In this document: positions 1 through 64,000 of the stretch, in pieces
Position numbering within the stretch: the first letter of the stretch is position 1
Layout of the letters: every line of letters begins with the position of its first letter
Source: an uncultured Chloroflexia bacterium
GTDB taxonomy: Bacteria > Chloroflexota > Limnocylindria > Limnocylindrales > CSP1-4
Assembly (NCBI GenBank): GCA_963720755.1
Contig: CAVRGP010000006.1
Coordinates: forward strand, 160,001 to 224,000
Reading direction: 5' to 3'
Length of the DNA: 64,000 nucleotides
Translations under genes and position numbers: made by a program
Notes under the pieces: model-generated
What the model was told of the DNA's origin: nothing
Seen by the model: the letters and a program-made list of their open reading frames with translations, nothing else
Database searches by the model: none

Positions 1-196
1 CCGAACTCCGGGCGGCCGGTCGCTCTGGGCGCCGGTCGACCAGTCCTTGGATCGCGAGCCTGCACTCAATCCCTCGTGTTCTTGGCGAACGCGACGGACT
101 CCGCCACGCGCGCGACCGGGCCAGAGTACAACGCACCGCACCTTGCCGGCACGTCCCGACCCCGCCCCGGCGATCGCCGTGCGACAATCGCCGGCG

Positions 197-1393
197 ATGA
201 CCTCACGGCGCGACCCCCGCCGGACGCACGTCCGACCCCGCCCTCCTTCCGCCGGCCGACCCGCCCCCGACAAGGTGAAGACGCGCTCGCCAGGGCCTGA
301 GCGTCTCGCCCGTCATCGGCCGATGCAGCGGAACGGGATGCCTCTCATCGCCCGGCTCGGGTTCATCGTCGTCGTCGCCGCCCTGGGTGTCGGCGTGCTG
401 TACATCGGCATCAACGGGCTCGGGATCGTCGCGGGCAGCATCGGTTCGACCCTGTCGGGTTTCATGTCGGATGTGACGTCGACCCCGTCGCCGGTACCGT
501 CGGTCGCCGAGATCACGGACCCGCCGTCCATCGCCCAACCGCCGGAACCGTACACGACGCTCGATACCGTGGACCTCGAGGTGTCCGTCCAGCCGGGCCT
601 GGCCGGCAACCCGGACTACCGGATCAAGGTCTACCTGACCCTGCCCGACGGGGATCCGACCCCGATCGGCGACTCACCCATCGTCGATACCGCACGCACG
701 ATCATCCCGGTCCAGTTGTCCAAGGGGATCAATGACTTCTCGGCCACGATCGTCGGACCCGGCGGTCAGTCCGAGCCGTCGGCCACCGTCCGGTTCGTCT
801 TCGATGCGTCGGCCCCGAAGATCAACATCACGTCCCCGAAGAACAACGCGGTCGTCAACGGCAATCGGCTCAGGATCAAGGGCAAGACGCAGGCGCGTTC
901 CACTCTCCTCGCCCGAAACGAAACGAGTGGCTCATCGGTCGGTGGCACGGCCGGATCGGATGGCACCTTCAGCCTGGATCTGATCCTGGCCACCGGGATC
1001 AACAAGATCACCGTCACCAGCACGGACCCGGCCGGGAACACGGGGGAAACGCAGCTCACCGTCCGCCGTGGCTCGGGCCAGCTGACCGTCAATCTGACGT
1101 CGTCCGACTACCGGATCAGTCGCTCGTCCCTGCCCCAGGCCGTGACCCTGACGGCGACCGTCACGGATCCCGACGGGAAGGCGTTGGCCGGGGCGAACGT
1201 GACGTTCACGCTGAGCATCCCCGGCATCCCCACGATCACGATCGATGGCGTGACCGGAGCCAATGGGCGAGCCACGTTCCGGACGACCATCCCGAAGGGC
1301 GCCACCAAGGGCCAGGGCAATGCCACGGTCCTGGTGACTTCGACGGATTTCGGCTCGACCGAGGACTACACCGTCATCACGATCGTCAAGTAA
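197..1393 (+). CDS. Membrane-anchored protein with tandem Ig-like beta-sandwich domains
   Basis: Basic N-terminus, one TM (LGFIVVVAALGVGVLYIGI), S/P/T linker, then Thr/Gly-rich beta domains (PKINITSP..GINKITVTSTDPAGN; VTLTATVTDPDGKALAGANVTF). ATG 197 chosen, GACAAT -10 just upstream. Confidence 0.75.
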   Translation: MTSRRDPRRTHVRPRPPSAGRPAPDKVKTRSPGPERLARHRPMQRNGMPLIARLGFIVVVAALGVGVLYIGINGLGIVAGSIGSTLSGFMSDVTSTPSPVPSVAEITDPPSIAQPPEPYTTLDTVDLEVSVQPGLAGNPDYRIKVYLTLPDGDPTPIGDSPIVDTARTIIPVQLSKGINDFSATIVGPGGQSEPSATVRFVFDASAPKINITSPKNNAVVNGNRLRIKGKTQARSTLLARNETSGSSVGGTAGSDGTFSLDLILATGINKITVTSTDPAGNTGETQLTVRRGSGQLTVNLTSSDYRISRSSLPQAVTLTATVTDPDGKALAGANVTFTLSIPGIPTITIDGVTGANGRATFRTTIPKGATKGQGNATVLVTSTDFGSTEDYTVITIVK

Positions 1394-1438
1394 GGCGGTT
1401 CGGTCGACAAGCGCGGAACGGGCAGCTACCATCCCGGC

Positions 1439-1882
1439 ATGCCGATGTGGCGTTGCCCGCACTGCGGAACACCCCAGGCCGAGACGGCCCGATGCTGGGT
1501 CTGCCGGCGCTCCAGCACCGCCTGCTTCACCTGTCAGCAGTTCCGACGTTCGGTCGCGGGTCAGCTCGGCTACTGCGGGCTCGATCGGCAGCGGCGCCCG
1601 CTCCACGGTGACGAGATCCGGGCCTGCTGGGAAGCACGACGGGTCGTTGACGACGCACCGGCGCCCAACCTGGCGAGGCGGCCGCACGCTCCCGGGTCGA
1701 CCTCGTTCGACCGAACACCCGTTCGGCGGATCGAGTTCATCGAGGTGGGCATCGATCCAGCTACGGCCGCCGACCGCGACCAGCCGCAGGCCCACGCTCG
1801 GGTGCCCGTGCCAGTGACGGTGCCGGAGCCGGTCGGTCCTTCCGAGCCGGGCTGGAGCCTCTGGGGCGACGCCGAGTTCTGA
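1439..1882 (+). CDS. Cys-rich zinc-ribbon hypothetical protein
   Basis: CPHC..CWVC..CFTC..YC..C in the first 65 aa, low-complexity tail ending WSLWGD; TACCAT 6 nt before ATG. Confidence 0.7.
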   Translation: MPMWRCPHCGTPQAETARCWVCRRSSTACFTCQQFRRSVAGQLGYCGLDRQRRPLHGDEIRACWEARRVVDDAPAPNLARRPHAPGSTSFDRTPVRRIEFIEVGIDPATAADRDQPQAHARVPVPVTVPEPVGPSEPGWSLWGDAEF

Positions 1883-1901
1883 CCCGGGCCGATCCGAACG
1901 A

Positions 1902-3326
1902 CTAGAGGCCGGCGGGTCGGGTCCCGAGGGTCACCTGCACCGAGACGTGCGAGCCATCGCGCAGGATGTCGAGGGTCACCGTGTCGCCGGGCGAGAATTG
2001 GGCGAGGGTCGCGTCGAGTGGGTGCTCCGCATCGATGACCTTGCCGTCGACGCTGACGATGATGTCGCCGTCCTTCACGCCGGCGAGGTCAGCCGGCTTG
2101 CCGGGCACGACCCCGGACTGTTGCTGGCCGGTGTCGGGGTTGAAGCCGCGGACGAGCGCGCCAGCCTGGACCGGCAGGTTGTCCTGGTCGGCGATCTGCC
2201 TGGTGATCGACACGAAGGCGATGCCGAGGTACGGACGGGTCAGGGCCTGCCCGGCCACGGCCTGGGCCATGATCGGACGGGCGATGTCGATCGGGATGGC
2301 GAAACCGATCCCATTGCTGTTCGAGGCGATCGCCGTATTGATGCCGATGACGTTCCCGCCGGCATCCAGGAGCGGCCCGCCGGAGTTGCCCGGATTGATG
2401 GCCGCATCGGTCTGGATGAGATTGGACAGCTGTTCGTTGTTGTCGGTCGTGATCGATCGGCCCTTGGCCGAGACGATGCCGCTGGTGACCGAATTCGAGT
2501 AGGTCCCGAGCGGGCTGCCGATGGCGACGACGAGCTGTCCGACCTGGAGCGCGTCCGACTCACCGATCGCGGCATATGGCAGCCCGGTCTCGTCGACCTT
2601 CACGATGGCCAGGTCGGTCAGGGTATCGATGCCGTAGACGTGCCCCTGGAGGACGCGCCCATCGCTGAGCTCGACGTCGAACTGGGTGCCGCCCTCGACG
2701 ACATGATGGTTGGTCAGGATCCAGCCATTGCTATCGAAGATCACCCCTGACCCCACGCCCGTCGGGGGGATGACGCCGAGATTCCCGATGTTGGACGTTC
2801 CCTTCACCGTGATCTTCACGACCGCCGGGCTGACCTTGGCCGCGACCGCGATCGTCGCCGACGACTCGTCGATGGCGACCGGCTGCACGGCTCCGGTGTT
2901 CGACCCCTGGCTGGCCGCCGGGACGGTGACGGTCTGCTGGTCGAAGGCACCGGTCGCGTTCAGGGCGACCACCGTTCCGCCAGAGGCGAGTACGGCCGAC
3001 AGCAGTGACGCGGCGAGCAGGGAACCCGTCCCGGAGCGGCCCCTCGACGGGTTCGTCGGTGGCGGGGGTGCTGTCTCCGCCGGCGTCGCGGCCGGCTCAT
3101 ACCATCGTTCGGGGGTCACGGGCGGGGCCTCATCCCAGGAACGCGCCCAATCGGACCGCGTCTCGGGGGCTGGGGTATACCGGTCGGCCGGCGACGCATC
3201 GCCCGGTCCGATCGGTTCGATCGCAGCCGCGGGCTCGAGCGGAGTTGCCGGCTCGGTGGGCACGGTCTCCTGTCGCTGGGTCAGATCGCCCGGATCGGCG
3301 CCGTCGTGGTTCGGATCTTCGTACAT
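1902..3326 (-). CDS. htrA: HtrA/DegP-family serine protease (TM, trypsin, PDZ)
   Basis: GVGSG, ILTNHHVV, DLAIVKV, IQTDAAINPGNSGGPL, C-terminal PDZ; start moved to MYEDP. Confidence 0.93.
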   Translation of the reverse strand: MYEDPNHDGADPGDLTQRQETVPTEPATPLEPAAAIEPIGPGDASPADRYTPAPETRSDWARSWDEAPPVTPERWYEPAATPAETAPPPPTNPSRGRSGTGSLLAASLLSAVLASGGTVVALNATGAFDQQTVTVPAASQGSNTGAVQPVAIDESSATIAVAAKVSPAVVKITVKGTSNIGNLGVIPPTGVGSGVIFDSNGWILTNHHVVEGGTQFDVELSDGRVLQGHVYGIDTLTDLAIVKVDETGLPYAAIGESDALQVGQLVVAIGSPLGTYSNSVTSGIVSAKGRSITTDNNEQLSNLIQTDAAINPGNSGGPLLDAGGNVIGINTAIASNSNGIGFAIPIDIARPIMAQAVAGQALTRPYLGIAFVSITRQIADQDNLPVQAGALVRGFNPDTGQQQSGVVPGKPADLAGVKDGDIIVSVDGKVIDAEHPLDATLAQFSPGDTVTLDILRDGSHVSVQVTLGTRPAGL

Positions 3327-3387
3327 GGTGCTCGGGATCCCTTCGGGTGGGTCGGCCGGTGAGCGACCGCGGGCGGGCGTGCTGGTT

Positions 3388-5097
3388 TCAGGGTGCGGGT
3401 TCTGGGTTGACCTTCGGTCGCTCGGACGGTGAAGTTTCCTGCATGTTCGTCGGCGTCTGATCGTGATCGCGGTCGTCGCGCGTCCCGGCATCCGCCACCG
3501 ATGCCACCACGGCTCGTTCGGCGGCCGGGCTCCCCTCCACCAGGCGTGGGTCGCGCGGGAGGGTCACCGTGAAGCGGGTCCCGCGCCCGATCCGGCTCTC
3601 CACCTCGATCGCACCTCCGTGCATATCGACGATGGAGTGGACGATCGCCAGACCGAGCCCGCTGCCGCTGCCGCGGGCCTCATTCAGGCGCGACCCGCGG
3701 TAGAAGCGCTCGAAGATGTGGGGCAGCTCCCCGGGCTCGATCCCGACGCCGCTGTCGGTGACCTCGATCCGTGCCCCGCCGGGTGTCGCGGCGACGTCGA
3801 CCGCCACAGCGCCGCCGCGCGGCGTGAACTTGATGGCGTTGGCGACGAGATTGGCGACGACCTGACCGATCCGCTGCGGATCGTGGCGAACCCGGATCGG
3901 GGTGTCCGGGAGATGCATGGACAGGTTGACGCCCCGGCGTGTGGCGGCCGCTGCCGCCTGCTCGACCGCGGATTCGACCGCTGCCCGGAGATCATCCGGC
4001 CGAAGATCGAGCAGGACGAGACCCGAGTCGAGCTTCGACAGTTCGAGCAGGTTCTGGGCCAGCCAGTCGAGTCGCTCGATCTGCTGGCCGCTCAATTCGA
4101 GGAATTCTGCCCGCGCGTCGGGATCGTCGGCGGCACCCTCGGTGAGGAGTTCATTGAACGTGCGCAGGGCGGCCAGCGGGGTGCGCAACTCGTGCGACAC
4201 GTCGGCCAGGAAATCGCGACTCCGGTCCCGGTCGTGGCGGATGATCTCCACGCTTTCCTGGAGACGATCGGCCATCGCGTTGAACTGGAGCGCGAGTTCC
4301 GCCAGCTCGGACGATCCCGCGCGGACCTCGTTGGCCGGGACCCGCCGGTCGAGGTCGCCCTCGGCCAGGCCCCGGGACGCTTCGGTCAGCCGCCGGAGCG
4401 GGGTCGTGAAGCGGCGGGCCATCACCGCCGACACCAGCACGCTCAGGAGCATGGCGAACAGGGCGACGGCACCGAGCAGCGCGGTGACGTTGGCCAGCGC
4501 CGTCGCCCGGAAGGTGTAGGGGTTGGCCAAGACGACCTCGAGCGCATAGGGCGTGTAAATGCCACCGGCACCGTACAGGTAGGGGTACGTGACATCTCGC
4601 TCCTGCGTCTGACCGGGGGCCGGGGCCGCCTGGAGGGGCAGGAACATCGAATCGTCGACGGCCGGCACGAACGTCCGCACCTCGCCCTCGGCCACGGATC
4701 GACCGAAGGTGATCTCGACGTCGGCTTGGCCGAGGAGGTTGGCGATGAGGCCCTGGAGCGACGGATCGGACATGGCTTCGAGCACGGCGGGATCGATCTT
4801 CCCGTCGATCCCGACCACTGGCCGGCCATCGGCCGCGCCCGCCGCGATCCCGGTGACGAATGCTGCGACCGACCGAGACCGCTGTTCCAGGTCGTTCGTC
4901 TGCTGGGTCGTGAAGTAGTCGTCCAGCCGGTTGATGACGAGGATGGTGACGAGCGACAGGGTGAGCGCGACCACGAACAGGAACGCGCCGGTCAGCCGAC
5001 CCTGGAACGTCCGTGGCAGGAGCCGGCGCAATCGGTGCGGGAGGTGGATCGGCCCCTCCGCCGGGGGATCAGCGCTCGGCGAACGCGTAGCCGACAC
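3388..5097 (-). CDS. HAMP sensor histidine kinase (HisKA)
   Basis: Two TMs, HAMP, DVSHELRTPL H-box, NLVANAIKF, DSGVGI, GSGLGL. Confidence 0.95.
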   Translation of the reverse strand: MSATRSPSADPPAEGPIHLPHRLRRLLPRTFQGRLTGAFLFVVALTLSLVTILVINRLDDYFTTQQTNDLEQRSRSVAAFVTGIAAGAADGRPVVGIDGKIDPAVLEAMSDPSLQGLIANLLGQADVEITFGRSVAEGEVRTFVPAVDDSMFLPLQAAPAPGQTQERDVTYPYLYGAGGIYTPYALEVVLANPYTFRATALANVTALLGAVALFAMLLSVLVSAVMARRFTTPLRRLTEASRGLAEGDLDRRVPANEVRAGSSELAELALQFNAMADRLQESVEIIRHDRDRSRDFLADVSHELRTPLAALRTFNELLTEGAADDPDARAEFLELSGQQIERLDWLAQNLLELSKLDSGLVLLDLRPDDLRAAVESAVEQAAAAATRRGVNLSMHLPDTPIRVRHDPQRIGQVVANLVANAIKFTPRGGAVAVDVAATPGGARIEVTDSGVGIEPGELPHIFERFYRGSRLNEARGSGSGLGLAIVHSIVDMHGGAIEVESRIGRGTRFTVTLPRDPRLVEGSPAAERAVVASVADAGTRDDRDHDQTPTNMQETSPSERPKVNPEPAP

Positions 5098-5767
5098 CTC
5101 GGACCGTCAGGACGAACGCGGGCGTGGCCGGATCATCCTCGATCTTCTCGCGCAGGTGGCTGACGTGGACGTTGATCGTCTTCTCGTCCTGATCGAGCGC
5201 CTCGTAGTCGCGCAGCAGTTCGAGCAGCTCCGACCGAGTGTAGACGCGCCCCGGACGGGAGGCGAGATGACGAAGGATCTCGAACTCGGTCGGCGTCAGG
5301 CTGATCCGTCGGTCCCCTCGCTGGACGCGCCGACGTTCGAGGTCGATGAGGAGATCGCGATGACGGATCACCCGACCGCCGACGGCATCGGACAGGTCGC
5401 CATACGAACGCCGAAGGAGCGCCTTGATCCGGCTCATCAGCTCCCGCAGACCGAACGGCTTGGTCAGGTAGTCGTCGGCGCCAAGCTCGAGCCCGATGAC
5501 CTTGTCCACCTCGTCATCCCGAGCCGTCAGGACCAGGACCGGCATCTTCGCGCCGGCCGCCCGCAGGCGCCGGAGGACTTCGAACCCGTCCATGCCCGGC
5601 AGTCGGACGTCGAGCACGACGAGATCCGGCGCCTGCCGGGTCGCGATCTCAAGGCCTTCTTCGCCCGACCGCGCGACGGCGACCTCATAGCCCTCCTGCT
5701 GGAGGGCATACTGGATCCCGCGAGCGACGGCGTGCTCGTCTTCGACGATGAGGATGGTGGCTGCCAC
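5069..5767 (-). CDS. OmpR-family response regulator
   Basis: ILIVEDE, LDVRLP, GADDYLTKPF, wHTH ending TVRGVGY. Confidence 0.96.
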   Translation of the reverse strand: MAATILIVEDEHAVARGIQYALQQEGYEVAVARSGEEGLEIATRQAPDLVVLDVRLPGMDGFEVLRRLRAAGAKMPVLVLTARDDEVDKVIGLELGADDYLTKPFGLRELMSRIKALLRRSYGDLSDAVGGRVIRHRDLLIDLERRRVQRGDRRISLTPTEFEILRHLASRPGRVYTRSELLELLRDYEALDQDEKTINVHVSHLREKIEDDPATPAFVLTVRGVGYAFAER

Positions 5768-5926
5768 GACGGGATGCTACACCGGCTGAGCGAAATGCCC
5801 CGGTGCGGTCATGGCGGGCGGGCCGTGGTACCCTATCGGACGCTACCGGGCGCCTCGCCACTCCGGCCCCGCCGGCGAGCCGCTGCCCGATCGAAGACAC
5901 CACCAGCTCCTGAGGTTCCAAACGAC

Positions 5927-6604
5927 ATGTCCACCGCCCGCGCGACGCTCGCCGCCGAACATCGCGACGTGACCGGCAAGAAGGTCGCCCGAATCCGCCA
6001 GGCCGGCCGGTTGCCGGCCGTCGTCTACGGTCACGGCGAGCCATCGGACAACATCTCCATCGACGCCCACGAGTTCGAGCAACTCCGCCGACACTCCGGG
6101 CCGAACGCCCTCGTCGACCTGTCGGTCGACGGTGCGGCGACCCGCCCGGTCCTCGTGTCGTCCATCCAGGTGCATCCGGTCAACCGCCGGACCATCCATG
6201 TCGACCTGTTCCTCGTTCGCATGACCGAGGAGCTGACCGTGGACGTGCCGCTCGTGGCGACCGGCGATTCGCCTGCGGTCTCGCTGCAGGGCGGAACGCT
6301 CCTGCATCCCATCGAGTCGGTGCGGATCCGGGCGCTTCCGGATCGCCTGCCGCAGTCGATCGAATACTCGGTCGAGTCGCTGATGGACTTCGACGCGACG
6401 ATCCATGTCCGCGACCTCGCCATCCCGAGCGATGTGACGCTCGTGACCGACGGGGACGACATCATCGCCAAGGTCCAGCCGCCGCGAGTCGAGGAGGCTC
6501 CGGTCGTGGAAGCCGAGATCGGCGAAGGGGCGCCGGAAGAAGGCGAGGGCGGCGAGTCCGACGCATCGGCCGACGGCGAGTCAGAGACCTCGACGGAGGG
6601 CTGA
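5927..6604 (+). CDS. rplY: 50S ribosomal protein L25 (long Ctc/TL5 type)
   Basis: RIRQAGRLPAVVYG, IQVHPV..IHVDL, acidic tail; GAGG RBS before ATG 5927. Confidence 0.93.
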   Translation: MSTARATLAAEHRDVTGKKVARIRQAGRLPAVVYGHGEPSDNISIDAHEFEQLRRHSGPNALVDLSVDGAATRPVLVSSIQVHPVNRRTIHVDLFLVRMTEELTVDVPLVATGDSPAVSLQGGTLLHPIESVRIRALPDRLPQSIEYSVESLMDFDATIHVRDLAIPSDVTLVTDGDDIIAKVQPPRVEEAPVVEAEIGEGAPEEGEGGESDASADGESETSTEG

Positions 6605-6610
6605 TCCAAG

Positions 6611-6672
6611 CCGTTCAGCCCGAGCGACGACCGTTCACCCCGAGCGACGACCGTTCACCGCGAGCGACGACC
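6611..6672. repeat. 20-bp tandem repeat, 3 copies (ccgttcaScScgagcgacga)
   Basis: Units at 6611, 6631 and 6651 read directly; the third overlaps the methyltransferase stop codon. Confidence 0.9.
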
Positions 6673-7476
6673 CAGGGCGAACACGATCGGGAACCGCATC
6701 GTCATCTCGTCGGTCGAGAGATCGTCCAGCCGCCTGCGCAAGCGGTCGATCAGCCGTACCCGGACCTCGGGCTTGAGCTCGTCGAAGTAGGTCTCCTCGT
6801 CGAACTCCGTCAGGAACGACACGTAGCTCTCGACCGTGAATCGATGGATCAATTCACCCGGCCGAGCGCTGGCGCCCGCGAAACCCGCGCGACGTAACTC
6901 ACCGACCGCACGGGCGACCGACGGGATGTCCCCCGAGCGACCATCGACGAGGTGTCGTTCCAGCCCGAGCTCACCGAGTACTTCGCCGAAGACCTGGTCG
7001 GGCACGAACCGGCCGTCATCCTCCAACCAGCAGACATACGCGAACAGACCACCCGGTCGCAGGATCCGGCGGACCTCCCGCAGGACCCTGGCACGGTTGG
7101 ACACGAGCTGAACGACGTACGACGAAAGCGCCAGATCGAAACGGCCTTCCTCGAACGGCAGTGTCTCGGCCAAGGTTCGCTGGATCTCGAACCGCGATCG
7201 ATCGGCCGGCTCGAGCGCGGCATCGGCCGCGGCTTCCGCGAGTGTCAGCATCCCGGCCGAGGCGTCGATACCGACGACACGTGCGGCAGGCCAGCGAGCC
7301 AGGGCCAGGAGCGCCAGCTGGCCGGTCCCCGTCCCGACGTCGAGGATCAGGTCCGGTTCGGTCAGGTGAGGCCGGATCTCGTCGACGAGCTCCGCGACGG
7401 TCGGGGCGAGCACCGGTGCCCACCAACGGGCGTAGGCGTGAGCGACGCCGTCGTACCGTTCACCATGGTCCGTCAT
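6655..7476 (-). CDS. Class I SAM-dependent methyltransferase
   Basis: ILDVGTGTG, GIDAS, LPFEEGRFD, LRPGG. Confidence 0.92.
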   Translation of the reverse strand: MTDHGERYDGVAHAYARWWAPVLAPTVAELVDEIRPHLTEPDLILDVGTGTGQLALLALARWPAARVVGIDASAGMLTLAEAAADAALEPADRSRFEIQRTLAETLPFEEGRFDLALSSYVVQLVSNRARVLREVRRILRPGGLFAYVCWLEDDGRFVPDQVFGEVLGELGLERHLVDGRSGDIPSVARAVGELRRAGFAGASARPGELIHRFTVESYVSFLTEFDEETYFDELKPEVRVRLIDRLRRRLDDLSTDEMTMRFPIVFALGRRSR

Positions 7477-7507
7477 CGGACCATGGTGCCACGTGGAGGA
7501 GGCGCTC

Positions 7508-8470
7508 TCAGCTCTCGCCGACCACCGGTGCGGCCGGGGGCGGACCGGCGGACACCCGGCGCCCGATCCCGAGGCGGCGGGCGATCCCGACGACCACCAG
7601 CGTGATCAGCCCGAGCACGAGCAGGATCGGCAGCCACACGATGACGAACCAGATCGAGGCCGTGGCCACGCCCTGGACGACGGAGACCGATGTCGCCAGC
7701 GCCGAGTCGACGATCGCGGCCGGATCCCAGCCGTTGGTGGCGGCCGTCACGGCCACGACCGGGACGTTGAAGTCGACGGCCAGCTCCGAGAACGCGGCCC
7801 GGTCGTTGAGATCCTTGCGCTGGGCGTCGAGTGATTCGATCTGACCGCGCGTGTCGGTCAACCTCGCCTCGACCTCGAGAACATCGCTGACCTTGTTCGC
7901 CTGTGCCGCGATCGCCTGCAGGGCGGTCTCGCTGGCCCGCAGGTTGGCGATCCGGGCGTCGAGATCGACGATCTGACTGGTCACTTCGACGGCATTGGTC
8001 TGCTCATGGACGACCTTGGCGGTCAGGCCACCGAGCGTTCGAAGGGCGTCGAGGGCCTGCTCCCAGCGGTCGACAGGGATGCGATAGGTGATCTGGGCTG
8101 AAGGTCGATCGCCTTCATTGCTCGTCGATGAGGCACCGACGTACCCGCCGAGGCCGATGATCGCATCGCGGGCGGCCCGGACCGCTGACGGGACATCGCT
8201 GACGTCGAGCGACATCGTCCCGGTGCGGACGATCTTCGCGTCATCGACCGCGGCGAGCTGCCCGCCACCGCCGACCGGGTCCGACCCCGACTTCCCGATC
8301 TCGGGGGCCGGGATCCCGCCGGCGGGTACGGCACCGTCGCGAAGCGGGGCGCTTCCCGACTGGTCGACCGGCCCACCGACGGTGTCGAGGACGGACGACG
8401 CGGAACCGGCGCAGGCGGCCACGAACAGGCCGATGAGGAGCAAGGCGAGGAACGAACGGATTGGGCGCAT
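7508..8470 (-). CDS. DUF4349-family lipoprotein
   Basis: Lipobox FVAAC, KIVRTG, ITYRIP, coiled coil (VDLDARIANL..IESL), C-terminal TM; GGAGG RBS. Confidence 0.85.
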   Translation of the reverse strand: MRPIRSFLALLLIGLFVAACAGSASSVLDTVGGPVDQSGSAPLRDGAVPAGGIPAPEIGKSGSDPVGGGGQLAAVDDAKIVRTGTMSLDVSDVPSAVRAARDAIIGLGGYVGASSTSNEGDRPSAQITYRIPVDRWEQALDALRTLGGLTAKVVHEQTNAVEVTSQIVDLDARIANLRASETALQAIAAQANKVSDVLEVEARLTDTRGQIESLDAQRKDLNDRAAFSELAVDFNVPVVAVTAATNGWDPAAIVDSALATSVSVVQGVATASIWFVIVWLPILLVLGLITLVVVGIARRLGIGRRVSAGPPPAAPVVGES

Positions 8471-8522
8471 GGAACGGACCTCCCGTAGCGCCTGCGACCT
8501 GGTCGGCCGGGCGGCTCAGTCG

Positions 8523-8549
8523 AGACGCGATCGGCCCTTGCCTGGTTCC
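8523..8549 (-). promoter_or_regulatory. ECF-sigma-type promoter of the DUF4349 gene
   Basis: Minus strand GGAACC-N16-CGTCT matches the general ECF GGAAC/CGTC consensus. Confidence 0.55.
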
Positions 8550-8595
8550 GCCGACGGGTCGCCGGTCGTCGGCTACGGGGCGGTATCGTTGACGC

Positions 8596-9690
8596 GTGGC
8601 ACTCCCGTTCGACCCCCCGCTCGAGCCGATGCTGGCCAAGGCCGTCCCCGACCTGCCGACCGGCGACGAATGGCTGTTCGAACCCAAGTGGGACGGCTTC
8701 CGGGCCCTGGTCTTCCGGGACGGCGACGAGGTCTACATCCAGTCACGTGACCTCAAGCCCCTCGACCGGTACTTCCCGGAGCTGGCCGATCCACTCCGGG
8801 CGGCGCTCCCCGAGCGATGCGTTTTGGACGGTGAAGTCGTCATCGCGCGGGATGGCGCGCTCGCCTTCGAAGCGCTGCTCCTGCGGATCCACCCGGCCGC
8901 GTCGCGGGTTCGGATGCTGGCGACCGAGTCACCGGCCAGCTTCATCGCCTGGGACCTGCTCGCGCTCGGCGACGACGACCTCAGGTCGGTGCCCCAGGGC
9001 GAGCGTCGGGCCAGACTCGAAGCCGTCCTCGGTGGCGCCCGCGCCCCCGTTCACCTGACCCCGGCCACCCGCGACCGGGCAACGGCCGCCGACTGGTTCG
9101 AGCGATTCGAGGGTGCGGGTCTCGATGGGGTCGTCGCCAAGCGCCTCGATGCCGCCTATCAGCCGGGCAAGCGGGCGATGCTCAAGATCAAGCACCAGCG
9201 CACCGCCGATTGTGTCGTCGCCGGCTTCCGCTGGCACAAGAACGGCCCGGGCACGCACGTCGGTTCATTGCTGCTGGGCCTGTACGACGATGCGGGAACG
9301 CTCCACCACGTCGGGATCACGGCGTCGTTCACCTGGGAGCGGCGAGCCGATCTTGCCGCGGAACTGGCACCGCTCCGCGACGGGGCCTTCGACGCCCATC
9401 CGTGGCGCGAGTGGGCGGAATGGGCGTCGACGGGCGATGGCGAGGCGTCGGGCCAGCGACTCCCGGGTGCGACCTCGCGCTGGAACCGCGGCAAGGACCT
9501 GTCCTGGGAGCCGCTCCGGATCGAGCGGGTCGCCGAAGTCGCCTACGACCACCTCCAGGGCGATCGTTTCCGCCACGCGACGACGTTCAAGCGCTGGCGA
9601 CCGGACAAGCCGACCGACGCCTGTCGCTACGACCAACTCGAGGTGACCGCGCCGTTCCTGCTGGCGAGCATCTTCGGAACGACCGGCTGA
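8596..9690 (+). CDS. ligC: ATP-dependent DNA ligase, LigC type
   Basis: EPKWDGFR (KxDG), VLDGEVV, GLDGVVAK, MLKIKH, RFRH..WRPDK. Confidence 0.92.
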   Translation: MALPFDPPLEPMLAKAVPDLPTGDEWLFEPKWDGFRALVFRDGDEVYIQSRDLKPLDRYFPELADPLRAALPERCVLDGEVVIARDGALAFEALLLRIHPAASRVRMLATESPASFIAWDLLALGDDDLRSVPQGERRARLEAVLGGARAPVHLTPATRDRATAADWFERFEGAGLDGVVAKRLDAAYQPGKRAMLKIKHQRTADCVVAGFRWHKNGPGTHVGSLLLGLYDDAGTLHHVGITASFTWERRADLAAELAPLRDGAFDAHPWREWAEWASTGDGEASGQRLPGATSRWNRGKDLSWEPLRIERVAEVAYDHLQGDRFRHATTFKRWRPDKPTDACRYDQLEVTAPFLLASIFGTTG

Positions 9691-10667
9691 TGGCGACCCT
9701 CCGTCTCGGACTCGTCGGCGGTGGCTGGATCAGCCGCTTGCACCTCGATGCGCTGGAGCGGCTCGGGCGGTCCGAGCTCGTCGGCGTCGTTTCCGGGACC
9801 AGGGAGACCGCCGAAGTGGTCACCGCCCGCTGGGGTGGGTCGAGCTACGACGATGTCGAGTCGATGCTCGATCAGGGTCGGCCCGATGTCGTCTACGTGG
9901 CGGTCCCACCCCATCGTTCCGTGGCGATCGGCGAACGGCTCGTCGCCCGCGGCGTCCCGTTCCTGATCGAGAAGCCCCTCGCTGCCGAAGATCCTGACGG
10001 TCCGGCCCGGCTGGCGACCGCGATCGAACGGGCGGGGCTGGTCGTGGCGGTGGGGTACCACCTTCGAGCGCTCGACATCGTCCCGAAGATCCGTGAGCGA
10101 CTGGCCACGGCCCCGCCCCAGCTGGTCATCGCCCGCTGGCTCGACGAGACCCCGGGGCCGGCGTGGTGGGGTCGCGTCAACGAGGGCGGTGGCCAGGTCA
10201 TCGAGCAGGCGACCCACCTGTACGATCTCGCACGCCACCTGCTGGGTGAGGCAGACGTCATCGGGGCGGTGTCCACCCATGACCCATCGCTCTCTCCGGA
10301 CGGGGTGGATGTGGCGGACAGCAGCGCTGCGCTCCTACGCTTCGACACCGGCGCGATCGGCGCGTTCGCGAATAGCCGGCGGCTCGCCTCGGCCAGCATC
10401 GAGATGTCATTCGTCTCCGATGGATTGCTGACGACAGTGGCCAAGCGTTCGGAGCGGGGCCAGGGCGACTGGCATGTCAGCTTCGACGACGGGACTGCGA
10501 TCCGGATGATCGAGGCCGATGGCGATCCATACGAGGCCCAGGCCGCGGTCTTTTTCGATGCGGTCGAGGCGGGCGATCCGGCCCGCGTCCTGTCGTCCTA
10601 CGGCGACGCGCTCCTGACGGACCGTCTGACCCGGGCCGTGGTGGCGGCCACCGGCTCACCCGGCTGA
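9690..10667 (+). CDS. Gfo/Idh/MocA-family oxidoreductase
   Basis: LGLVGGGWI, LIEKPLA, EQATHLYD; ATG overlaps ligC stop (TGATG). Confidence 0.9.
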   Translation: MATLRLGLVGGGWISRLHLDALERLGRSELVGVVSGTRETAEVVTARWGGSSYDDVESMLDQGRPDVVYVAVPPHRSVAIGERLVARGVPFLIEKPLAAEDPDGPARLATAIERAGLVVAVGYHLRALDIVPKIRERLATAPPQLVIARWLDETPGPAWWGRVNEGGGQVIEQATHLYDLARHLLGEADVIGAVSTHDPSLSPDGVDVADSSAALLRFDTGAIGAFANSRRLASASIEMSFVSDGLLTTVAKRSERGQGDWHVSFDDGTAIRMIEADGDPYEAQAAVFFDAVEAGDPARVLSSYGDALLTDRLTRAVVAATGSPG

Positions 10668-10862
10668 TGCGCGGCCGGCTCGAAGCGCCGGACGAACATA
10701 GCAGCGGCGGGCGGGCAGTCCGCTGTCGTCCTCGACGATGGCGATCCCGGCCGCGGTCAGGCGATCCCGAGTCTCGGTGAGGTCGCCCACCACGAACGCG
10801 AGCGCCGTAGCCTCACCCCCGGTCGGTATGCCGAGCTGAACGTGATCGATCGAGATGAGCAT
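10656..10862 (-). pseudogene. Internally deleted VOC/glyoxalase-family remnant
   Basis: IDHVQLGIPTGGEATALAF joins directly to VVGDL..RRCYVR; central half and DPxGNRIE end are absent. Confidence 0.6.
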
Positions 10863-11192
10863 CGCGTCGAGGGCACTCGACGCCGTCCCGGGCGGCATCG
10901 GTTCTCGCTCGCCGGTCACGGTTCCGGTTCCAGGTCGGAGTCGCGTGGCCACGTGCTCGACCACGCAGTCGGCAGATCTTGCATCCCCAGAACCTTATGG
11001 CAACTCGGGGCTTCGAACCGGCCCGGATCGACCGTCACCCAGGGCCACATGACGATGTTCTGAGCGTGGACCGCGAGGCGTCAACCGCCCAAGACCGACT
11101 ACGGCCACGCACCATCCGCCATTGCGGTCTCCCGACGAAGATCTTGCCGAGTCGTGTCGCGTCGCGACGCCGGCCGAGGTCCGGCGGGGCCG

Positions 11193-11468
11193 CTACGAGG
11201 AGCGGTTCGTTCCGGGGCCTTCGAAGTCCCGGTTCAGAAGGTCGCCCAGCCCGGTTCGGTCGCGCCAGGTCCGTCGGCCCAGCCACAGGAACAGGCCGGC
11301 AAGGGCCAGGAGGATGATCCCGGGGAAGACGTGACCGTCGACGAGGACGATCAGGCCGAAGAGTGTGCTCCCCACGGCTCCAAGGAACGCGACGACGGCC
11401 ACGGTCCTCAGGACGAGTCGCCCGAGGATCCGGTCGGCGCGGTCCGTCGGCGTTTCGGTGGTCTTCAT
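11193..11468 (-). CDS. Small two-TM membrane protein
   Basis: MKTTE start, 91 aa, two hydrophobic helices; follows the Prim-Pol gene in the same orientation. Confidence 0.65.
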   Translation of the reverse strand: MKTTETPTDRADRILGRLVLRTVAVVAFLGAVGSTLFGLIVLVDGHVFPGIILLALAGLFLWLGRRTWRDRTGLGDLLNRDFEGPGTNRSS

Positions 11469-11493
11469 GCTGCCTGACGGACAGGATACCGGC

Positions 11494-13032
11494 TCATGCG
11501 GGCTGCGGGTCCGTGTCGGGCGGCAGGTCCGGTTCGGGCGGCGGGTCACCGCTCCCCTTCGACTTCGGCTTCGGTCCAGCCCGTCGTGCCCGCGCTCCCG
11601 CCGTCGCGGCCTTCCATGCCTCGATGTCCTGGCCTGCCCACGGGTCGAAGTCGGATTCGAGCGGCTCCTGGGCGGGTCGGTCGGCCTCGGGGACGTGGAT
11701 GAGGTTGACCCGGATGCGCGTCCAGGTCGTCGACCGGCCGCGCATCGAATCGACCAGGATGTCCGCCGGTTCCAGGTGCTCGACGACGTCAGGGTGGCGG
11801 GTCTTCCAGCGTTCCAGCCCGGCCATCGCCTCGTCCTTGTGCTCCGCCCGGGCGATCTCCACGACCGGGATCCGGGACGTGCGCCGGCCGGTCGGCGTCG
11901 GCCGGGAACCGGACCACTCGGTCGGCAGCCCGGCATCCGGGTCACCGGCCGCGACGGCCGCGGCCCGCCGGGCGGCAACATCGGGCGGTGGTCCGCCGGC
12001 CTCACCGCGGCCGGGATCGTAGTCGGCCGGCTTGCGGCGCGCTTTCGAGGGCTGGACCCGAGGCGGTTCTCCTGCCTGCTTTGCGTAGTTGGGCGGCCAC
12101 GGCGCATCGCCGAAACCCTCCGCCTCGTGTCGTCCGCTCAGCTCGAGGAGCGCCTCCAGCGAACCGACCGCAGCATCGATCCCCGCACCTGGGTCGCCGA
12201 TCGCCGCATACCGTGCCGGGACCGTATCGATCGTGAAGGCTTCGGCCTCGACGGTCGCCACCTCATCCCAGGTCAGCGGCGTGGACACCCGGGCATCCGG
12301 CAGGGGCCGGACGGAGTAGGCCGATGCCACCGTCCGGTCCTTGGCGTTCTGGTTGTAGTCGAGGAAGACGCCGTGGCGCTCCTCCTTCCACCACTTGGAC
12401 GTGGCCAGGTCCGGGACCCGGTGCTCGACGTCCCTGGCCAGCGCCAACGCGGCGCGACGGACTTCCGGATAGGTCCAATGGCGCTCGATCCGAACGTTGA
12501 TGTGGATCCCTCGCGATCCCGACGTCTTCGGCCAGCCCACCAGCCCGACCGCGTCGAGTGCCTCGCGGACCGTCATCGCGACATCGCGGATCTGCGCCCA
12601 CGGGACGCCCGGGACCGGGTCGAGGTCGACCCGCAACTCGTCGGGATGGTCGAGGTCGTCCGCCCGGACCGGATGAGGGTTGAGGTCGATGCAGCCGAGA
12701 TTGGCGACCCAGGCGAGCCCGGCCGCATCGTCGATGACGACCTCGTCGGCCGTGCGACCGCTCGGAAAGGTGAGCGTCGCGGTCCGGATGAACGCGGGCA
12801 CGTTCTCGGGCGCTCGCTTCTGGAAGAACGGCTGTCCGGCAGCGCCGTCGACGAACCGCTTGAGGGCCATCGGCCGCCCACCGGCGCCGCGCAACGCTCC
12901 GTCGGCCACGGCGAGGTAGTAGCGGACGAGATCCAACTTGGTGTGGCCGGTCTCCGGGAAGTAGACCTTGCCCGGGTTCGAGACCGTGACCGCATGTTCA
13001 CCGACCTGGAGGACGGTCGTTTCCTTCGGCAT
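11494..13032 (-). CDS. Stand-alone LigD-type primase-polymerase (Prim-Pol) with C-terminal extension
   Basis: VSNPGKVYFP, FFQKR, ELRVDLDP, KTSGSRGIH, FLDYNQN, SAYSVR, VSTPL. Confidence 0.92.
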   Translation of the reverse strand: MPKETTVLQVGEHAVTVSNPGKVYFPETGHTKLDLVRYYLAVADGALRGAGGRPMALKRFVDGAAGQPFFQKRAPENVPAFIRTATLTFPSGRTADEVVIDDAAGLAWVANLGCIDLNPHPVRADDLDHPDELRVDLDPVPGVPWAQIRDVAMTVREALDAVGLVGWPKTSGSRGIHINVRIERHWTYPEVRRAALALARDVEHRVPDLATSKWWKEERHGVFLDYNQNAKDRTVASAYSVRPLPDARVSTPLTWDEVATVEAEAFTIDTVPARYAAIGDPGAGIDAAVGSLEALLELSGRHEAEGFGDAPWPPNYAKQAGEPPRVQPSKARRKPADYDPGRGEAGGPPPDVAARRAAAVAAGDPDAGLPTEWSGSRPTPTGRRTSRIPVVEIARAEHKDEAMAGLERWKTRHPDVVEHLEPADILVDSMRGRSTTWTRIRVNLIHVPEADRPAQEPLESDFDPWAGQDIEAWKAATAGARARRAGPKPKSKGSGDPPPEPDLPPDTDPQPA

Positions 13033-13089
13033 GGCGGAACGATACCCCCTCGACAGTGGGGCTCGGCCCGTCGATGATGTCGCGACCGT

Positions 13090-13116
13090 TGTCGATTCGG
13101 CCGGTTCCCGTTCGTC
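13090..13116 (+). promoter_or_regulatory. ECF42-type promoter
   Basis: TGTCGA-N17-CGTC upstream of the DGPF/ECF operon, matching the motif reported for Streptomyces ECF42. Confidence 0.7.
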
Positions 13117-13166
13117 GTCATCGCGAGGGCCGATGACCGTCGGTCGCCGAGGCAGGAGGAACGGAC

Positions 13167-13556
13167 ATGCAGTACGCACTCTTGATCTACACCCCCGAGT
13201 CGACCGAGGAAGCCTCGGCGGACGCGATGGCAGAGGAGATGGCCGCCTACGACGCGTTCGGCCAGCACGTGAGCGCCCGCGGCGCGATGCGCGGCGGCGA
13301 GGCGCTCGAGCCGACGTCGACCGCGACGACCGTTCGGGTCATCGACGGCAAGACGGTCACGACCGACGGCCCGTTCGCCGAGACGAAGGAGACGTTGGGT
13401 GGTTTCTACCTGGTCGAAGCAGCCGACCTCGACGAGGCGATCGGGTACGCCGCGATGATCCCCGGCGCGAAGAATGGCTGCATCGAGATCCGCCCGGTCT
13501 GGGACTTCGCCGCGGCCCTGGCCGCGCAAGGCGTGACTGCAGGCTCGGTGAACTGA
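13167..13556 (+). CDS. YciI/DGPF-family protein
   Basis: TTDGPFAETKE, GGFYLVEA, IEIRPV; AGGAGG RBS. Confidence 0.92.
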   Translation: MQYALLIYTPESTEEASADAMAEEMAAYDAFGQHVSARGAMRGGEALEPTSTATTVRVIDGKTVTTDGPFAETKETLGGFYLVEAADLDEAIGYAAMIPGAKNGCIEIRPVWDFAAALAAQGVTAGSVN

Positions 13557-14857
13557 CGACGAACGACGCGGCACACGAGGTCGTCGATCGCGTCTTTCGC
13601 GAGGAGCAGGGCCGTGCGGTCGCCACCCTGATCCGGGCGACCGGCGACTTCGACCTGGCCGAAGAGGCGGTCCAGGATGCGTTCATCCGGGCGCTCGAGA
13701 CGTGGCCCGAACGGGGCGTGCCCGCGAACCCCGGGGCGTGGATCACCACGACCGCGCGCAATGGGGCGATCGACCGACTGCGCCGGCGCAAGCGCCTGAT
13801 CGAGAAGACCGAGTCGCTTGCCCGCGAGACCTCGATCGAGGCGGACTTGCAGGCGATCGAGCCGGAACCGTCGGAGGACGCCATGCCGATCCCGGATGAC
13901 CGGCTGCGCCTGATCTTCACCTGTTGCCACCCAGCGCTGGCGCTCGAGGCCAGCGTGGCCCTGACCCTGCGGACGTTGGGTGGGCTGACGACGCCGGAGA
14001 TCGCCCGCGCGTTCCTGGTCCCGGAACCGACCCTGGCCCAGCGGCTCGTCCGTGCCAAGCGCAAGATCCGCGATGCCGGGATCCCCTATCGGGTCCCACC
14101 GCCGGACGTGCTGCCCGAGCGGCTCGATGGCGTGCTGCGGGTCCTGTACCTCATCTTCAATGAGGGGTACGCGGCGTCATCGGGGGACGCGTTGATCCGC
14201 CGCGAGCTGTGTGCGGAGGCCATCCGGCTGACCCGCGTGGTCGTCTCCCTTCTGCCGGATGAACCGGAGGCACGCGGACTGCTGGCGCTGATGTTGCTGC
14301 ATGACGCCCGCCGCGATGCCCGAGTGGACGACGCGGGGCGGTTGATCCTGCTCGACGACCAGGATCGATCGAGATGGGATACCGAGCGGATCGCCGAAGG
14401 ACGCTCGGTCGCGCAGCGGGCGCTCGATGGAGGGCGACCGGGGCCGTATCAGGTCCAGGCGGCGATCGCCGCGATCCACGACGAGGCTGCCACCCCGGCG
14501 GACACGGACTGGGACCGGATCGTCGCGCTCTACCGCACCCTCCACCGGATGACGCCATCGCCGATCGTGGAACTCAACCTCGCCGCAGCGGTGGCGATGG
14601 CGGACGGTCCGGCCGTCGGGCTGGCGATGATGGACGGCCTCGTCGCCTCTGGTGAGCTCAGCACCTACCCGTACCTCCAGGCCGCGAGGGCAGATCTCCT
14701 CCGCCGCCTGGAGCGCTGGTCGGAGGCCGATGTCGCCTACGGGCAGGCCATCGAACTGACGACGAACGGTCCGGAGCGGACGTTCCTGAGCGGTCGACGC
14801 GCCGAGGTCCAGGCCCGGATCGGCGAAGACCGGACCGGACGACCCGGATCGGTCTAG
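13553..14857 (+). CDS. ECF42-type RNA polymerase sigma factor with TPR-like C-terminal extension
   Basis: DLAEEAVQDAF, WPERGVP.NPGAW, RLIFTCCHPAL, QRLVRAKRKI, GPYQVQAAIAA. Start probably CTG in a CTGA overlap. Confidence 0.9.
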   Translation: MTTNDAAHEVVDRVFREEQGRAVATLIRATGDFDLAEEAVQDAFIRALETWPERGVPANPGAWITTTARNGAIDRLRRRKRLIEKTESLARETSIEADLQAIEPEPSEDAMPIPDDRLRLIFTCCHPALALEASVALTLRTLGGLTTPEIARAFLVPEPTLAQRLVRAKRKIRDAGIPYRVPPPDVLPERLDGVLRVLYLIFNEGYAASSGDALIRRELCAEAIRLTRVVVSLLPDEPEARGLLALMLLHDARRDARVDDAGRLILLDDQDRSRWDTERIAEGRSVAQRALDGGRPGPYQVQAAIAAIHDEAATPADTDWDRIVALYRTLHRMTPSPIVELNLAAAVAMADGPAVGLAMMDGLVASGELSTYPYLQAARADLLRRLERWSEADVAYGQAIELTTNGPERTFLSGRRAEVQARIGEDRTGRPGSV

Positions 14858-16215
14858 GCCAGGACCGCGTTGACGATCGTGTCGACGTCCGCCGCGGTCG
14901 GGACCACGATCAAGGTGTTGACCATCCCGAACATGCCGTTCGGTCCTTCCGCGTGCGGCAGGATGTGGCAGTGGAACGCCCAGACGCCGGCCGTCTTGGC
15001 CTCGATCAGGACGTCGTAGCGCTCGCCGGGATTGACCCCGAGGGTGTCGCAATAGAACGACGCACCGCCAAGCGGCCAGCCGTCGCGCTCGATGACGTGC
15101 ATCCGCAGCCCGTGGAGGTGCCACGGGTGCATCATGATCCCCTCGTTCATGAACCGGACTCGGACCGTCTCGCCAAGGGCCGCGATGACCGGGACGACGG
15201 CCGGGAAGCCGTGTCCGTTGATCGTGAACCCGCCCAAGGCGTCATTCGAGATCCACACGTACTCCCGATCGTATTTGACCGGATCGGGCTTCGGATCGAC
15301 GACGAACGCGCCGAGCAAGCCGCGGCCGACCTGGTCGGTGGCGTTGTGGTGGGAGTGATACATCAGCGATCCCGAGTTGACCGCCGTGAAGTCGTAGGCG
15401 TAGGTCTCCCCAGGGATGATCGGCTTCTGGTTGACGAACGCCACGCCGTCCTGGAAGAAGTCGGTCATCTCGACGCCGTGGAAGTGGACGCTGGTGGTCT
15501 CCTGCAGGTTGTTGGTGAACAACGCGCGGACCTTGTCGCCCTGGTTCACCCGGATGGTCGGACCGGGCCACTGGCCGTTGTACCCAAGGCCGGCGAGCGG
15601 CGGGTTCAACTCGTCGATGTTCTGTTCGATCTCGTCGATCGTCAGCTTGAACACCTTGACGTCGCCGTCGAGTTCCGGGGTGAGCGGCTTGGTCGCGTCG
15701 TTCAGGACGAGCTGCGGGACCTGGGCGAACGCCGGCTTCTGGTGGAGCTCCGGGTAGTCGTCCTCGACGCCCAAGATCGCGCCGAATTTCGCGTAGACGG
15801 CTTCCGGATAGATGCCGTTGAGCGCGGGCACGAGGTCGCCGAGGTAGCGCCGGATGACGTTCCGAGCCTGGATGTCGTGATCGGTCCAGCCGACCGGCAT
15901 CGGACCGGTCGGGGGCGCGGAGGCCGCTGGCGTGGGACTCGCCGCCATGTCGTGGCTCGCGGACGGGGTCGGCGCCGCACTTGGGGCGAGGCTTGCCGCA
16001 GCACTCGCGGCAGCACTCGGGACGGCACCGCCCGGGGCGAGCGTCGGACCCAGGTTCCAGCCACCCCCGGTCGCGGCGGGAGCGCAGGCGGCCAGGCCGG
16101 CGACGGCGGCGATGCCCCCACCGGTCAGGGCCGCGGCCCGGAGGAACCCGCGCCGCGAGAGGGCCGTGTCGGTCGGTTCGGTGGGTGGCAGGTCAACCTG
16201 CGTCGGCGTATCCAT
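14854..16215 (-). CDS. Tat-exported two-domain multicopper oxidase (small-laccase-like lipoprotein)
   Basis: SRRGFL Tat motif and LAAC lipobox; HFHG, YHSH, HPWHLHG, HCHILPH..GM. Confidence 0.85.
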   Translation of the reverse strand: MDTPTQVDLPPTEPTDTALSRRGFLRAAALTGGGIAAVAGLAACAPAATGGGWNLGPTLAPGGAVPSAAASAAASLAPSAAPTPSASHDMAASPTPAASAPPTGPMPVGWTDHDIQARNVIRRYLGDLVPALNGIYPEAVYAKFGAILGVEDDYPELHQKPAFAQVPQLVLNDATKPLTPELDGDVKVFKLTIDEIEQNIDELNPPLAGLGYNGQWPGPTIRVNQGDKVRALFTNNLQETTSVHFHGVEMTDFFQDGVAFVNQKPIIPGETYAYDFTAVNSGSLMYHSHHNATDQVGRGLLGAFVVDPKPDPVKYDREYVWISNDALGGFTINGHGFPAVVPVIAALGETVRVRFMNEGIMMHPWHLHGLRMHVIERDGWPLGGASFYCDTLGVNPGERYDVLIEAKTAGVWAFHCHILPHAEGPNGMFGMVNTLIVVPTAADVDTIVNAVLA

Positions 16216-16251
16216 GCGCCCGATGGTGAAGGCCGGGCCAGCTACACCGGA

Positions 16252-16290
16252 TGTGACGTCCGGCCCATTTCGCGGGGGCCGAACGGCGTC
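16252..16290 (-). promoter_or_regulatory. Tandem DosR/DevR-like boxes upstream of the multicopper oxidase
   Basis: Two GGGNCN4GNCVC-like 16-mers 23 bp apart, the proximal one 23 nt from CACCAT -10. Confidence 0.55.
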
Positions 16291-16324
16291 CGAAACGAGC
16301 GACGGGTCCGTCGGCGCCGCGGGG

Positions 16325-17956
16325 TCAGTCCCCCTGGGCGATCATCGACAGGATGACGTCGACGTCGCCAGTTCCCATCACGCCCTGGTATCTCGCCCGG
16401 ACGATCCCGTTCCCATCGACGACGAAGATCCACGGCATCGACACCGGCGACCATGGCGCCTGGCCGATCCCCCACGCGGCCGCGATGTCGGTCAAGGTCG
16501 GCGCTTCGATGCTTCCCTCCAGGACGGCCGTGTCGGCGACCACCGCATAGCGGAACGGCTCGAGGTGGATGAACGCCACGTCCTGCCATCGGTCGAGCAG
16601 GTAGCGGGCCATGACGATCGCCCGTCCGCAGGCCTGGGTCGTCTGGAAGCGAGCCGAATCGATGACCAGGACGAACGGCTGGTGGGCGGCGAGGGCATCG
16701 GCGGTCGATCGCCTCGACAGGCGGAGATCCGGGGCGGGGTCCGTCGTGACCGCCCTGGCGACGCCGCCGACATCGTCGAGCGTGGGCGTTCGTGCGGATG
16801 GCGCAGGATCGCCGAGCCTCGCGGTCGCGCCGGGATCGCGGGCAACCAGGGCTGCCGAGCCGACCGCGCTCCCGCCTCCGCGCGGAAGCGAGACGTCGAT
16901 GTGCCAGTCGCCGGGCGTGGGGATGTTCACGGTCGCGACATACGACACCGAGTCGACGCCGGGTGGCCGGACCGGGATGGCGTTCACGGGTCCGCCCGCG
17001 GGTTGGCCGTCCGGCGAGACGAGCTGCACGTCGGGCCGCACCGTCGGGTCGTCCACGGCGACACCGTCGATCGACATGGCCAGGATCAGCGGCGTCCGCC
17101 CGCCCGCCCAGACGGACGACGAGGTCACCTCGACATCGAGCCGGGTCGTCGGCCCGGCCGTCGCGGGATCCACCGAAGTTCCGGTCGTCGCCGGTTCGAT
17201 CGGCGTCGGGGCCGCGGCCCGCTCGGGGGTCGCGACGACCGACCGGAGCACCGCCGCCATCGCGTCGGACGAGGTCCCGAACGGGAAATGCGCCCGAAGC
17301 ATCCCGCCGGCATCGACCAGGTAGACATCGGCGGTGTGCGACATCGAATAGGCGCCTGGGATGTCGGTCTCGACCCGGGCATAGCGAACGTCCCAGGCGT
17401 CTGCGGTCGCCCGGATCGTGGCACTGGCGCCGGTCACGGCGGTGAAGCCCGCCGGTAGGAACCGGACGTACTCCTTCAGCCAGGTCGTCGTATCGCGCTC
17501 AGGGTCGACGCTGACGAAGACCGCCCGCACTGCAGCGCCCACGTCCTCCATCACCAGGCCGACCGTGCCGACCGTTGCCGGGCAGACGTCGGGACAGTGG
17601 GTATACCCGAAGAAGACGAGGGTCGGATGACCCTGGAGCGACCCGAGCGAGAACGGCTGCGCGTCCGGATCCGTCAGCTCGATCGGCGGAGCGGCTCGCG
17701 GCGTCGGATACAGGAACGAGGCGAGATCGGTCGCCGAGGCTGGGGACGAACCGGTCTGCGACCCGGCCGGCGCGATCACCGCGGGCGCGGCGCCGTCCGC
17801 CCGTCCGGGCTGGCCGGGCAGCATCGCCCCGGCCAGCGCGCTCGCGATGACGAGAACGCCGAGGACTGCCGACATGATCACGACGAGCCAGAAGCCGCCG
17901 TCGAGGATCCGCGTGGCGTCAGTCGGGCGTTGCGAGGCCGCCGGCCGCTGTGCCAC
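16325..17956 (-). CDS. SCO1/SenC copper chaperone fused to Ig-like and thioredoxin-like domains
   Basis: TM anchor, FFGYTHCPDVCP, SVDPERD, HTADVYL; C-terminal PFVLVI..ACG..MPWIFVVDGNG. Confidence 0.82.
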   Translation of the reverse strand: MAQRPAASQRPTDATRILDGGFWLVVIMSAVLGVLVIASALAGAMLPGQPGRADGAAPAVIAPAGSQTGSSPASATDLASFLYPTPRAAPPIELTDPDAQPFSLGSLQGHPTLVFFGYTHCPDVCPATVGTVGLVMEDVGAAVRAVFVSVDPERDTTTWLKEYVRFLPAGFTAVTGASATIRATADAWDVRYARVETDIPGAYSMSHTADVYLVDAGGMLRAHFPFGTSSDAMAAVLRSVVATPERAAAPTPIEPATTGTSVDPATAGPTTRLDVEVTSSSVWAGGRTPLILAMSIDGVAVDDPTVRPDVQLVSPDGQPAGGPVNAIPVRPPGVDSVSYVATVNIPTPGDWHIDVSLPRGGGSAVGSAALVARDPGATARLGDPAPSARTPTLDDVGGVARAVTTDPAPDLRLSRRSTADALAAHQPFVLVIDSARFQTTQACGRAIVMARYLLDRWQDVAFIHLEPFRYAVVADTAVLEGSIEAPTLTDIAAAWGIGQAPWSPVSMPWIFVVDGNGIVRARYQGVMGTGDVDVILSMIAQGD

Positions 17957-17957
17957 G

Positions 17958-18419
17958 TCAGGCCTGCCGGATCTCCGCGGTGACGACGACCGTGCCACCG
18001 TGCTCGAACACGAGGTCGAGCTCGATCGTCTGGCCCACGGTGAGCTCGCCGGCAAGGTCGGTCAGCATGAGATGGAAGCTGCCGGGCTTGAACTCGACCG
18101 ATCCTCCGGCGGGGATCTCCACCCTGGCCACCGGGTGCATCCCGGTCATCCCCGCGTCATCGGTCGATGTCTCGTGGACCTCGACGACCGCTGCGGCCGG
18201 GCTCGACGCGGACAGCAGGGCGTCCGCGGTCGGCGACGAGTTGGTGATCGTGAAGTAGGCGGCACTCTGGCCGTCGGCGCCGGCGGCCCGCGCCCAGGCG
18301 CTGGCGACCGATGGCGCGGCGACCGGCGAGCCGCCGCTCGAGCCGCATCCGGCGAGGACCGATGCGATCGCGACGAGGATGACCGCCAGGGCAACCGGCC
18401 CGATGGCGCGACGATGCAA
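17958..18419 (-). CDS. Copper chaperone PCu(A)C lipoprotein
   Basis: LAGC lipobox, AWARA, SAAYF, EVHET..M..M, PGSFHLML; TTG start after GAAGGGG. Confidence 0.9.
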   Translation of the reverse strand: MHRRAIGPVALAVILVAIASVLAGCGSSGGSPVAAPSVASAWARAAGADGQSAAYFTITNSSPTADALLSASSPAAAVVEVHETSTDDAGMTGMHPVARVEIPAGGSVEFKPGSFHLMLTDLAGELTVGQTIELDLVFEHGGTVVVTAEIRQA

Positions 18420-18481
18420 GGATGACCCCTTCCGCAGGTTCAATTCGACTCGACCGTAGCCGGGTCGGGCTGGGCTGCGAC

Positions 18482-18520
18482 AGGTCCGATCGGCCCTTGC
18501 CGACCGGGCCGACCGGCCGC
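18482..18520 (-). promoter_or_regulatory. Tandem DosR/DevR-like boxes upstream of PCuAC-SCO
   Basis: AGGGCCGATCGGACCT 23 nt from TACGGT -10, with a second box 23 bp upstream. Confidence 0.6.
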
Positions 18521-18534
18521 CTGGCGGGCCACCG

Positions 18535-19509
18535 CTATCGGGCGGCGCGAACCTCCGCGATGACTGCCGGCAGGACGGCGTGCAGGTCGCCGATGACCGC
18601 GTAGGTCGCTCGCGTGACCATCGGCGCGTCACGGTCCGTGTTGATGGCGAGGATCGCCTTGGCGGAGCGACAGCCGACGATGTGCTGGATGGCCCCACTG
18701 ATCCCGCAGGCGATGTACAGGTCGGGGGCGATCCGGGTCCCGGTCTGCCCGACCTGCTGGGCGTGGGGTCGCCAGCCGGCGGATGTGACCACCCGTGAGA
18801 CCCCCACCGTGCCACCGAGGAGCGCCGCCAGCTCGTCGAGCTGGGCGAACCCCTCCGCGCTGCCGACGCCGCGCCCACCCCCGACGACGACACGGGCATC
18901 GGCGAGCGAGATCTTGCCGGGCTCGGGCGGAACGTGCGACGACACCCGAACCCGGAAATCGCGATCGGTCAGTTCCGGAACGAACGGGGTGACTGTGGCG
19001 TTCGCCGCACCGGCATCGGCCGACGACGGCTCCACCGCGTGCGGTGCGACCGTGAGCAGGCGGACCGGGCCGTCAAGCCGCGCCTCCTCGAGCAGGCTGC
19101 CGGCCCATCGTTGCCGGGTGACGAGCCATGGATCTCCGGGCCGGATATCGGTGCAACCGACCGCGAGGGACCGTCCGGTTCGCGCGGCGGCGTGGGCCAT
19201 GATCTCGGCCGACCGATCGCTCCCGGTCCCGATCACCGCGGCCGGACGGTCACGCTCGATGAGCTGGGCGATGGCCTTGCCGGTCGCCTCGGGAGCGTGG
19301 TCGGACAGGCGCGGATCATCGATGGTGTGCAGGACGGCGACGCCGTGTTCGCCGAGGGTCTTGGCCTCGACGCCCGCGGCGTCGGGGCCCCAGATGACGG
19401 CGTGAAGCGGTTCGCCGGTCTCCCCGGCCAGCGAGCGGCCGAGGGCGAGGGCCTCGGCTGAGAGCCGGTCCGGGACGGCGGCATCGAATTCGACGAGAAC
19501 GAGGATCAT
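18535..19509 (-). CDS. etfA: Electron transfer flavoprotein alpha subunit
   Basis: VVGGGRGVG, QVGQTG..IAPDLYIACGISGAIQHIVG. Confidence 0.96.
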   Translation of the reverse strand: MILVLVEFDAAVPDRLSAEALALGRSLAGETGEPLHAVIWGPDAAGVEAKTLGEHGVAVLHTIDDPRLSDHAPEATGKAIAQLIERDRPAAVIGTGSDRSAEIMAHAAARTGRSLAVGCTDIRPGDPWLVTRQRWAGSLLEEARLDGPVRLLTVAPHAVEPSSADAGAANATVTPFVPELTDRDFRVRVSSHVPPEPGKISLADARVVVGGGRGVGSAEGFAQLDELAALLGGTVGVSRVVTSAGWRPHAQQVGQTGTRIAPDLYIACGISGAIQHIVGCRSAKAILAINTDRDAPMVTRATYAVIGDLHAVLPAVIAEVRAAR

Positions 19510-20276
19510 GCGATCAGCCCCAGGCGCCGGAGCACCTCGACCACGCGAGGCGCCGCCTCAGGGCCTTCGCCCAGGATCTCGACGGCGCTCTCCTGCTCGA
19601 CCGGGACGCGCAGGCGGATCATCACCGGGGTGGTGGCCTCGCGGACCGGTTCGATCCGCTCGATCTCCTTCTTGCGAGCCCGCAGCCGGCCCGGGACAGA
19701 TGGATAGCGGGGCAGGTTGATCCCTTCGCGCACGCTCACGATCGTCGGCCGGGGCACGTCGTAGACCTCCCAGCCACCGGCGGCCGCCTCGCGACGAGCG
19801 ACGATGGCATCGGGCCGGATCTCCAGGCTCTTCGCCCCGGTGACGATCGGCCGGTCGAGCGCGACTGCGACCCGAACGCCGACCTGGTAGTCGCCGGTAT
19901 CGGCCGCCTCGTTGCCGAACAGGATCAGGTCGAACGGCCCATCGACCGCTTCGCGTGCCCGGATCGCATCGACGATCGCTGCGGCGGTATCGCTCGGCGA
20001 CCACTCGGAGCCGTCGGTCACGAGGTGGATCGCCCGCTCGATCCCGACCGCCATCGCCTCGCGCAGCTGGTCGGCCAATTCCTCCGGCCCGAGGGTCAGG
20101 ACCGTGCTCGACGCACCATCCGCCTCGACGATCCTGACCGCTTCCTCGACCGCGCACTCTTCGTGTGGACTCACGGTGAAGCCGAGGAACCGCGTATCGA
20201 TCGCCTGGTCGTCGGCGGTGAGGGTGATCCGGCCGGCCGTCGCCGGGACGCGCTTGATGCAGACGAGGATATTCAC
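19506..20276 (-). CDS. etfB: Electron transfer flavoprotein beta subunit
   Basis: ILVCIKRVP, AVEEAVR, GNEAADTG, INLPRYPS. Confidence 0.95.
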   Translation of the reverse strand: MNILVCIKRVPATAGRITLTADDQAIDTRFLGFTVSPHEECAVEEAVRIVEADGASSTVLTLGPEELADQLREAMAVGIERAIHLVTDGSEWSPSDTAAAIVDAIRAREAVDGPFDLILFGNEAADTGDYQVGVRVAVALDRPIVTGAKSLEIRPDAIVARREAAAGGWEVYDVPRPTIVSVREGINLPRYPSVPGRLRARKKEIERIEPVREATTPVMIRLRVPVEQESAVEILGEGPEAAPRVVEVLRRLGLIA

Positions 20277-20277
20277 G

Positions 20278-22794
20278 TCAGGCCCGGATCCTGGCGTTCT
20301 CCGGGTCGAACAGCGGCGTCGACCCGACCACAGCCACCGTCACCGGATAGCGCTCCCCGAAGTACTCGACGAGGAGCTTGGTGCCGACGACCGCGTACTC
20401 CGGCGGCAGGTATGACAGGAGGAGGTGCTTCCCGACCGACGGCCCCGATCCGGCGCTGGTCACGAACGACCGGCGCCCCTTCGCGTCGGTGATCGGACCG
20501 CCGTCCGGGGTGAGGATCGGTTCACGCCCGAGCATGTACCGCTTGACCCCACTGGACGAGGTGTTGTCGTCGACGGTCAGGGTGCACAGCGTCGCCACCG
20601 GCGGGCGCGAGCGCTGCTCGAGATACGCGTCGCGCCCGATGAAGTCGGCCTCCTTGACCTTGGGCCGGAGCATATCCGCCTCGACCAGGTCGAAGCCGAG
20701 TTCGAGCTCCGCGCCGTGGGCGCGATAGCCCTTCTCGAGCCGGCCGGTCGTGCCGTAGACGCCGATCCCGAAGGGCACGATGCCGTGGGCCTGGCCGGCC
20801 TCCCAGAGCGTGTCCCACAGCCGGGCACCCTGCTCCATCGGTGCGTACAGCTCCCAGCCGAGCTCTCCGACGTACGAGATCCGTGACGCCAGGACGCGGA
20901 TCCCGCCGAGCTCGATCGTCCGGCAGGTGCCGAACGGGAAGCCCGCGTTCGAGACGTCGGCCGAGGTGACCGAAGCGACCACATCGCGGGCTCGCGGGCC
21001 CCAGATCCCGGCCGTACACCAGGTCGACGTCGCATCGTAGAGCTGGGCCGAGCCGTCCGCCGGCAGGTGGTCGCGGAACCATTTGCGGTCGCCCATCCCG
21101 TGCGCGCCGCCGGTCACGACCCGGAAGTGGTCGCGGCCGAGTCGCATGATCGTCAGGTCCGACTTGATCCCGCCTGCCTCGTTGAGGAGAGGCGTGTACA
21201 CGACCCGGCCCACCGCGACGTCCATCTGGGCGACCGCCATGCTCTGCACGTGGGCGAGCGCTCCCGGCCCGGTGATGTCGAAGATCGTGAACGCGGTCAG
21301 GTCGACCATCCCGACCCGGTCTCGCATCGCGAGGTGCTCGGCGTTGATGATCGGCGACCACCAGCGCGATTCCCATTCCGCCGTGCGGGGCATGACCCGG
21401 TCGCCGTACTCGGCCAGCAGCGGCTCATTGGACGCGTACCACATCGGCCGCTCCCAGCCGGCCGTCTCGAAGAAGACCGCATCGAGTTCCCGTTCCCGGG
21501 CGTTGAACGGGCTCAGCCGGACGTCCCGGTTGCTGGCCCACTGCTCGGACGGATGGACGATCCCATAGGTCTTGTTGAACCCCTCGGCGGAGCGCGCCCG
21601 AACGTGAGCACGGGCCGTCTGGTGTTCGTGGAACCGGGCGATGTCGGAGCCATGGGGATCGATCTCGGGCTTCCCGTGGGTCATCCACTCGGCGACCATC
21701 CGGGCGATCCCGGGGGCCTCCTTGATCCACACCGCGGCTGCCGTCCAGAGGCCCTTGACCTCAGGCGTCTCGCCGAGGATCGGCATCCCGTCCGGGGTCA
21801 ACGACAGCAGCCCGTTGATCGAGTAGCGGATCCCGACCCGCTCGTCGCCAAGGACATCGGGGACCAGCTCAAGGGCCTGCTCCATCTGGAGCTCGAAGTC
21901 CTCCTGGGTGAACGGCAATTCGGTCGGAGACAGCTTCGACTCGGCGATCGACGGGATGTCGTCCGGGTCCATCAGGATCGCCCGGTGGGCATACGAGCCG
22001 ACCTCGAGGTCGCCGCCATGCTGGCGTTCGTACATGTTCGTGTCCATGTCGCGAACGATCGGGTACTCGATCTCGCCGACCGTGGTGTCGAACAGGGGCA
22101 CGGGCCCGACGCTGATCATCTGGTGGACCGCGGGTGTCAGCGGGATCGCCGCACCGGCCATCGCCGCGATGCGAGGGCTCCAGATGCCGGCCGCGATGAC
22201 GACGATGTCCGCCTCGAAGTCACCGCGATCGGTGCGCACCCGCGTGACCCGGCCGTCCTCGACATCGATCCCGACGACCTCGGTCACCGGCGAGAGGGTC
22301 AGAGCACCGAGCGCCTGGGCCCGCTCCCGCATGATCGTCCCGGCACGAAGCGAATCCACGACGCCGATGCTGGGCGTCGAGAACCCGCCGAGGATGATCG
22401 ACTCGTCGATATACGGGACCATCGACTTGACCTGGGCCGGGGTGACGAGCTCGGAATCGATCCCCCACGACCGCGACGAGGCCATCCGGCGCTTGAGCTC
22501 TTCCATCCGTTCCGGCGTCCGGGCGACCTCGATGCCGCCACTCTCCGTGAAGACACCCATCTCCTTGTACTGTTCGACGCTGTCCAGGGTGAGCTCGGTC
22601 ATCTCACGCGAATGGTCCGTCGGGAAGATGAAGTTGGAGGCATGGCCGGTCGAGCCACCCGGGTTCGGGAGTGGCCCCTTTTCGATCTGGGTGATGTGCT
22701 TCCAACCGAGCCTGGCAAGGTGGTAGACGAGACTGTTACCGACGATCCCGGCGCCGATCACGACGACCCGCGCGGCTCCTGGTTGGACACTCAA
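20278..22794 (-). CDS. GcvT-family FAD-dependent dimethylglycine/sarcosine dehydrogenase-like enzyme
   Basis: VIGAGIVG, GSTGHA, TPDGMPILG, GWERP, ISYVGELGWE, RLEKGY; TTG start after GAGGAGG. Confidence 0.9.
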   Translation of the reverse strand: MSVQPGAARVVVIGAGIVGNSLVYHLARLGWKHITQIEKGPLPNPGGSTGHASNFIFPTDHSREMTELTLDSVEQYKEMGVFTESGGIEVARTPERMEELKRRMASSRSWGIDSELVTPAQVKSMVPYIDESIILGGFSTPSIGVVDSLRAGTIMRERAQALGALTLSPVTEVVGIDVEDGRVTRVRTDRGDFEADIVVIAAGIWSPRIAAMAGAAIPLTPAVHQMISVGPVPLFDTTVGEIEYPIVRDMDTNMYERQHGGDLEVGSYAHRAILMDPDDIPSIAESKLSPTELPFTQEDFELQMEQALELVPDVLGDERVGIRYSINGLLSLTPDGMPILGETPEVKGLWTAAAVWIKEAPGIARMVAEWMTHGKPEIDPHGSDIARFHEHQTARAHVRARSAEGFNKTYGIVHPSEQWASNRDVRLSPFNARERELDAVFFETAGWERPMWYASNEPLLAEYGDRVMPRTAEWESRWWSPIINAEHLAMRDRVGMVDLTAFTIFDITGPGALAHVQSMAVAQMDVAVGRVVYTPLLNEAGGIKSDLTIMRLGRDHFRVVTGGAHGMGDRKWFRDHLPADGSAQLYDATSTWCTAGIWGPRARDVVASVTSADVSNAGFPFGTCRTIELGGIRVLASRISYVGELGWELYAPMEQGARLWDTLWEAGQAHGIVPFGIGVYGTTGRLEKGYRAHGAELELGFDLVEADMLRPKVKEADFIGRDAYLEQRSRPPVATLCTLTVDDNTSSSGVKRYMLGREPILTPDGGPITDAKGRRSFVTSAGSGPSVGKHLLLSYLPPEYAVVGTKLLVEYFGERYPVTVAVVGSTPLFDPENARIRA

Positions 22795-22915
22795 GGTGGA
22801 CCTCCTCGGACCATGCCACGCTCGAGCGGACCCGCTCGCTGGTGGCGACGACATTGGGTCGCCATTCTACGGCGGAGGCAGACGCCGGATGCGAGCGTTC
22901 CGGCGTCGGGCGGCG

Positions 22916-24442
22916 TCAGTAGCGCTGGCGGAAGGTCACCGGCTCGGCCCGCCAGGTGGTGGTGGTCCCGACGAAACGGACCTGGAGCGTGTACTTGCCG
23001 GCGGGGAGGCTCGCGGCGTACCCGAGCCGGACGACCACGTGGTGCCCGGCCACGACGGCTGGGTAGAGGATCTCGTCCGGCCAGCGACCGCGCCGGACGA
23101 GCCGGCCCTTGGCGTCCCGGATCGCCCAGCGGAACGAGCCGCGTTCCGGCACCGTCCCGGTGACCTTCGCACCGACGTGGACCTTCGCATAGACCGAACC
23201 GGAAACCTTGTGGACGTAGACGATGTTGCCGTGGAGCCCGAGGGCATGGACCGGCGCGTAGAACTTCTGGCGGAGGACGTCATACAGCTGGCCGTAGCCG
23301 CGGTCATTCTCGATCGTCCACACACCGACTCCGGCCAGACCGGTCGCGATCGCGTAGTCGTACTTGGCGGAGAGGCTTCGCTCCTCCTCGAAGTAGACCT
23401 GCCGGTAGGTCGAGTGGGTCTTGTCCCAGTAGGTGTAGAAGCCGCTGCCTTCGAGGGCGTCGTACTGGCGGACGACCTTGGGATGGGTGGCCAGGAAGTC
23501 GCGTGCGCTGGCGTACGTGACCGACCGGACCGGGCCGTATTTCGTGTTGTTGGTCCGGACCTCGGCGTTGGGCGCCGTGCTCTTGACCGGCCAGTCGTAG
23601 CCGTAATACGGGACGCCCAACAGGAGCGACGATGCGGGCGCCCACTGCAGGGCTCGAGCGACGTGGATCTTGACGTTCCGCTCGGCGTGATCGAGCGGTG
23701 CGATCGCCCCGGTGACCGTCGAGCCGCTCCAGCGGTAGTTGTAGGTCATCAGCACCTGGTGGTCCACGTACGGGACGAGGCCGCCGATGATCTTCTTGTT
23801 CGCCCCGGCGGAGGTCGCGTTCGTCAGCGTCGAGTCCGGGAAGCGGGCGAGCATGGCGGCCCGGAACCGGGCGACGAAGGCGACGTACGCGGCAGCCCGG
23901 TCGTTGACGGCCTTGTTCGGTTCGAAGTCCAGCCCGGCACCGTCGGCCTGGCGGCTGGCCATGAGGTCCAGCGCTTCGGTGATGAACCGATCCTGGGCCG
24001 CCGTACTGCCGAGGAACGTCGTCATCTTCGGCGCACCATCCTTGGTGTCGAACAGCTGGAACGTCGCGACCGCGCGCACGCCGTGGGCGTGGGCCGCATC
24101 GGTGACCGCCGCGGCATCGTCGCTGACGTAGTCCTTGTAGCCGATCCAGTCGGTATCGATCGCGCCCGACTTCTTGATGCCGAGACCGAAGAACGCGATC
24201 GTCGAGACGAGGTCGTACTGGATGCTGGCCGCCGTGTCGGCATCCAGCCGCCAGTAGGGCAGATAGGCGAAGACCTCGTGGGTGAGCGGCTGGATGCCGG
24301 TGATCCGAGGCTGGATCGCGGTCGCCGCCGAAACCACGGGGACCGTCCCGACCTGGCCGCCGGCCGGCAGGACGGCCACGGTGAGGAGCAGGGCGACGAC
24401 GACGGTGATGGGTCCACGGGGGCGGCGCATGGGGATGTGCAC
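22916..24442 (-). CDS. Secreted GH18-family glycoside hydrolase
   Basis: Signal peptide, YLPYW, DGAGLDFE, LMTYNY, LGVPYYGYDW, GLAGVGVW, C-terminal beta domain. Confidence 0.82.
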   Translation of the reverse strand: MHIPMRRPRGPITVVVALLLTVAVLPAGGQVGTVPVVSAATAIQPRITGIQPLTHEVFAYLPYWRLDADTAASIQYDLVSTIAFFGLGIKKSGAIDTDWIGYKDYVSDDAAAVTDAAHAHGVRAVATFQLFDTKDGAPKMTTFLGSTAAQDRFITEALDLMASRQADGAGLDFEPNKAVNDRAAAYVAFVARFRAAMLARFPDSTLTNATSAGANKKIIGGLVPYVDHQVLMTYNYRWSGSTVTGAIAPLDHAERNVKIHVARALQWAPASSLLLGVPYYGYDWPVKSTAPNAEVRTNNTKYGPVRSVTYASARDFLATHPKVVRQYDALEGSGFYTYWDKTHSTYRQVYFEEERSLSAKYDYAIATGLAGVGVWTIENDRGYGQLYDVLRQKFYAPVHALGLHGNIVYVHKVSGSVYAKVHVGAKVTGTVPERGSFRWAIRDAKGRLVRRGRWPDEILYPAVVAGHHVVVRLGYAASLPAGKYTLQVRFVGTTTTWRAEPVTFRQRY

Positions 24443-24529
24443 CGCCTCATTGAACCGCGTCGGACCCGGTCGCGTCGAGCGTACGTTGGTCCCCGGACCG
24501 GGTCGGACCCTTGGCCAGGCGCCGGGAGA

Positions 24530-25417
24530 CTATCCGCCGGTCGGGGTTTCTCCCTCGTTCGCCGCAGCCAGGTACCCACGGAACGAGTCGGCCAGCTGGG
24601 TCATCTCGAGCGGGATGATGTACTTGGTCGACGGACTCGCCCCCAGCGCCTTGAACGTTTCCAGGTATTGGAGGGCCATCGTCTTCTGGTCGACCTGTGA
24701 GGCGGCTGTATAGATCCGCTCGAGTGCGAGCGAGAAGCCCTCAGCCCGCAGGATCGCCGCCTGGCGATCGCCCTCGGCCCGGAGGATCTCGGCCTGCTTG
24801 GTGCCCTCCGCGACGTTGATCGCGGACTGGCGGGCGCCCTCGGATTCGGTGATGACGGCGCGTCGCGTCCGTTCCGCGGACAGCTGCCGGTTCATCGCGT
24901 CCTGGACCGCTGCCGGCGGGGTGATCTCGCGGATCTCGACGGTCGTGACCTTGCCACCCCAGCGCGCGGTCACCTCGTCCATCTTGACTCGGAGGACCTC
25001 GTTGATCTGCTCCCGCTTGGAGAGCACGTCGTCGAGGAGGATGTCGCCGATCACCGCTCGGAGCGTCGTGGTCGCGATGTTCTGGAGCGCACCGTTGAAG
25101 TCCTGGACCTCGACGACGCTTCGGTACGGATCGGCGATCCGCCAGTAGATCAGGAAGTCGATGCTGATCGGGGCGTTGTCCTTGGTGATGTTCGTCTGGC
25201 TCGGCACCTCGATGAACTGCTCGCGAAGGTCCACCCGGATGCCGCGCTGGACGACCGGCACCACGAACACCCAGCCCGGACCTTTCACCTCGTTCGGACT
25301 CGTCCGCCCGAGCGTGAAGATGAGCAACCGCTCGTACTGGTTGACGATCTTGATGGCCGCCAGGAAGAGGACGACACCGACGACGACGAGGAACAGGACC
25401 GCGACAAGGATCTGCAT
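24530..25417 (-). CDS. SPFH/band-7 (stomatin-like) protein
   Basis: N-terminal TM, VDLRE, ITKDN, TTLRAVIG, AERTRRA..AEG repeats. Confidence 0.93.
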   Translation of the reverse strand: MQILVAVLFLVVVGVVLFLAAIKIVNQYERLLIFTLGRTSPNEVKGPGWVFVVPVVQRGIRVDLREQFIEVPSQTNITKDNAPISIDFLIYWRIADPYRSVVEVQDFNGALQNIATTTLRAVIGDILLDDVLSKREQINEVLRVKMDEVTARWGGKVTTVEIREITPPAAVQDAMNRQLSAERTRRAVITESEGARQSAINVAEGTKQAEILRAEGDRQAAILRAEGFSLALERIYTAASQVDQKTMALQYLETFKALGASPSTKYIIPLEMTQLADSFRGYLAAANEGETPTGG

Positions 25418-25426
25418 GGCTCGATG

Positions 25427-25759
25427 CTACTCCTGCTTGGGGTGCGTTCCGGGCTCGACATCGACCCTGAGTGTCAGTCCTTCCTGGCCCACGACGCGGA
25501 CAGTGGTCCCGGGTTCGATCCGCCCTCCCCCACGGGACGTGGCCGTCCACTGCTCACCGACGACGAGCACGACGCCCGAGGGGTCGAGGGCGGTCTTGGC
25601 GACCCCGGTCGCCCCGATCGGCACGGAACTCGTGCCTCCGGCTCCGAACGCGTCCTCGTTCGCACCACGCCGGCGCATCAACGCGCGGACGACCCCGATG
25701 ACGACGAGGATGACCACGACGGCCACGATCGCGGTGGGGAAGATCTGATCAGTGGTCAC
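25427..25759 (-). CDS. Short NfeD-family protein (TM plus OB fold)
   Basis: GTG start VTTDQ, TM, GEQWTA..VRVVGQEGLTL. Confidence 0.8.
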   Translation of the reverse strand: MTTDQIFPTAIVAVVVILVVIGVVRALMRRRGANEDAFGAGGTSSVPIGATGVAKTALDPSGVVLVVGEQWTATSRGGGRIEPGTTVRVVGQEGLTLRVDVEPGTHPKQE

Positions 25760-27200
25760 GCTGCGGAACCTCCTCCGGTGAACCGGCGGCAGGACCCGGT
25801 TCGACGATGACGGTGAGCCCTTCCTGGGCGACGACGCGAACATGCTCGCCCATCGCGATCGATGCGCCGTCCCTGGTCTGAGCCGTCCACTCCTCACCGG
25901 CAGCATAGATGACCCCGACCGGTGTCAGGGCCGTCCTGACGAGCGCGTCGCTGCCGACCGGCACGGTCGGATCGCCCCCCGCGCCATAGGCGCCGGCGAA
26001 CGCTCGACTCCGTCGTCGCGAGGCGACCACCGTTCCGAGCAGGAGGGCCATGAACCCGGCGACCATGGCCGTCATCAGCACGATCAGTGGCGTCGCCACG
26101 GCGACGTCCGGGGCGGTCGGGTTGCCAGGTGCCGTGTACAACGCGGACGCCCCGAGCGCGAAGCAGATGAGGCCGCCGATGGCGAGCAACCCATGGCTGG
26201 TCACGCTCGCCTCGAGAACGAAGAGCACGATCGCGAGCCCGATCAGCAGCACCCCCGCGACGTTGAGCGGGAGGCTGCCGAACCCGATGAAGGCGAGGAT
26301 CAGCGCGAGCGTGCCGATGATCCCGGTGACGAGGTTCGGGCTCACCAGCTCGAAGACGAGACCGAAAAAGCCGATCGTCAGCAGGATGAACGCGATATTC
26401 GGGTCGGACAACAGGTGGAGGAACGACTGGAACGGGTTCATCGGCAGGTCCACGAACGGCGCGACCGCGATGTCGACCACGACCGGCTGTCCGCCGACGG
26501 TGACGGTCTGGCCGTGCGCCTGTGTTCGCACCGAATCGAGCGTTGGCGCGATCCCGTCGACGGCCCCGACCGCGACCGCTTCCGAGGCGGGCGACGAGAC
26601 CGCATCCGCCACCGTCGACACAGCCCAGTCGACGTCGCGGCCGCGGACCTCGGCGATCGAGCGGATGTTGGCGATGGCGTCGTTCTTGATCTTCTCGCCG
26701 ATCGTCCCCTGGAGTTCGGCCCCACCCGCGCCGACCGGCGAGGCGGCCCCGATGTTCGTCCCGGGCGCCATATAGGCGAGGTTCGCCGCCAGGGTGATGA
26801 ACGTCCCGGCACTTGCCGCGCGTCCGCCACTGGGAGCGACCCAGACGATCGTCGGCAGCGGCGCCTCGAGAAGCGCGGTCACGATGCGTTGGGTGGAGTC
26901 GAGGCTGCCGCCCGGCGTATTGAGCGTGACGATGAGCGCCGGCGAGTCGTCTTCGGCGGCCCGCTTCACGGCCTCCTCGATGTACCCCGCCATCACGTTG
27001 TCGACGATGCCCGTCGCCGAAAGGACGTAGACGGGTGCGCTGGGATCGCCTGCGGGCAGGGGAGAGGGAGTCGGATCGGCGGCGCTCGACGGCCCAGGAG
27101 CCACACCGAGGATGGCGACGATCAGCCAGGCCAGGCCCATGGCGATGATGACGCGGCGGAGCCGTGTCGAAGACCTGTTCGCGCGCGTCGATGACTGCAT
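25749..27200 (-). CDS. Long NfeD membrane-bound ClpP-class serine protease
   Basis: LNTPGG, RAASAG, MAPGTNIGAASP, EKI.ND, multi-TM, C-terminal OB fold. Confidence 0.92.
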   Translation of the reverse strand: MQSSTRANRSSTRLRRVIIAMGLAWLIVAILGVAPGPSSAADPTPSPLPAGDPSAPVYVLSATGIVDNVMAGYIEEAVKRAAEDDSPALIVTLNTPGGSLDSTQRIVTALLEAPLPTIVWVAPSGGRAASAGTFITLAANLAYMAPGTNIGAASPVGAGGAELQGTIGEKIKNDAIANIRSIAEVRGRDVDWAVSTVADAVSSPASEAVAVGAVDGIAPTLDSVRTQAHGQTVTVGGQPVVVDIAVAPFVDLPMNPFQSFLHLLSDPNIAFILLTIGFFGLVFELVSPNLVTGIIGTLALILAFIGFGSLPLNVAGVLLIGLAIVLFVLEASVTSHGLLAIGGLICFALGASALYTAPGNPTAPDVAVATPLIVLMTAMVAGFMALLLGTVVASRRRSRAFAGAYGAGGDPTVPVGSDALVRTALTPVGVIYAAGEEWTAQTRDGASIAMGEHVRVVAQEGLTVIVEPGPAAGSPEEVPQRDH

Positions 27201-27253
27201 GATCGTGCCTGCCCACATCTTCGCACGGGCCGTCGCGGCCCAGTGAGTCGGTC

Positions 27254-28480
27254 TCAGGGGGCGACTGCCGGATCGGGCGGACGGTCCAGGGCCCTGGCGA
27301 CGACCCACTGGATGGTCCCGCCCTGGGCGATCAGGGTGAACACGACGATGCCGAAGGTGATGGTCTGCAATTGCGCTCGCTGCGGGAAACCCTCGGGCAG
27401 CGACAACGCCAGGGCGACCGCGACGGCTCCCCGCAGCCCGGACCAGAACAGCACGTGCAGCCAGCCCTTCCTGAGCCCGGAACGTGGTCGACGGAGCAGC
27501 CGCGATGCGCCACCGACGAGGCCGTAGGTCACGATCGCCCGGCTGGCCAGCACTGCCACGATCCCGACACCGATCGCGACCGCCGAATCGACGATGTCCC
27601 CGACCGAGATGGCCAGGCCCACCAGCAGGAAGATCAAGGCCGTCATCACGAACGCGAGGAACTCCCAGATCGTGTCGATCGCCTCCTGGGTCCGCTCGCT
27701 CATCCCGATCCGGCGGCCGTAGCTGCCGAGGGTGATCCCCGCGACCACCGTCGCGATGACGCCGGATTCATGGAGGGCGTCGGCCGCGACGTACGTCCCG
27801 TAGGCAAGGAGCACGGAAACGGTGGTCTCGATGAGATGGTCATCCACGACGGCCACGATCCGCGACGCGACGAACCCGGCCACCGCACCGATGACGATGC
27901 TGAAGGCCAGGGTCAGGACGAACGACGAGACCGCATCGGCCGCGGTGACGTCGCCGCCGACCACGCGCAGGGCGATCGCGAAGACGACGATCGCCGTGCC
28001 GTCATTGAACAGGCTCTCCCCTTCGACGAGGGTCGACAGCGTCTTCGGGGCGCCGACGCGCTTGAACGTCGCGATGACCGCGACCGGGTCCGTGGCCGCC
28101 ACCATCGCCCCGACGACGAAGGCCAGGTCGAGCGGCAGGCCGGTGGCGAGGTTGAGGGCGACCGCCACGACTGCCGCAGTGATCAGGACGCCCGGGATGG
28201 CCAGGAGGACGATCCCGCCGAAGGTCTTTCGCAGGCTGTCCACGTCGGTCTGGAACGACGCCTCGAAGACGAGGCCCGGAAGCAGGACGAGGAGGACCAG
28301 TTCCGGCGTGATGACGATCGCCGAGTCGGAGGCGAGGACGGCGACCGCAAGCCCGAACAGGACGAGCGCGACCGTGTACGGGACGCCGATCCGTCTCGAC
28401 ACCAGGGCGACCAGGACGGCCGCTCCCAGCAGGGCGGTGAACTGTTCGACGGTGGCGATCGTCGCATCGCCGCTCAGCAC
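27254..28480 (-). CDS. CPA1/NhaP-family cation:proton antiporter
   Basis: LPGLVFEA, AATDPVAV, EGESLFNDG, GLRGAV. Confidence 0.93.
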   Translation of the reverse strand: MLSGDATIATVEQFTALLGAAVLVALVSRRIGVPYTVALVLFGLAVAVLASDSAIVITPELVLLVLLPGLVFEASFQTDVDSLRKTFGGIVLLAIPGVLITAAVVAVALNLATGLPLDLAFVVGAMVAATDPVAVIATFKRVGAPKTLSTLVEGESLFNDGTAIVVFAIALRVVGGDVTAADAVSSFVLTLAFSIVIGAVAGFVASRIVAVVDDHLIETTVSVLLAYGTYVAADALHESGVIATVVAGITLGSYGRRIGMSERTQEAIDTIWEFLAFVMTALIFLLVGLAISVGDIVDSAVAIGVGIVAVLASRAIVTYGLVGGASRLLRRPRSGLRKGWLHVLFWSGLRGAVAVALALSLPEGFPQRAQLQTITFGIVVFTLIAQGGTIQWVVARALDRPPDPAVAP

Positions 28481-28579
28481 GGACCGGCGCTCGCGATCAG
28501 CCTTCGCGCACCGTGATGGATCGCGGTTCGAGCGTGGGGCACCCGGCTAGTCTACGGTGCGCGCATGTCGCCTTCGGGG

Positions 28580-29512
28580 TCAGGAGGGCATCGGTGCCGG
28601 CGTGGCGTTGGGTGCCCCGGCCGGTTTGACCGGCTGGGCGCGGAACGTCCGCCAGGCGAGGAGGATGACGGCACCGTAACCGAACAGCGAGGCGATCCCG
28701 GCCACCACCGGGATGAGTTGGCTTGCCTGCAGCACGATCAGGCCGACGACCGCGGCCAGATAGGGTCGATCGTGAACCACCCCTGGCCGCATCCGGGTGA
28801 CGATCCAGTCGCCGATCCAGATGCCCGTAACGAGGTAGCCGAGATAGCCGACGAGCGGCCAGGCGAAGATCAGGATGGCGAAGCCGAGCGGTGCGCCAAC
28901 GACCGTGATGAGCAGGCCGATGAACAGCAGGATCGGCACGATCAGACCCGCCAATCCGACGACGAAGACCCGACCCGGCTCGCGACTGATGAGCGTCTCG
29001 GCCGCCCGCACCTGCCGTGCCGCGATGGCCGCCAGCACGAGGCCCGCCGCGATCGTGACCAGCGCCAGGCCGATGAACAGCAGGAACAGGACCGGTGCAA
29101 GCAAGACGCCCGCCGCGATGAGCGACGGCGCGACATCCTTGACCTCGCCGGCCACGACCGCGCCGGACGTGTCGTCGACCGTCGAATCCAGCGCGTAGAC
29201 GTCACCCGAGACCGTCGTACCCGCGCCGAGGACGACTGGACTGCCGATCGCCACGATGCTTTCGACCGTCGCTCCCCGCAGTTCGGCTCGGCCGTTGATC
29301 GCGACGACCGTCTTGGCGTCACCGAGGATGGTCGCCGTCCCGTCGACGACGATCACGGCATCGGCCTGCTCACCGGCGGGCAGGGTCAGGTCACCCCCGA
29401 AGGCCGTCAGGACACGACCCGAATGTGATGTCGTGTCGGCCGCCATGACCGCGGGCGCGAGCAGGACGAGGATGACCACCATGGAACCGAGGATGGCCAG
29501 CAAGCGCGTCAT
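28580..29512 (-). CDS. Membrane protein with bactofilin-like Gly/Val beta-repeat and C-terminal TM bundle
   Basis: Signal peptide, GGDLTL..DGTATILGD..VSGDV repeats, 4-5 TMs; GGAGG RBS. Confidence 0.72.
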   Translation of the reverse strand: MTRLLAILGSMVVILVLLAPAVMAADTTSHSGRVLTAFGGDLTLPAGEQADAVIVVDGTATILGDAKTVVAINGRAELRGATVESIVAIGSPVVLGAGTTVSGDVYALDSTVDDTSGAVVAGEVKDVAPSLIAAGVLLAPVLFLLFIGLALVTIAAGLVLAAIAARQVRAAETLISREPGRVFVVGLAGLIVPILLFIGLLITVVGAPLGFAILIFAWPLVGYLGYLVTGIWIGDWIVTRMRPGVVHDRPYLAAVVGLIVLQASQLIPVVAGIASLFGYGAVILLAWRTFRAQPVKPAGAPNATPAPMPS

Positions 29513-29587
29513 CTGATCGACCTCCGGGTGTGGACCGTATGGACCGCGGTCGAATCCAGAGTCTCGAACCGACGGCCGGTATCGACT

Positions 29588-29691
29588 AGCGCCGAACGTC
29601 ACCGTGTCCGGGTGCTGATCGGCCCGACAAGCGGGTGGCCACGTACGTGCCAACGATCCATCGGTCATGGCGACGATGGTCCGATGGCACT
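29588..29691. promoter_or_regulatory. Two pairs of DosR-like boxes serving divergent promoters
   Basis: Boxes 29588-29603 and 29611-29626 (minus, -10 GAGACT) and 29654-29669 and 29676-29691 (plus, -10 GAGGAT); each proximal box is 22 nt from its -10. Confidence 0.5.
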
Positions 29692-29764
29692 TCCAGGACG
29701 GCCCTGGTCGATCGAGGATTCGGGCCGGGCGACCTGCCCGGCGATCCACTCCGGAGGCGTCGAC

Positions 29765-30229
29765 GTGGCGACTCATCCACTCACCCACCCCACCCACCAG
29801 GCGATCCCGAAATCGGAACTCCACCTCGCCGGGCGGATCTGCGTCAGCGCACTCGTCCTGCTTGGACTCGGAGCCATCGCGGGCGGCTACGCCCTCGTCG
29901 CGCGGCCCGACGGCAGCGTGATGCAGTTCGACGTGGGACTCCTGGCCGGAACGCCGTTCGCCGACTTCCTGATCCCCGGGCTCATCCTCGGCGGACTGTT
30001 CGGGTTCGGGTCGTTCATCGTGGCCGGGATGGGCCTTGCCCGGATGCGCATCGCGCCATTCCTGGCATTCGCGATCGGCTGCGGCCAGATGATCTGGATC
30101 GTCGTCGAACTCGCGATCATCAAGGAGCTGAGCTTCCTGCATCCGACGTTCTTCGGCGTCGGCCTGCTCATCGCCGCGACGGCGGCACGCTGGGGCTGGC
30201 CGACCTTCCAGGCCTGGCGCACTGCCTAG
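29765..30229 (+). CDS. Four-TM hypothetical membrane protein
   Basis: GGAGG then GTG; GGYAL..PDGS..TPFADFLIPGLIL. Confidence 0.75.
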   Translation: MATHPLTHPTHQAIPKSELHLAGRICVSALVLLGLGAIAGGYALVARPDGSVMQFDVGLLAGTPFADFLIPGLILGGLFGFGSFIVAGMGLARMRIAPFLAFAIGCGQMIWIVVELAIIKELSFLHPTFFGVGLLIAATAARWGWPTFQAWRTA

Positions 30230-30306
30230 TCCCGCCGGCGGCGCCGCAGAGAAGCTCGGGGCGCGCCCGTAACGAATCGCGAACGATGCTCGGGCATGAT
30301 GACGGC

Positions 30307-31521
30307 ATGTCCGACCCGTCGAAGGCCCGGGTGACCACGCGAACCGGGATCCGCTGGGAGCGCGTGGCACTTACGGCGGTCCTCACGTGCGCGCTGGCGC
30401 TCGCCGCTGCGAGCCTGGTCGCGGACCCCTCCTCGATCGCGACGCTGGTCCTGCTCGGAACACCATACGCAGCCGTGGGAACCGTCCTGGCGCTGCGGCG
30501 TCCACGACACCCGATCGGCTGGATCTTCCTGGCGATCGTGATGGTCTGGGTGATCTCGACCTCGGCCGAGGCGCTCGGGGGCACGGACGTCCAACATGGC
30601 GCGAGTCTCCCGAGCGGCTTCCCGATGGTCCTGATCTGGATCGAAACCTGGATCTTCGCCCCGGTCCTGTTCGCCCTCTACTACGCCCTGACCGTCGTGT
30701 TTCCCTCCGGACATCTGCCGGGTGGGCGCATCGGCCGCGCGGTTCGGATCTCGTTCCTCGTGCCGTTGGCCGGTGTCATCGCGGGCGGGTTCGGCCCACA
30801 CCTTGGTGGTCCCTACGCGCCGGACACGATCCAGAGCGGGGCGACGATCGACAACCCGGTGGGGTTCCTTCCGGTCGACCTGGGCAACCTCACGAGTACG
30901 CTGACGATCCTGCTGCTTGTCGCCGGAGTCATCGGGATGGTCGTCCGGTTCCGTCACGCTCAGGGCCTGGAGCGCCAGCAACTCCGCTGGTTCGTGGCCG
31001 CGATGACGTTCACCGCGGTCGTCATCGCCATGGCGATCATCGTGATCTTCACCGCCCCGGATGGCGAGGGCGTGAGCGTCTGGTTCTTTGTGACGCCCGC
31101 GTACATCTTGATCCCGCTCGCCCTCGGCGGGGCGATCATGCGCTATCGGCTGTACGACCTTGACCGGATCATCAGCCGGACGATCAGCTGGGCGGTCGTG
31201 AGCGGCGTCCTCGCGGTCGTCTTCGTCGGCGTGATCCTGGCCTCGCAGACCCTCCTCGCGTCGATCACGTCTTCGAACACCGTCGCGGTGGCCGCCTCCA
31301 CCCTGGTCGTCGCGGCGCTGTTCCAGCCGGTCCGTCGACGCGTCCAGGTTCGGGTGGATCGACGGTTCAATCGGGCTCGCTACGACGCCGAGCGGATCGT
31401 CGCGGTCTTCGCCGGGAAGCTGCGCGACGAGGTCGGCCTCGATGAACTCGGCACCGAGATCGCGGCCACGGTGACGCGGACCGTGCAGCCAGCGTCTGTA
31501 TCCGTGTGGTTGCGCGACTAA
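30307..31521 (+). CDS. Multi-TM histidine-kinase-like sensor protein with no kinase domain
   Basis: About 9 TMs, RRPRHPIGW, FPSG, ERQQLRWF, RYRLYDLD, VDRRFNR.RYD; no H-box or ATPase. Confidence 0.75.
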   Translation: MSDPSKARVTTRTGIRWERVALTAVLTCALALAAASLVADPSSIATLVLLGTPYAAVGTVLALRRPRHPIGWIFLAIVMVWVISTSAEALGGTDVQHGASLPSGFPMVLIWIETWIFAPVLFALYYALTVVFPSGHLPGGRIGRAVRISFLVPLAGVIAGGFGPHLGGPYAPDTIQSGATIDNPVGFLPVDLGNLTSTLTILLLVAGVIGMVVRFRHAQGLERQQLRWFVAAMTFTAVVIAMAIIVIFTAPDGEGVSVWFFVTPAYILIPLALGGAIMRYRLYDLDRIISRTISWAVVSGVLAVVFVGVILASQTLLASITSSNTVAVAASTLVVAALFQPVRRRVQVRVDRRFNRARYDAERIVAVFAGKLRDEVGLDELGTEIAATVTRTVQPASVSVWLRD

Positions 31522-32219
31522 CGGGTCACGAACCGCCCGATGAGGATGCCGGCCAGGGCGGCAGCACCGGCGATCGACATCGTCTGGAGGGCCGTCCGCC
31601 ACACTGGTTCATGCCCGATCCGTCCACGGGCGATGCCCAGCAGCGCCATCAGCGCCCCGGTCACGATCAGCGACACGATCCGCGCCGTCTCGATGTCGAA
31701 CAGTACGAACGGGATGACCGGGATGCTCGCCGCGAACAGGTCCGCCACGAACATCCAGGCCGCGTGCGTCCGTGGCGGGACTCCCGCCACGCGGGGCACG
31801 CCAAGCTCGAACGCGGCGACGTAGTCGAGCAGTGCGCCGGGGTTTCGTTCGAAGGCCGCCGTCACCCCCCGTGCCTCGACTTCGGTGAAACCTGACGTCC
31901 GCAGACGTTCGGCGACGCGATGTAGCGTCCGTTCGGGATCGGTGGCGATCCCGCGCCGTGCCTGCTCCACGAGTGCGGCGGCGCGGCTCCGTTGCGAGTG
32001 CACGTCGAGATACGTGCCGGCCATCATCGAGACCGCGCCGGCGATCGCGCCCGTCGCACCGGCAAGGACGACGATCTGGCTGTCATTCGTGCTCGCAGCG
32101 ACGCCGAACACGAGACCGGCCACCGAGACGGCGCCATCCTCCATCCCGAACGCGACATCGCCGATCGAGGCGAGCAGCGACGCCCGAACGCGACGGCCGA
32201 GATCGAGGATCGAGGGCAC
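31518..32219 (-). CDS. VIT1/CCC1 Fe/Mn transporter
   Basis: DVAFGMEDG, AGAVSMMAGTYL, IPVIPF. Confidence 0.9.
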   Translation of the reverse strand: MPSILDLGRRVRASLLASIGDVAFGMEDGAVSVAGLVFGVAASTNDSQIVVLAGATGAIAGAVSMMAGTYLDVHSQRSRAAALVEQARRGIATDPERTLHRVAERLRTSGFTEVEARGVTAAFERNPGALLDYVAAFELGVPRVAGVPPRTHAAWMFVADLFAASIPVIPFVLFDIETARIVSLIVTGALMALLGIARGRIGHEPVWRTALQTMSIAGAAALAGILIGRFVTR

Positions 32220-32246
32220 GGCTGAGGCTACCTTCTCGTCATCGGA

Positions 32247-33485
32247 TCATGGTGCGGCCTCGGTGGCCTCTCCGAAGTACCGGAGCGCGGCATACAGCCA
32301 GACCACCGACAGGATGGCGACGAGGGCCGACGCCAGCAGCCACGGCGTCGGCTGCCACCAGCCGACGACCAGCGCGGCGGCGGCCCCGACGACCAGCGCG
32401 ACGGTCAACGGCCGGTAGACCGTCTCGTGGCGCTCGTACTCGTCCAACGAATGCGTCGTGACGGCCAGGGCCAGCAGCGCGATCGCGATCGATGCTGCCA
32501 GGAGCCAGGCGGTATCGGACGGCGTCTGCGCGTCGTGGGCGTGGTCGATCAGGCCCACCATCGCCGCACCGGCGCCCGCGATCGCGAGTGAGATCGGGAG
32601 GTGACTCTCCGCCCACATGTACAGCGTCAGCCCGTCTCCTCTGGGCGCTCGCCTGCCGGCGACATCGAAGAAGATCCACCAGAGGCCGAAGCCGACGGCG
32701 AGCGCGAGCAGGCCGGTCGCGAGCGTGAGGGGATCTCGATCGACCGACGACAGCCCACCGACGACCCCGGTGACGACTTCCCCGAGCACGATGATCACCA
32801 GCAGATCGAAGCGCTCGACCATCGAATCGGTCGGTGCGATCGCCAGGACTTGTCCGCGTCGTGATCGCCAGCCGAAGACAAGCATCAGGACGAGCCAGCC
32901 GATCACGAATCCGGCCCAGCTGACGAGTCGAGCCTCGGCGGGCAGAAAGATGCCGGCCACGATGACCACGAGCGACACGGCCATGGCGGTCAGGTAGCGC
33001 GCTGTCCCGGCCATGTACTCCGGGCCGTCCTGCCGGCGGACCGTGTACCAAAGCCAGGTCATGACGACGAGGAACCCGGCGTAGGCCACGCTGAACGCCT
33101 GCCCGTCCTCGCCGGCCGCACCGCCGGTGAAGACCGCGAGCAGGGCGAGGATGCCCATCTGGATGAAGACGAACGTCCGTGTCCGTCCGTCCTCTCGACC
33201 ATGCAACTCGTAGTACAGCGTGCCATTGACCCAGGCGATCCAGATGACGCCGAAGATGACCGCGAACTCCGCGTAGCCGCCGACGGTCAGATGTCCGGCG
33301 AGGTGGTGCGCGGCCTGGGCGATGACGACGACGTAGACGAGGTCATAGAACAGCTCCAGGAAGCTGACGGTCCGTTCCGGGTCGATCTCGCCGTGGGCGC
33401 GGGGTGGCCGCCAGAACCAGTTGCGAAAGCGGCTGATGGCGGAGGTTCGGTCGGCTGCGGTCGAGGGTCTTGTCATCGCACTCAC
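32247..33485 (-). CDS. ltrA: Low temperature requirement protein A family
   Basis: LELFYDLVYV, ERFDLLVIIVLGE, WWIFFD. Confidence 0.88.
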   Translation of the reverse strand: MSAMTRPSTAADRTSAISRFRNWFWRPPRAHGEIDPERTVSFLELFYDLVYVVVIAQAAHHLAGHLTVGGYAEFAVIFGVIWIAWVNGTLYYELHGREDGRTRTFVFIQMGILALLAVFTGGAAGEDGQAFSVAYAGFLVVMTWLWYTVRRQDGPEYMAGTARYLTAMAVSLVVIVAGIFLPAEARLVSWAGFVIGWLVLMLVFGWRSRRGQVLAIAPTDSMVERFDLLVIIVLGEVVTGVVGGLSSVDRDPLTLATGLLALAVGFGLWWIFFDVAGRRAPRGDGLTLYMWAESHLPISLAIAGAGAAMVGLIDHAHDAQTPSDTAWLLAASIAIALLALAVTTHSLDEYERHETVYRPLTVALVVGAAAALVVGWWQPTPWLLASALVAILSVVWLYAALRYFGEATEAAP

Positions 33486-34406
33486 CTACACCAACCTACA
33501 GCGAGCGGGTGCCGGCGCCCCGGCGAAGGGTGCGGCCCGTTCGGCGAGGACTTCCGCGATGACGTGTCGTGCATTCGTGGCCAGCTGTGGGTTCGATTCC
33601 CGGTAGTAGGGCAGCTGGATCAGCGCGATCGACAGGGCCCAGCCACGCCCGCGCTGCCAGGTCGCATCGTCCATGGACACCGCGGTGCGGAACGACGGGC
33701 GCGCGCTGGCCGGCAGGAGGTTCCAGGCGACCGAGAGATCGCACGCCGGATCACCGATCCCCAAACCGCCGAAATCGATCACCGACGTCAGGGTCCGGCC
33801 GACACACAGGAGATTGCCCGGCGACAGATCGCCGTGGATCCATGTCGGGGGATCCGCCCAGGCTGGGACAGCCAGGGCTTCTACCCAGACCGCGGTCGCG
33901 GCGTCGGCGTCGATCTCGCCGCCGAGCGCTTCGATCGCGGTTCGCGTCGCATCATCACGGCCGGCGAGTGGACCCCCGCGGCTGGCTGCCGGGCCGCCAG
34001 CCGGGTCGATCGCCCGGAGCGCCGTCACGAATCCGGCGATGGCTTCGGCCAGGCCCTCAGGATCATCGATCGAGCCGACGCGGGGGTTCTCGCCCGGGAG
34101 CCACGGACAGACCGACCAGTGCCAGGGGTAGGAGAGATCCGGCGCACCGACGGTGAGCGGCGTCGGGACCGTGACGGGGAGCAGCGGTTCGAGCTGCGGC
34201 AGCCAGTGGTGCTCCTTGGCCACGTCGCCCGCGGCCCATCCGATCCGCGGCAGGCGTACGACCATGTCGGAACCCAGCCGGTAGAGCGCGTTGTCGGTCC
34301 CAGCCGAGGGGACCGGCGCGATCTCGAGATCGGCCCATCGGGGGAACTGCCGGGCCAGCAATGCCCGGACGAGAGATGCGTCGATGTCGACCTCGTCCCG
34401 GTGCAT
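33486..34406 (-). CDS. Aminoglycoside phosphotransferase-family kinase
   Basis: GTDNALYRLG, HGDLSPGN, VIDFG, GDPACDL. Confidence 0.88.
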   Translation of the reverse strand: MHRDEVDIDASLVRALLARQFPRWADLEIAPVPSAGTDNALYRLGSDMVVRLPRIGWAAGDVAKEHHWLPQLEPLLPVTVPTPLTVGAPDLSYPWHWSVCPWLPGENPRVGSIDDPEGLAEAIAGFVTALRAIDPAGGPAASRGGPLAGRDDATRTAIEALGGEIDADAATAVWVEALAVPAWADPPTWIHGDLSPGNLLCVGRTLTSVIDFGGLGIGDPACDLSVAWNLLPASARPSFRTAVSMDDATWQRGRGWALSIALIQLPYYRESNPQLATNARHVIAEVLAERAAPFAGAPAPARCRLV

Positions 34407-34417
34407 TCGAACCCGGC

Positions 34418-34822
34418 TCAGGTCGGATCCTCGTCCGCCTCGGCGTCCGGCATCGGCTCATCATCCGGTTCGGGTTCGCCCGCTCCTGGCTCGCCCGCCA
34501 GCTGGCCGCCTCGCAGGCGCTGTTCCAGACGGACCACCGGCGAGGTCCGGTACTTCGTGAGTTCGGACACGAACGCGGCCAGGATGCCGAGGCCGGACAG
34601 GATGTAGAACACGGTGAACAGCTTCGCCGCGTCGGTGGTCGGATGCAGATCGCCGAACCCGACGGTCGCGAGCGTGACGACCGAGAAGTACAGCGCGTCG
34701 AGCGCCGACCACCCTTCGAGCCACATGTAGACGACGGTACCGAGCGCGATCATCGAGATGGCCGCGACGATCAGGTACTTGCCTTCGGGGTCCCTGAACA
34801 TCGCCCGCATGGCGGAGAACAT
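34418..34822 (-). CDS. Minimal 2-TM potassium channel (Ion_trans_2)
   Basis: DALYFSVVTLATVGFGDLHP selectivity filter. Confidence 0.9.
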   Translation of the reverse strand: MFSAMRAMFRDPEGKYLIVAAISMIALGTVVYMWLEGWSALDALYFSVVTLATVGFGDLHPTTDAAKLFTVFYILSGLGILAAFVSELTKYRTSPVVRLEQRLRGGQLAGEPGAGEPEPDDEPMPDAEADEDPT

Positions 34823-34871
34823 CAGCCGTCCGACCTCTCTATCCCGAACCGTGGAGCAACCGACGTCCAGT

Positions 34872-35651
34872 CTAAGTCGGCGGATCGATCCCTTGAGGCG
34901 TACGCACGAGCTCGTCGATCACCGTGGACTCCGGGTTGCGGGTCATAAGCTCGGTCGCGAGCGCGACCTCAAGGAGGCCCACGGTCCCGCCGACGACCGC
35001 CGCGATGATCCATTCCGCGAACATCTGGATCGGGATTCCACCGTCGTGCACGGCCTGGTGCGCCAACTCGTCGATGACCTGTTCGATGGCCAGCGGCACG
35101 ACCACGAGCACGATGATCGGATAGATGGCCGTGCGGCTGATCCGGAACGTCCGCGCGAAGGCATCGCGCACCCCGCGGCGCTCCTGGACCATGACCGGAC
35201 CGACCAGCCCGAAGAACACGTAGAAGGCGATGCCCGGAACGACGAACAGGGCGATGCCGACGAACGTCCCGAGAACCACGACGACATCGGCGATCAGGAG
35301 GGCGAGCCACGGCAGCGTTCTGAGCACCTCGCCCATGCGCAGGCGGCGGCCGTGGAAGTACTGGCTGCCGACCGCCTCGTCGAGATAGCCCGCGAAGACG
35401 ACGGGGCCGAGGAGGCGGAAGAGGAACGCGATCGCCAGGGCGAGGGCGGCGCCGAGTCCACCGAGCAGGTTCGACTGGCCCTCGACGAATCGAGACAGCG
35501 CGACCCCGAGGAAGGCGGGCGGCACGAACAGGAGGAACGCAACGACGGACACGCGGAGGATGCCCAGGCGGAGCATCGCCCAGGCGTGTCGGGTGATGAG
35601 CCTGAACGTGAGCGGGCCCTGTCCCGGGTTGGCGATCGGAGGTTCGGTCAC
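34872..35651 (-). CDS. Multi-TM hypothetical membrane protein
   Basis: GTG start VTEPP, about 5-6 TMs, FVVPG..VMVQERRGVRDAFAR. Confidence 0.7.
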   Translation of the reverse strand: MTEPPIANPGQGPLTFRLITRHAWAMLRLGILRVSVVAFLLFVPPAFLGVALSRFVEGQSNLLGGLGAALALAIAFLFRLLGPVVFAGYLDEAVGSQYFHGRRLRMGEVLRTLPWLALLIADVVVVLGTFVGIALFVVPGIAFYVFFGLVGPVMVQERRGVRDAFARTFRISRTAIYPIIVLVVVPLAIEQVIDELAHQAVHDGGIPIQMFAEWIIAAVVGGTVGLLEVALATELMTRNPESTVIDELVRTPQGIDPPT

Positions 35652-35718
35652 GCGACCATCTTCGCAGCGGGCGACCGGTCCGCGCCGTCCAGGTCCCCGG
35701 CTCCTTGGGCGGGCGGAC

Positions 35719-37308
35719 CTACCAGCGGCCGTTGCCGGATCGCATGTCGGCGGGGTCGAGGCGGATCGGGAACCGCTCGCGGATCCGCGCATCGACGGCG
35801 GGGTCGAGGTACTCCGGGTAGTGGCTGGCGAGGACCTCCTCGACGCGGTCGTGGGCATGCTCGTAGATGCTCCGGCTCCCGCCGTCCACCCACTCGCCCG
35901 GGCTCGTGCGATCCGCGAGTTCCGGGTACTGGAACTCGCTTCGCATGAGCTTCAAGGTCTGGTCGGCTCCGAGGTAGTGACCGACACCGGCCACGGTCTC
36001 GGCGATCACCCCGTACGACAAGGTCTCGTCGTTGACCTCGATCCCGCGCAGCAGCCGCTGGGCGTTGCCGAGCAGGTCGTTGTCGATGACCAGTCCCTCG
36101 AACGACTGGCCCATCAGGCTGCCCACGATCCCGGGGTAGGCCGACACGAGGTTGCCGCCGGCCAGCGCCGCCGCCGTGACCGTGATGCCCTTCTCGTAGC
36201 CGGCCTGTGCGTCCATCGTCTTGGCGTCGGTCATCCCTGAAGCGACCGACGAGACGAGCCCGTAGTGGTTGGCGATCTGCGCGCTCGCCGCCATGAGCAA
36301 TGCCTCCTCGCCGCCACCACCGGTGAACCCGCCGGTCCGCAGGTCGGAGACGAACGGCCACATGCCGAAGTCGAACGGGTTCCCGGGTCGGATCATGTTG
36401 ACGATGGCGAGGCAGGCCAGGGTCTCCGCGAAACACTGGACGAGCGTGCCGGCGAGCGCGGCGGGTGCGGTGGCACCGGCCTGCGGGGCGATCGCGATGT
36501 CCGTCGCCAGCCCGAGTTCCGCCGTCCGGACGAGCACTTCGGCGTTGTCCTTGCCGAACCGCAGCGGCGAGACGATCGGGCAGCCGCCGATGCTGCAGAA
36601 CGGTCGCTTCAGGAATTCGCCGTCACCGCCGGCCACCAGGTCGAACATCGCGACGAGATCGTCGACGTGGCCGACCGTCGCACAACTGAACGCGAACGGC
36701 TTGTTCTGGCCCGCGAGGGCGGCATAGGCGACGTTGATGTCGTGGACGTAGACGTCTTCGCTGTACTCGGCCGCGATGAACGGCTGCCCGTAGCAGTGGA
36801 TATTGGGCAGGCGATCGACCAGGCGGGCCGCGTCGTACAGGTCGACCAGCCGGGTCGGCCGGAACGTCTGGGTCGGGTAGTCGAGGACCGTGACCGCCTC
36901 GCCCGAGGTGCAGAAGTAGACCCGCTCGCCGCTGATCTCGATGTCGTTGGCCGGGTCGACCGCATAGCGGACGTAGCCGCGCGACGCGACGCCGATCATC
37001 TCTTCGACCAGGCCACGCGGGAACAGCAACCGTCCATCCGGATCGAGCGTGCAGCCCCTGGGAAGGGCGTAGCGGAGGATCTCCGGGATCGGGTCCCCGA
37101 TGCCGATGTCGGCCAGGACGTCGAGCGCCGTCGTGTAGATCCGCTCGATATCGGCCACGGACAGCGGTCGGTACAGCCCACCGGTCAGCCCTGGCCGGAC
37201 CGCTGCGGGAGCCGGGGCCGAGGTGTCGTGCGCCCGCGCCCGACGGCCGCCTCGCCCGGACGGCTGGCCGTCTGACGTCGCGTCGGGTCGATCGTCGACT
37301 ACTGACAT
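35719..37308 (-). CDS. Trimethylamine methyltransferase (MttB) superfamily, non-pyrrolysine
   Basis: SPLRF, AGATAPAALAGTLVQ, SDLRTG, GMTDAKTMDAQAGYEK, VIDND; no in-frame TAG. Confidence 0.9.
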   Translation of the reverse strand: MSVVDDRPDATSDGQPSGRGGRRARAHDTSAPAPAAVRPGLTGGLYRPLSVADIERIYTTALDVLADIGIGDPIPEILRYALPRGCTLDPDGRLLFPRGLVEEMIGVASRGYVRYAVDPANDIEISGERVYFCTSGEAVTVLDYPTQTFRPTRLVDLYDAARLVDRLPNIHCYGQPFIAAEYSEDVYVHDINVAYAALAGQNKPFAFSCATVGHVDDLVAMFDLVAGGDGEFLKRPFCSIGGCPIVSPLRFGKDNAEVLVRTAELGLATDIAIAPQAGATAPAALAGTLVQCFAETLACLAIVNMIRPGNPFDFGMWPFVSDLRTGGFTGGGGEEALLMAASAQIANHYGLVSSVASGMTDAKTMDAQAGYEKGITVTAAALAGGNLVSAYPGIVGSLMGQSFEGLVIDNDLLGNAQRLLRGIEVNDETLSYGVIAETVAGVGHYLGADQTLKLMRSEFQYPELADRTSPGEWVDGGSRSIYEHAHDRVEEVLASHYPEYLDPAVDARIRERFPIRLDPADMRSGNGRW

Positions 37309-37378
37309 CGATGCATTGTGGTCGGTCGACCGGCCGTGTGGCCGGACCGTCGCACCACATGCGCCTGGTCGGCGCCCC

Positions 37379-38722
37379 TTAGTCCCGCGGCATCGAGCGG
37401 AGTCGCCGCCATCGCTCGATCGCCCGTCGATGTTCGGCACGGGTCAGCTCGCGGTGTCCGAATTCGGCCAGGGCATAGTCGGCCGCCAGGCGACCGAGCG
37501 GGTCGCCCGAACCGCTCGAGCCGGATCGGGTCCGATCCGCGTGCTCGGAAGGCGTTTCGGACGGCAGACGGGCCGCGTTCGGGACCCGGCTCAGGACCTC
37601 GAGGGATGCCATGTACGCCTCGCTCGCGGTCCGCGGGTCGGGTCTTCGTCGCGGGATCGTGACGCGTGGTCGCCGGAACCGGATCCCGCCTGCAGGGCCT
37701 TCGGTTTCGCGCGTTTCGACCAGGTCGCTCTCGACCGCCGACAGTCGTGGGCGGTTGAGCAGAGCGCGGATCACGAGGAACGCCACGATGATCGCGATCG
37801 CCAGCGGTGCCAGGCCGAGGGCGACGGCCTGGATGCCGGTGGCCCCGGCTGGGTTCCCTGGTTCGAGTGGGCCGGGAGCGAGGGTCCCCCCAAGGTCTGT
37901 CGACCCCGTCAGTGGTCCGCGGACCAATTCGAGCAGGAAGACGAGGGCGGCCGCCAGCAGACCACCTGGGATCGCCAGGATGGTGATGATGACGACGATG
38001 ACGTCGGCGATCGGACCCAGCACGCCCCTGAGCGCGTCGGTCGAAGGGATCCCGAGGACCGCCGCGAGTGGGACCGACACGACCAGCAGGCAGGCGATGA
38101 CCGCCACGAGCAACGCGACCCAGGTCCGTTGATCACCCTGCGGCATCCCGGTCTCCTCCAGCTCGCCCAGGCGCGCCAGACCCATGCCCAGCAACGCGGC
38201 GGTCACGACCGCGACGGTCGCCGAGAAGGCGGCGCTCACGATCGCTGGGTCACCGGTGGCGCCGGTCGCCGCCAGGAACGCCCAGGTCCCGGCGATCGCC
38301 CAGAGGCCAGGCCCGAGCACGGTCTCGGCGATGCGCGCGTCGTCCTCCGAGGTGACGTGTGCCGACCCGCGGAACACGGCGAGACCGAGCAGGATCCCGC
38401 CCGGATGCGCCCCGATGACGGCCCATGGATCGTCGGTCAGTCGTACCGCCGCGGCTCCGAGTGGCAGCAACCAACCGACGATCGCCGCACCGATGACCAG
38501 GGCGGCCAGCGGCGTCCGATAGTGCCGGCCGGCATGGACGGACCATCGGGCGTAGCCGAGGCCGGCGGCGGCAGCACCCACGAACGCCAGCATCGGCAGC
38601 GGCGGCTGTTGATGCGTCGCCAGGCTGCCGAGCGCGAGATAGGCCAGGGTGATCCCGGCGGCCTCCATCGTGCAGGCCGCGAGGATCGCGATCCCCGCTT
38701 CAAGCGATGCGTTCGAGCGCAT
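37379..38722 (-). CDS. DUF4129-domain membrane protein
   Basis: Multi-TM plus C-terminal AY..RLPSETPSEHA..YALAEFG. Confidence 0.72.
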   Translation of the reverse strand: MRSNASLEAGIAILAACTMEAAGITLAYLALGSLATHQQPPLPMLAFVGAAAAGLGYARWSVHAGRHYRTPLAALVIGAAIVGWLLPLGAAAVRLTDDPWAVIGAHPGGILLGLAVFRGSAHVTSEDDARIAETVLGPGLWAIAGTWAFLAATGATGDPAIVSAAFSATVAVVTAALLGMGLARLGELEETGMPQGDQRTWVALLVAVIACLLVVSVPLAAVLGIPSTDALRGVLGPIADVIVVIITILAIPGGLLAAALVFLLELVRGPLTGSTDLGGTLAPGPLEPGNPAGATGIQAVALGLAPLAIAIIVAFLVIRALLNRPRLSAVESDLVETRETEGPAGGIRFRRPRVTIPRRRPDPRTASEAYMASLEVLSRVPNAARLPSETPSEHADRTRSGSSGSGDPLGRLAADYALAEFGHRELTRAEHRRAIERWRRLRSMPRD

Positions 38723-39932
38723 CCGCAGTCTGCCAATCCGGCTCGAGACGATAGGCGGCACTTCGCAGGCCGAACGCACGGGCTCTCGCGGTCCATCGAG
38801 CGGACTCGGGACCGAACCCGGCGTGGCTCACGACGTAGCCGTCGGCACCGAGCCTCCGGAGGGTCGCCAGAAAATCATCCGGATCCCGGCTGCTGAGGGC
38901 GATGATCGAGCAGCCGCTCGGGACGCGACGCGCCAGGGCTGCCAGCAGGCGGTCGAATGGCAGCGAGGCGAACGGACTGACATCGGCGAGCAGGTCCGCG
39001 ATGGCCCCGACCTGCCGCTGGTTCGCGCTGGGTGCCAGGAAGACCGTGCGCTGGGGACGCTCGCTGTAGGCGTTCACCGCGATCCCGGCCGCGATGCCGT
39101 CGACGACGAAGGATCGCACCAGGGACAACGCCGCCACACAGAGACCCTCCGCGAGGTCATCGTCCCAGCTGAGCATCCACGAGGGCCCGGACAGGGTTTG
39201 CATGTCGACGGCGACCAGCACCTCTCGCTCACGCGCGGGGTCATAGCGTCGGCTGACCGGTCGGCCGACGCGCGCGGTCGCCTTCCAGTGGATCCGTCGC
39301 AGGGGGTCGCCCGGCTGGTAGGGTCGCACCCCCGCGAACAGCGAGGGCTCCTCGTGGAGGCCTCGGACCGATGGCGAAGCACCGACCGAAGGGCTGTCCG
39401 TCACCGTCGAGCGGATGCCGACCACGCGCGGGACCACGTGGTAGACGGTCGACAGCGGCCGCTCCTCGCGCCGGCTGGATCGGGCGAACAGGTCGGCGAC
39501 CCGAAGATCCGCCTCGACGAACCGATAGGTGCCGCGCCGGCGGCCGACGATCTGGAACCGCCGCGTGACCCGTTCGAACCAGCCGACCCTCCAGGTGCCC
39601 CGCAGGACATCGAACCCGCGGCGCGGTGAGGGGATCAGCGGTCGCCCGGCGACCTCGGCGCCCTGGCTGACGACATCCTCGATCTGGAGCCAGGGCAGCG
39701 GCAGGAGCTTGGCATTGCGAACGACGAGATCCAGATCGATCCTCTCGCCCCATGGGACACGGGGCGCCGAGAGATGGCGCTCGTACTCGAGTGAGCGGAG
39801 GCCATACCTCGACCAGATGGACTGGAGGACCAGGACGAGACCCATGAGGACGCCGACGAGGAGCAGACCGCCGGCACCGAGCACCACCCCGCCGAGGATC
39901 AACGCGACCGCCAGCAGCGCGGTGGCGCCCAT
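38700..39932 (-). CDS. DUF58-domain protein
   Basis: RRGTYRF, GVRPYQPGDPLRRIHWKATAR. Confidence 0.9.
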   Translation of the reverse strand: MGATALLAVALILGGVVLGAGGLLLVGVLMGLVLVLQSIWSRYGLRSLEYERHLSAPRVPWGERIDLDLVVRNAKLLPLPWLQIEDVVSQGAEVAGRPLIPSPRRGFDVLRGTWRVGWFERVTRRFQIVGRRRGTYRFVEADLRVADLFARSSRREERPLSTVYHVVPRVVGIRSTVTDSPSVGASPSVRGLHEEPSLFAGVRPYQPGDPLRRIHWKATARVGRPVSRRYDPAREREVLVAVDMQTLSGPSWMLSWDDDLAEGLCVAALSLVRSFVVDGIAAGIAVNAYSERPQRTVFLAPSANQRQVGAIADLLADVSPFASLPFDRLLAALARRVPSGCSIIALSSRDPDDFLATLRRLGADGYVVSHAGFGPESARWTARARAFGLRSAAYRLEPDWQTADALERIA

Positions 39933-39935
39933 CGC

Positions 39936-40949
39936 TCAGGCTCGTTCGGCGACGGAGGCGGTCTCGACCGGCGGCGCGGGGACCGACCCGAGGACGTCTC
40001 CGATCACGTCCTCCGTGGTCGCGCCGCGCAGCTGCCGGTCGATATCGAGCACGATCCGATGGCCGAGCACGAACGGCGCCAGTGCCTTGACATCGTCCGG
40101 CAGGGCGAAATCGCGTCCGGCCAGGAAGGCCCACGCCTGGGTCGCCCGGTACAGCGCGACGCTGGCGCGCGGGCTGCCACCGAGGCGCAATTCGGGTCGT
40201 TCACGCGTCGCGCGCACGAGGTCGACGATGTACGCCTCGACGGGGGCGCTGACCTCGATCGCACGGACCGCGTCGCGCATGCCGAGCAGATCCTCGGGCC
40301 CGGCGATGACGGACACGATGTCGAGCGGTTCGGCCATGGCTCGGTAGCGTCGCGCGATGCGGCCCTCATCGGCGCGATCCGGGTAGCCCATCCGAACCCG
40401 CACGAGGAACCGATCCAGCTGGGCCTCTGGCAGGGCGAACGTGCCTTCGAGCTCGATCGGGTTCTCGGTCGCCAGGACGAGGAATGGGTCGGGCAGGGGC
40501 CGCGTTTCGCCCTCGATCGACACGTGCGCTTCTTCCATCGCCTCGAGCAGCGCCGACTGCGTGCGCGGGGTCGCCCGGTTGATCTCGTCGACGAGCAGGA
40601 CGTTGGTGAAGATCGGCCCGGGGATGAACCGGAATGACGACCCCTCGAGGATCGTCGCGCCGAGCACGTCACCGGGCAACAGGTCGGGGGTGCCCTGGAC
40701 CCGTGCGAAGTCCATCCCGAGCGCGCGGCTGAACGCTCGAGCCAACAGCGTCTTGCCGACACCGGGCACGTCCTCGATCAGGGCGTGGCCGTGAGCCAGG
40801 AGCGCGACGGCCAGGAGACGGATCGCGACCTCGTCGACGACCACGGCACGTTGCACGGAGTCGCGGATCGCGCGCCAGAAGCGCTCGCCGGCGAACGGGT
40901 CGGCCGGGCTGGTGGACGGCTCACTCGGGCTGGCGGACGGCTCACTCAC
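39936..40949 (-). CDS. moxR: MoxR-family AAA+ ATPase
   Basis: EDVPGVGKT, TPDLLP, DEINRA.PRTQSALLEAM, LPEAQLDRF. Confidence 0.95.
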   Translation of the reverse strand: MSEPSASPSEPSTSPADPFAGERFWRAIRDSVQRAVVVDEVAIRLLAVALLAHGHALIEDVPGVGKTLLARAFSRALGMDFARVQGTPDLLPGDVLGATILEGSSFRFIPGPIFTNVLLVDEINRATPRTQSALLEAMEEAHVSIEGETRPLPDPFLVLATENPIELEGTFALPEAQLDRFLVRVRMGYPDRADEGRIARRYRAMAEPLDIVSVIAGPEDLLGMRDAVRAIEVSAPVEAYIVDLVRATRERPELRLGGSPRASVALYRATQAWAFLAGRDFALPDDVKALAPFVLGHRIVLDIDRQLRGATTEDVIGDVLGSVPAPPVETASVAERA

Positions 40950-41030
40950 GGGTGCTGGGTCCCTCGATGGTCGGGCTGCCGTGGGCCGGCATCGTACCGC
41001 AGCGCCGGACACGCCCCGGTGACGTCGGCG

Positions 41031-41699
41031 TCAGGCGCGGAGATACGACAGCACCGCCAGCACCCGCCGATGGTCCGAGGGCTCAGGCTCGAGCCCGAGC
41101 TTGGAGAAGATCGTTCGGATATGCCCCTCGACGGTCTTCAGTTCGACGACGAGCCGCTCGGCGATGGCCTGGTTGGAGCGGCCCTCGGCCATCAGCGCGA
41201 GGACCTCCCGCTCTCGCGGGGTGAGCTCGTCCAGCGGACCGTGGGGCCGGGCGCGGCCGAGCAGCTCCTCGACGATCTCGGGATCGATCACCGAGCCGCC
41301 AGCCGCCACGCGATGGATCGCATCCAGCAGATCCGACTCGCGCAGCACCCGATCCTTCAGCAGGTAGCCGACCCCTGCCGCGTCCGCTCGCAGCAGGCGG
41401 ATCGCGTGGCGGGTCTCGACATGCGCGGAGAGGAGGAGGATCGCCACCGTGGGATGGCGGTCGCGGATGGCGATGGCCGCTTCAAGGCCCTCGGTCTGGA
41501 AGCCGGGCGGCATCCGGATGTCCATCACGACCACGTCCGGACGTTCTCGTGCGACGACGTCGAGCGCGCCCGCAGCGTCGCCGGCTTCACCCACCACCGC
41601 GAAACCCTCGTCCGCGAGCAGGTGGGACATGCCCGAGCGAAAGAGCACGGAATCGTCGACCAGGACGATCCGCGATCGGCGCTCGTTCGACGCCGTCAT
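41031..41699 (-). CDS. NarL/LuxR-family response regulator
   Basis: [44 protein letters not shown]. Confidence 0.95.
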
Positions 41700-43456
41700 G
41701 ACAGCGGGAGCACGGCCCGGACCGTCGTTCCGACACCTGCTGGGCTGGAGACGGCGAGCGTGCCTCCGACAGCCTGTGCTCGATCGATCAGCCCGTGCAG
41801 GCCGGTCCCGCCCGCTCCGACGTCGGCACCGCCGTGCCCGTCGTCGGCGACCTCGAGTTGCAGGGCGTCATCCTCGACGCGCCCGTGGATGGTCACCCTT
41901 GTCGCGTCGGCGTGCCGCAGGACGTTCGTGAGGGCTTCGGAGACGATCAGGTAGGCCGTCGTCTCGATCGGATCGGGAAGGCGCCGGTCATCGATCCGGA
42001 CATCGACCGGGAGTGGGAAACGATCCGCCAACTCACGCACGGCCGGCGCGATCCCGCCCTCGATGAGGGCGGTCGGATGGATCCCACGGGCCAGCGCACG
42101 GAGGTCGCGAAGTCCGTCCTCCAGTTCACGACTCGCCTCGTCCAGGATGCGCCCAAGCTCCGGATCGGCTTCGGCGCGTCGGTTCGCCCGTCGTAGGGTG
42201 AACCCGAGGGCGACGAGTCGCTGCTGCGCGCCATCATGAAGATCCCGCTCGAGCCTTCGCCGCTCCTCGTCCGTCGCTTCGACGAGCCGTGCCCTGGACG
42301 CGCGGACTTCCTCGAGCTGCGCTCGCAACTCCGCCGCCAACCGCTCGTTCTCGAGGGCCAGTCTCGATGCCGCCGCCGCGCTGTCCACGAGGACCTGGTC
42401 TGCAGCAGGGTCATGGATCAGGACCGCGATCGTGCCATCGGCTCCCTCGATCCGAGTGATGTCCCGTTGGTCACTCTCATCGGGCATGGCGATCGCCCGG
42501 CCCGTCGGATCGACGTATCCGCCTCCGTCTGGCGACGGGAACCCCAGTCGAAGGGTTGGATCGTGGACGGCCCGGGCGAGCACGGCCTCGAGATCGCCGG
42601 TCTTCACGCGATCGAGGTCGACCACGAGTTCGGCGATGGACCCACGTTCGAGCCGGGTCTGGAGCAGGCCGATCAGGAACGCGATCGGCAGCAGGAAGTT
42701 GGAGAGCTGCGCGATTGGACCCGTCGACGCCGCGAACAAGGCGTCCGAACCGGTGGCCTGCGCCACGAAGAACGTCCCGACGACGACCAGGGTGATCGGG
42801 CTGACCCAGAAGACAGGGGCCAGCGCCCGTCGGGCCGCGGGGGTCCCGCGCCTCCAGCGATCGAGGACCGTCAGGACGACCAGGACGGACAGGATGAGCG
42901 CACCGAGGTTCGCGACGACGCCGACGGTGTCGGCGAGTCCCTCGTTGGGCCAAAGGAGCAATGGGTTCCCGAATGGCCAGGTCGGCGGGTACGGCTCGAT
43001 GAGCCGTTGGCTGACGGTCGTCAGGAAGAACCAGGCGTAGGCGGCCATGACCAGGCGCCGGGACCAGCCAGCGGTCCTCCCCTCTGGAAAGGCGAGGTAC
43101 ACGTTGGCGAGGACGACTGTCCCGAAGAGGACCCACATGTTGCCGATGGTCCAGACGAGCGCGTCGCCCCCATCCCAGCTCAGGAAGTTGATCGTGCCCG
43201 CGAAACCCATCAAGATCACGAGTGGGCCGACCCGGTTGCCAGGTCGCGAGTACCACATGACCAGCCCCACCGCGATGGTGAACAGGTTCGCAGCGAGCTG
43301 AACGAACCAATGTCCGTCGCCGTTGTCGCCGTTGTCGGCATTCGCTGCCATGAGCGCGAGGCAGATCGCCCCGACGAGGACGCCGGCCGTGACGACCGCC
43401 GCGATGGCGACGGGGCTCGGGCGTCCTGGTGCTACCCGGTCAAGAGTCACCGACAC
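41696..43456 (-). CDS. Multi-TM sensor histidine kinase (HisKA_3)
   Basis: About 7-8 TMs, [38 protein letters not shown]; start may be GTG 43450. Confidence 0.93.
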
Positions 43457-43492
43457 CTGCCCGACCCCGATCGTTCAGCCGACATGCCGGTC

Positions 43493-43598
43493 ATCGTGCC
43501 ATCAGGGTCAAGGCGGAACCACGGTGCAGACCCTTGGGATCGACGGGTGTCGTATTGGGGTCCGCACTGGCGACTCCGGATCACCGCGGCCGGAGACT
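43493..43598. promoter_or_regulatory. Mirror-symmetric divergent promoters sharing a GGGTCYGCAC box
   Basis: Minus GGGTCTGCAC (43533-43524)-N25-CACGAT; plus GGGTCCGCAC (43558-43567)-N25-GAGACT. Confidence 0.6.
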
Positions 43599-43644
43599 CC
43601 TGATCGGAGGTCGCGTCCAGCGACCGTAGAGTGGGAGGCGACCG

Positions 43645-43875
43645 ATGGGCACGAGGATCGTCCGAGTCGCAGGTCCTTCGCAAGGCGAACAACGTGCCCG
43701 ACGTCCGTTCGACCCAGCCGGGACCACACTCATGGTCGTCATCTCCGCGTCGGTCCTCGCGGCATCCGTGATGATCGCGTCGCTCTCGGCCGGCGCCGGT
43801 CAGGGGCAGAGTCTCAGCGCAGGGCCGCCTCCGCAGCCTGGGCCCGCCCCGACGTTGTCGACGCCCGCGCCGTAG
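43645..43875 (+). CDS. Small membrane/secreted peptide with Pro-rich C-terminus
   Basis: GGGAGG RBS, 76 aa, hydrophobic helix, tail PPPQPGPAPT; has its own promoter. Confidence 0.6.
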   Translation: MGTRIVRVAGPSQGEQRARRPFDPAGTTLMVVISASVLAASVMIASLSAGAGQGQSLSAGPPPQPGPAPTLSTPAP

Positions 43876-43906
43876 AAAGGGCCAGCGGCTCGCCACTCCG
43901 AAAACC

Positions 43907-43949
43907 CCGTAGTTCCTCCGTGGTTCGCGGCTGGTCGTCACCGTACCGT
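43907..43949 (+). promoter_or_regulatory. Direct-repeat operator and -10 of the tusA-dsrE operon
   Basis: CCGTAGTT and CCGTGGTT 11 bp apart, then TACCGT at 43944. Confidence 0.5.
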
Positions 43950-43998
43950 CGAGTCACCGCTGCGATCCGCACCGGCTGAAGCCCGGAAGGAGGCCCGC

Positions 43999-44682
43999 TT
44001 GACGGCCATATCCAATCCCGCGCAGTCAAGTCCCGTGTCGCGTGACGCGGATACGACCGCGATCCAGTTCGGCGAGGCGTTCGTGAACGCGCTCGCCGCG
44101 AAGGACTTCAACGCGATCGAGGCGCTTTTCGCGCCGTTGTCGCGATTCCGGGCTCTGACGCCCAATGCCGTCCGCGAAGCGACGACCGCGGCAGGCGCTC
44201 GTCACTGGCTGGAGGGCTGGTTCGGGATGGCGGATCGGAACGAACCCATCGCGGCGCGCGCCGAGATGGTCGCCGACGTCCTCCATGTCGCGTACCGCAT
44301 CCTCCAGCACGAGAACGGAACCTGGTATCTCGTGGACCAACAGATCTTCGCCTCGCTCGAGGGGTTCGGAGTGACCGACGTGGCGCTCCTGTGTTCCGGG
44401 TTCCGCAGGGTCGAGGTCAGCGAAGTTCCATCCGCCGGGGCCTATCCCGTCGATGCTCAATTCGATGCGCTGGGGGCGAGCTGCGCCACCCTGACGCCGC
44501 GAATCCGGGACGCGGTCCAGCGCCTCGAACCCGGCCAGGTGCTGGAGATCGTGACCGACGACCCGACCGCCGGTGACGGACTCACCGCATGGACGCGGAT
44601 GACCGGCAACGAGCTCATCGACATGACCGTTGCATCCGACGGCTCCGACCACTTCTTCGTGCGGCGCGGTGCCGCGCGTTGA
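43999..44682 (+). CDS. SnoaL/NTF2-like domain fused to TusA/SirA sulfur-carrier domain
   Basis: AFVNALAAKDF..FRALTP..LLCSGF, then FDALGASC..LEPGQVLEIVTDDP..W..TGNEL; AAGGAGG RBS before TTG. Confidence 0.78.
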   Translation: MTAISNPAQSSPVSRDADTTAIQFGEAFVNALAAKDFNAIEALFAPLSRFRALTPNAVREATTAAGARHWLEGWFGMADRNEPIAARAEMVADVLHVAYRILQHENGTWYLVDQQIFASLEGFGVTDVALLCSGFRRVEVSEVPSAGAYPVDAQFDALGASCATLTPRIRDAVQRLEPGQVLEIVTDDPTAGDGLTAWTRMTGNELIDMTVASDGSDHFFVRRGAAR

Positions 44683-44720
44683 CTGACCGATCCATCATTC
44701 GAACTCGACAGGAGAAGAAC

Positions 44721-45080
44721 GTGAACACCATCCTCATCAACGCCACGCATGGTCCCGAAGATCCGGAACGAGCGACACTCGCATTCGTGGTAGCGAATGT
44801 AGCCGCGACCGCGGACCAGGATGCGATCGTGCTCCTCACCATCGACGGCGCCTGGCTCGCCGTCCGCGGCCGATCCGACGACGTGGCGCACGACGGGCTC
44901 CCGCCGCTCAGCGACGTGATGACCCAGTTCGTCGCGGCCGGCGGCCGGATCTGGGCGTGCGGGGCATGCACGAAGCCGAGAGGGATCCAGCCCGATGACA
45001 TCGTCGATGGAGCGTCGATCGTGACCGCGGCCCAGGTCGTTGAGGTCCTCGCCGCGGGTGCGGCATCGCTGACGTTCTGA
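44721..45080 (+). CDS. DsrE-family protein
   Basis: THGPEDPERAT..LLTIDG..GGRIWACGAC; AGGAG RBS before GTG. Confidence 0.88.
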   Translation: MNTILINATHGPEDPERATLAFVVANVAATADQDAIVLLTIDGAWLAVRGRSDDVAHDGLPPLSDVMTQFVAAGGRIWACGACTKPRGIQPDDIVDGASIVTAAQVVEVLAAGAASLTF

Positions 45081-45136
45081 GTCAGTGGGGTACCGTGTCG
45101 CGGTGGGAGCGCGGCGAACGTGAGGCGGCACTCGCC

Positions 45137-48025
45137 ATGAGCCGATCGCGGCTCGTCGGCCGGGTGGATGAGGCTGGCCGTCTACAGCAGGCGCTTCGGT
45201 CTGCCCAACGGCGGCGAGGCGGTCTCGTCCTGGTCGCCGGTGACGCCGGTATCGGGAAGACCGAGCTCATCGAATCCATCGTCAGCCGGTCGGCCGCGAT
45301 CGTGCTGCGTGGGGCCGCCCGTTCCGAGGCCACGCCGCCGCTCGGTCCGCTGATCGCCGCGATCCGGTCGCATCCCGACTGGCCCGGGATCGCGGAGGCC
45401 CTCGATCGCTCCGGGCGGGTGCAGCTCCGTGACCTGATCCCTGAGGCGGCTCCGTCGGATATGTCGGGCACCGAAAGCCACCCGGCGGGCGGGCGACCTC
45501 CCAACGAGATCGCATCCGTCTGTCGGCTGCTCATCGCGATGTCACGAGTCGACCCGCTGACCCTCGTCCTCGACGACCTCCAGTGGGTCGACCACGCATC
45601 GGTCGAACTGTTGATGACGCTCGCTGGTGCGATCGAGCACGAGCATGTCCTCGTCATCGGTGCCTATCGCACGGATGAGCTGGTTCGGTCCAGTCCCATT
45701 CGCCGACTCCGGGTCGGGTTGCGACGGATCGGCCGGTTCACGGAGATCAACCTCAGCGGGCTCGACGGCGATCAGATAGTCGAGCTGTCGAGCGACCTTC
45801 TCGGAGCTTCGCCGGACCGCCTTCTGGCACAGCGGCTCATCGACCAGAGCCAGGGCGTGCCCCTGTATGTCGAAGAACTCGTCGGAGCCCTCCGAACGAC
45901 CGGCGCGGTGACCCTCGTGGACGGCGTCGCGACATTGGCCCGCGACGACCTTCCGATCCCGGATTCGCTTCGCGACAGCGTGCTCGTTCGAATCGATGGA
46001 CTCGCTTCGCGCACGCGCGAAGCGCTCGGCGTGGCCGCCCTCATCGGGGAGCATGCTCCGGAGTCACTCGTCGACGACCTGGTACCGGGAGCCGGCGATT
46101 GGCCTCGCGCCGGGAGGGAGACCGGGATCCTCCGCGGAGCGGTCGGCAACCAGATCGCCTTCCGCCACTCGCTCGTCCGCGAGATCCTCGCGGATGATCT
46201 GCCATCCCCGGAGCGTCGCACCTATCACCGCCGACTCGCATCCATCCTCGCCGAGCGGGCCGGTGATCCGCTGGAGATCGCCGCCCATTGGCTGGCTACC
46301 GATGAGCCGAGTCGGGCGGTCGCATGGCTCGTCGAGGCGGGCGACGGATCGTGTCGCGTCCACGCGTATCGAGACGCGGCGACGGCGTTCCGTCGGGCAC
46401 TCGACGAAGACCGGGGGACGTTGCCGGATCGCGTGACGATCCTCGAGCGGCTGGCCGAGTGCAGTGAACTGGCTGGTGAGCCCGCCGAGGCTGCTCGAAC
46501 CTGGCTGGCTGCTGCGACGATGCGACAAGCGGCGGGCGAGCATGCCGAGTCGGCGCAGGATCAACGGCGCCGCGCTCGAGCGCTCGAGGTCCAGGGGCGC
46601 TGGCAACGGGCGACCGATGCGCGTCTCGCTGCGGCCGACCAGTTCGCCGTGTCTGGTGCCGCTGCCGACGCGGCCATCGAACGTCTCGCCGTCGCGAGTC
46701 ACTTGCGATCGGCGGCGAGTTTCACCGCAGCCCTCGAGGTCCTCGCCCTCGCCCGCCACGACGCCACGGCGGCCGATCGCATCGATCTCGAGATCCGGGT
46801 GGCCGGCCAGGAGGGAAACGTTCTCGCCAGGTTGGGCCAGACGGAGGTCGGCCTGGCGCTTCTGCGCGACGGGTTGGCCCGCGCGCTGGACCACGGTGCC
46901 ACCGAAGCCGCCGCCGAGCTGTATCAACGACTGGCCGACGCGCTCGAGCACGACGGGCAGCGAGTATCGGCACGGGACGCCTACACGGAGGGAGCAGCCT
47001 TTTGCCGAGCAAAGGCGATCGAGGACACCGCGCTCCTGTGCATGGCCTGCATGTCGGTGGTGCTCTGGCAGACCGGCGACTGGCCGGCTGCCGAGCGGGT
47101 CTGCCGCGAGGTCGTCGCCTCGACCGATGCCACACTTCACGCCAGAGCTGTCGCCGAGGGTGTGTTGGGTCTCGTTTCCGCTGTCCGAGGTCGTCCTGGG
47201 CGAGCGCGACCGCATCTCGAGGCGTGCCTGGCGATCGGCCGACGGATCGAACTCGTGGCGATGGAGTTGCTGGCGACCTGGGGTCTGGCGATCACGGATC
47301 GGATCGAGGGCGATGATGCCGCGGCCGAGGAGCGGTGCCGCGACCTGCTGGTGCTCTGGGATCAGACGGAAGAACGCCATTTCGTGGTGCCCGCCCTGCG
47401 CTGGGCGGCCGGCTTTCACGCGCAGCGACGCGATCCGGCATCGGTACGTGCCTGCGCCAGTGCACTCTCCCGGATCGCTGCGCAAACGGGCCAGCGAGAG
47501 GCGGTGGCATCACTCGGCTTCGCGCTTGGCGAGGCGGCCGCCGTCGAGGGCAACCACGCCGGCGCGGTGACCCACCTCGCCCGAGCGCTACAGGCGATCT
47601 CCGACGACGACCTCCCGCTCGAGCGAGCGGAGATCGGGCGACGGTACGGACTCGAGCTCGTCGCCGTGGGCGAACGAGATGAGGGCCTTCGAACGTTGGC
47701 GATCGCAGCACGGACCGCGCGGCGTATCGGCGCGGCACCGCTGGCCGAGACCATCGCGGCCGACGTCGAACGACTTGGGGAATCCATCGAGCGACGCCTC
47801 GGGCGGCGCGAGGCACGGCGGTTGGCCGACGGCGGTCTCACCCAGCGCGAGATCGAAACCCTGCGGCTCGTCGCCGGCGGCATGACGAGCCGCGAGATCG
47901 GCGAGGCGCTGTTCATCAGCACAAGGACCGTGGAGATGCACGTCGGCAGTGCCCTCACGAAGCTTGATTGCCGAACGCGGGCGGAAGCCGTCCAGCGCGT
48001 CGGATCCCTCGGCCTGCTCGCCTGA
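45137..48025 (+). CDS. Large ATP-binding LuxR (LAL) transcriptional regulator
   Basis: LVGR, GDAGIGKT, LVLDDLQWVD, FRH.L.RE, TPR-like helices, LTQREIE..ISTRTVEMHV HTH. Confidence 0.92.
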   Translation: MSRSRLVGRVDEAGRLQQALRSAQRRRGGLVLVAGDAGIGKTELIESIVSRSAAIVLRGAARSEATPPLGPLIAAIRSHPDWPGIAEALDRSGRVQLRDLIPEAAPSDMSGTESHPAGGRPPNEIASVCRLLIAMSRVDPLTLVLDDLQWVDHASVELLMTLAGAIEHEHVLVIGAYRTDELVRSSPIRRLRVGLRRIGRFTEINLSGLDGDQIVELSSDLLGASPDRLLAQRLIDQSQGVPLYVEELVGALRTTGAVTLVDGVATLARDDLPIPDSLRDSVLVRIDGLASRTREALGVAALIGEHAPESLVDDLVPGAGDWPRAGRETGILRGAVGNQIAFRHSLVREILADDLPSPERRTYHRRLASILAERAGDPLEIAAHWLATDEPSRAVAWLVEAGDGSCRVHAYRDAATAFRRALDEDRGTLPDRVTILERLAECSELAGEPAEAARTWLAAATMRQAAGEHAESAQDQRRRARALEVQGRWQRATDARLAAADQFAVSGAAADAAIERLAVASHLRSAASFTAALEVLALARHDATAADRIDLEIRVAGQEGNVLARLGQTEVGLALLRDGLARALDHGATEAAAELYQRLADALEHDGQRVSARDAYTEGAAFCRAKAIEDTALLCMACMSVVLWQTGDWPAAERVCREVVASTDATLHARAVAEGVLGLVSAVRGRPGRARPHLEACLAIGRRIELVAMELLATWGLAITDRIEGDDAAAEERCRDLLVLWDQTEERHFVVPALRWAAGFHAQRRDPASVRACASALSRIAAQTGQREAVASLGFALGEAAAVEGNHAGAVTHLARALQAISDDDLPLERAEIGRRYGLELVAVGERDEGLRTLAIAARTARRIGAAPLAETIAADVERLGESIERRLGRREARRLADGGLTQREIETLRLVAGGMTSREIGEALFISTRTVEMHVGSALTKLDCRTRAEAVQRVGSLGLLA

Positions 48026-48104
48026 CGAGGACCTGACTGGTCGACGGCGCTGCAGGCGGATCCGAGGGCGGCCGGGCCATGCTCGGGATCCGGCCGGTGG
48101 ATCA

Positions 48105-49643
48105 TCATCGGGGAGAGATCGACGGAGCGGCCGTCATCCGCACCGCGTTCCACGAGTACCCGGGTAGTTCGACGGTCAGGCGGCGTCCTGCAACGCTCGC
48201 GCCATCGACCTGGATCGGCACGACCCAGTCCGGGCGCGCGGCCGTGTTCGATGCCCGGAGTTCGTGTGCGCACAGGGCGCGATGCTCATCGACGGTCAGG
48301 CGATCGAAACCGCGGAGATCCGCCTCCAGCATGAGGGGGCGCTCGAGACGGTTCACGGCGAAGACCGTCAGGCCACCGGTCCTGGGATCGTGGATCGCCG
48401 TGGCCTCGATCGCGGGGATCGCCGTGTCCCCGTCAACGACGTACGTGGGGCCATCGAGGGTCACGTCAAGGACCGTCCCGCCCTCGGATCGCGCGACATC
48501 CGCGAATGGGTAGGCGGATGTTTGGAGCCAGGCAGGGCCGCCGTTGATCGTGCGGATCGGGGCGATGACGTTGACCAGCTGGGCCAGGCAGGCGATCCGG
48601 ACCCGATCGGCATGGCGCAGCAGGCTGATCAGCAGGCATCCGACCACGAGGGCGTCAGCCAGGTCTTGCTCGTCTTCAGCCAGCGCCGGAGCGCGGCGGA
48701 ACGGGCCATCGGGATCCACTCGACCCTCGCGTTCCAGGTGCTCGGCCAGGTGCCACACGTTCCATTCGTCCACGCTCAGGCCGATCCGTCGATCGCTGCC
48801 CTTTTGTTCGGCGACGGCGTCGGCGATCGCAGCAACCGTATCGAGCATCTGGTCGAGCTCCCTTGAGCAGGCCAGGAACGCACCGATCGTTTCGTAGGCG
48901 GCCGGATCGTAGTAGCCGTGCACGGACAGGTAGTCGGTCTCGTTCCAGGCGAGATCGAGAACGGTCCGCTCCCACGCACCGAAGGTCGGCATGCCCGCCC
49001 CGGAACTGCCGCACGTGACCAGCTCGATCGAGGGGTCCACCCGTCGCATCGCGGCGCCCGTCTCCGCAGCCAGTCGGCCGTACGCCTCGGCCGTCTTGTG
49101 GCCGATCTGCCAGGGTCCGTCCATCTCGTTGCCCAGGCACCAGGTCCGAACCGCGTAGGGTTGTGGGTGTCCGTTGCGCACGCGACGGTCCGCGTACGGC
49201 GTCCCGACCGGGCCATTCACGTACTCCACGAGGTCCCGTGCGGCCCCCGGCCCCCGCGTGCCGAGGTTCACCACCAACATCGGCTGCGCGTTCGCCTGCC
49301 GTGCCCACTCGATGAAGTCGTCGGTCCCCACAAGGTTGGGCTCGATCGAATGCCAGGCCCGATCCAGCCGCTCCGGCCTCTCCGGTAGCGGGCCGATCCC
49401 GTCCTCCCAGTCGTATCCCGACACGAAGTTGCCGCCCGGATACCGGATCAGCGACACGCCAAGCCGCCGGACGAGACCGAGCACGTCGCCTCGCCATCCG
49501 TCGACATCGGCGGTGGGATGACCGGGCTCGTAGATCCCGCCGTAGATCGCCCGGCCCATGTGTTCGACGAAGGAGCCGAACAGACGCCGGTCGATGACGC
49601 CGACCTGCTCCACCGCATCGATGACCGCGCGCGTATCAGCCAA
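48105..49643 (-). CDS. abfA: Alpha-L-arabinofuranosidase, GH51
   Basis: FGSFVEH.GRAIYGGIY, RYPGGNF, WCLGNEMDGPWQ, DEWNVW, AQLVNVI. Confidence 0.94.
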   Translation of the reverse strand: MADTRAVIDAVEQVGVIDRRLFGSFVEHMGRAIYGGIYEPGHPTADVDGWRGDVLGLVRRLGVSLIRYPGGNFVSGYDWEDGIGPLPERPERLDRAWHSIEPNLVGTDDFIEWARQANAQPMLVVNLGTRGPGAARDLVEYVNGPVGTPYADRRVRNGHPQPYAVRTWCLGNEMDGPWQIGHKTAEAYGRLAAETGAAMRRVDPSIELVTCGSSGAGMPTFGAWERTVLDLAWNETDYLSVHGYYDPAAYETIGAFLACSRELDQMLDTVAAIADAVAEQKGSDRRIGLSVDEWNVWHLAEHLEREGRVDPDGPFRRAPALAEDEQDLADALVVGCLLISLLRHADRVRIACLAQLVNVIAPIRTINGGPAWLQTSAYPFADVARSEGGTVLDVTLDGPTYVVDGDTAIPAIEATAIHDPRTGGLTVFAVNRLERPLMLEADLRGFDRLTVDEHRALCAHELRASNTAARPDWVVPIQVDGASVAGRRLTVELPGYSWNAVRMTAAPSISPR

Positions 49644-51996
49644 TGGCGGTCGTCGTCAGGTAGCGGTGCCGATCAACGAGCTCGACCACCGGTCCGACCA
49701 GGGTCAGGGTCGTCGTCAGCGGCAGATCCGCCGATGAGCTCCCGGCGTAGACCGTGATGGTGCCTGGCTCGATGACCCGCCGGTGATCGACGGCGGTATA
49801 AGCGAGCTGCTCGACCGACACCTGGAATGAGACTGAGCGCGATTCCCCGGGCTCGAGACTGACTCGACCGAACCCGATGAGCTCAAGGACCGGCCGGGCG
49901 ACGCTCGCTTCGATATCACGCACATACACCTGCACGACCTCGTCGCCCCGACGGTCGCCCGTGTTGGTGACCTCGACCGTCGCCACGATCTCTCCGCCGG
50001 CCGTGGCGACCTCGTCCTGATCCAGCCGCAGGCTCGACATCTCGAACGTCGTGTACGAGCGTCCGTATCCGAACGGCCACAGGGGCGTCGTCGGGCCATC
50101 CACGTATGGCCCCTTGGGATTCGATCGCCCGCCGGTGGGGTGGTGACGGTACGAGAGGGGGATCTGGCCGACGTGACGCGGGATCGAGATCGGCAACTTG
50201 CCGCCCGGGTTCTCCGCCCCGACGAGGACGTCGACGATCGCTTCGGGCCCCGCATCGCCGGGCACCCATGCCAGGAGGATGGCTGCGCAGTGCTCGGCGG
50301 CCCAGTCGATCGCCAGGGGACGACCGCTGACCACGATCAGGACGACCGGCGTGCCGGTCGCGACCACGCGTTCGAGCAGCTCCTGCTGACGGCCCATGAA
50401 CCCGAGGCTGTGCCGGTCGCGGAACTCGCCGGTCGTCGAGTCCTCCGTCAGGCCGGATCGCTCGCCGAGGACGACGATCGCGACATCGGCGGCGCGAGCG
50501 ATCCGCACGGCTTCGTCGATGTCGGTGTCGGTTCCGTCCCGGATCCCCGTCCCGGGCGTGTACTCGACCTGCGCTTCGCTGAAACGTCCCCGGATGACAT
50601 CGAGGATCGTCTGCCGCCCGCTCAGCTCGTCGACCGCCAGGACTTCATCGTCGAGCGGGAACCCGAAGGCATTGCCCTGGTGGCGCATCTCGGCAAGCGT
50701 CTCGATGTGGAGCAGGTGGGCGTAGTCCCCGAGCAGGTCGCGAGCGCTGTCGGCGATCGGCCCGATGACCGCGATCGATCCCGCGCCGGCGGCCAACGGA
50801 AGCGTCCCGTCGTTCTCAACGAGGACCATCGATCGTCTGGCCAGCATCCGTGCGATCCGGGCCTCCTCGGCGGCCAGCGTGGCCATCGCGTCCGGGTCGA
50901 GCGCCGGGACATACGGCCGATCGAACAGGCCGAGCCGGAACTTCAGGCGCAGGACCCGTCGGACGGCCGTGTCCACAACGTCCAGGTCGATGCGCCCAGC
51001 GCTCAGTGCCTCGAGCAGCGGGGCGCCGTAGGCGGCGGTCTTCGGTAGCTCACTGTCGACCCCGGCATCGAGGCTGAGCCCGGCCGCCACGCCCAGGTCG
51101 GCGGTCAGGCGGTGCTGGGTGGACAGCATCTGGATGGCGGTGTAGTCGGACACGACGATCCCGTCGAACCCCCAGCGGTCGCGCAGGATCGTGGTCAGCA
51201 ACGCTCGCGAGGCGTGGCACGGCACGCCATCCACCTCGCAGTAGGCCGGCATGATGCTCGCCAGGCCAGCGGTCCGGACCGCAGCCTCGAACGGCAGCAG
51301 CTGCTCGTCCTGCAGCTCGCGCGGCCCGATGTGGACCGGCGCCTGGTTGAGCCCGCCCTCTGCCAGCCCATGCCCGACGAGGTGCTTGCCCGTGGCGACG
51401 ACGCCCTCAGTGAGATCGGATCCCTGGAGGCCTCGGACGTACGCGCAGCCCAGCTCGGTCGCCAGGTATGGGTCTTCGCCGTAGGTCTCCTCGATCCGGC
51501 CCCAGCGCGGGTCACGGGTGACGTCGAGGACCGGACCGAGCGCCTGCCGGGCGCCCGTCGCCAGCATGCGTTTTCGGAGCGTCGCGGCCATCTGCTCGAC
51601 CAGGCCCGGGTCCCAGGCCGCGGCGGCACCGATCGACTGCTGGAACGACGGTGCACTGCGGGCGAGGAGGCCGTGGAGGGTCTCCTCATGGAAGATCGCC
51701 GGGATCCCCAGCCTCGTTTCCTCGACCAGGAAATCCTGGACTTCGTTGGCGGCGGTCGCGACGTCGGGAGCCTCCAGGTTCGTGGCACCGGCGATGCGCG
51801 TGATCTGACCGATGCCCGCGTTGAGGAGCGTCCGTGCCCGGTCGGCGTCGAGGATCCCATCCTTGACGACCTCGAACGACCAGATCGACCCGAGCTGCGC
51901 AGCCTTCTCGTCGACGGTCATTCGAGCCAGCAGGTCCTCGACCCGCGCCTCGATGGGCAATTCTGCCTCCAGGTAGGGAGCCCGCGTCACCGTCAT
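49636..51996 (-). CDS. GH3 beta-xylosidase/beta-glucosidase
   Basis: DPRWGRIEET.GEDP, KHLVG, GFDGIVVSDY, PFGYGRSYTTF, Fn3-like tail. Confidence 0.93.
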   Translation of the reverse strand: MTVTRAPYLEAELPIEARVEDLLARMTVDEKAAQLGSIWSFEVVKDGILDADRARTLLNAGIGQITRIAGATNLEAPDVATAANEVQDFLVEETRLGIPAIFHEETLHGLLARSAPSFQQSIGAAAAWDPGLVEQMAATLRKRMLATGARQALGPVLDVTRDPRWGRIEETYGEDPYLATELGCAYVRGLQGSDLTEGVVATGKHLVGHGLAEGGLNQAPVHIGPRELQDEQLLPFEAAVRTAGLASIMPAYCEVDGVPCHASRALLTTILRDRWGFDGIVVSDYTAIQMLSTQHRLTADLGVAAGLSLDAGVDSELPKTAAYGAPLLEALSAGRIDLDVVDTAVRRVLRLKFRLGLFDRPYVPALDPDAMATLAAEEARIARMLARRSMVLVENDGTLPLAAGAGSIAVIGPIADSARDLLGDYAHLLHIETLAEMRHQGNAFGFPLDDEVLAVDELSGRQTILDVIRGRFSEAQVEYTPGTGIRDGTDTDIDEAVRIARAADVAIVVLGERSGLTEDSTTGEFRDRHSLGFMGRQQELLERVVATGTPVVLIVVSGRPLAIDWAAEHCAAILLAWVPGDAGPEAIVDVLVGAENPGGKLPISIPRHVGQIPLSYRHHPTGGRSNPKGPYVDGPTTPLWPFGYGRSYTTFEMSSLRLDQDEVATAGGEIVATVEVTNTGDRRGDEVVQVYVRDIEASVARPVLELIGFGRVSLEPGESRSVSFQVSVEQLAYTAVDHRRVIEPGTITVYAGSSSADLPLTTTLTLVGPVVELVDRHRYLTTTAIG

Positions 51997-52889
51997 CAGC
52001 CCTTCACCGCTCCCTGCGTGAGGCCACCGACGAGTTGCCGCTCGGCGAAGGCGTAGAACACCACAGCGGGAATGAGCGCCACCACGGTGAACGCCAGGAC
52101 TCGGGCCTGGTCGGAGCTGTACTCGGTCGAGAAGTTCATCACGCCGAGCGGAAGCGTCCACTGGTCCGCCCCGCTGAGCAGGATCAAGGGCAGCATGAAT
52201 GCGTTCCAGGTGGTGACGATGGCGAGGACACTCACCGTCGCCAGGGCCGGCCGCGCCAGCGGAAGCAGCACCCGCCAGAAGAACGCGAACGAGCCGCAGC
52301 CATCGATCCGCGCCGCATCTTCGAGTTCGGTCGGGATGCTCCGGAAGAACGGACGGAGGATCACGACCGTGAGCGGCAGCGCAAACGCTGCCTGCGGCAG
52401 GGCCACCCCCAGGAGATTGCCGTACAGGCCGATGTCGCGGACGAGGATATAGAGCGGCAGGATCGCCACGGCGGACGGGAACAGGAGCCCGAACACGAAC
52501 AGGAGGTACAGCGCCTCCCGGCCCGGAAAGACCAGGCGCGCGAACACGAATGCCGCCAGCGAGGCCAGGCCGACCGTCAGTCCGACCGACACCACCGCGA
52601 TGATGAGGCTGTTGGCAGTCTCCTGCCAGAACGTTCCGGCGTTTTCCCCGAAGAGGACGTCCGTGTAGTTCGTGAGGACCCACGGGTCGGGGAGGACGGT
52701 CCCGGGGTTGGCGGCGATCTGGCCGTTCGTCTTGAACCCGCCGAGCACGGCATATGCGATCGGGATCAGGATCGTGATCGCAACGATGGTAAGGATCCCG
52801 TACCGGGCGATCGTCTCGAGGGTCCTCCGCAGCGGCCGGGAACGCCCCGGGGATGGCGCGGTGTTTCGGGTGGCGGATGCAGCGGTCAT
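51996..52889 (-). CDS. Carbohydrate ABC transporter permease (MalG-like)
   Basis: ELEDAARIDG EAA loop, GLTQGAVKG end. Confidence 0.95.
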   Translation of the reverse strand: MTAASATRNTAPSPGRSRPLRRTLETIARYGILTIVAITILIPIAYAVLGGFKTNGQIAANPGTVLPDPWVLTNYTDVLFGENAGTFWQETANSLIIAVVSVGLTVGLASLAAFVFARLVFPGREALYLLFVFGLLFPSAVAILPLYILVRDIGLYGNLLGVALPQAAFALPLTVVILRPFFRSIPTELEDAARIDGCGSFAFFWRVLLPLARPALATVSVLAIVTTWNAFMLPLILLSGADQWTLPLGVMNFSTEYSSDQARVLAFTVVALIPAVVFYAFAERQLVGGLTQGAVKG

Positions 52890-52893
52890 CGGA

Positions 52894-53826
52894 TCACCCG
52901 TTGTACGCCGTGAGCGCGCCGTCCACGTCGCGGCGCAGCACGAAGCGCTGGTACATGAGCGCGACCACCAGGCCGAACAGGAAGAGCACGACCGCGAGGG
53001 CGCTGCCGTAGCCCATCTGGGTCTTCACGAAGCCGGCCTTGAACATCGCGATGGCCATGGTGTTGGTCGCGTTGAGCGGACCGCCGCCGGTCGTGACCCA
53101 AACCATGTCGAACAGCTGGAGGGCCCCGATCATGGACAGGAAGACGCTGACCCGCAGGGTCGGGCCGAGGAGCGGGAAAGTGACGTACCGGAACACCCGC
53201 CAGTTATCCGCACCATCGATCCGGGCGGCCTCCTCGATCTCGTGAGGGATCCCTTGCAGGCCAGCCAGGAGCAGGATCATGTGGAAGCCGAAGTACTTCC
53301 AGCTGATGATGAAGAACAGGACGAACAACACGATGTTCGTGTCACCCAGCCAGTCCTGGATCAGGCCTTCCAGCCCGACCGAGGTGAGGCCGCTGTCGAC
53401 CAGGGCCTCGGGTCGCAGCATCAACGAGAAGACGATGCCAGCGATGGCCTCCGACAGAACGTACGGCAGGAAGAAGATCAGCCTGAAGACCGCACGACCC
53501 CGGAACCGACGGTTGAGCATCACGGCGAGCGCGAGCGAGAACGGGATCTGGATCGCCAGCGAGAGCACGACGATCATCAGATTGTTCGAGATCGCGGTCG
53601 TGAACGCCTTGTCGTGGAACGCCTTGACGTAGTTGTCGAGTCCGATGAAATCGGTGAGCGGCTCGAGCCCGTTCCAGTCGTAGAGGCTGTAGTGCGCGGC
53701 CTGGACGATGGGCAGCAACACGAACAGGGCGTACAGGGCAAGGGCCGGCAGCAGGAACGCCACGACGGTGGTCGCCTTGCCCGGCAGCCGTGGCCGCGTG
53801 CGAGGCGTGGCGCTGGCTGAGCTCAT
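52894..53826 (-). CDS. Carbohydrate ABC transporter permease (MalF-like)
   Basis: FIGLDNY, EEAARIDGA, TGGGP. Confidence 0.95.
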   Translation of the reverse strand: MSSASATPRTRPRLPGKATTVVAFLLPALALYALFVLLPIVQAAHYSLYDWNGLEPLTDFIGLDNYVKAFHDKAFTTAISNNLMIVVLSLAIQIPFSLALAVMLNRRFRGRAVFRLIFFLPYVLSEAIAGIVFSLMLRPEALVDSGLTSVGLEGLIQDWLGDTNIVLFVLFFIISWKYFGFHMILLLAGLQGIPHEIEEAARIDGADNWRVFRYVTFPLLGPTLRVSVFLSMIGALQLFDMVWVTTGGGPLNATNTMAIAMFKAGFVKTQMGYGSALAVVLFLFGLVVALMYQRFVLRRDVDGALTAYNG

Positions 53827-53851
53827 CGCCGTCCTCCCTTCGCCGATGATG

Positions 53852-53886
53852 ATCGAGCGGGCCGGCCATTGGCCGACCCGCTCGAT
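53852..53886 (-). terminator. Intercistronic stem-loop after the solute-binding protein gene
   Basis: atcgagcggg-ccggcca / tggccga-cccgctcgat inverted repeat; no U-tract, so probably an mRNA-stabilising or attenuating hairpin. Confidence 0.65.
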
Positions 53887-53922
53887 GTTCGGGCCATCAA
53901 GTTGGCCTAAGACGCGGTCTGG

Positions 53923-55257
53923 CTACTCTGCCGCGGCTGCGTCCGTGATCGCCTGGCAGACTTCCTCGGGAGTCGAAGCGCCGAGGAACAGGGCGACGGT
54001 TGCGTCGTTGATCGCCGAACCCATCGCGGGCGACGTCGCCTGATCGAGGTATAGCTGCATGAACTGGGCTGCCCCGCGACCGGCCAACACGGCCTGCAAG
54101 TTGGGATCGGTGACGGCGCTTTCGGTGCCGACCGTCGTGGACAGAGCGATGCCGTCGGTGTTGAGCTTCGTCCCGTTCTCAACACTGTTGAAGAACTTCA
54201 GGAAGTCGATCGCTTCCGGCGGAGCGTCCTTGCCGACCGCGATGCCATTGCCGCCGCCGACACCGTCGGTCGCCGCGCCGGCGCCGCCCTCGATGACCGG
54301 GAACGCGAACCAGCCGAGCTTGTCGCCTAGGCCTTTCTTGTCGGAAGACTGGTCGTTTTGCACCGCCGGCGCCCACTGGCCCATCAGCTCCATGGCCGCT
54401 TTGCCGTTGCCGACCGATGCGGCCTCGGCGTTGTAGTCGGCGGACTTGTAGCCAGCCTGGTACGGATTGAGGGCATTGAGCTTGAGCACTTCGGCGCCCG
54501 CCGCCTTGCACGCGTCGGTGTTCCAGTCGCCGCTCTGGATCATGTCGGCCAGAGCCTGACCGCCGCCTTCGCGGAGGACGAGGTAGGTCCACAGGTGCAT
54601 GGATGGCCACTTGTCCTTGCCGGCGATGGCGAGCGGAGCGACGCCGGACTTCTTGAGCTTGGCGACATCAGCGAGGTACTCGCTCCACGTCGCCGGCGGC
54701 GCGGTGATCCCGGCCGCGGAGAAGAGGTCCTTGTTGTACCAGAACCCGATCATGCCCATGTCCCAGGGCACGCCGTACTGCTTGCCGTTGTAGGCGTAGA
54801 TGCTCAGGGCACCGGGATTGATCGTGTCCTTCCAGGACGCGATATCGGCGGTGATGTCCTTGAGCATGCCGGCGTCGGCCTGCTGGGCCATCGTTCCGCC
54901 GCCCCAGGACTGGAACAGGTCCGGAACGTCACCCGACTGGATCGAGGTGGCGAGTTTCGTCTTGAAGGCCTCGTTCTCGAGGACCGTGACGTTGATCGTC
55001 ACGTTGGGGTTGGCCGCCATGTAGGCGTCCGCGATCGCCTGGAAATCGGGCTTGCCGACTTGATCAGTCGTGATGTGCCACCAATCGAACGACACGGCCT
55101 CTGCCGTGGAGGCGCTTGGGGCCTCGCTGGGCGCGGTTGACGCTGGTGCGGCCGTTGTTGCGGCACTCGGTGCCGTCGTCGCGGCCGTGCTGCCGCATGC
55201 GCCGACGATGATCGCGATGATCGCGACCAACCCGGCAAGTCGCCACTGTCTCGACAC
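53923..55257 (-). CDS. Sugar ABC transporter solute-binding lipoprotein (xylo-oligosaccharide BxlE-like)
   Basis: VGAC lipobox, PDLFQSWGGG, YNKDLF, MELMGQW; AGGAGG before GTG 55257 (alternative ATG 55275). Confidence 0.92.
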   Translation of the reverse strand: MSRQWRLAGLVAIIAIIVGACGSTAATTAPSAATTAAPASTAPSEAPSASTAEAVSFDWWHITTDQVGKPDFQAIADAYMAANPNVTINVTVLENEAFKTKLATSIQSGDVPDLFQSWGGGTMAQQADAGMLKDITADIASWKDTINPGALSIYAYNGKQYGVPWDMGMIGFWYNKDLFSAAGITAPPATWSEYLADVAKLKKSGVAPLAIAGKDKWPSMHLWTYLVLREGGGQALADMIQSGDWNTDACKAAGAEVLKLNALNPYQAGYKSADYNAEAASVGNGKAAMELMGQWAPAVQNDQSSDKKGLGDKLGWFAFPVIEGGAGAATDGVGGGNGIAVGKDAPPEAIDFLKFFNSVENGTKLNTDGIALSTTVGTESAVTDPNLQAVLAGRGAAQFMQLYLDQATSPAMGSAINDATVALFLGASTPEEVCQAITDAAAAE

Positions 55258-55374
55258 GATCGAACCTCCTGTCATGCCCAACTCCTCCGAGTGATCTACC
55301 CGATCTTGGGCCGAGGGCTCCCTGGCAGTCTCCCTATCTGCATCGTCGCCGTGCGACCTGTGCCGTCGAGCAAA

Positions 55375-55523
55375 TTCCGAAAGTATCGGAAACATTGCCG
55401 ACAAGTGTCGGAGCGAACACTAAGCCGCGATCGGAGTCCCCGTCAATCTTTTTCGCGACGGATATCGCGGCACGGGGCTCGCCCAAGCGGGGAATCGGTG
55501 TATACGAAGACGGAAACTTTCGG
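55375..55523. promoter_or_regulatory. Two LacI-type operators in the divergent SBP/LacI promoter
   Basis: TTCCGAAAGTATCGGAA (55375-55391) and CGGAAACTTTCGG (55511-55523), the latter abutting the LacI -10 TATCGT. Confidence 0.7.
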
Positions 55524-55535
55524 TATCGTTACCGG

Positions 55536-56564
55536 ATGGACACGCAGCCGGCCCCAGCGACCCATGGGCGGGTCACGATGGCCGAGGTCGCGGCAGCGGC
55601 CGGCGTCTCGGTGCCGACCGTTTCAAAGGTGATCAACGGACGACGGGATGTCGCGCAGGTCACCCGTCGTCGGGTCGAGGAGGCCATCCTCGAGTCCGGG
55701 TACGAGCACCGCTCCAGACACGTGCAGCGAGCGGGGCTGCTCGAGCTGATCTTTCACGAGCTCGAGAGTGAATGGGCACTCGAGATCGTCATGGGCGTGG
55801 ACCGGGTGGCTCGCGAGCACCAGCTCGCGGTCGTCACCACGGAACTCCAGGGCCGCCATACGCCCGGTCGCGGGTGGATCGAAGGCGTGATCGAGCGCCG
55901 ATCGCTCGGCGTCATCGCCGTGTTCTCGGACCTGAGCGAGCGGATGCATGCCCAGCTGAAGGCGAGCGGGATCCCGTTCGTCGTCGTCGACCCGACTGGC
56001 GAGCCGCACCACGACACCCCCTCAGTCGGAGCGACGAACTGGGGCGGGGGCGTAGCGGCCACCCGGCATCTCCTCGGTCTCGGACACCGGCGGATCGGCA
56101 TCATCACCGGCCCGCGCGAGATCCTGTGCAGCCGGGCCAGGCTGGACGGATATCGCGCGGCGATGGACGAGGCGGGGGTACCGATCGATCCGTCGCTGAT
56201 CGCCTACGGCGACTTCCATGTCCAGTCGGGGATCGAGCAGGCCCACGCGATGCTCCATCTGCCGGACCCCCCGACGGCGATCTTCGCCGGCAACGACCTC
56301 ATGGCCCTCGGTGTCTACCAGACGGCCCGCGCGCTCCATCTCCACGTCCCGGACGACCTGAGCGTCGTCGGCTTCGACGACCTGCCGGTCGCAGGCTGGG
56401 TCGGCCCGCCGCTCACCACCGTCCGCCAGCCACTGTCGGAGATGGCCGTCACGGCGGCGCGACTGGTGATGCGACTCGCGGCTGGGCAGGAGCCTGCCCA
56501 GACCCGGCTCGAGCTGAACACGGAGCTCATCATCCGCGAGAGCACAGCTCCGCCCCGCCACTGA
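55536..56564 (+). CDS. LacI-family repressor (BxlR-like)
   Basis: VTMAEVAAAAGVSVPTVSKVING, LGHRRIG, SVVGFDD, PPLTTVRQP. Confidence 0.95.
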   Translation: MDTQPAPATHGRVTMAEVAAAAGVSVPTVSKVINGRRDVAQVTRRRVEEAILESGYEHRSRHVQRAGLLELIFHELESEWALEIVMGVDRVAREHQLAVVTTELQGRHTPGRGWIEGVIERRSLGVIAVFSDLSERMHAQLKASGIPFVVVDPTGEPHHDTPSVGATNWGGGVAATRHLLGLGHRRIGIITGPREILCSRARLDGYRAAMDEAGVPIDPSLIAYGDFHVQSGIEQAHAMLHLPDPPTAIFAGNDLMALGVYQTARALHLHVPDDLSVVGFDDLPVAGWVGPPLTTVRQPLSEMAVTAARLVMRLAAGQEPAQTRLELNTELIIRESTAPPRH

Positions 56565-56627
56565 GGAGCGGGTGCCCGGTCCGCAATCGCGGCCCGTTGG
56601 CCACGGCTCCGGACGGACCCAGAGTCT

Positions 56628-57875
56628 TCAGATCTCGAGTCGGATGTCGACGGCTTGGGGGCCGGACCGCTCCAGGGCAAAGCCAGTGGCCTCGTCGGCC
56701 CATGTACATCCGTACTCGCCCAGGAAGCCCGTGAAGTCCACGCGACCGCCTTCGTCCGTGACCATCCGGGTGGGTGCCAGCCACCAGTCGCCCTTGACCA
56801 GGCCGTGAACGGCATCGAATGCAGGCTTGGCCGTCCCATCGGCTCGGAGGAGGCCGGACGGCGCGTTGAGCCAGCCGCCGTCCGCGAGCCCCCACCAGGT
56901 GACCGAGGCGACGGCCGGATCGGCCAGCAGGGTCGTGTAGTGGGCGATCACCTCAGCGGCCTGGCGCGCCTCCCCATCCGGTGTCGACGGCCATTGGTCC
57001 ACCTGGTAGTCGTTGAGATCGACGATCTCGGGCGGCATCAGCTCGCCTGACACGATGGTGTTCTCGGTGAAATGGATGGGCAGGCCGAAGCGCTCGAACC
57101 GACCGAGCACGTCCTGCGTCCTGGCGATGCCCCAATAGCCCTGGTGCATGTGCGACTGAAGCCCGAGGGCATCGATCGCGATCCCGGCCTCGAGACAGTC
57201 CTCCACGAGATGCTCGTAGTCGGCGGACATGTCGAAGTCGTTGAGGATCAACGTGGCACCTGGGTTCGCCTGTCGCGCGGTGTCGAAGGCCAGCCTGACC
57301 GTCTCGACCCGCCCCAACGCCTGGCACAGACGGGTGATGCCGTTGTCCTCCTTGTCGAAGACCGGCATGATCACGGCCTCGTTGATGGCATCCCAGGTAT
57401 CGATGAGCCCGGCTCCGTCGGTCACCTCGCGGGTGATGCGCGCTCGAAGCGCCACGGCGACCTCGGTCACGGAAAGGTCGAGCAGCCAATCCGGAGCCAG
57501 GGTGTGCCAGCACAGGGGGTGCCCCTTCACCTCGCAGCCGCGATCGACGAACCAGCGAGCAGCTGCAAGCAACCGTTGCGTGTCGGGGTGGCCGCGTTGC
57601 GGCTCGAAACGCGCCCAGTAGAACGGCAGCGTCGCCGTGTTGAAGAGCTCGACCCAGCGCCCGAGGATCCGTTCGGCCACGTCCCGGTCGGCGTCGTCGA
57701 GCGCCCCGCCGGCGAGTTCGACAGCCTCGAACCCGGTGCACCCGAACCGAAAGGCGTGGCTTCGCTGGGCCACGACGACCTCCTGGCGCGCGAGTGGGCT
57801 GCCGTCACGGCGGCGGATGGTCAGCGCGACGCTCGACACTCGGTGCGGTGGGAGGGTCGACCGATCAAGTGCCAC
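56628..57875 (-). CDS. GH10 endo-1,4-beta-xylanase-like, no signal peptide
   Basis: [34 protein letters not shown]. Confidence 0.85.
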
Positions 57876-57962
57876 TGGAAGATCGTAGGCGGTCTAGCCC
57901 CGATAATCGGGGCGCGGGCCGCCAGGTCCCGCAGGGCACGGGACGGCGGCGAGGAGGGATCC

Positions 57963-59567
57963 GTGGACCAGGGGCAGACGGACGCACGGGAGTGGATCCG
58001 ATCGGGTGCGGCCATCCTCGGCATCGAGTTCGGTTCGACCCGGATCAAGGCGTCCCTGATCGGACCCGACATGACGCCCCTTGCGGCGGGCTCACACCTC
58101 TGGGAGAACCGGTTCGAGGACGGCGTCTGGACCTACGACATGGCGGACGTCCACGATGGGCTCGCGGCGTGCGTGGATTCCCTCGTCGAGGACGTGCGGG
58201 CACGATATTCGGTCGACGTCGAGGCCGTCGCTGCCCTGGGCGTCAGCGGGATGATGCACGGCTACATCGCCCTCGACGCGCAAGGTGAGCTCCTCGTTCC
58301 CTTCCGCACCTGGCGGAACAACATCACCAGCAGGGCCTGCGCCGAGCTGTCCCCTCGGCTTGACTTCGCCGTTCCCCAGCGCTGGAGCATCGCTCACCTG
58401 TACCAGTCGATCCTGGAGCGGCAGCCCCACGTCGGGCGGATCGCCCACCTCACCACGCTGGCGGGCTACATCCACTGGAGGCTGACCGGCAAGCACGTCG
58501 TCGGTGTCGGGGAGGCGTCGGGGATGTTCCCGATCGACCCCGGGACGGGCGATTGGGACGCCGAGCGCGTCGCTGCATTCGACACTCTCCTCGCGCCGTG
58601 GCACGTGGACTGGAAGCTCCGCGACATCCTTCCTGCGCTGCTCCCGGCCGGCCGGCCGGCGGGCCGGCTCAGCCCGGAGGGCGCCAGGCTGCTCGACCCG
58701 GTCGGGCGGATCAGGGCCGGCATCCCCATGTGCCCACCTGAAGGCGATGCCGGCACCGGGATGGTCGCCACGAATGCGGTCAGGCCTCGATCTGGGAACG
58801 TGTCCGCCGGCACCTCGATGTTCGCGATGATCGTCCTCGAACGCGGCCTGTCTCGGGTCCACGACGAGATCGACATCGTGGTCACACCCGACGGGAAGCC
58901 AGTGGCGATGGCCCACTCCAACAACGGGACATCGGACCTGGATGCCTGGATGGCGCTGTTCGGTCAGGTCGCCGGCGCGCTCGGCGCCGGGACGCAGCTC
59001 GAGGAGCTGTACGCGCGGATCCTGCCGCTCGCCCTCCAGGGCGACCCGGACGCCGGCGGGCTCTTATCCATCAACTATGTCTCGGGCGAGCATCTGACCG
59101 GCTTCACCGAGGGGCGCCCGCTGTTCGTCCGGAACCAGGATGGCCGGTTCACCCTGGAGAACTTCATGCGGGCGCTGTGCTACGCGTCGCTCTGCGCCAT
59201 GCGGGAGGGACTCGACATCCTCCGTGATCAGGAGGGCGTGATCGTCGAGGAGGTTCGCGGCCACGGCGGCTTCTTCAAGGCCAGTGACACCGGCCAGCGG
59301 ATCATGGCCGCCGCGCTCGATGTCCCGGTCAGCCTTCCCGCCACGGCGGGCGAAGGAGGTGCCTGGGGTATGGCCGTGCTGGCCGCGTACCTGCTCCGGT
59401 CCGACGCTGGCCAGACGCTCCCGGATTTCCTTGACCGGTGGGTCTCGGCGAGCATGGGCGAGACCATCGCCCCGGACCCGCGCGACGTCGAGGGGTTCTC
59501 GGCCTTCTTCGCACGCCACCGGGCCGGGCTCGGAATCGAGCGCGAGGCCATCAGGTCACTGCGCTGA
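57963..59567 (+). CDS. araB: FGGY-family pentulose kinase (probable L-ribulokinase)
   Basis: [36 protein letters not shown]; adjacent to araAD. Confidence 0.8.
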
Positions 59568-59594
59568 GATGGCGGCTGGCGGACCGCCCGACGA

Positions 59595-60311
59595 TCAGTC
59601 CTGGCGGGTCGGCGGCTGCCCGTAGTAGGCGGCGGGGCCGTGCTTCCGCTGGAAATGCTTCTCGAGCAGCGCGTCGTCGACGGGCGGGCGATCGGGCGCC
59701 AGGGCAAGGGTACTGATCGCCATCCCGGCGATCGCCTCGAGGGCGATGGCGTTGGTGACCGCCTCCTCCCCGCTGGCTCCCCAGGTGAACGGCCCGTGGG
59801 ACGCAACCAGCACGCCCGGCATGTGGAGGTGGTGGAGACCCTCGGTCTCGAAGTGCTCGACGATCACCCGACCCGTGTTCGCTTCGTACGCTCCGTCGAT
59901 CTCGGCAGCCGTCAGCGGCCGGGTGACCGGAACCTGGCCGCGGAAGTGGTCGGCGTGGGTCGTCCCGAGGCACGGGATCGGTCGATGGGCCTGCGCCCAC
60001 GCCACGGCCGCCGGCGAATGCGTGTGGACGACGCCTCGCAGATCCGCGTACTGCTGATAGAGGAACAGGTGCGTCGGGGTGTCCGACGATGGTCGTCCGG
60101 AACCCGCTACGACCGTGCCGTTCTCGATGGAGACGACCACGATGTCGTCGTCGGTCAGGTCCGCGTACGGGACACCGCTCGGTTTGATCGCGAAGACGCC
60201 GGCGGCCCGGTCGGCGACGCTCACGTTGCCGAATGACAGGACCACCAGCCCGGCCCGCTCGATGCGCCGGTTGAGGTCCGCGGACGCTGCGCGTATCTGG
60301 TCGTAGGTCAT
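59595..60311 (-). CDS. araD: L-ribulose-5-phosphate 4-epimerase
   Basis: GNVS, IKPSGV, PSSDTPTH, HTHS, GTTHAD, KHF.RKHG..AYYGQ. Confidence 0.95.
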   Translation of the reverse strand: MTYDQIRAASADLNRRIERAGLVVLSFGNVSVADRAAGVFAIKPSGVPYADLTDDDIVVVSIENGTVVAGSGRPSSDTPTHLFLYQQYADLRGVVHTHSPAAVAWAQAHRPIPCLGTTHADHFRGQVPVTRPLTAAEIDGAYEANTGRVIVEHFETEGLHHLHMPGVLVASHGPFTWGASGEEAVTNAIALEAIAGMAISTLALAPDRPPVDDALLEKHFQRKHGPAAYYGQPPTRQD

Positions 60312-60321
60312 GGCACGGTCC

Positions 60322-61827
60322 CTAGCGGCTTCCGGCGAGGTGGTAGTACGCCTGACTCCAGCGAAGCTCCTGCCTCAGTTGAAGCGTCGTCGTGTCGGCA
60401 TCGATCGAGATCAGCTCGATCTGGGCGATCTCCGCGAAGTCCTGGATGACATCAAGGCCGATCGCCTTGCTGAAACCGGTGTGGTGCGGACCCCCGGCCA
60501 TCAGCCACGCCCCCGCAGCGACCTCGAGCGTCGGACGGGGCCGCCACACCGCACGCCCCACCGGCAGCTTCGGCAGGTCCTGCGGCGGCGCGACGACGTC
60601 GATCTCGTTGGCGACCAGCCGGAAGCGCGGGCCAAGATCCAGGAGGCCGACCACGATGCCCGGCCCGGGGGAAGCCGTGAACACCAGGCGAACCGGATCG
60701 TCCTTGCCGCCGATCCCGAGCGGATGGATCTCGCAGCGCGGTCGGTCGCCCGCGATCGACGGACACACCTCGAGCATGTGGGCCCCGAGGACCAGTGGGT
60801 TCCCCGGGTCGAGGTGATACGTGTAGTCCTCCATGAACGACGTGCCCCCGGGCAGTCCGGACGCCATGGTCTTCATGAGCCGGACGACGGCCGCGGTCTT
60901 CCAGTCGCCCTCGCCACCGAACCCGTAGCCATCGGCCATCAGCCGCTGAACGGCGATCCCGGGCAGCTGCCGGAGGTCGGCCAGGTCCTCGAACGTGTCG
61001 GTGAACGCGCCGAACCCGCCGTCGACCAGGAAGCCGCGCAGGGCCAGTTCGATCGCCGCAGCGTCCCGAAGGGAGGCGTGTCGATCCCCGCCGGTCCGCA
61101 GTTCCGGCGCGACGTCGTAGGTGTCCTGGTACTCGGCGACGAGGTCGCTCACGGCCGGCCCGTCGGCCTGGTCGACACGGCGCTCGAGCTCGCTGACCCC
61201 ATACCCGTTCACCGAGAATCCGAGCCGCCACTCGGCCTCGACCTTGTCACCCTCGGTCACCGCGACCTGTCGCATGTTGTCGCCGAAGCGGGCGATCCGC
61301 AGGTGGTGCGCGTCGTGCCAGGCGCCGGCGGCCCGTGACCAGGAGCCGATCGCAGCGCGGACCGCCGGGTCCTGCCAGTGGCCCACGACGGTCTTGCGCG
61401 CCTTCCCCAGTCGTGTCTCGAGGTAGCCGAACTCCCGATCGCCGTGGGCGGCCTGGTTGAGGTTCATGAAGTCCATGTCGATCTCGCCCCAGGGGAGATC
61501 GCGGTTGTGCTGCGTATGCAGGTGGAGCAGTGGCTTCTGGAGGGCGCCCAGCCCGGCGATCCACATCTTCGCGGGCGAGAACGTATGCATCCAGGCGATG
61601 ACACCCACGCACTGCGTCGTCGCGTTCGCCTCAGCCAGGAGCCCATGGATCGACTCCGCGGTCGTCTGTACGGGCTTCTGGACGATGCGGACGGGGATCT
61701 CCGGCGCCGCGCCGAGGCCGCCGACGATGTCGGCCGAATGACGCTCGACCTGGTCCAGGACCTCAGGCCCGTACAGGTGCTGACTGCCGGTCACGAACCA
61801 GATCTCCAGGGCGGCTAGGTCGAACAT
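60322..61827 (-). CDS. araA: L-arabinose isomerase
   Basis: [48 protein letters not shown]. Confidence 0.97.
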
Positions 61828-61941
61828 GACGGCTCCATTGGTGGGTTCTTCCTGGGTCAGCGTGCGCTTGCCGATGACGATACCGCTCCGCGCCTCCCCG
61901 GTTCGGCGGTCGGCCGAATCGCGTCTGGGTTCAGTCGAGAT

Positions 61942-62316
61942 TCAGCGGCGGACAACGCCGAAGCTGCAGGCAGCCCAGGTTCCGTCGTTGTTGTAGCCGC
62001 CCAGGAGCTCGTAGCGCTGTCCGGTCTGTGCCACCACCTGGCCATCCCGGTCGAGAACTTCGACCGCGTTCCAGCTTCGTCGGCCGGTGTAGCCCGCAGG
62101 CCATCGGACAGCAACGGTCGTCCTCGCCATGTCTTCCGACACGATCGCGGTCCCTGCCCGCGGGTCCGCGATGAGCATCCCGGTCGTGTTGGCGGCGAAA
62201 CAGCCGGAGTTGTCGCTCGCGGTCAGGAGCGTGACCGACTCACCAGGGCCGCAGGTCGCGAGGAGGCCCGTCAGTGCCAGAAGACCCAGCCCGCTGGCGA
62301 CATAGCGCTTGTTCAT
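61942..62316 (-). CDS. Small exported/lipoprotein with two further Cys
   Basis: MNKR plus hydrophobic stretch and LATC; C..G.L..D...G..VRWPAGY..GQVVA.TG..GG..WAAC. Confidence 0.65.
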   Translation of the reverse strand: MNKRYVASGLGLLALTGLLATCGPGESVTLLTASDNSGCFAANTTGMLIADPRAGTAIVSEDMARTTVAVRWPAGYTGRRSWNAVEVLDRDGQVVAQTGQRYELLGGYNNDGTWAACSFGVVRR

Positions 62317-62351
62317 GGATCGATCGTGAGATCAGTCCGTCGCCGAGCGCA

Positions 62352-62408
62352 ACTGGACGAGAGTCATGCCCCCTCTCGTTCCTTCATGCGTCCGACGCGC
62401 TCTCCAGT
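62352..62408 (-). ncRNA. Candidate structured 5' leader RNA (three-way junction)
   Basis: ACUGG/CCAGU closing stem, GCGU/ACGC hairpin, ACGAGAG/CUCUCGU hairpin; begins about 7 nt after a TGtGCACAAT -10. Confidence 0.35.
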
Positions 62409-62509
62409 CGACGGCATTGTGCACAGGCGGGAGGTCTTCGTCCAAACCATCCCGGAGCACATCTCGTCGGATGGTATCGTCACGCGAACGTAGGACACGG
62501 ACGGCCTCG

Positions 62510-64000
62510 ATGAGATCTCCTACGTCATCCCGCCGATGGATCGTTGACGGACAGACGATGACCTTTAGGCGTCTCAGAACCAGACTGGCCCACGGCCAGT
62601 CGCTGCCGACCGGCGCAACCTCCTCGGTCATTCGGCAGGAACCGCTGAGTATTCCCGTTGAGCTGCGGCCCAGAAACGATCCACACCCCAGCCAGGGCGA
62701 GGATCCAGACGCCGCCCTGGGGACGGCCCGGCCGACAGGTGCAACGACGCCCGAGATCCACGCCGACCGTGGGGCTGTCCGACGCGGATCGCTGCGGTTC
62801 CTCGACAACCGCGTGGAACGGCGTTACCAGCGCCAGGCCGGCGCGGAGAGCCAGGCCGGGTTCCGCATCACCACTGGTACTGCGTCAGTCTTGTGGCTCC
62901 TGGCCGTCGTCGTCATTCCGATGAGCACGCCGGTTCCTCCGGATCTCGCGATCCCCGTGTGTTTCGCGATGGCGGTATTCAACTCGGTCGCCTTCCTGCT
63001 TTCAGTGAAGGCGGACACACTGGATCGACAACACTCGATCGTTTCCGTTCTGACCGCCGTGAACGGGTTGGTCATCCTGTGGCTAGCCTCCGCGGGTGGC
63101 GTCCTCCCGGGATACGGGATCAGCGCGATCATGCTGCTCCTGATCTTCGGGTTCGTCGCACGCACCGGCTTCATCTTTGCCGCGTTGCGCACGGCCGTCA
63201 TCGTCGTCGGCTTCGTCGTAGCTGCCGTCCTCTATACGGGTCGGAGCAGCCTCGTCATCGACACGTTCATCTTCGGAGCCGCCGTGATCGGTAGTCTCCT
63301 GGCCTTGCGACTCCTCGAGCAGTCCCGCCGCCGCGTCTTCTATCAGGACATCGTCATCACCCGACAGGCAGAGGCGCTACGGCTCGAGAAGGACAGAGCC
63401 GATGCGTTGTTGCTCAACGTCCTTCCGGGATCGATCTCCTCGCGCCTCCTCGCCGGCGAACGGACGATCGCCGATGAGTATCCGGCCGTCACTGTGCTCT
63501 TTGCTGACATCGTCGGGTTCACACCGTTGACCGCGCGTCTGCCGGCCGACGAAGTGGTAGCGGTGCTCAGCCGACTGTTCGCGCACTTCGACGAACTCAC
63601 GGCCGAGCGCGGCCTCGAGAAGATCAAGACCATCGGCGATGCGTACATGGCCGCGGGCGGACTGCCCGAGCCACTCGAGGACCACGCGGCTCGCGTCGTC
63701 GATCTCGGCCTCGCGATGATCGACGTCGCCGCCCGAGTGAGCGACCGAGTCGCCGACCTTCATCTCCGAGTCGGCGTGCATTCAGGGCCGGTCGTCGGCG
63801 GCGTGATCGGCCACCGCAAGTTTGCGTTCGACATCTGGGGCGAGACGGTGAACATCGCCAGCAGACTGGAGTCGCAGGGTATCCCTGACCGCGTCCAAGT
63901 CAGCGCCGAAACCTGGCGAATCGTCAAGGAGGTGTTTGATGCGGAGCCCCAGGGTCCGATCCACCTTCGCGGATACGGTCCTATGGACACCTATGCGATC
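62510..64000 (+). CDS. Membrane class III adenylate/guanylate cyclase (runs off the window end; absent from the ORF track)
   Basis: Hand-translated open frame: about 6 TMs, ADALLLNVLP, VLFADIVGFT, EKIKTIGDAYM, RVGVHSG, KFAFDIWGETVNIASRLES; K/D specificity residues favour ATP. Start uncertain (62510 or 62558). Confidence 0.9.
   Translation, partial: MRSPTSSRRWIVDGQTMTFRRLRTRLAHGQSLPTGATSSVIRQEPLSIPVELRPRNDPHPSQGEDPDAALGTARPTGATTPEIHADRGAVRRGSLRFLDNRVERRYQRQAGAESQAGFRITTGTASVLWLLAVVVIPMSTPVPPDLAIPVCFAMAVFNSVAFLLSVKADTLDRQHSIVSVLTAVNGLVILWLASAGGVLPGYGISAIMLLLIFGFVARTGFIFAALRTAVIVVGFVVAAVLYTGRSSLVIDTFIFGAAVIGSLLALRLLEQSRRRVFYQDIVITRQAEALRLEKDRADALLLNVLPGSISSRLLAGERTIADEYPAVTVLFADIVGFTPLTARLPADEVVAVLSRLFAHFDELTAERGLEKIKTIGDAYMAAGGLPEPLEDHAARVVDLGLAMIDVAARVSDRVADLHLRVGVHSGPVVGGVIGHRKFAFDIWGETVNIASRLESQGIPDRVQVSAETWRIVKEVFDAEPQGPIHLRGYGPMDTYAI

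Follow-up and report, generated by a model that had tools for sequence, protein, structure and literature searches.

A self-contained HisKA_3/NarL two-component cassette with a divergent small-protein gene and a predicted bidirectional operator in Limnocylindria-type Chloroflexota

The window, a stretch of 64,000 nt from the soil-derived MAG of an uncultured Chloroflexia bacterium of Limnocylindria type, contains a compact three-gene locus in which a kinase-regulator pair on the minus strand faces a small gene on the plus strand across a spacer of 188 nt. The genes and the conserved or predicted elements around them are as follows (positions are those of the window).

41031..41699, minus strand: response regulator (RR), 222 aa, receiver domain and GerE/LuxR-type HTH, NarL class (Pfam)
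41696..43456, minus strand: sensor histidine kinase (HK), 584-586 aa, eight TM helices, small alpha/beta domain, HisKA_3 and HATPase_c (Pfam, AF2)
43447..43485, minus strand: 12-codon uORF, predicted to be leaderless and translationally coupled to HK (conserved geometry)
43493..43498, minus strand: kinase-side -10-like hexamer CACGAT (conserved in spacers)
43505..43511, no strand assigned: GGGTCAA (minus-strand reading TTGACC), a third conserved element of the GGGTC type, mean column identity 0.93
43524..43533, minus strand: box B, GGGTCTGCAC (GTGCAGACCC on the plus strand), predicted activator site (conserved in spacers)
43558..43567, plus strand: box C, GGGTCCGCAC, predicted activator site (conserved in spacers)
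43593..43598, plus strand: peptide-side -10-like hexamer GAGACT (conserved in spacers)
43609..43625, plus strand: hairpin GGTCGC-GTCCA-GCGACC within the small gene's predicted 5' UTR (RNAalifold)
43633..43638, plus strand: Shine-Dalgarno (SD) GGGAGG, 6 nt upstream of the ATG (sequence)
43645..43875, plus strand: small protein gene, 76 aa, predicted N-in/C-out bitopic membrane protein (conservation, hydropathy)

The two minus-strand genes have the composition of a HisKA_3/NarL-type two-component system. Pfam assigns Response_reg (1.9e-20) and GerE (8.7e-14) domains to the RR, whose closest solved relatives are VraR, DevR, NarL and DesR, with VraR the nearest (6.9e-27). The RR shares an operon with the kinase, the RR start and the HK stop overlapping as ATGA; the kinase carries HisKA_3 (9e-11; 42.6 bits, cut-off 24) and HATPase_c (6.7e-9), and H407 within its LHDG motif is invariant in 56 sequences. 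Coordinates and domains thus agree with the first-pass annotation, made from the letters alone, which had described one operon of a multi-TM kinase and a NarL regulator facing a 76-aa ORF. The longest kinase ORF opens at 43456, and the alignment favors the GTG at 43450 as its start.

That annotation had also called the kinase input almost wholly transmembrane, and the AF2 model (pLDDT 86) bears this out: eight TM helices span residues 15 to ~270 and are joined on the outside by a single loop of ~18 residues (about 154-171), followed by the alpha/beta domain at residues 286-350. The outer loop is W/Y/F/P-rich and partly conserved, with an NPLL.WPN motif in which N164 is nearly invariant. Foldseek returns matches only for the DesK/VraS-like catalytic core, and the TM domain has no solved counterpart among the Foldseek matches listed. 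The NCBIfam LiaS model scores 71.8 on the kinase, far under its cut-off of 450.

Judged by its conservation, the 76-aa ORF is a real gene. Its dN/dS is 0.32-0.70 over 45 pairs, its product measures 74-96 aa at all but one of 13 loci (the exception, L027, has 120 aa), and the strong ribosome-binding site noted at first reading is confirmed as GGGAGG, 6 nt from the ATG; most orthologous spacers have a GGGAG- or GGAG-type SD, with weaker forms in L033 and L028. The protein opens with a conserved MGTR(V/I)(V/I)RI and a basic linker and continues into a hydrophobic stretch of 24 aa (LDPAGTxLMVxxSxSVLAAS...; Kyte-Doolittle segment 24-51); this one hydrophobic helix, the two copies of SLSAG and the Pro-rich tail, GPPPQPGPAPTLSTPAP, are all as first described. 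The R-rich N-side and the uncharged Pro-rich C-side predict an N-in orientation, and the protein looks like an N-in/C-out membrane anchor. In the alignment, the N-terminal motif, predicted to be cytoplasmic, is the most conserved soluble part; the best-conserved feature on the predicted extracytoplasmic side is the tail, PxPxPxPT, whose P63, P65, P67 and P69 are each conserved in at least 90% of sequences. By its sequence, the protein would count as a bitopic protein of <100 aa, the size class of MgrB/SafA-like modulators. Neither Pfam nor NCBIfam has a match for it; its family comprises 72 database clusters, all unnamed ("hypothetical") and free of Pfam matches, the ESM Atlas yields unnamed clusters only (0.88-0.89, under the useful level), and a search of the window's own genome finds no paralogue (second match E 0.046).

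The small protein is probably anchored in the membrane instead of being released. Signal peptidase I requires small residues at positions -1 and -3. The only plausible site reads SAG in the window copy and STD, AAV, SIV or VLG in other family members, and cleavage therefore fits poorly, with D or V at -1/-3. The protein also has no double-glycine leader.

The three genes form a self-contained, horizontally portable cassette. Close HK orthologues occur in 12 of 400 other genomes of the family that were searched, in six other genera, with sensor identities of 74-76% (59-67% for L035); the HK-RR pair stays together in the orthologous loci, and RR identity across the cassettes is 82-99%. The small ORF was expected to recur beside kinase homologues, and it does: it lies divergently, with an RBS, at 12/12 close orthologue loci, and, when genome loci are located through the peptide alone, HK adjoins it at 11 of 13. 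Similarity to the nearest relative, L054 (peptide 92%, RR 98.6%, and HK 98% over 392 aligned residues), ends directly after the stop codon of the peptide, so that the conserved module comprises the kinase-regulator pair and the small ORF. The genes flanking the cassette vary from locus to locus: those downstream of the peptide encode SnoaL-TusA, an FGGY kinase, an amidase, unknowns or a DUF4386-like protein, and Pfam detects no peptidase or exporter gene there across the loci compared.

Within the spacer lies the inverted pair of boxes to which the first-pass annotation had drawn attention, each exactly 25 nt from a -10-like hexamer whose second letter is A and whose sixth is T; the arrangement is confirmed in the window and the mirror-image elements are conserved in 21 unique orthologous spacers. 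Box B is GTGCAGRCCC in 20/21 spacers and GTGCTGACCC in L035. In box C, GGGTC is invariant (21/21) and the full GGGTCNGCAC is kept in 17; the exceptions are GCGC in L030 and L031, GACAC in L028 and GCCC in L035. On the kinase side the hexamer is CACGAT in 20 spacers and CAGACT in one, at 25 nt from box B in 19 spacers and 26 nt in two; on the peptide side nAGACT is present in 20 of 21 (AGATT in one), and the distance from box C is indel-free in every one of the 21 spacers. Position 1 of the hexamer is never T on either side (21/21). Averaged over columns, identity reaches 0.97 in box B, 0.93 in box C, 0.97 in ATCGTG (CACGAT read on the plus strand) and 0.99 in AGACT, against 0.76-0.78 in the stretches between the elements, a high baseline because many of the 21 spacers are close kin; the variable parts are the 24 nt that separate the boxes and the 25-nt gaps from box to hexamer.

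Support for the inverted repeat is comparative; from the single sequence it is not beyond chance. The window spacer contains two ten-nt inverted repeats with at most one mismatch, against a shuffle mean of 0.76, and 19% of 1000 dinucleotide shuffles reach two. A repeat search with seed 6 misses the box pair because a mismatch splits its arms into 4 + 5. The paired arrangement occurs once in the 3.0-Mb genome, barring one unrelated palindrome on contig C2. Measured from center to center, 34 bp separate the half-sites, which differs from the compact dyad of one NarL-type dimer.

Several other elements of the spacer were considered. The third conserved element (43505-43511) sits between box B and the kinase-side -10 and has the counterpart GGTCCA at distant loci; its minus-strand reading TTGACC (43506-43511) was rejected as the kinase -35 since it is only 7 nt from CACGAT, too close, and the hexamers 17-19 nt downstream are not -10-like. 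TAGAGT (43627-43632), a candidate peptide promoter, is conserved nowhere beyond the window (L054 reads TAGAGC). In the predicted 5' UTR, the 6-bp stem of the hairpin is kept, with G-U variants, in the RNAalifold analysis of 18 of the 21 unique spacers; its one CG-to-UA double change is confined to the window and L054 and so counts as one event. RNAalifold also pairs CUCCU, just past AGA, with the SD. If the transcript started further upstream, AGACUCC would be an anti-SD and not a -10; this is rejected for now because AGACT is invariant where the CC changes (L028, L034, L002) and no conserved -10 lies upstream. Rfam (43300-44100, E up to 1) returns no match, and a generic sigma-70 promoter/terminator scan detects nothing.

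The rules of initiation in this genome can be read from its long ORFs: TAnnnT ends 6-7 nt before the start codon in 128 of 1615, against 0-8 at offsets of at least 12, and leaderless mRNAs are thus common. This placement agrees with a published rule by which leaderless genes are recognized from a TANNNT ~12 bp upstream of the start (PMC3160421). The genome's own -10 consensus, TAG(A/C)(A/C)T, comes without a -35 signal, and TAGACT is a frequent -10 of leaderless genes. CACGAT and nAGACT match this consensus except for the first T, which supports the -10-like nature ascribed to them at first reading and would place each box near -43 of a weak promoter, an activator's position; the predicted centers are ~-43.5 (box B) and ~-42.5 (box C) from the kinase-side and peptide-side starts, respectively. 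The two putative mirror-image promoters, with no usable -35 and a -10 that lacks the first T, probably need an activator, and the spacer as a whole is likely to be a bidirectional promoter/operator.

On the kinase side the hexamer is followed by an ATG at 43485, conserved and initially a candidate HK start; it was rejected, being out of frame and followed by a stop after 12 codons. The resulting uORF fits the leaderless geometry, CACGAT-7 nt-ATG, in 20/21 spacers (6 nt in L035), with a hexamer that lacks the first T, and its TGA overlaps the HK GTG as GTGA. The 12-codon length and the GTGA overlap are kept in 17 of the 21 unique spacers; of the remaining four, three carry an ORF of 17 codons and L035 one of 64.

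The best reading of these data, to which we give an even chance, is that the HisKA_3/NarL cassette is autoregulated and that its regulator induces, together with its own operon, a small membrane protein that serves as partner or target. Judging from the loci compared, no DNA-binding protein other than the RR accompanies the paired boxes throughout, and the RR is somewhat more likely than not to be the protein that binds them. In the favored model, phosphorylated RR would bind both boxes and switch both promoters on together. The kinase-side transcript would start at the AUG of the leaderless 12-codon uORF, and the overlap of its stop with the HK start (GUGA) would couple HK translation to that of the uORF, resulting in positive autoregulation. 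On the peptide side, a leadered mRNA with a 5' UTR of ~40 nt, including the hairpin and the strong SD, would direct synthesis of the small protein, which would insert N-in/C-out and remain in the membrane as a built-in partner or target. The preferred sub-reading is that the small protein feeds back on the TM sensor, following the logic of MgrB or LiaF, which takes up the feedback-modulator alternative of the first-pass annotation; that it acts on the kinase at all is a tentative proposal, somewhat short of an even chance.

Known systems offer partial parallels. MgrB, a small bitopic membrane protein encoded within the PhoP regulon, acts on PhoQ to close a feedback loop (bioRxiv 10.1101/438515, PMC7808668). 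By analogy, the loop logic of PhoQ/PhoP-MgrB in E. coli and Salmonella would be that of the preferred feedback sub-reading, although MgrB has no sequence relation to the small protein, the small gene here is physically in the cassette and shares its operator, and binding and feedback are predicted. PhoQ has a periplasmic sensor; the HK here, by contrast, is a HisKA_3 kinase that has eight TM helices and hardly any periplasmic portion. In LiaFSR/VraTSR of Firmicutes, LiaF acts as an inhibitor (PMC3543457, PMC7191749). These systems share kinase and regulator classes with the cassette, whose core resembles DesK and VraS; they likewise combine an intramembrane-type sensor with an accessory membrane protein, and their strong autoregulation, with the small membrane protein LiaI as the main target, would be a further likeness to the predicted circuit. 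LiaS has two TM helices, against eight in HK; LiaF is larger and is encoded upstream of liaS on a shared transcript, whereas in the cassette the small gene is divergent and no LiaF-family protein is co-transcribed with HK; and there is no homology to LiaF, LiaI or VraT. DesK/DesR of Bacillus subtilis also pairs a HisKA_3 kinase with a TM-bundle input, a NarL-type regulator and a neighboring target gene, and the DesK catalytic core is the best Foldseek match of HK. DesK has only five TM helices and is not known to have a small partner protein; the HK input, with eight, lacks a solved counterpart among the matches listed.

The strongest competitor to feedback is that the small protein is purely an output: the main regulated target of the system, with a membrane or envelope role and no action on the kinase, partnering the DUF4386-like protein where present and wired to different regulators, either a two-component pair or a LuxR-TPR protein. 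The peptide family does occur under another regulator, in a box-free LuxR(TPR-GerE)-SnoaL-peptide-SnoaL-DUF4386-like operon (L064, L066, L072), and a search of two genomes, G431 and G432 (completeness not given), did not detect the kinase sensor. In ~12 loci, drawn from both contexts, a DUF4386-like membrane protein of 274-298 aa, itself without a Pfam or NCBIfam match, is encoded after the peptide gene, in some loci overlapping the peptide stop; its presence in either context points to a kinase-independent membrane function. Against this, the window's genome retains the peptide yet has no DUF4386-like homologue, all close kinase orthologues keep the peptide (12/12), and the small proteins of distant kinase homologues have diverged alongside the sensor, though the output reading can accommodate these points. 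We consider the pure-output reading unlikely, but less so than those below. A kinship of the window's SnoaL-TusA gene with the SnoaL genes of the LuxR context was rejected (BLASTP E 4.2). At L008, a distant kinase locus, the divergent gene encodes a membrane protein of 260 aa that is DUF4386-like by eye, an observation in line with the output reading.

Distant homologues of HK bear on the predicted promoter geometry and on the age of the boxes. At 32-55% identity, 7 of 28 loci keep the order box-24..26 nt-nAnnnT-6/7 nt-start, against 1/28 on the opposite strand and 10/560 shuffles, and at those seven the start codon opens the kinase itself; this counts in favor of the bidirectional-promoter reading. 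Box-B-like decamers before such distant kinases indicate that the box is older than the cassette. It could then serve another factor, or be a lineage-wide promoter element of the kinase family, with the small gene co-located and independently regulated; the 34-bp half-site distance, unlike a classic NarL dyad, and the lack of a clear box C at distant loci agree with this. Yet the paired arrangement is unique to the locus within the genome, the pair moves with the cassette into differing genomic contexts, and the distant-locus regulators are 59-65% identical to this RR, a level above that of their kinases, and would therefore be expected to share a half-site; we regard the proposal as improbable. 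Five of 27 testable distant loci also have a small ORF in divergent orientation that encodes a TM helix followed by a Pro-rich tail, as the cassette does, and in L043 and L049 it opens with a similar motif (MTARTVQI, MTTQAIGV); at the other 22 the heuristic search did not find one.

In a more speculative and improbable variant, the small protein would present the signal to the kinase as a subunit of it, or be released as its ligand, with the PxPxPxPT tail docking on the aromatic, Pro-rich outer loop. A complex prediction that paired HK residues 1-290 (alignment of 56 rows) and the small protein (alignment of 61 rows) gave a score of 0.01 (mark 0.32) and was counted neither for nor against such contact. 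If the variant is true, the locus would form an autoinducing or self-sensing circuit complete in itself, in a class without cultured genetics, with an undescribed promoter design in which weakened -10 twins are mirrored around one operator and one of them feeds a leaderless uORF coupled to the kinase.

Least probable of all is the quorum-type autoinduction suggested in the first-pass annotation, in which the small ORF would be the precursor of a secreted Pro-rich signal sensed by the multi-TM kinase. Agr and ComCDE do combine a multi-TM kinase, a nearby small ORF and repeated boxes before promoters, and the co-regulation geometry here resembles such loops; the conserved tail, the W/Y/F/P-rich and partly conserved outside loop, and a conceivable cleavage after SAG in the window copy are in keeping with it. 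Agr and Com systems, however, use HPK10-type kinases (AgrC/ComD) with LytTR-type regulators, and Pfam finds HisKA_3 and GerE here; the cassette has no conserved peptidase, AgrB-like or C39 ABC exporter gene, and Pfam finds no linked processing or export gene in the loci compared. No conserved cleavage motif is apparent, since the putative -1/-3 residues become D or V (STD, AAV, SIV), the 24-aa hydrophobic stretch is as long as a membrane anchor, conservation among the soluble parts peaks in the predicted cytoplasmic N-terminus, and the family occurs in a box-free operon in genomes where the kinase sensor was not found. The analogy was thus not borne out.

Limnocylindria, previously called Ellin6529 or CSP1-4, are Chloroflexota that abound in soil and for which no genetic system is known, and our literature search found no paper for "Limnocylindria" together with "two-component". 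For this class, the locus is a compact regulatory unit that joins an unannotated 8-TM sensor domain to an unannotated small-protein family; its cis-regulatory map, with boxes, weakened -10s, a leaderless uORF with the GUGA overlap and a 5' UTR hairpin, is fully specified and transferable unchanged to a heterologous host. That leaderless transcripts and a TAG(A/C)(A/C)T -10 without a -35 are common here aids gene-start annotation in such MAGs. If the small protein modulates the kinase, small-protein control of sensor kinases would reach well past Proteobacteria and Firmicutes. Among the sequencing runs listed there is no RNA run; five DNA-type runs from soil or wetland contain the locus.

The cassette at 41031-43875 pairs a NarL-type response regulator and a HisKA_3 kinase with a divergent small gene, in a 3.0-Mb genome (15 contigs, 68.7% GC) whose contig C6 contains the window at 160001-224000. 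The positions of boxes, hexamers, ribosome-binding site and peptide features in the first-pass annotation all proved exact when the sequence was re-checked. The genes are:

41031-41699, minus strand: regulator, 222 aa, Response_reg and GerE domains (Pfam), joined to the kinase by an ATGA overlap
41696-43456, minus strand: kinase, 586 aa, HisKA_3 and HATPase_c domains (Pfam)
43645-43875, plus strand: small gene, 76-aa ORF, no Pfam match

The kinase starts at a GTG at 43450, a choice backed by orthologue alignment. Its AF2 model (pLDDT 86) predicts eight TM helices from residue 15 to about 270, followed by a small alpha/beta domain, the DHp helices and the ATPase domain; Foldseek matches to the model are confined to the DesK/VraS-like core.

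Comparison across relatives establishes the small ORF as a real gene, a point that its base composition leaves undecided (GC 0.69/0.66/0.77 at codon positions 1/2/3). With the sensor domain (residues 1-300) as query, a search of 401 family genomes found close kinase orthologues in 12 genomes besides the window's own, spread over six other genera; sensor identity is 74-76%, except for one at 59-67% and one partial match, and the best sensor matches within the window's own genus are just 30-44% identical. A conserved small ORF beside kinase homologues had been named beforehand as a test, and one lies divergently in all 12 of these loci (L025-L036): 74-96 aa long (one of 120 aa), 43-59% identical to the window's ORF, with a GGAG-type ribosome-binding site. 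Pairwise dN/dS values are 0.32-0.70 (45 pairs). The family profile gathers 72 clusters among 5.8 billion proteins, all unnamed and none with a Pfam domain.

The claim that the kinase-regulator pair and the small ORF form a module is borne out from both directions. Of 13 genome loci reached through the peptide, 11 carry the divergent kinase, ten of these 11 with the regulator as well. Ten metagenome loci comprise three with the kinase, one with only a 42-residue kinase remnant, two that are short upstream yet keep the spacer and boxes, one in a LuxR context and three that are uninformative. The genes past the peptide and past the regulator vary between loci, and similarity between the window and its nearest relative, L054 (92% for the peptide, 98% for the kinase across 392 aligned residues, 98.6% for the regulator), stops at the peptide's stop codon; the conserved unit is thus the regulator-kinase pair and the divergent small gene. 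This unit is patchily distributed over seven genera, which suggests an accessory cassette that may have been transferred.

MoxR and DUF58 proteins are a usual pair, and the region downstream of the regulator (38700-41012) encodes a MoxR-type AAA_3 ATPase (4.3e-56) together with a DUF58 protein, an arrangement that the window has in common with L054 alone. Downstream of the small gene, 43999-45080 holds a SnoaL_2-TusA fusion (TusA, 4.2e-9) and a DsrE-like gene (1.1e-15) with an apparent overlap of about 90 nt, followed by a 976-aa AAA_16-TPR-GerE regulator at 45095-48025; none of these three genes is conserved beside the cassette at any other locus compared. A metagenome contig (L074:2083-2626) has retained the small gene and the spacer with its two boxes, with a kinase reduced to residues 27-68 and no regulator, and is possibly a decayed cassette. 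The L054 kinase (L054:2051-4000) reads truncated, at 402 aa from residue 195, and that of L035 is split over three frames; these breaks reflect either assembly indels in long-read MAGs or real decay. One genome, G284, has a copy on each of two contigs, both with the same score.

The 188-nt spacer aligns nearly without gaps across 21 unique orthologous sequences. Its conserved blocks, read on the plus strand, and the upstream ORF (uORF) that opens within it are:

43483-43486, plus-strand reading: CATG
43493-43498, plus-strand reading: ATCGTG, the kinase-side hexamer CACGAT on the minus strand
43505-43511, plus-strand reading: GGGTCAA, read as TTGACC on the kinase strand, where it precedes the kinase -10 by 7 nt
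43524-43533, plus-strand reading: box B, within the block CCAC.GTGCAGRCCC
43558-43567, plus-strand reading: box C, GGGTCNGCAC
43594-43598, plus-strand reading: AGACT, the conserved last five nt of the peptide-side hexamer
43609-43625, plus-strand reading: hairpin
after the hairpin, plus-strand reading: Shine-Dalgarno (SD) sequence of the small gene
43485..43447, minus strand: uORF, predicted leaderless, with a GTGA overlap with the kinase GTG at 43450

The six short motifs have a mean column identity of 0.93-0.99 and the hairpin and SD one of about 0.9, against 0.76-0.78 in the stretches between; since many of the spacers are close kin, this contrast weighs more than the values themselves. In a single sequence the inverted repeat does not stand out, being equalled by 19% of shuffles. 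The paired-box arrangement occurs in the genome here only, bar one unrelated palindrome: a near-perfect 40-nt sequence, GCGCTGACCCG...CGGGTCAGCGC, at G000:C2:270425-270464 in the window's own genome, the sole other match to a loose paired-box pattern. The element at 43505-43511 was ruled out as a kinase -35, being too close (7 nt) to the -10; distant loci have GGTCCA as its counterpart. Since the element makes a 5-bp inverted repeat with GACCC of box B, it may serve the regulator as an additional half-site.

The hexamers can be read against the genome's own promoters. In 93 of 1615 long ORFs of coding-like composition, a TAnnnT hexamer ends 6 nt ahead of the first start codon, and in 35 the gap is 7 nt, against 0-8 ORFs at offsets of at least 12; the consensus of these 128 sites is TA[G][A/C][A/C]T, with no -35 signal found upstream of them. 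TAnnnT just before the start codon is described as a signature of leaderless genes (PMC3160421). Leaderless genes thus appear common in this genome, and the rule should help to annotate start codons in Limnocylindria MAGs. The peptide-side hexamer (GAGACT, AAGACT or CAGACT) and the kinase-side CACGAT agree at five of six positions with TAGACT and TACGAT, respectively, both observed -10 elements in the genome, and the mismatch always falls on the first T, on both sides and in 21/21 spacers. Consistently weakened -10 hexamers are what is expected of activator-dependent promoters. Transcription starting 6-7 nt after the hexamers would place box C at about -47 to -38 and box B at about -48 to -39; the region from about -48 to -38 is the usual site of an activator that replaces the -35 contact. 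The proposed mirror-image promoters hold as predictions, based on the conserved boxes and hexamers and the genome's own -10 consensus.

On the kinase side, an ATG stands 7 nt after CACGAT in 20/21 spacers (CAGACT and 6 nt in L035). This ATG opens a 12-codon ORF in 17/21 spacers, its TGA overlapping the kinase GTG as GTGA; in 3/21 the ORF has 17 codons and overlaps the start region of the kinase. Among distant kinase homologues (32-55% identity), 7/28 loci show a box-like decamer, 24-26 nt, nAnnnT, 6-7 nt and a start (opposite strand, 1/28; shuffles, 10/560), and there the start opens the kinase itself, straight into TM1. Because the same layout recurs in these loci, the predicted kinase-side promoter design predates the cassette, and the uORF appears to have been inserted afterwards, separating the leaderless start from the kinase. 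On the peptide side, AGACT lies 45 nt from the ATG, and the small-gene mRNA is therefore predicted to be leadered. The 6-bp hairpin in this predicted 5' UTR is kept, with several G-U variants (RNAalifold), and a compensatory CG-to-UA change is shared by the window and L054, i.e., one event; the RNAalifold pairing of CUCCU with the SD is judged secondary, because AGACT is invariant even where the CC after it varies (L028, L034, L002) and no conserved -10 precedes it.

The cassette's own regulator is a candidate box binder by an indirect argument: the boxes are unique to the cassette in the genome, the pair moves with it into new contexts, the regulator is the sole DNA-binding protein that always moves with them, and the regulators of distant loci keeping a box-B-like element are 59-65% identical to the window's, more conserved than their kinases. 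Against it count the 34-bp separation of the half-sites and a third, GGGTC-type element at 43505-43511, for which this reading does not account.

In logic, the closest known systems are PhoQP-MgrB and LiaFSR/VraTSR; in kinase class, DesK, LiaS and VraS. The cassette has the features of the HisKA_3/NarL two-component family and belongs to it; it does not belong to the LiaF, MgrB or Agr/Com families, features of which it lacks. New elements are the small-protein family, the modelled 8-TM sensor, the twin weakened -10 promoters predicted around one inverted box pair, and the predicted leaderless, GUGA-coupled uORF. For an uncultured soil lineage, the cassette chiefly offers a ready-made regulatory unit that can be put to the test.

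Members of the small-protein family share an N-terminus MGTR(V/I)(V/I)RI, a 24-residue hydrophobic helix and a tail with near-invariant P63, P65, P67 and P69. Hydropathy gives a single segment (24-51) with arginines on its N-side and an uncharged, proline-rich tail on its C-side, so the simplest reading is a putative N-in/C-out membrane anchor. We tentatively favour a small protein that feeds back on the kinase or co-senses with it. Its presence beside every close kinase orthologue pulls towards a kinase-linked role, as do analogous divergent ORFs (TM helix and Pro-rich tail) in 5/27 testable distant kinase loci, e.g., with the similar N-terminal motifs MTARTVQI (L043) and MTTQAIGV (L049). A second context pulls away from a kinase-dedicated role: in L064:1572-5454, L066:446-4256 and L072, a full-length, 92-aa peptide with a longer N-terminus lies in an operon of a LuxR-type TPR-GerE regulator, a SnoaL-like gene, the peptide, another SnoaL-like gene and a 298-aa DUF4386-like membrane protein. 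No boxes were found upstream of this operon at the three loci, nor the kinase sensor in two searchable genomes of unstated completeness. That close kinase orthologues always have the peptide, and the peptide is sometimes without the kinase, fits an obligatory partner and a principal target of the system alike; feedback or co-sensing, itself short of even odds, is only slightly more likely than a small protein acting purely as output. The secreted signal peptide is very improbable, and with it falls the peptide-signalling part of the first-pass annotation, whose observation, module and promoters stand: signal peptidase I follows an established small-residue rule and the residues after the helix vary (SAG in the window; STD, AAV, SIV or VLG in relatives), which argues against conserved cleavage, the cassette holds no processing or export gene, and its kinase and regulator classes differ from those of known peptide-pheromone loops.

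The feedback or co-sensing reading must also accommodate a neighbour whose presence in both contexts pulls away from a kinase-dedicated role. In about 12 loci, from kinase and LuxR contexts (L056:4231-5055, L064:4558-5454 and others), the peptide gene is followed by one for a multi-pass membrane protein of 274-298 aa, which in some overlaps the peptide's stop. This membrane protein has no Pfam or NCBIfam match and no homologue in the window's genome; the Atlas lead is DUF4386-like (0.93-0.94). One family member, the 104-aa P0036, carries at its N-terminus the DPAWGRTA.AWG motif seen at the start of the DUF4386-like protein and looks like a recombinant of the two neighbouring genes.
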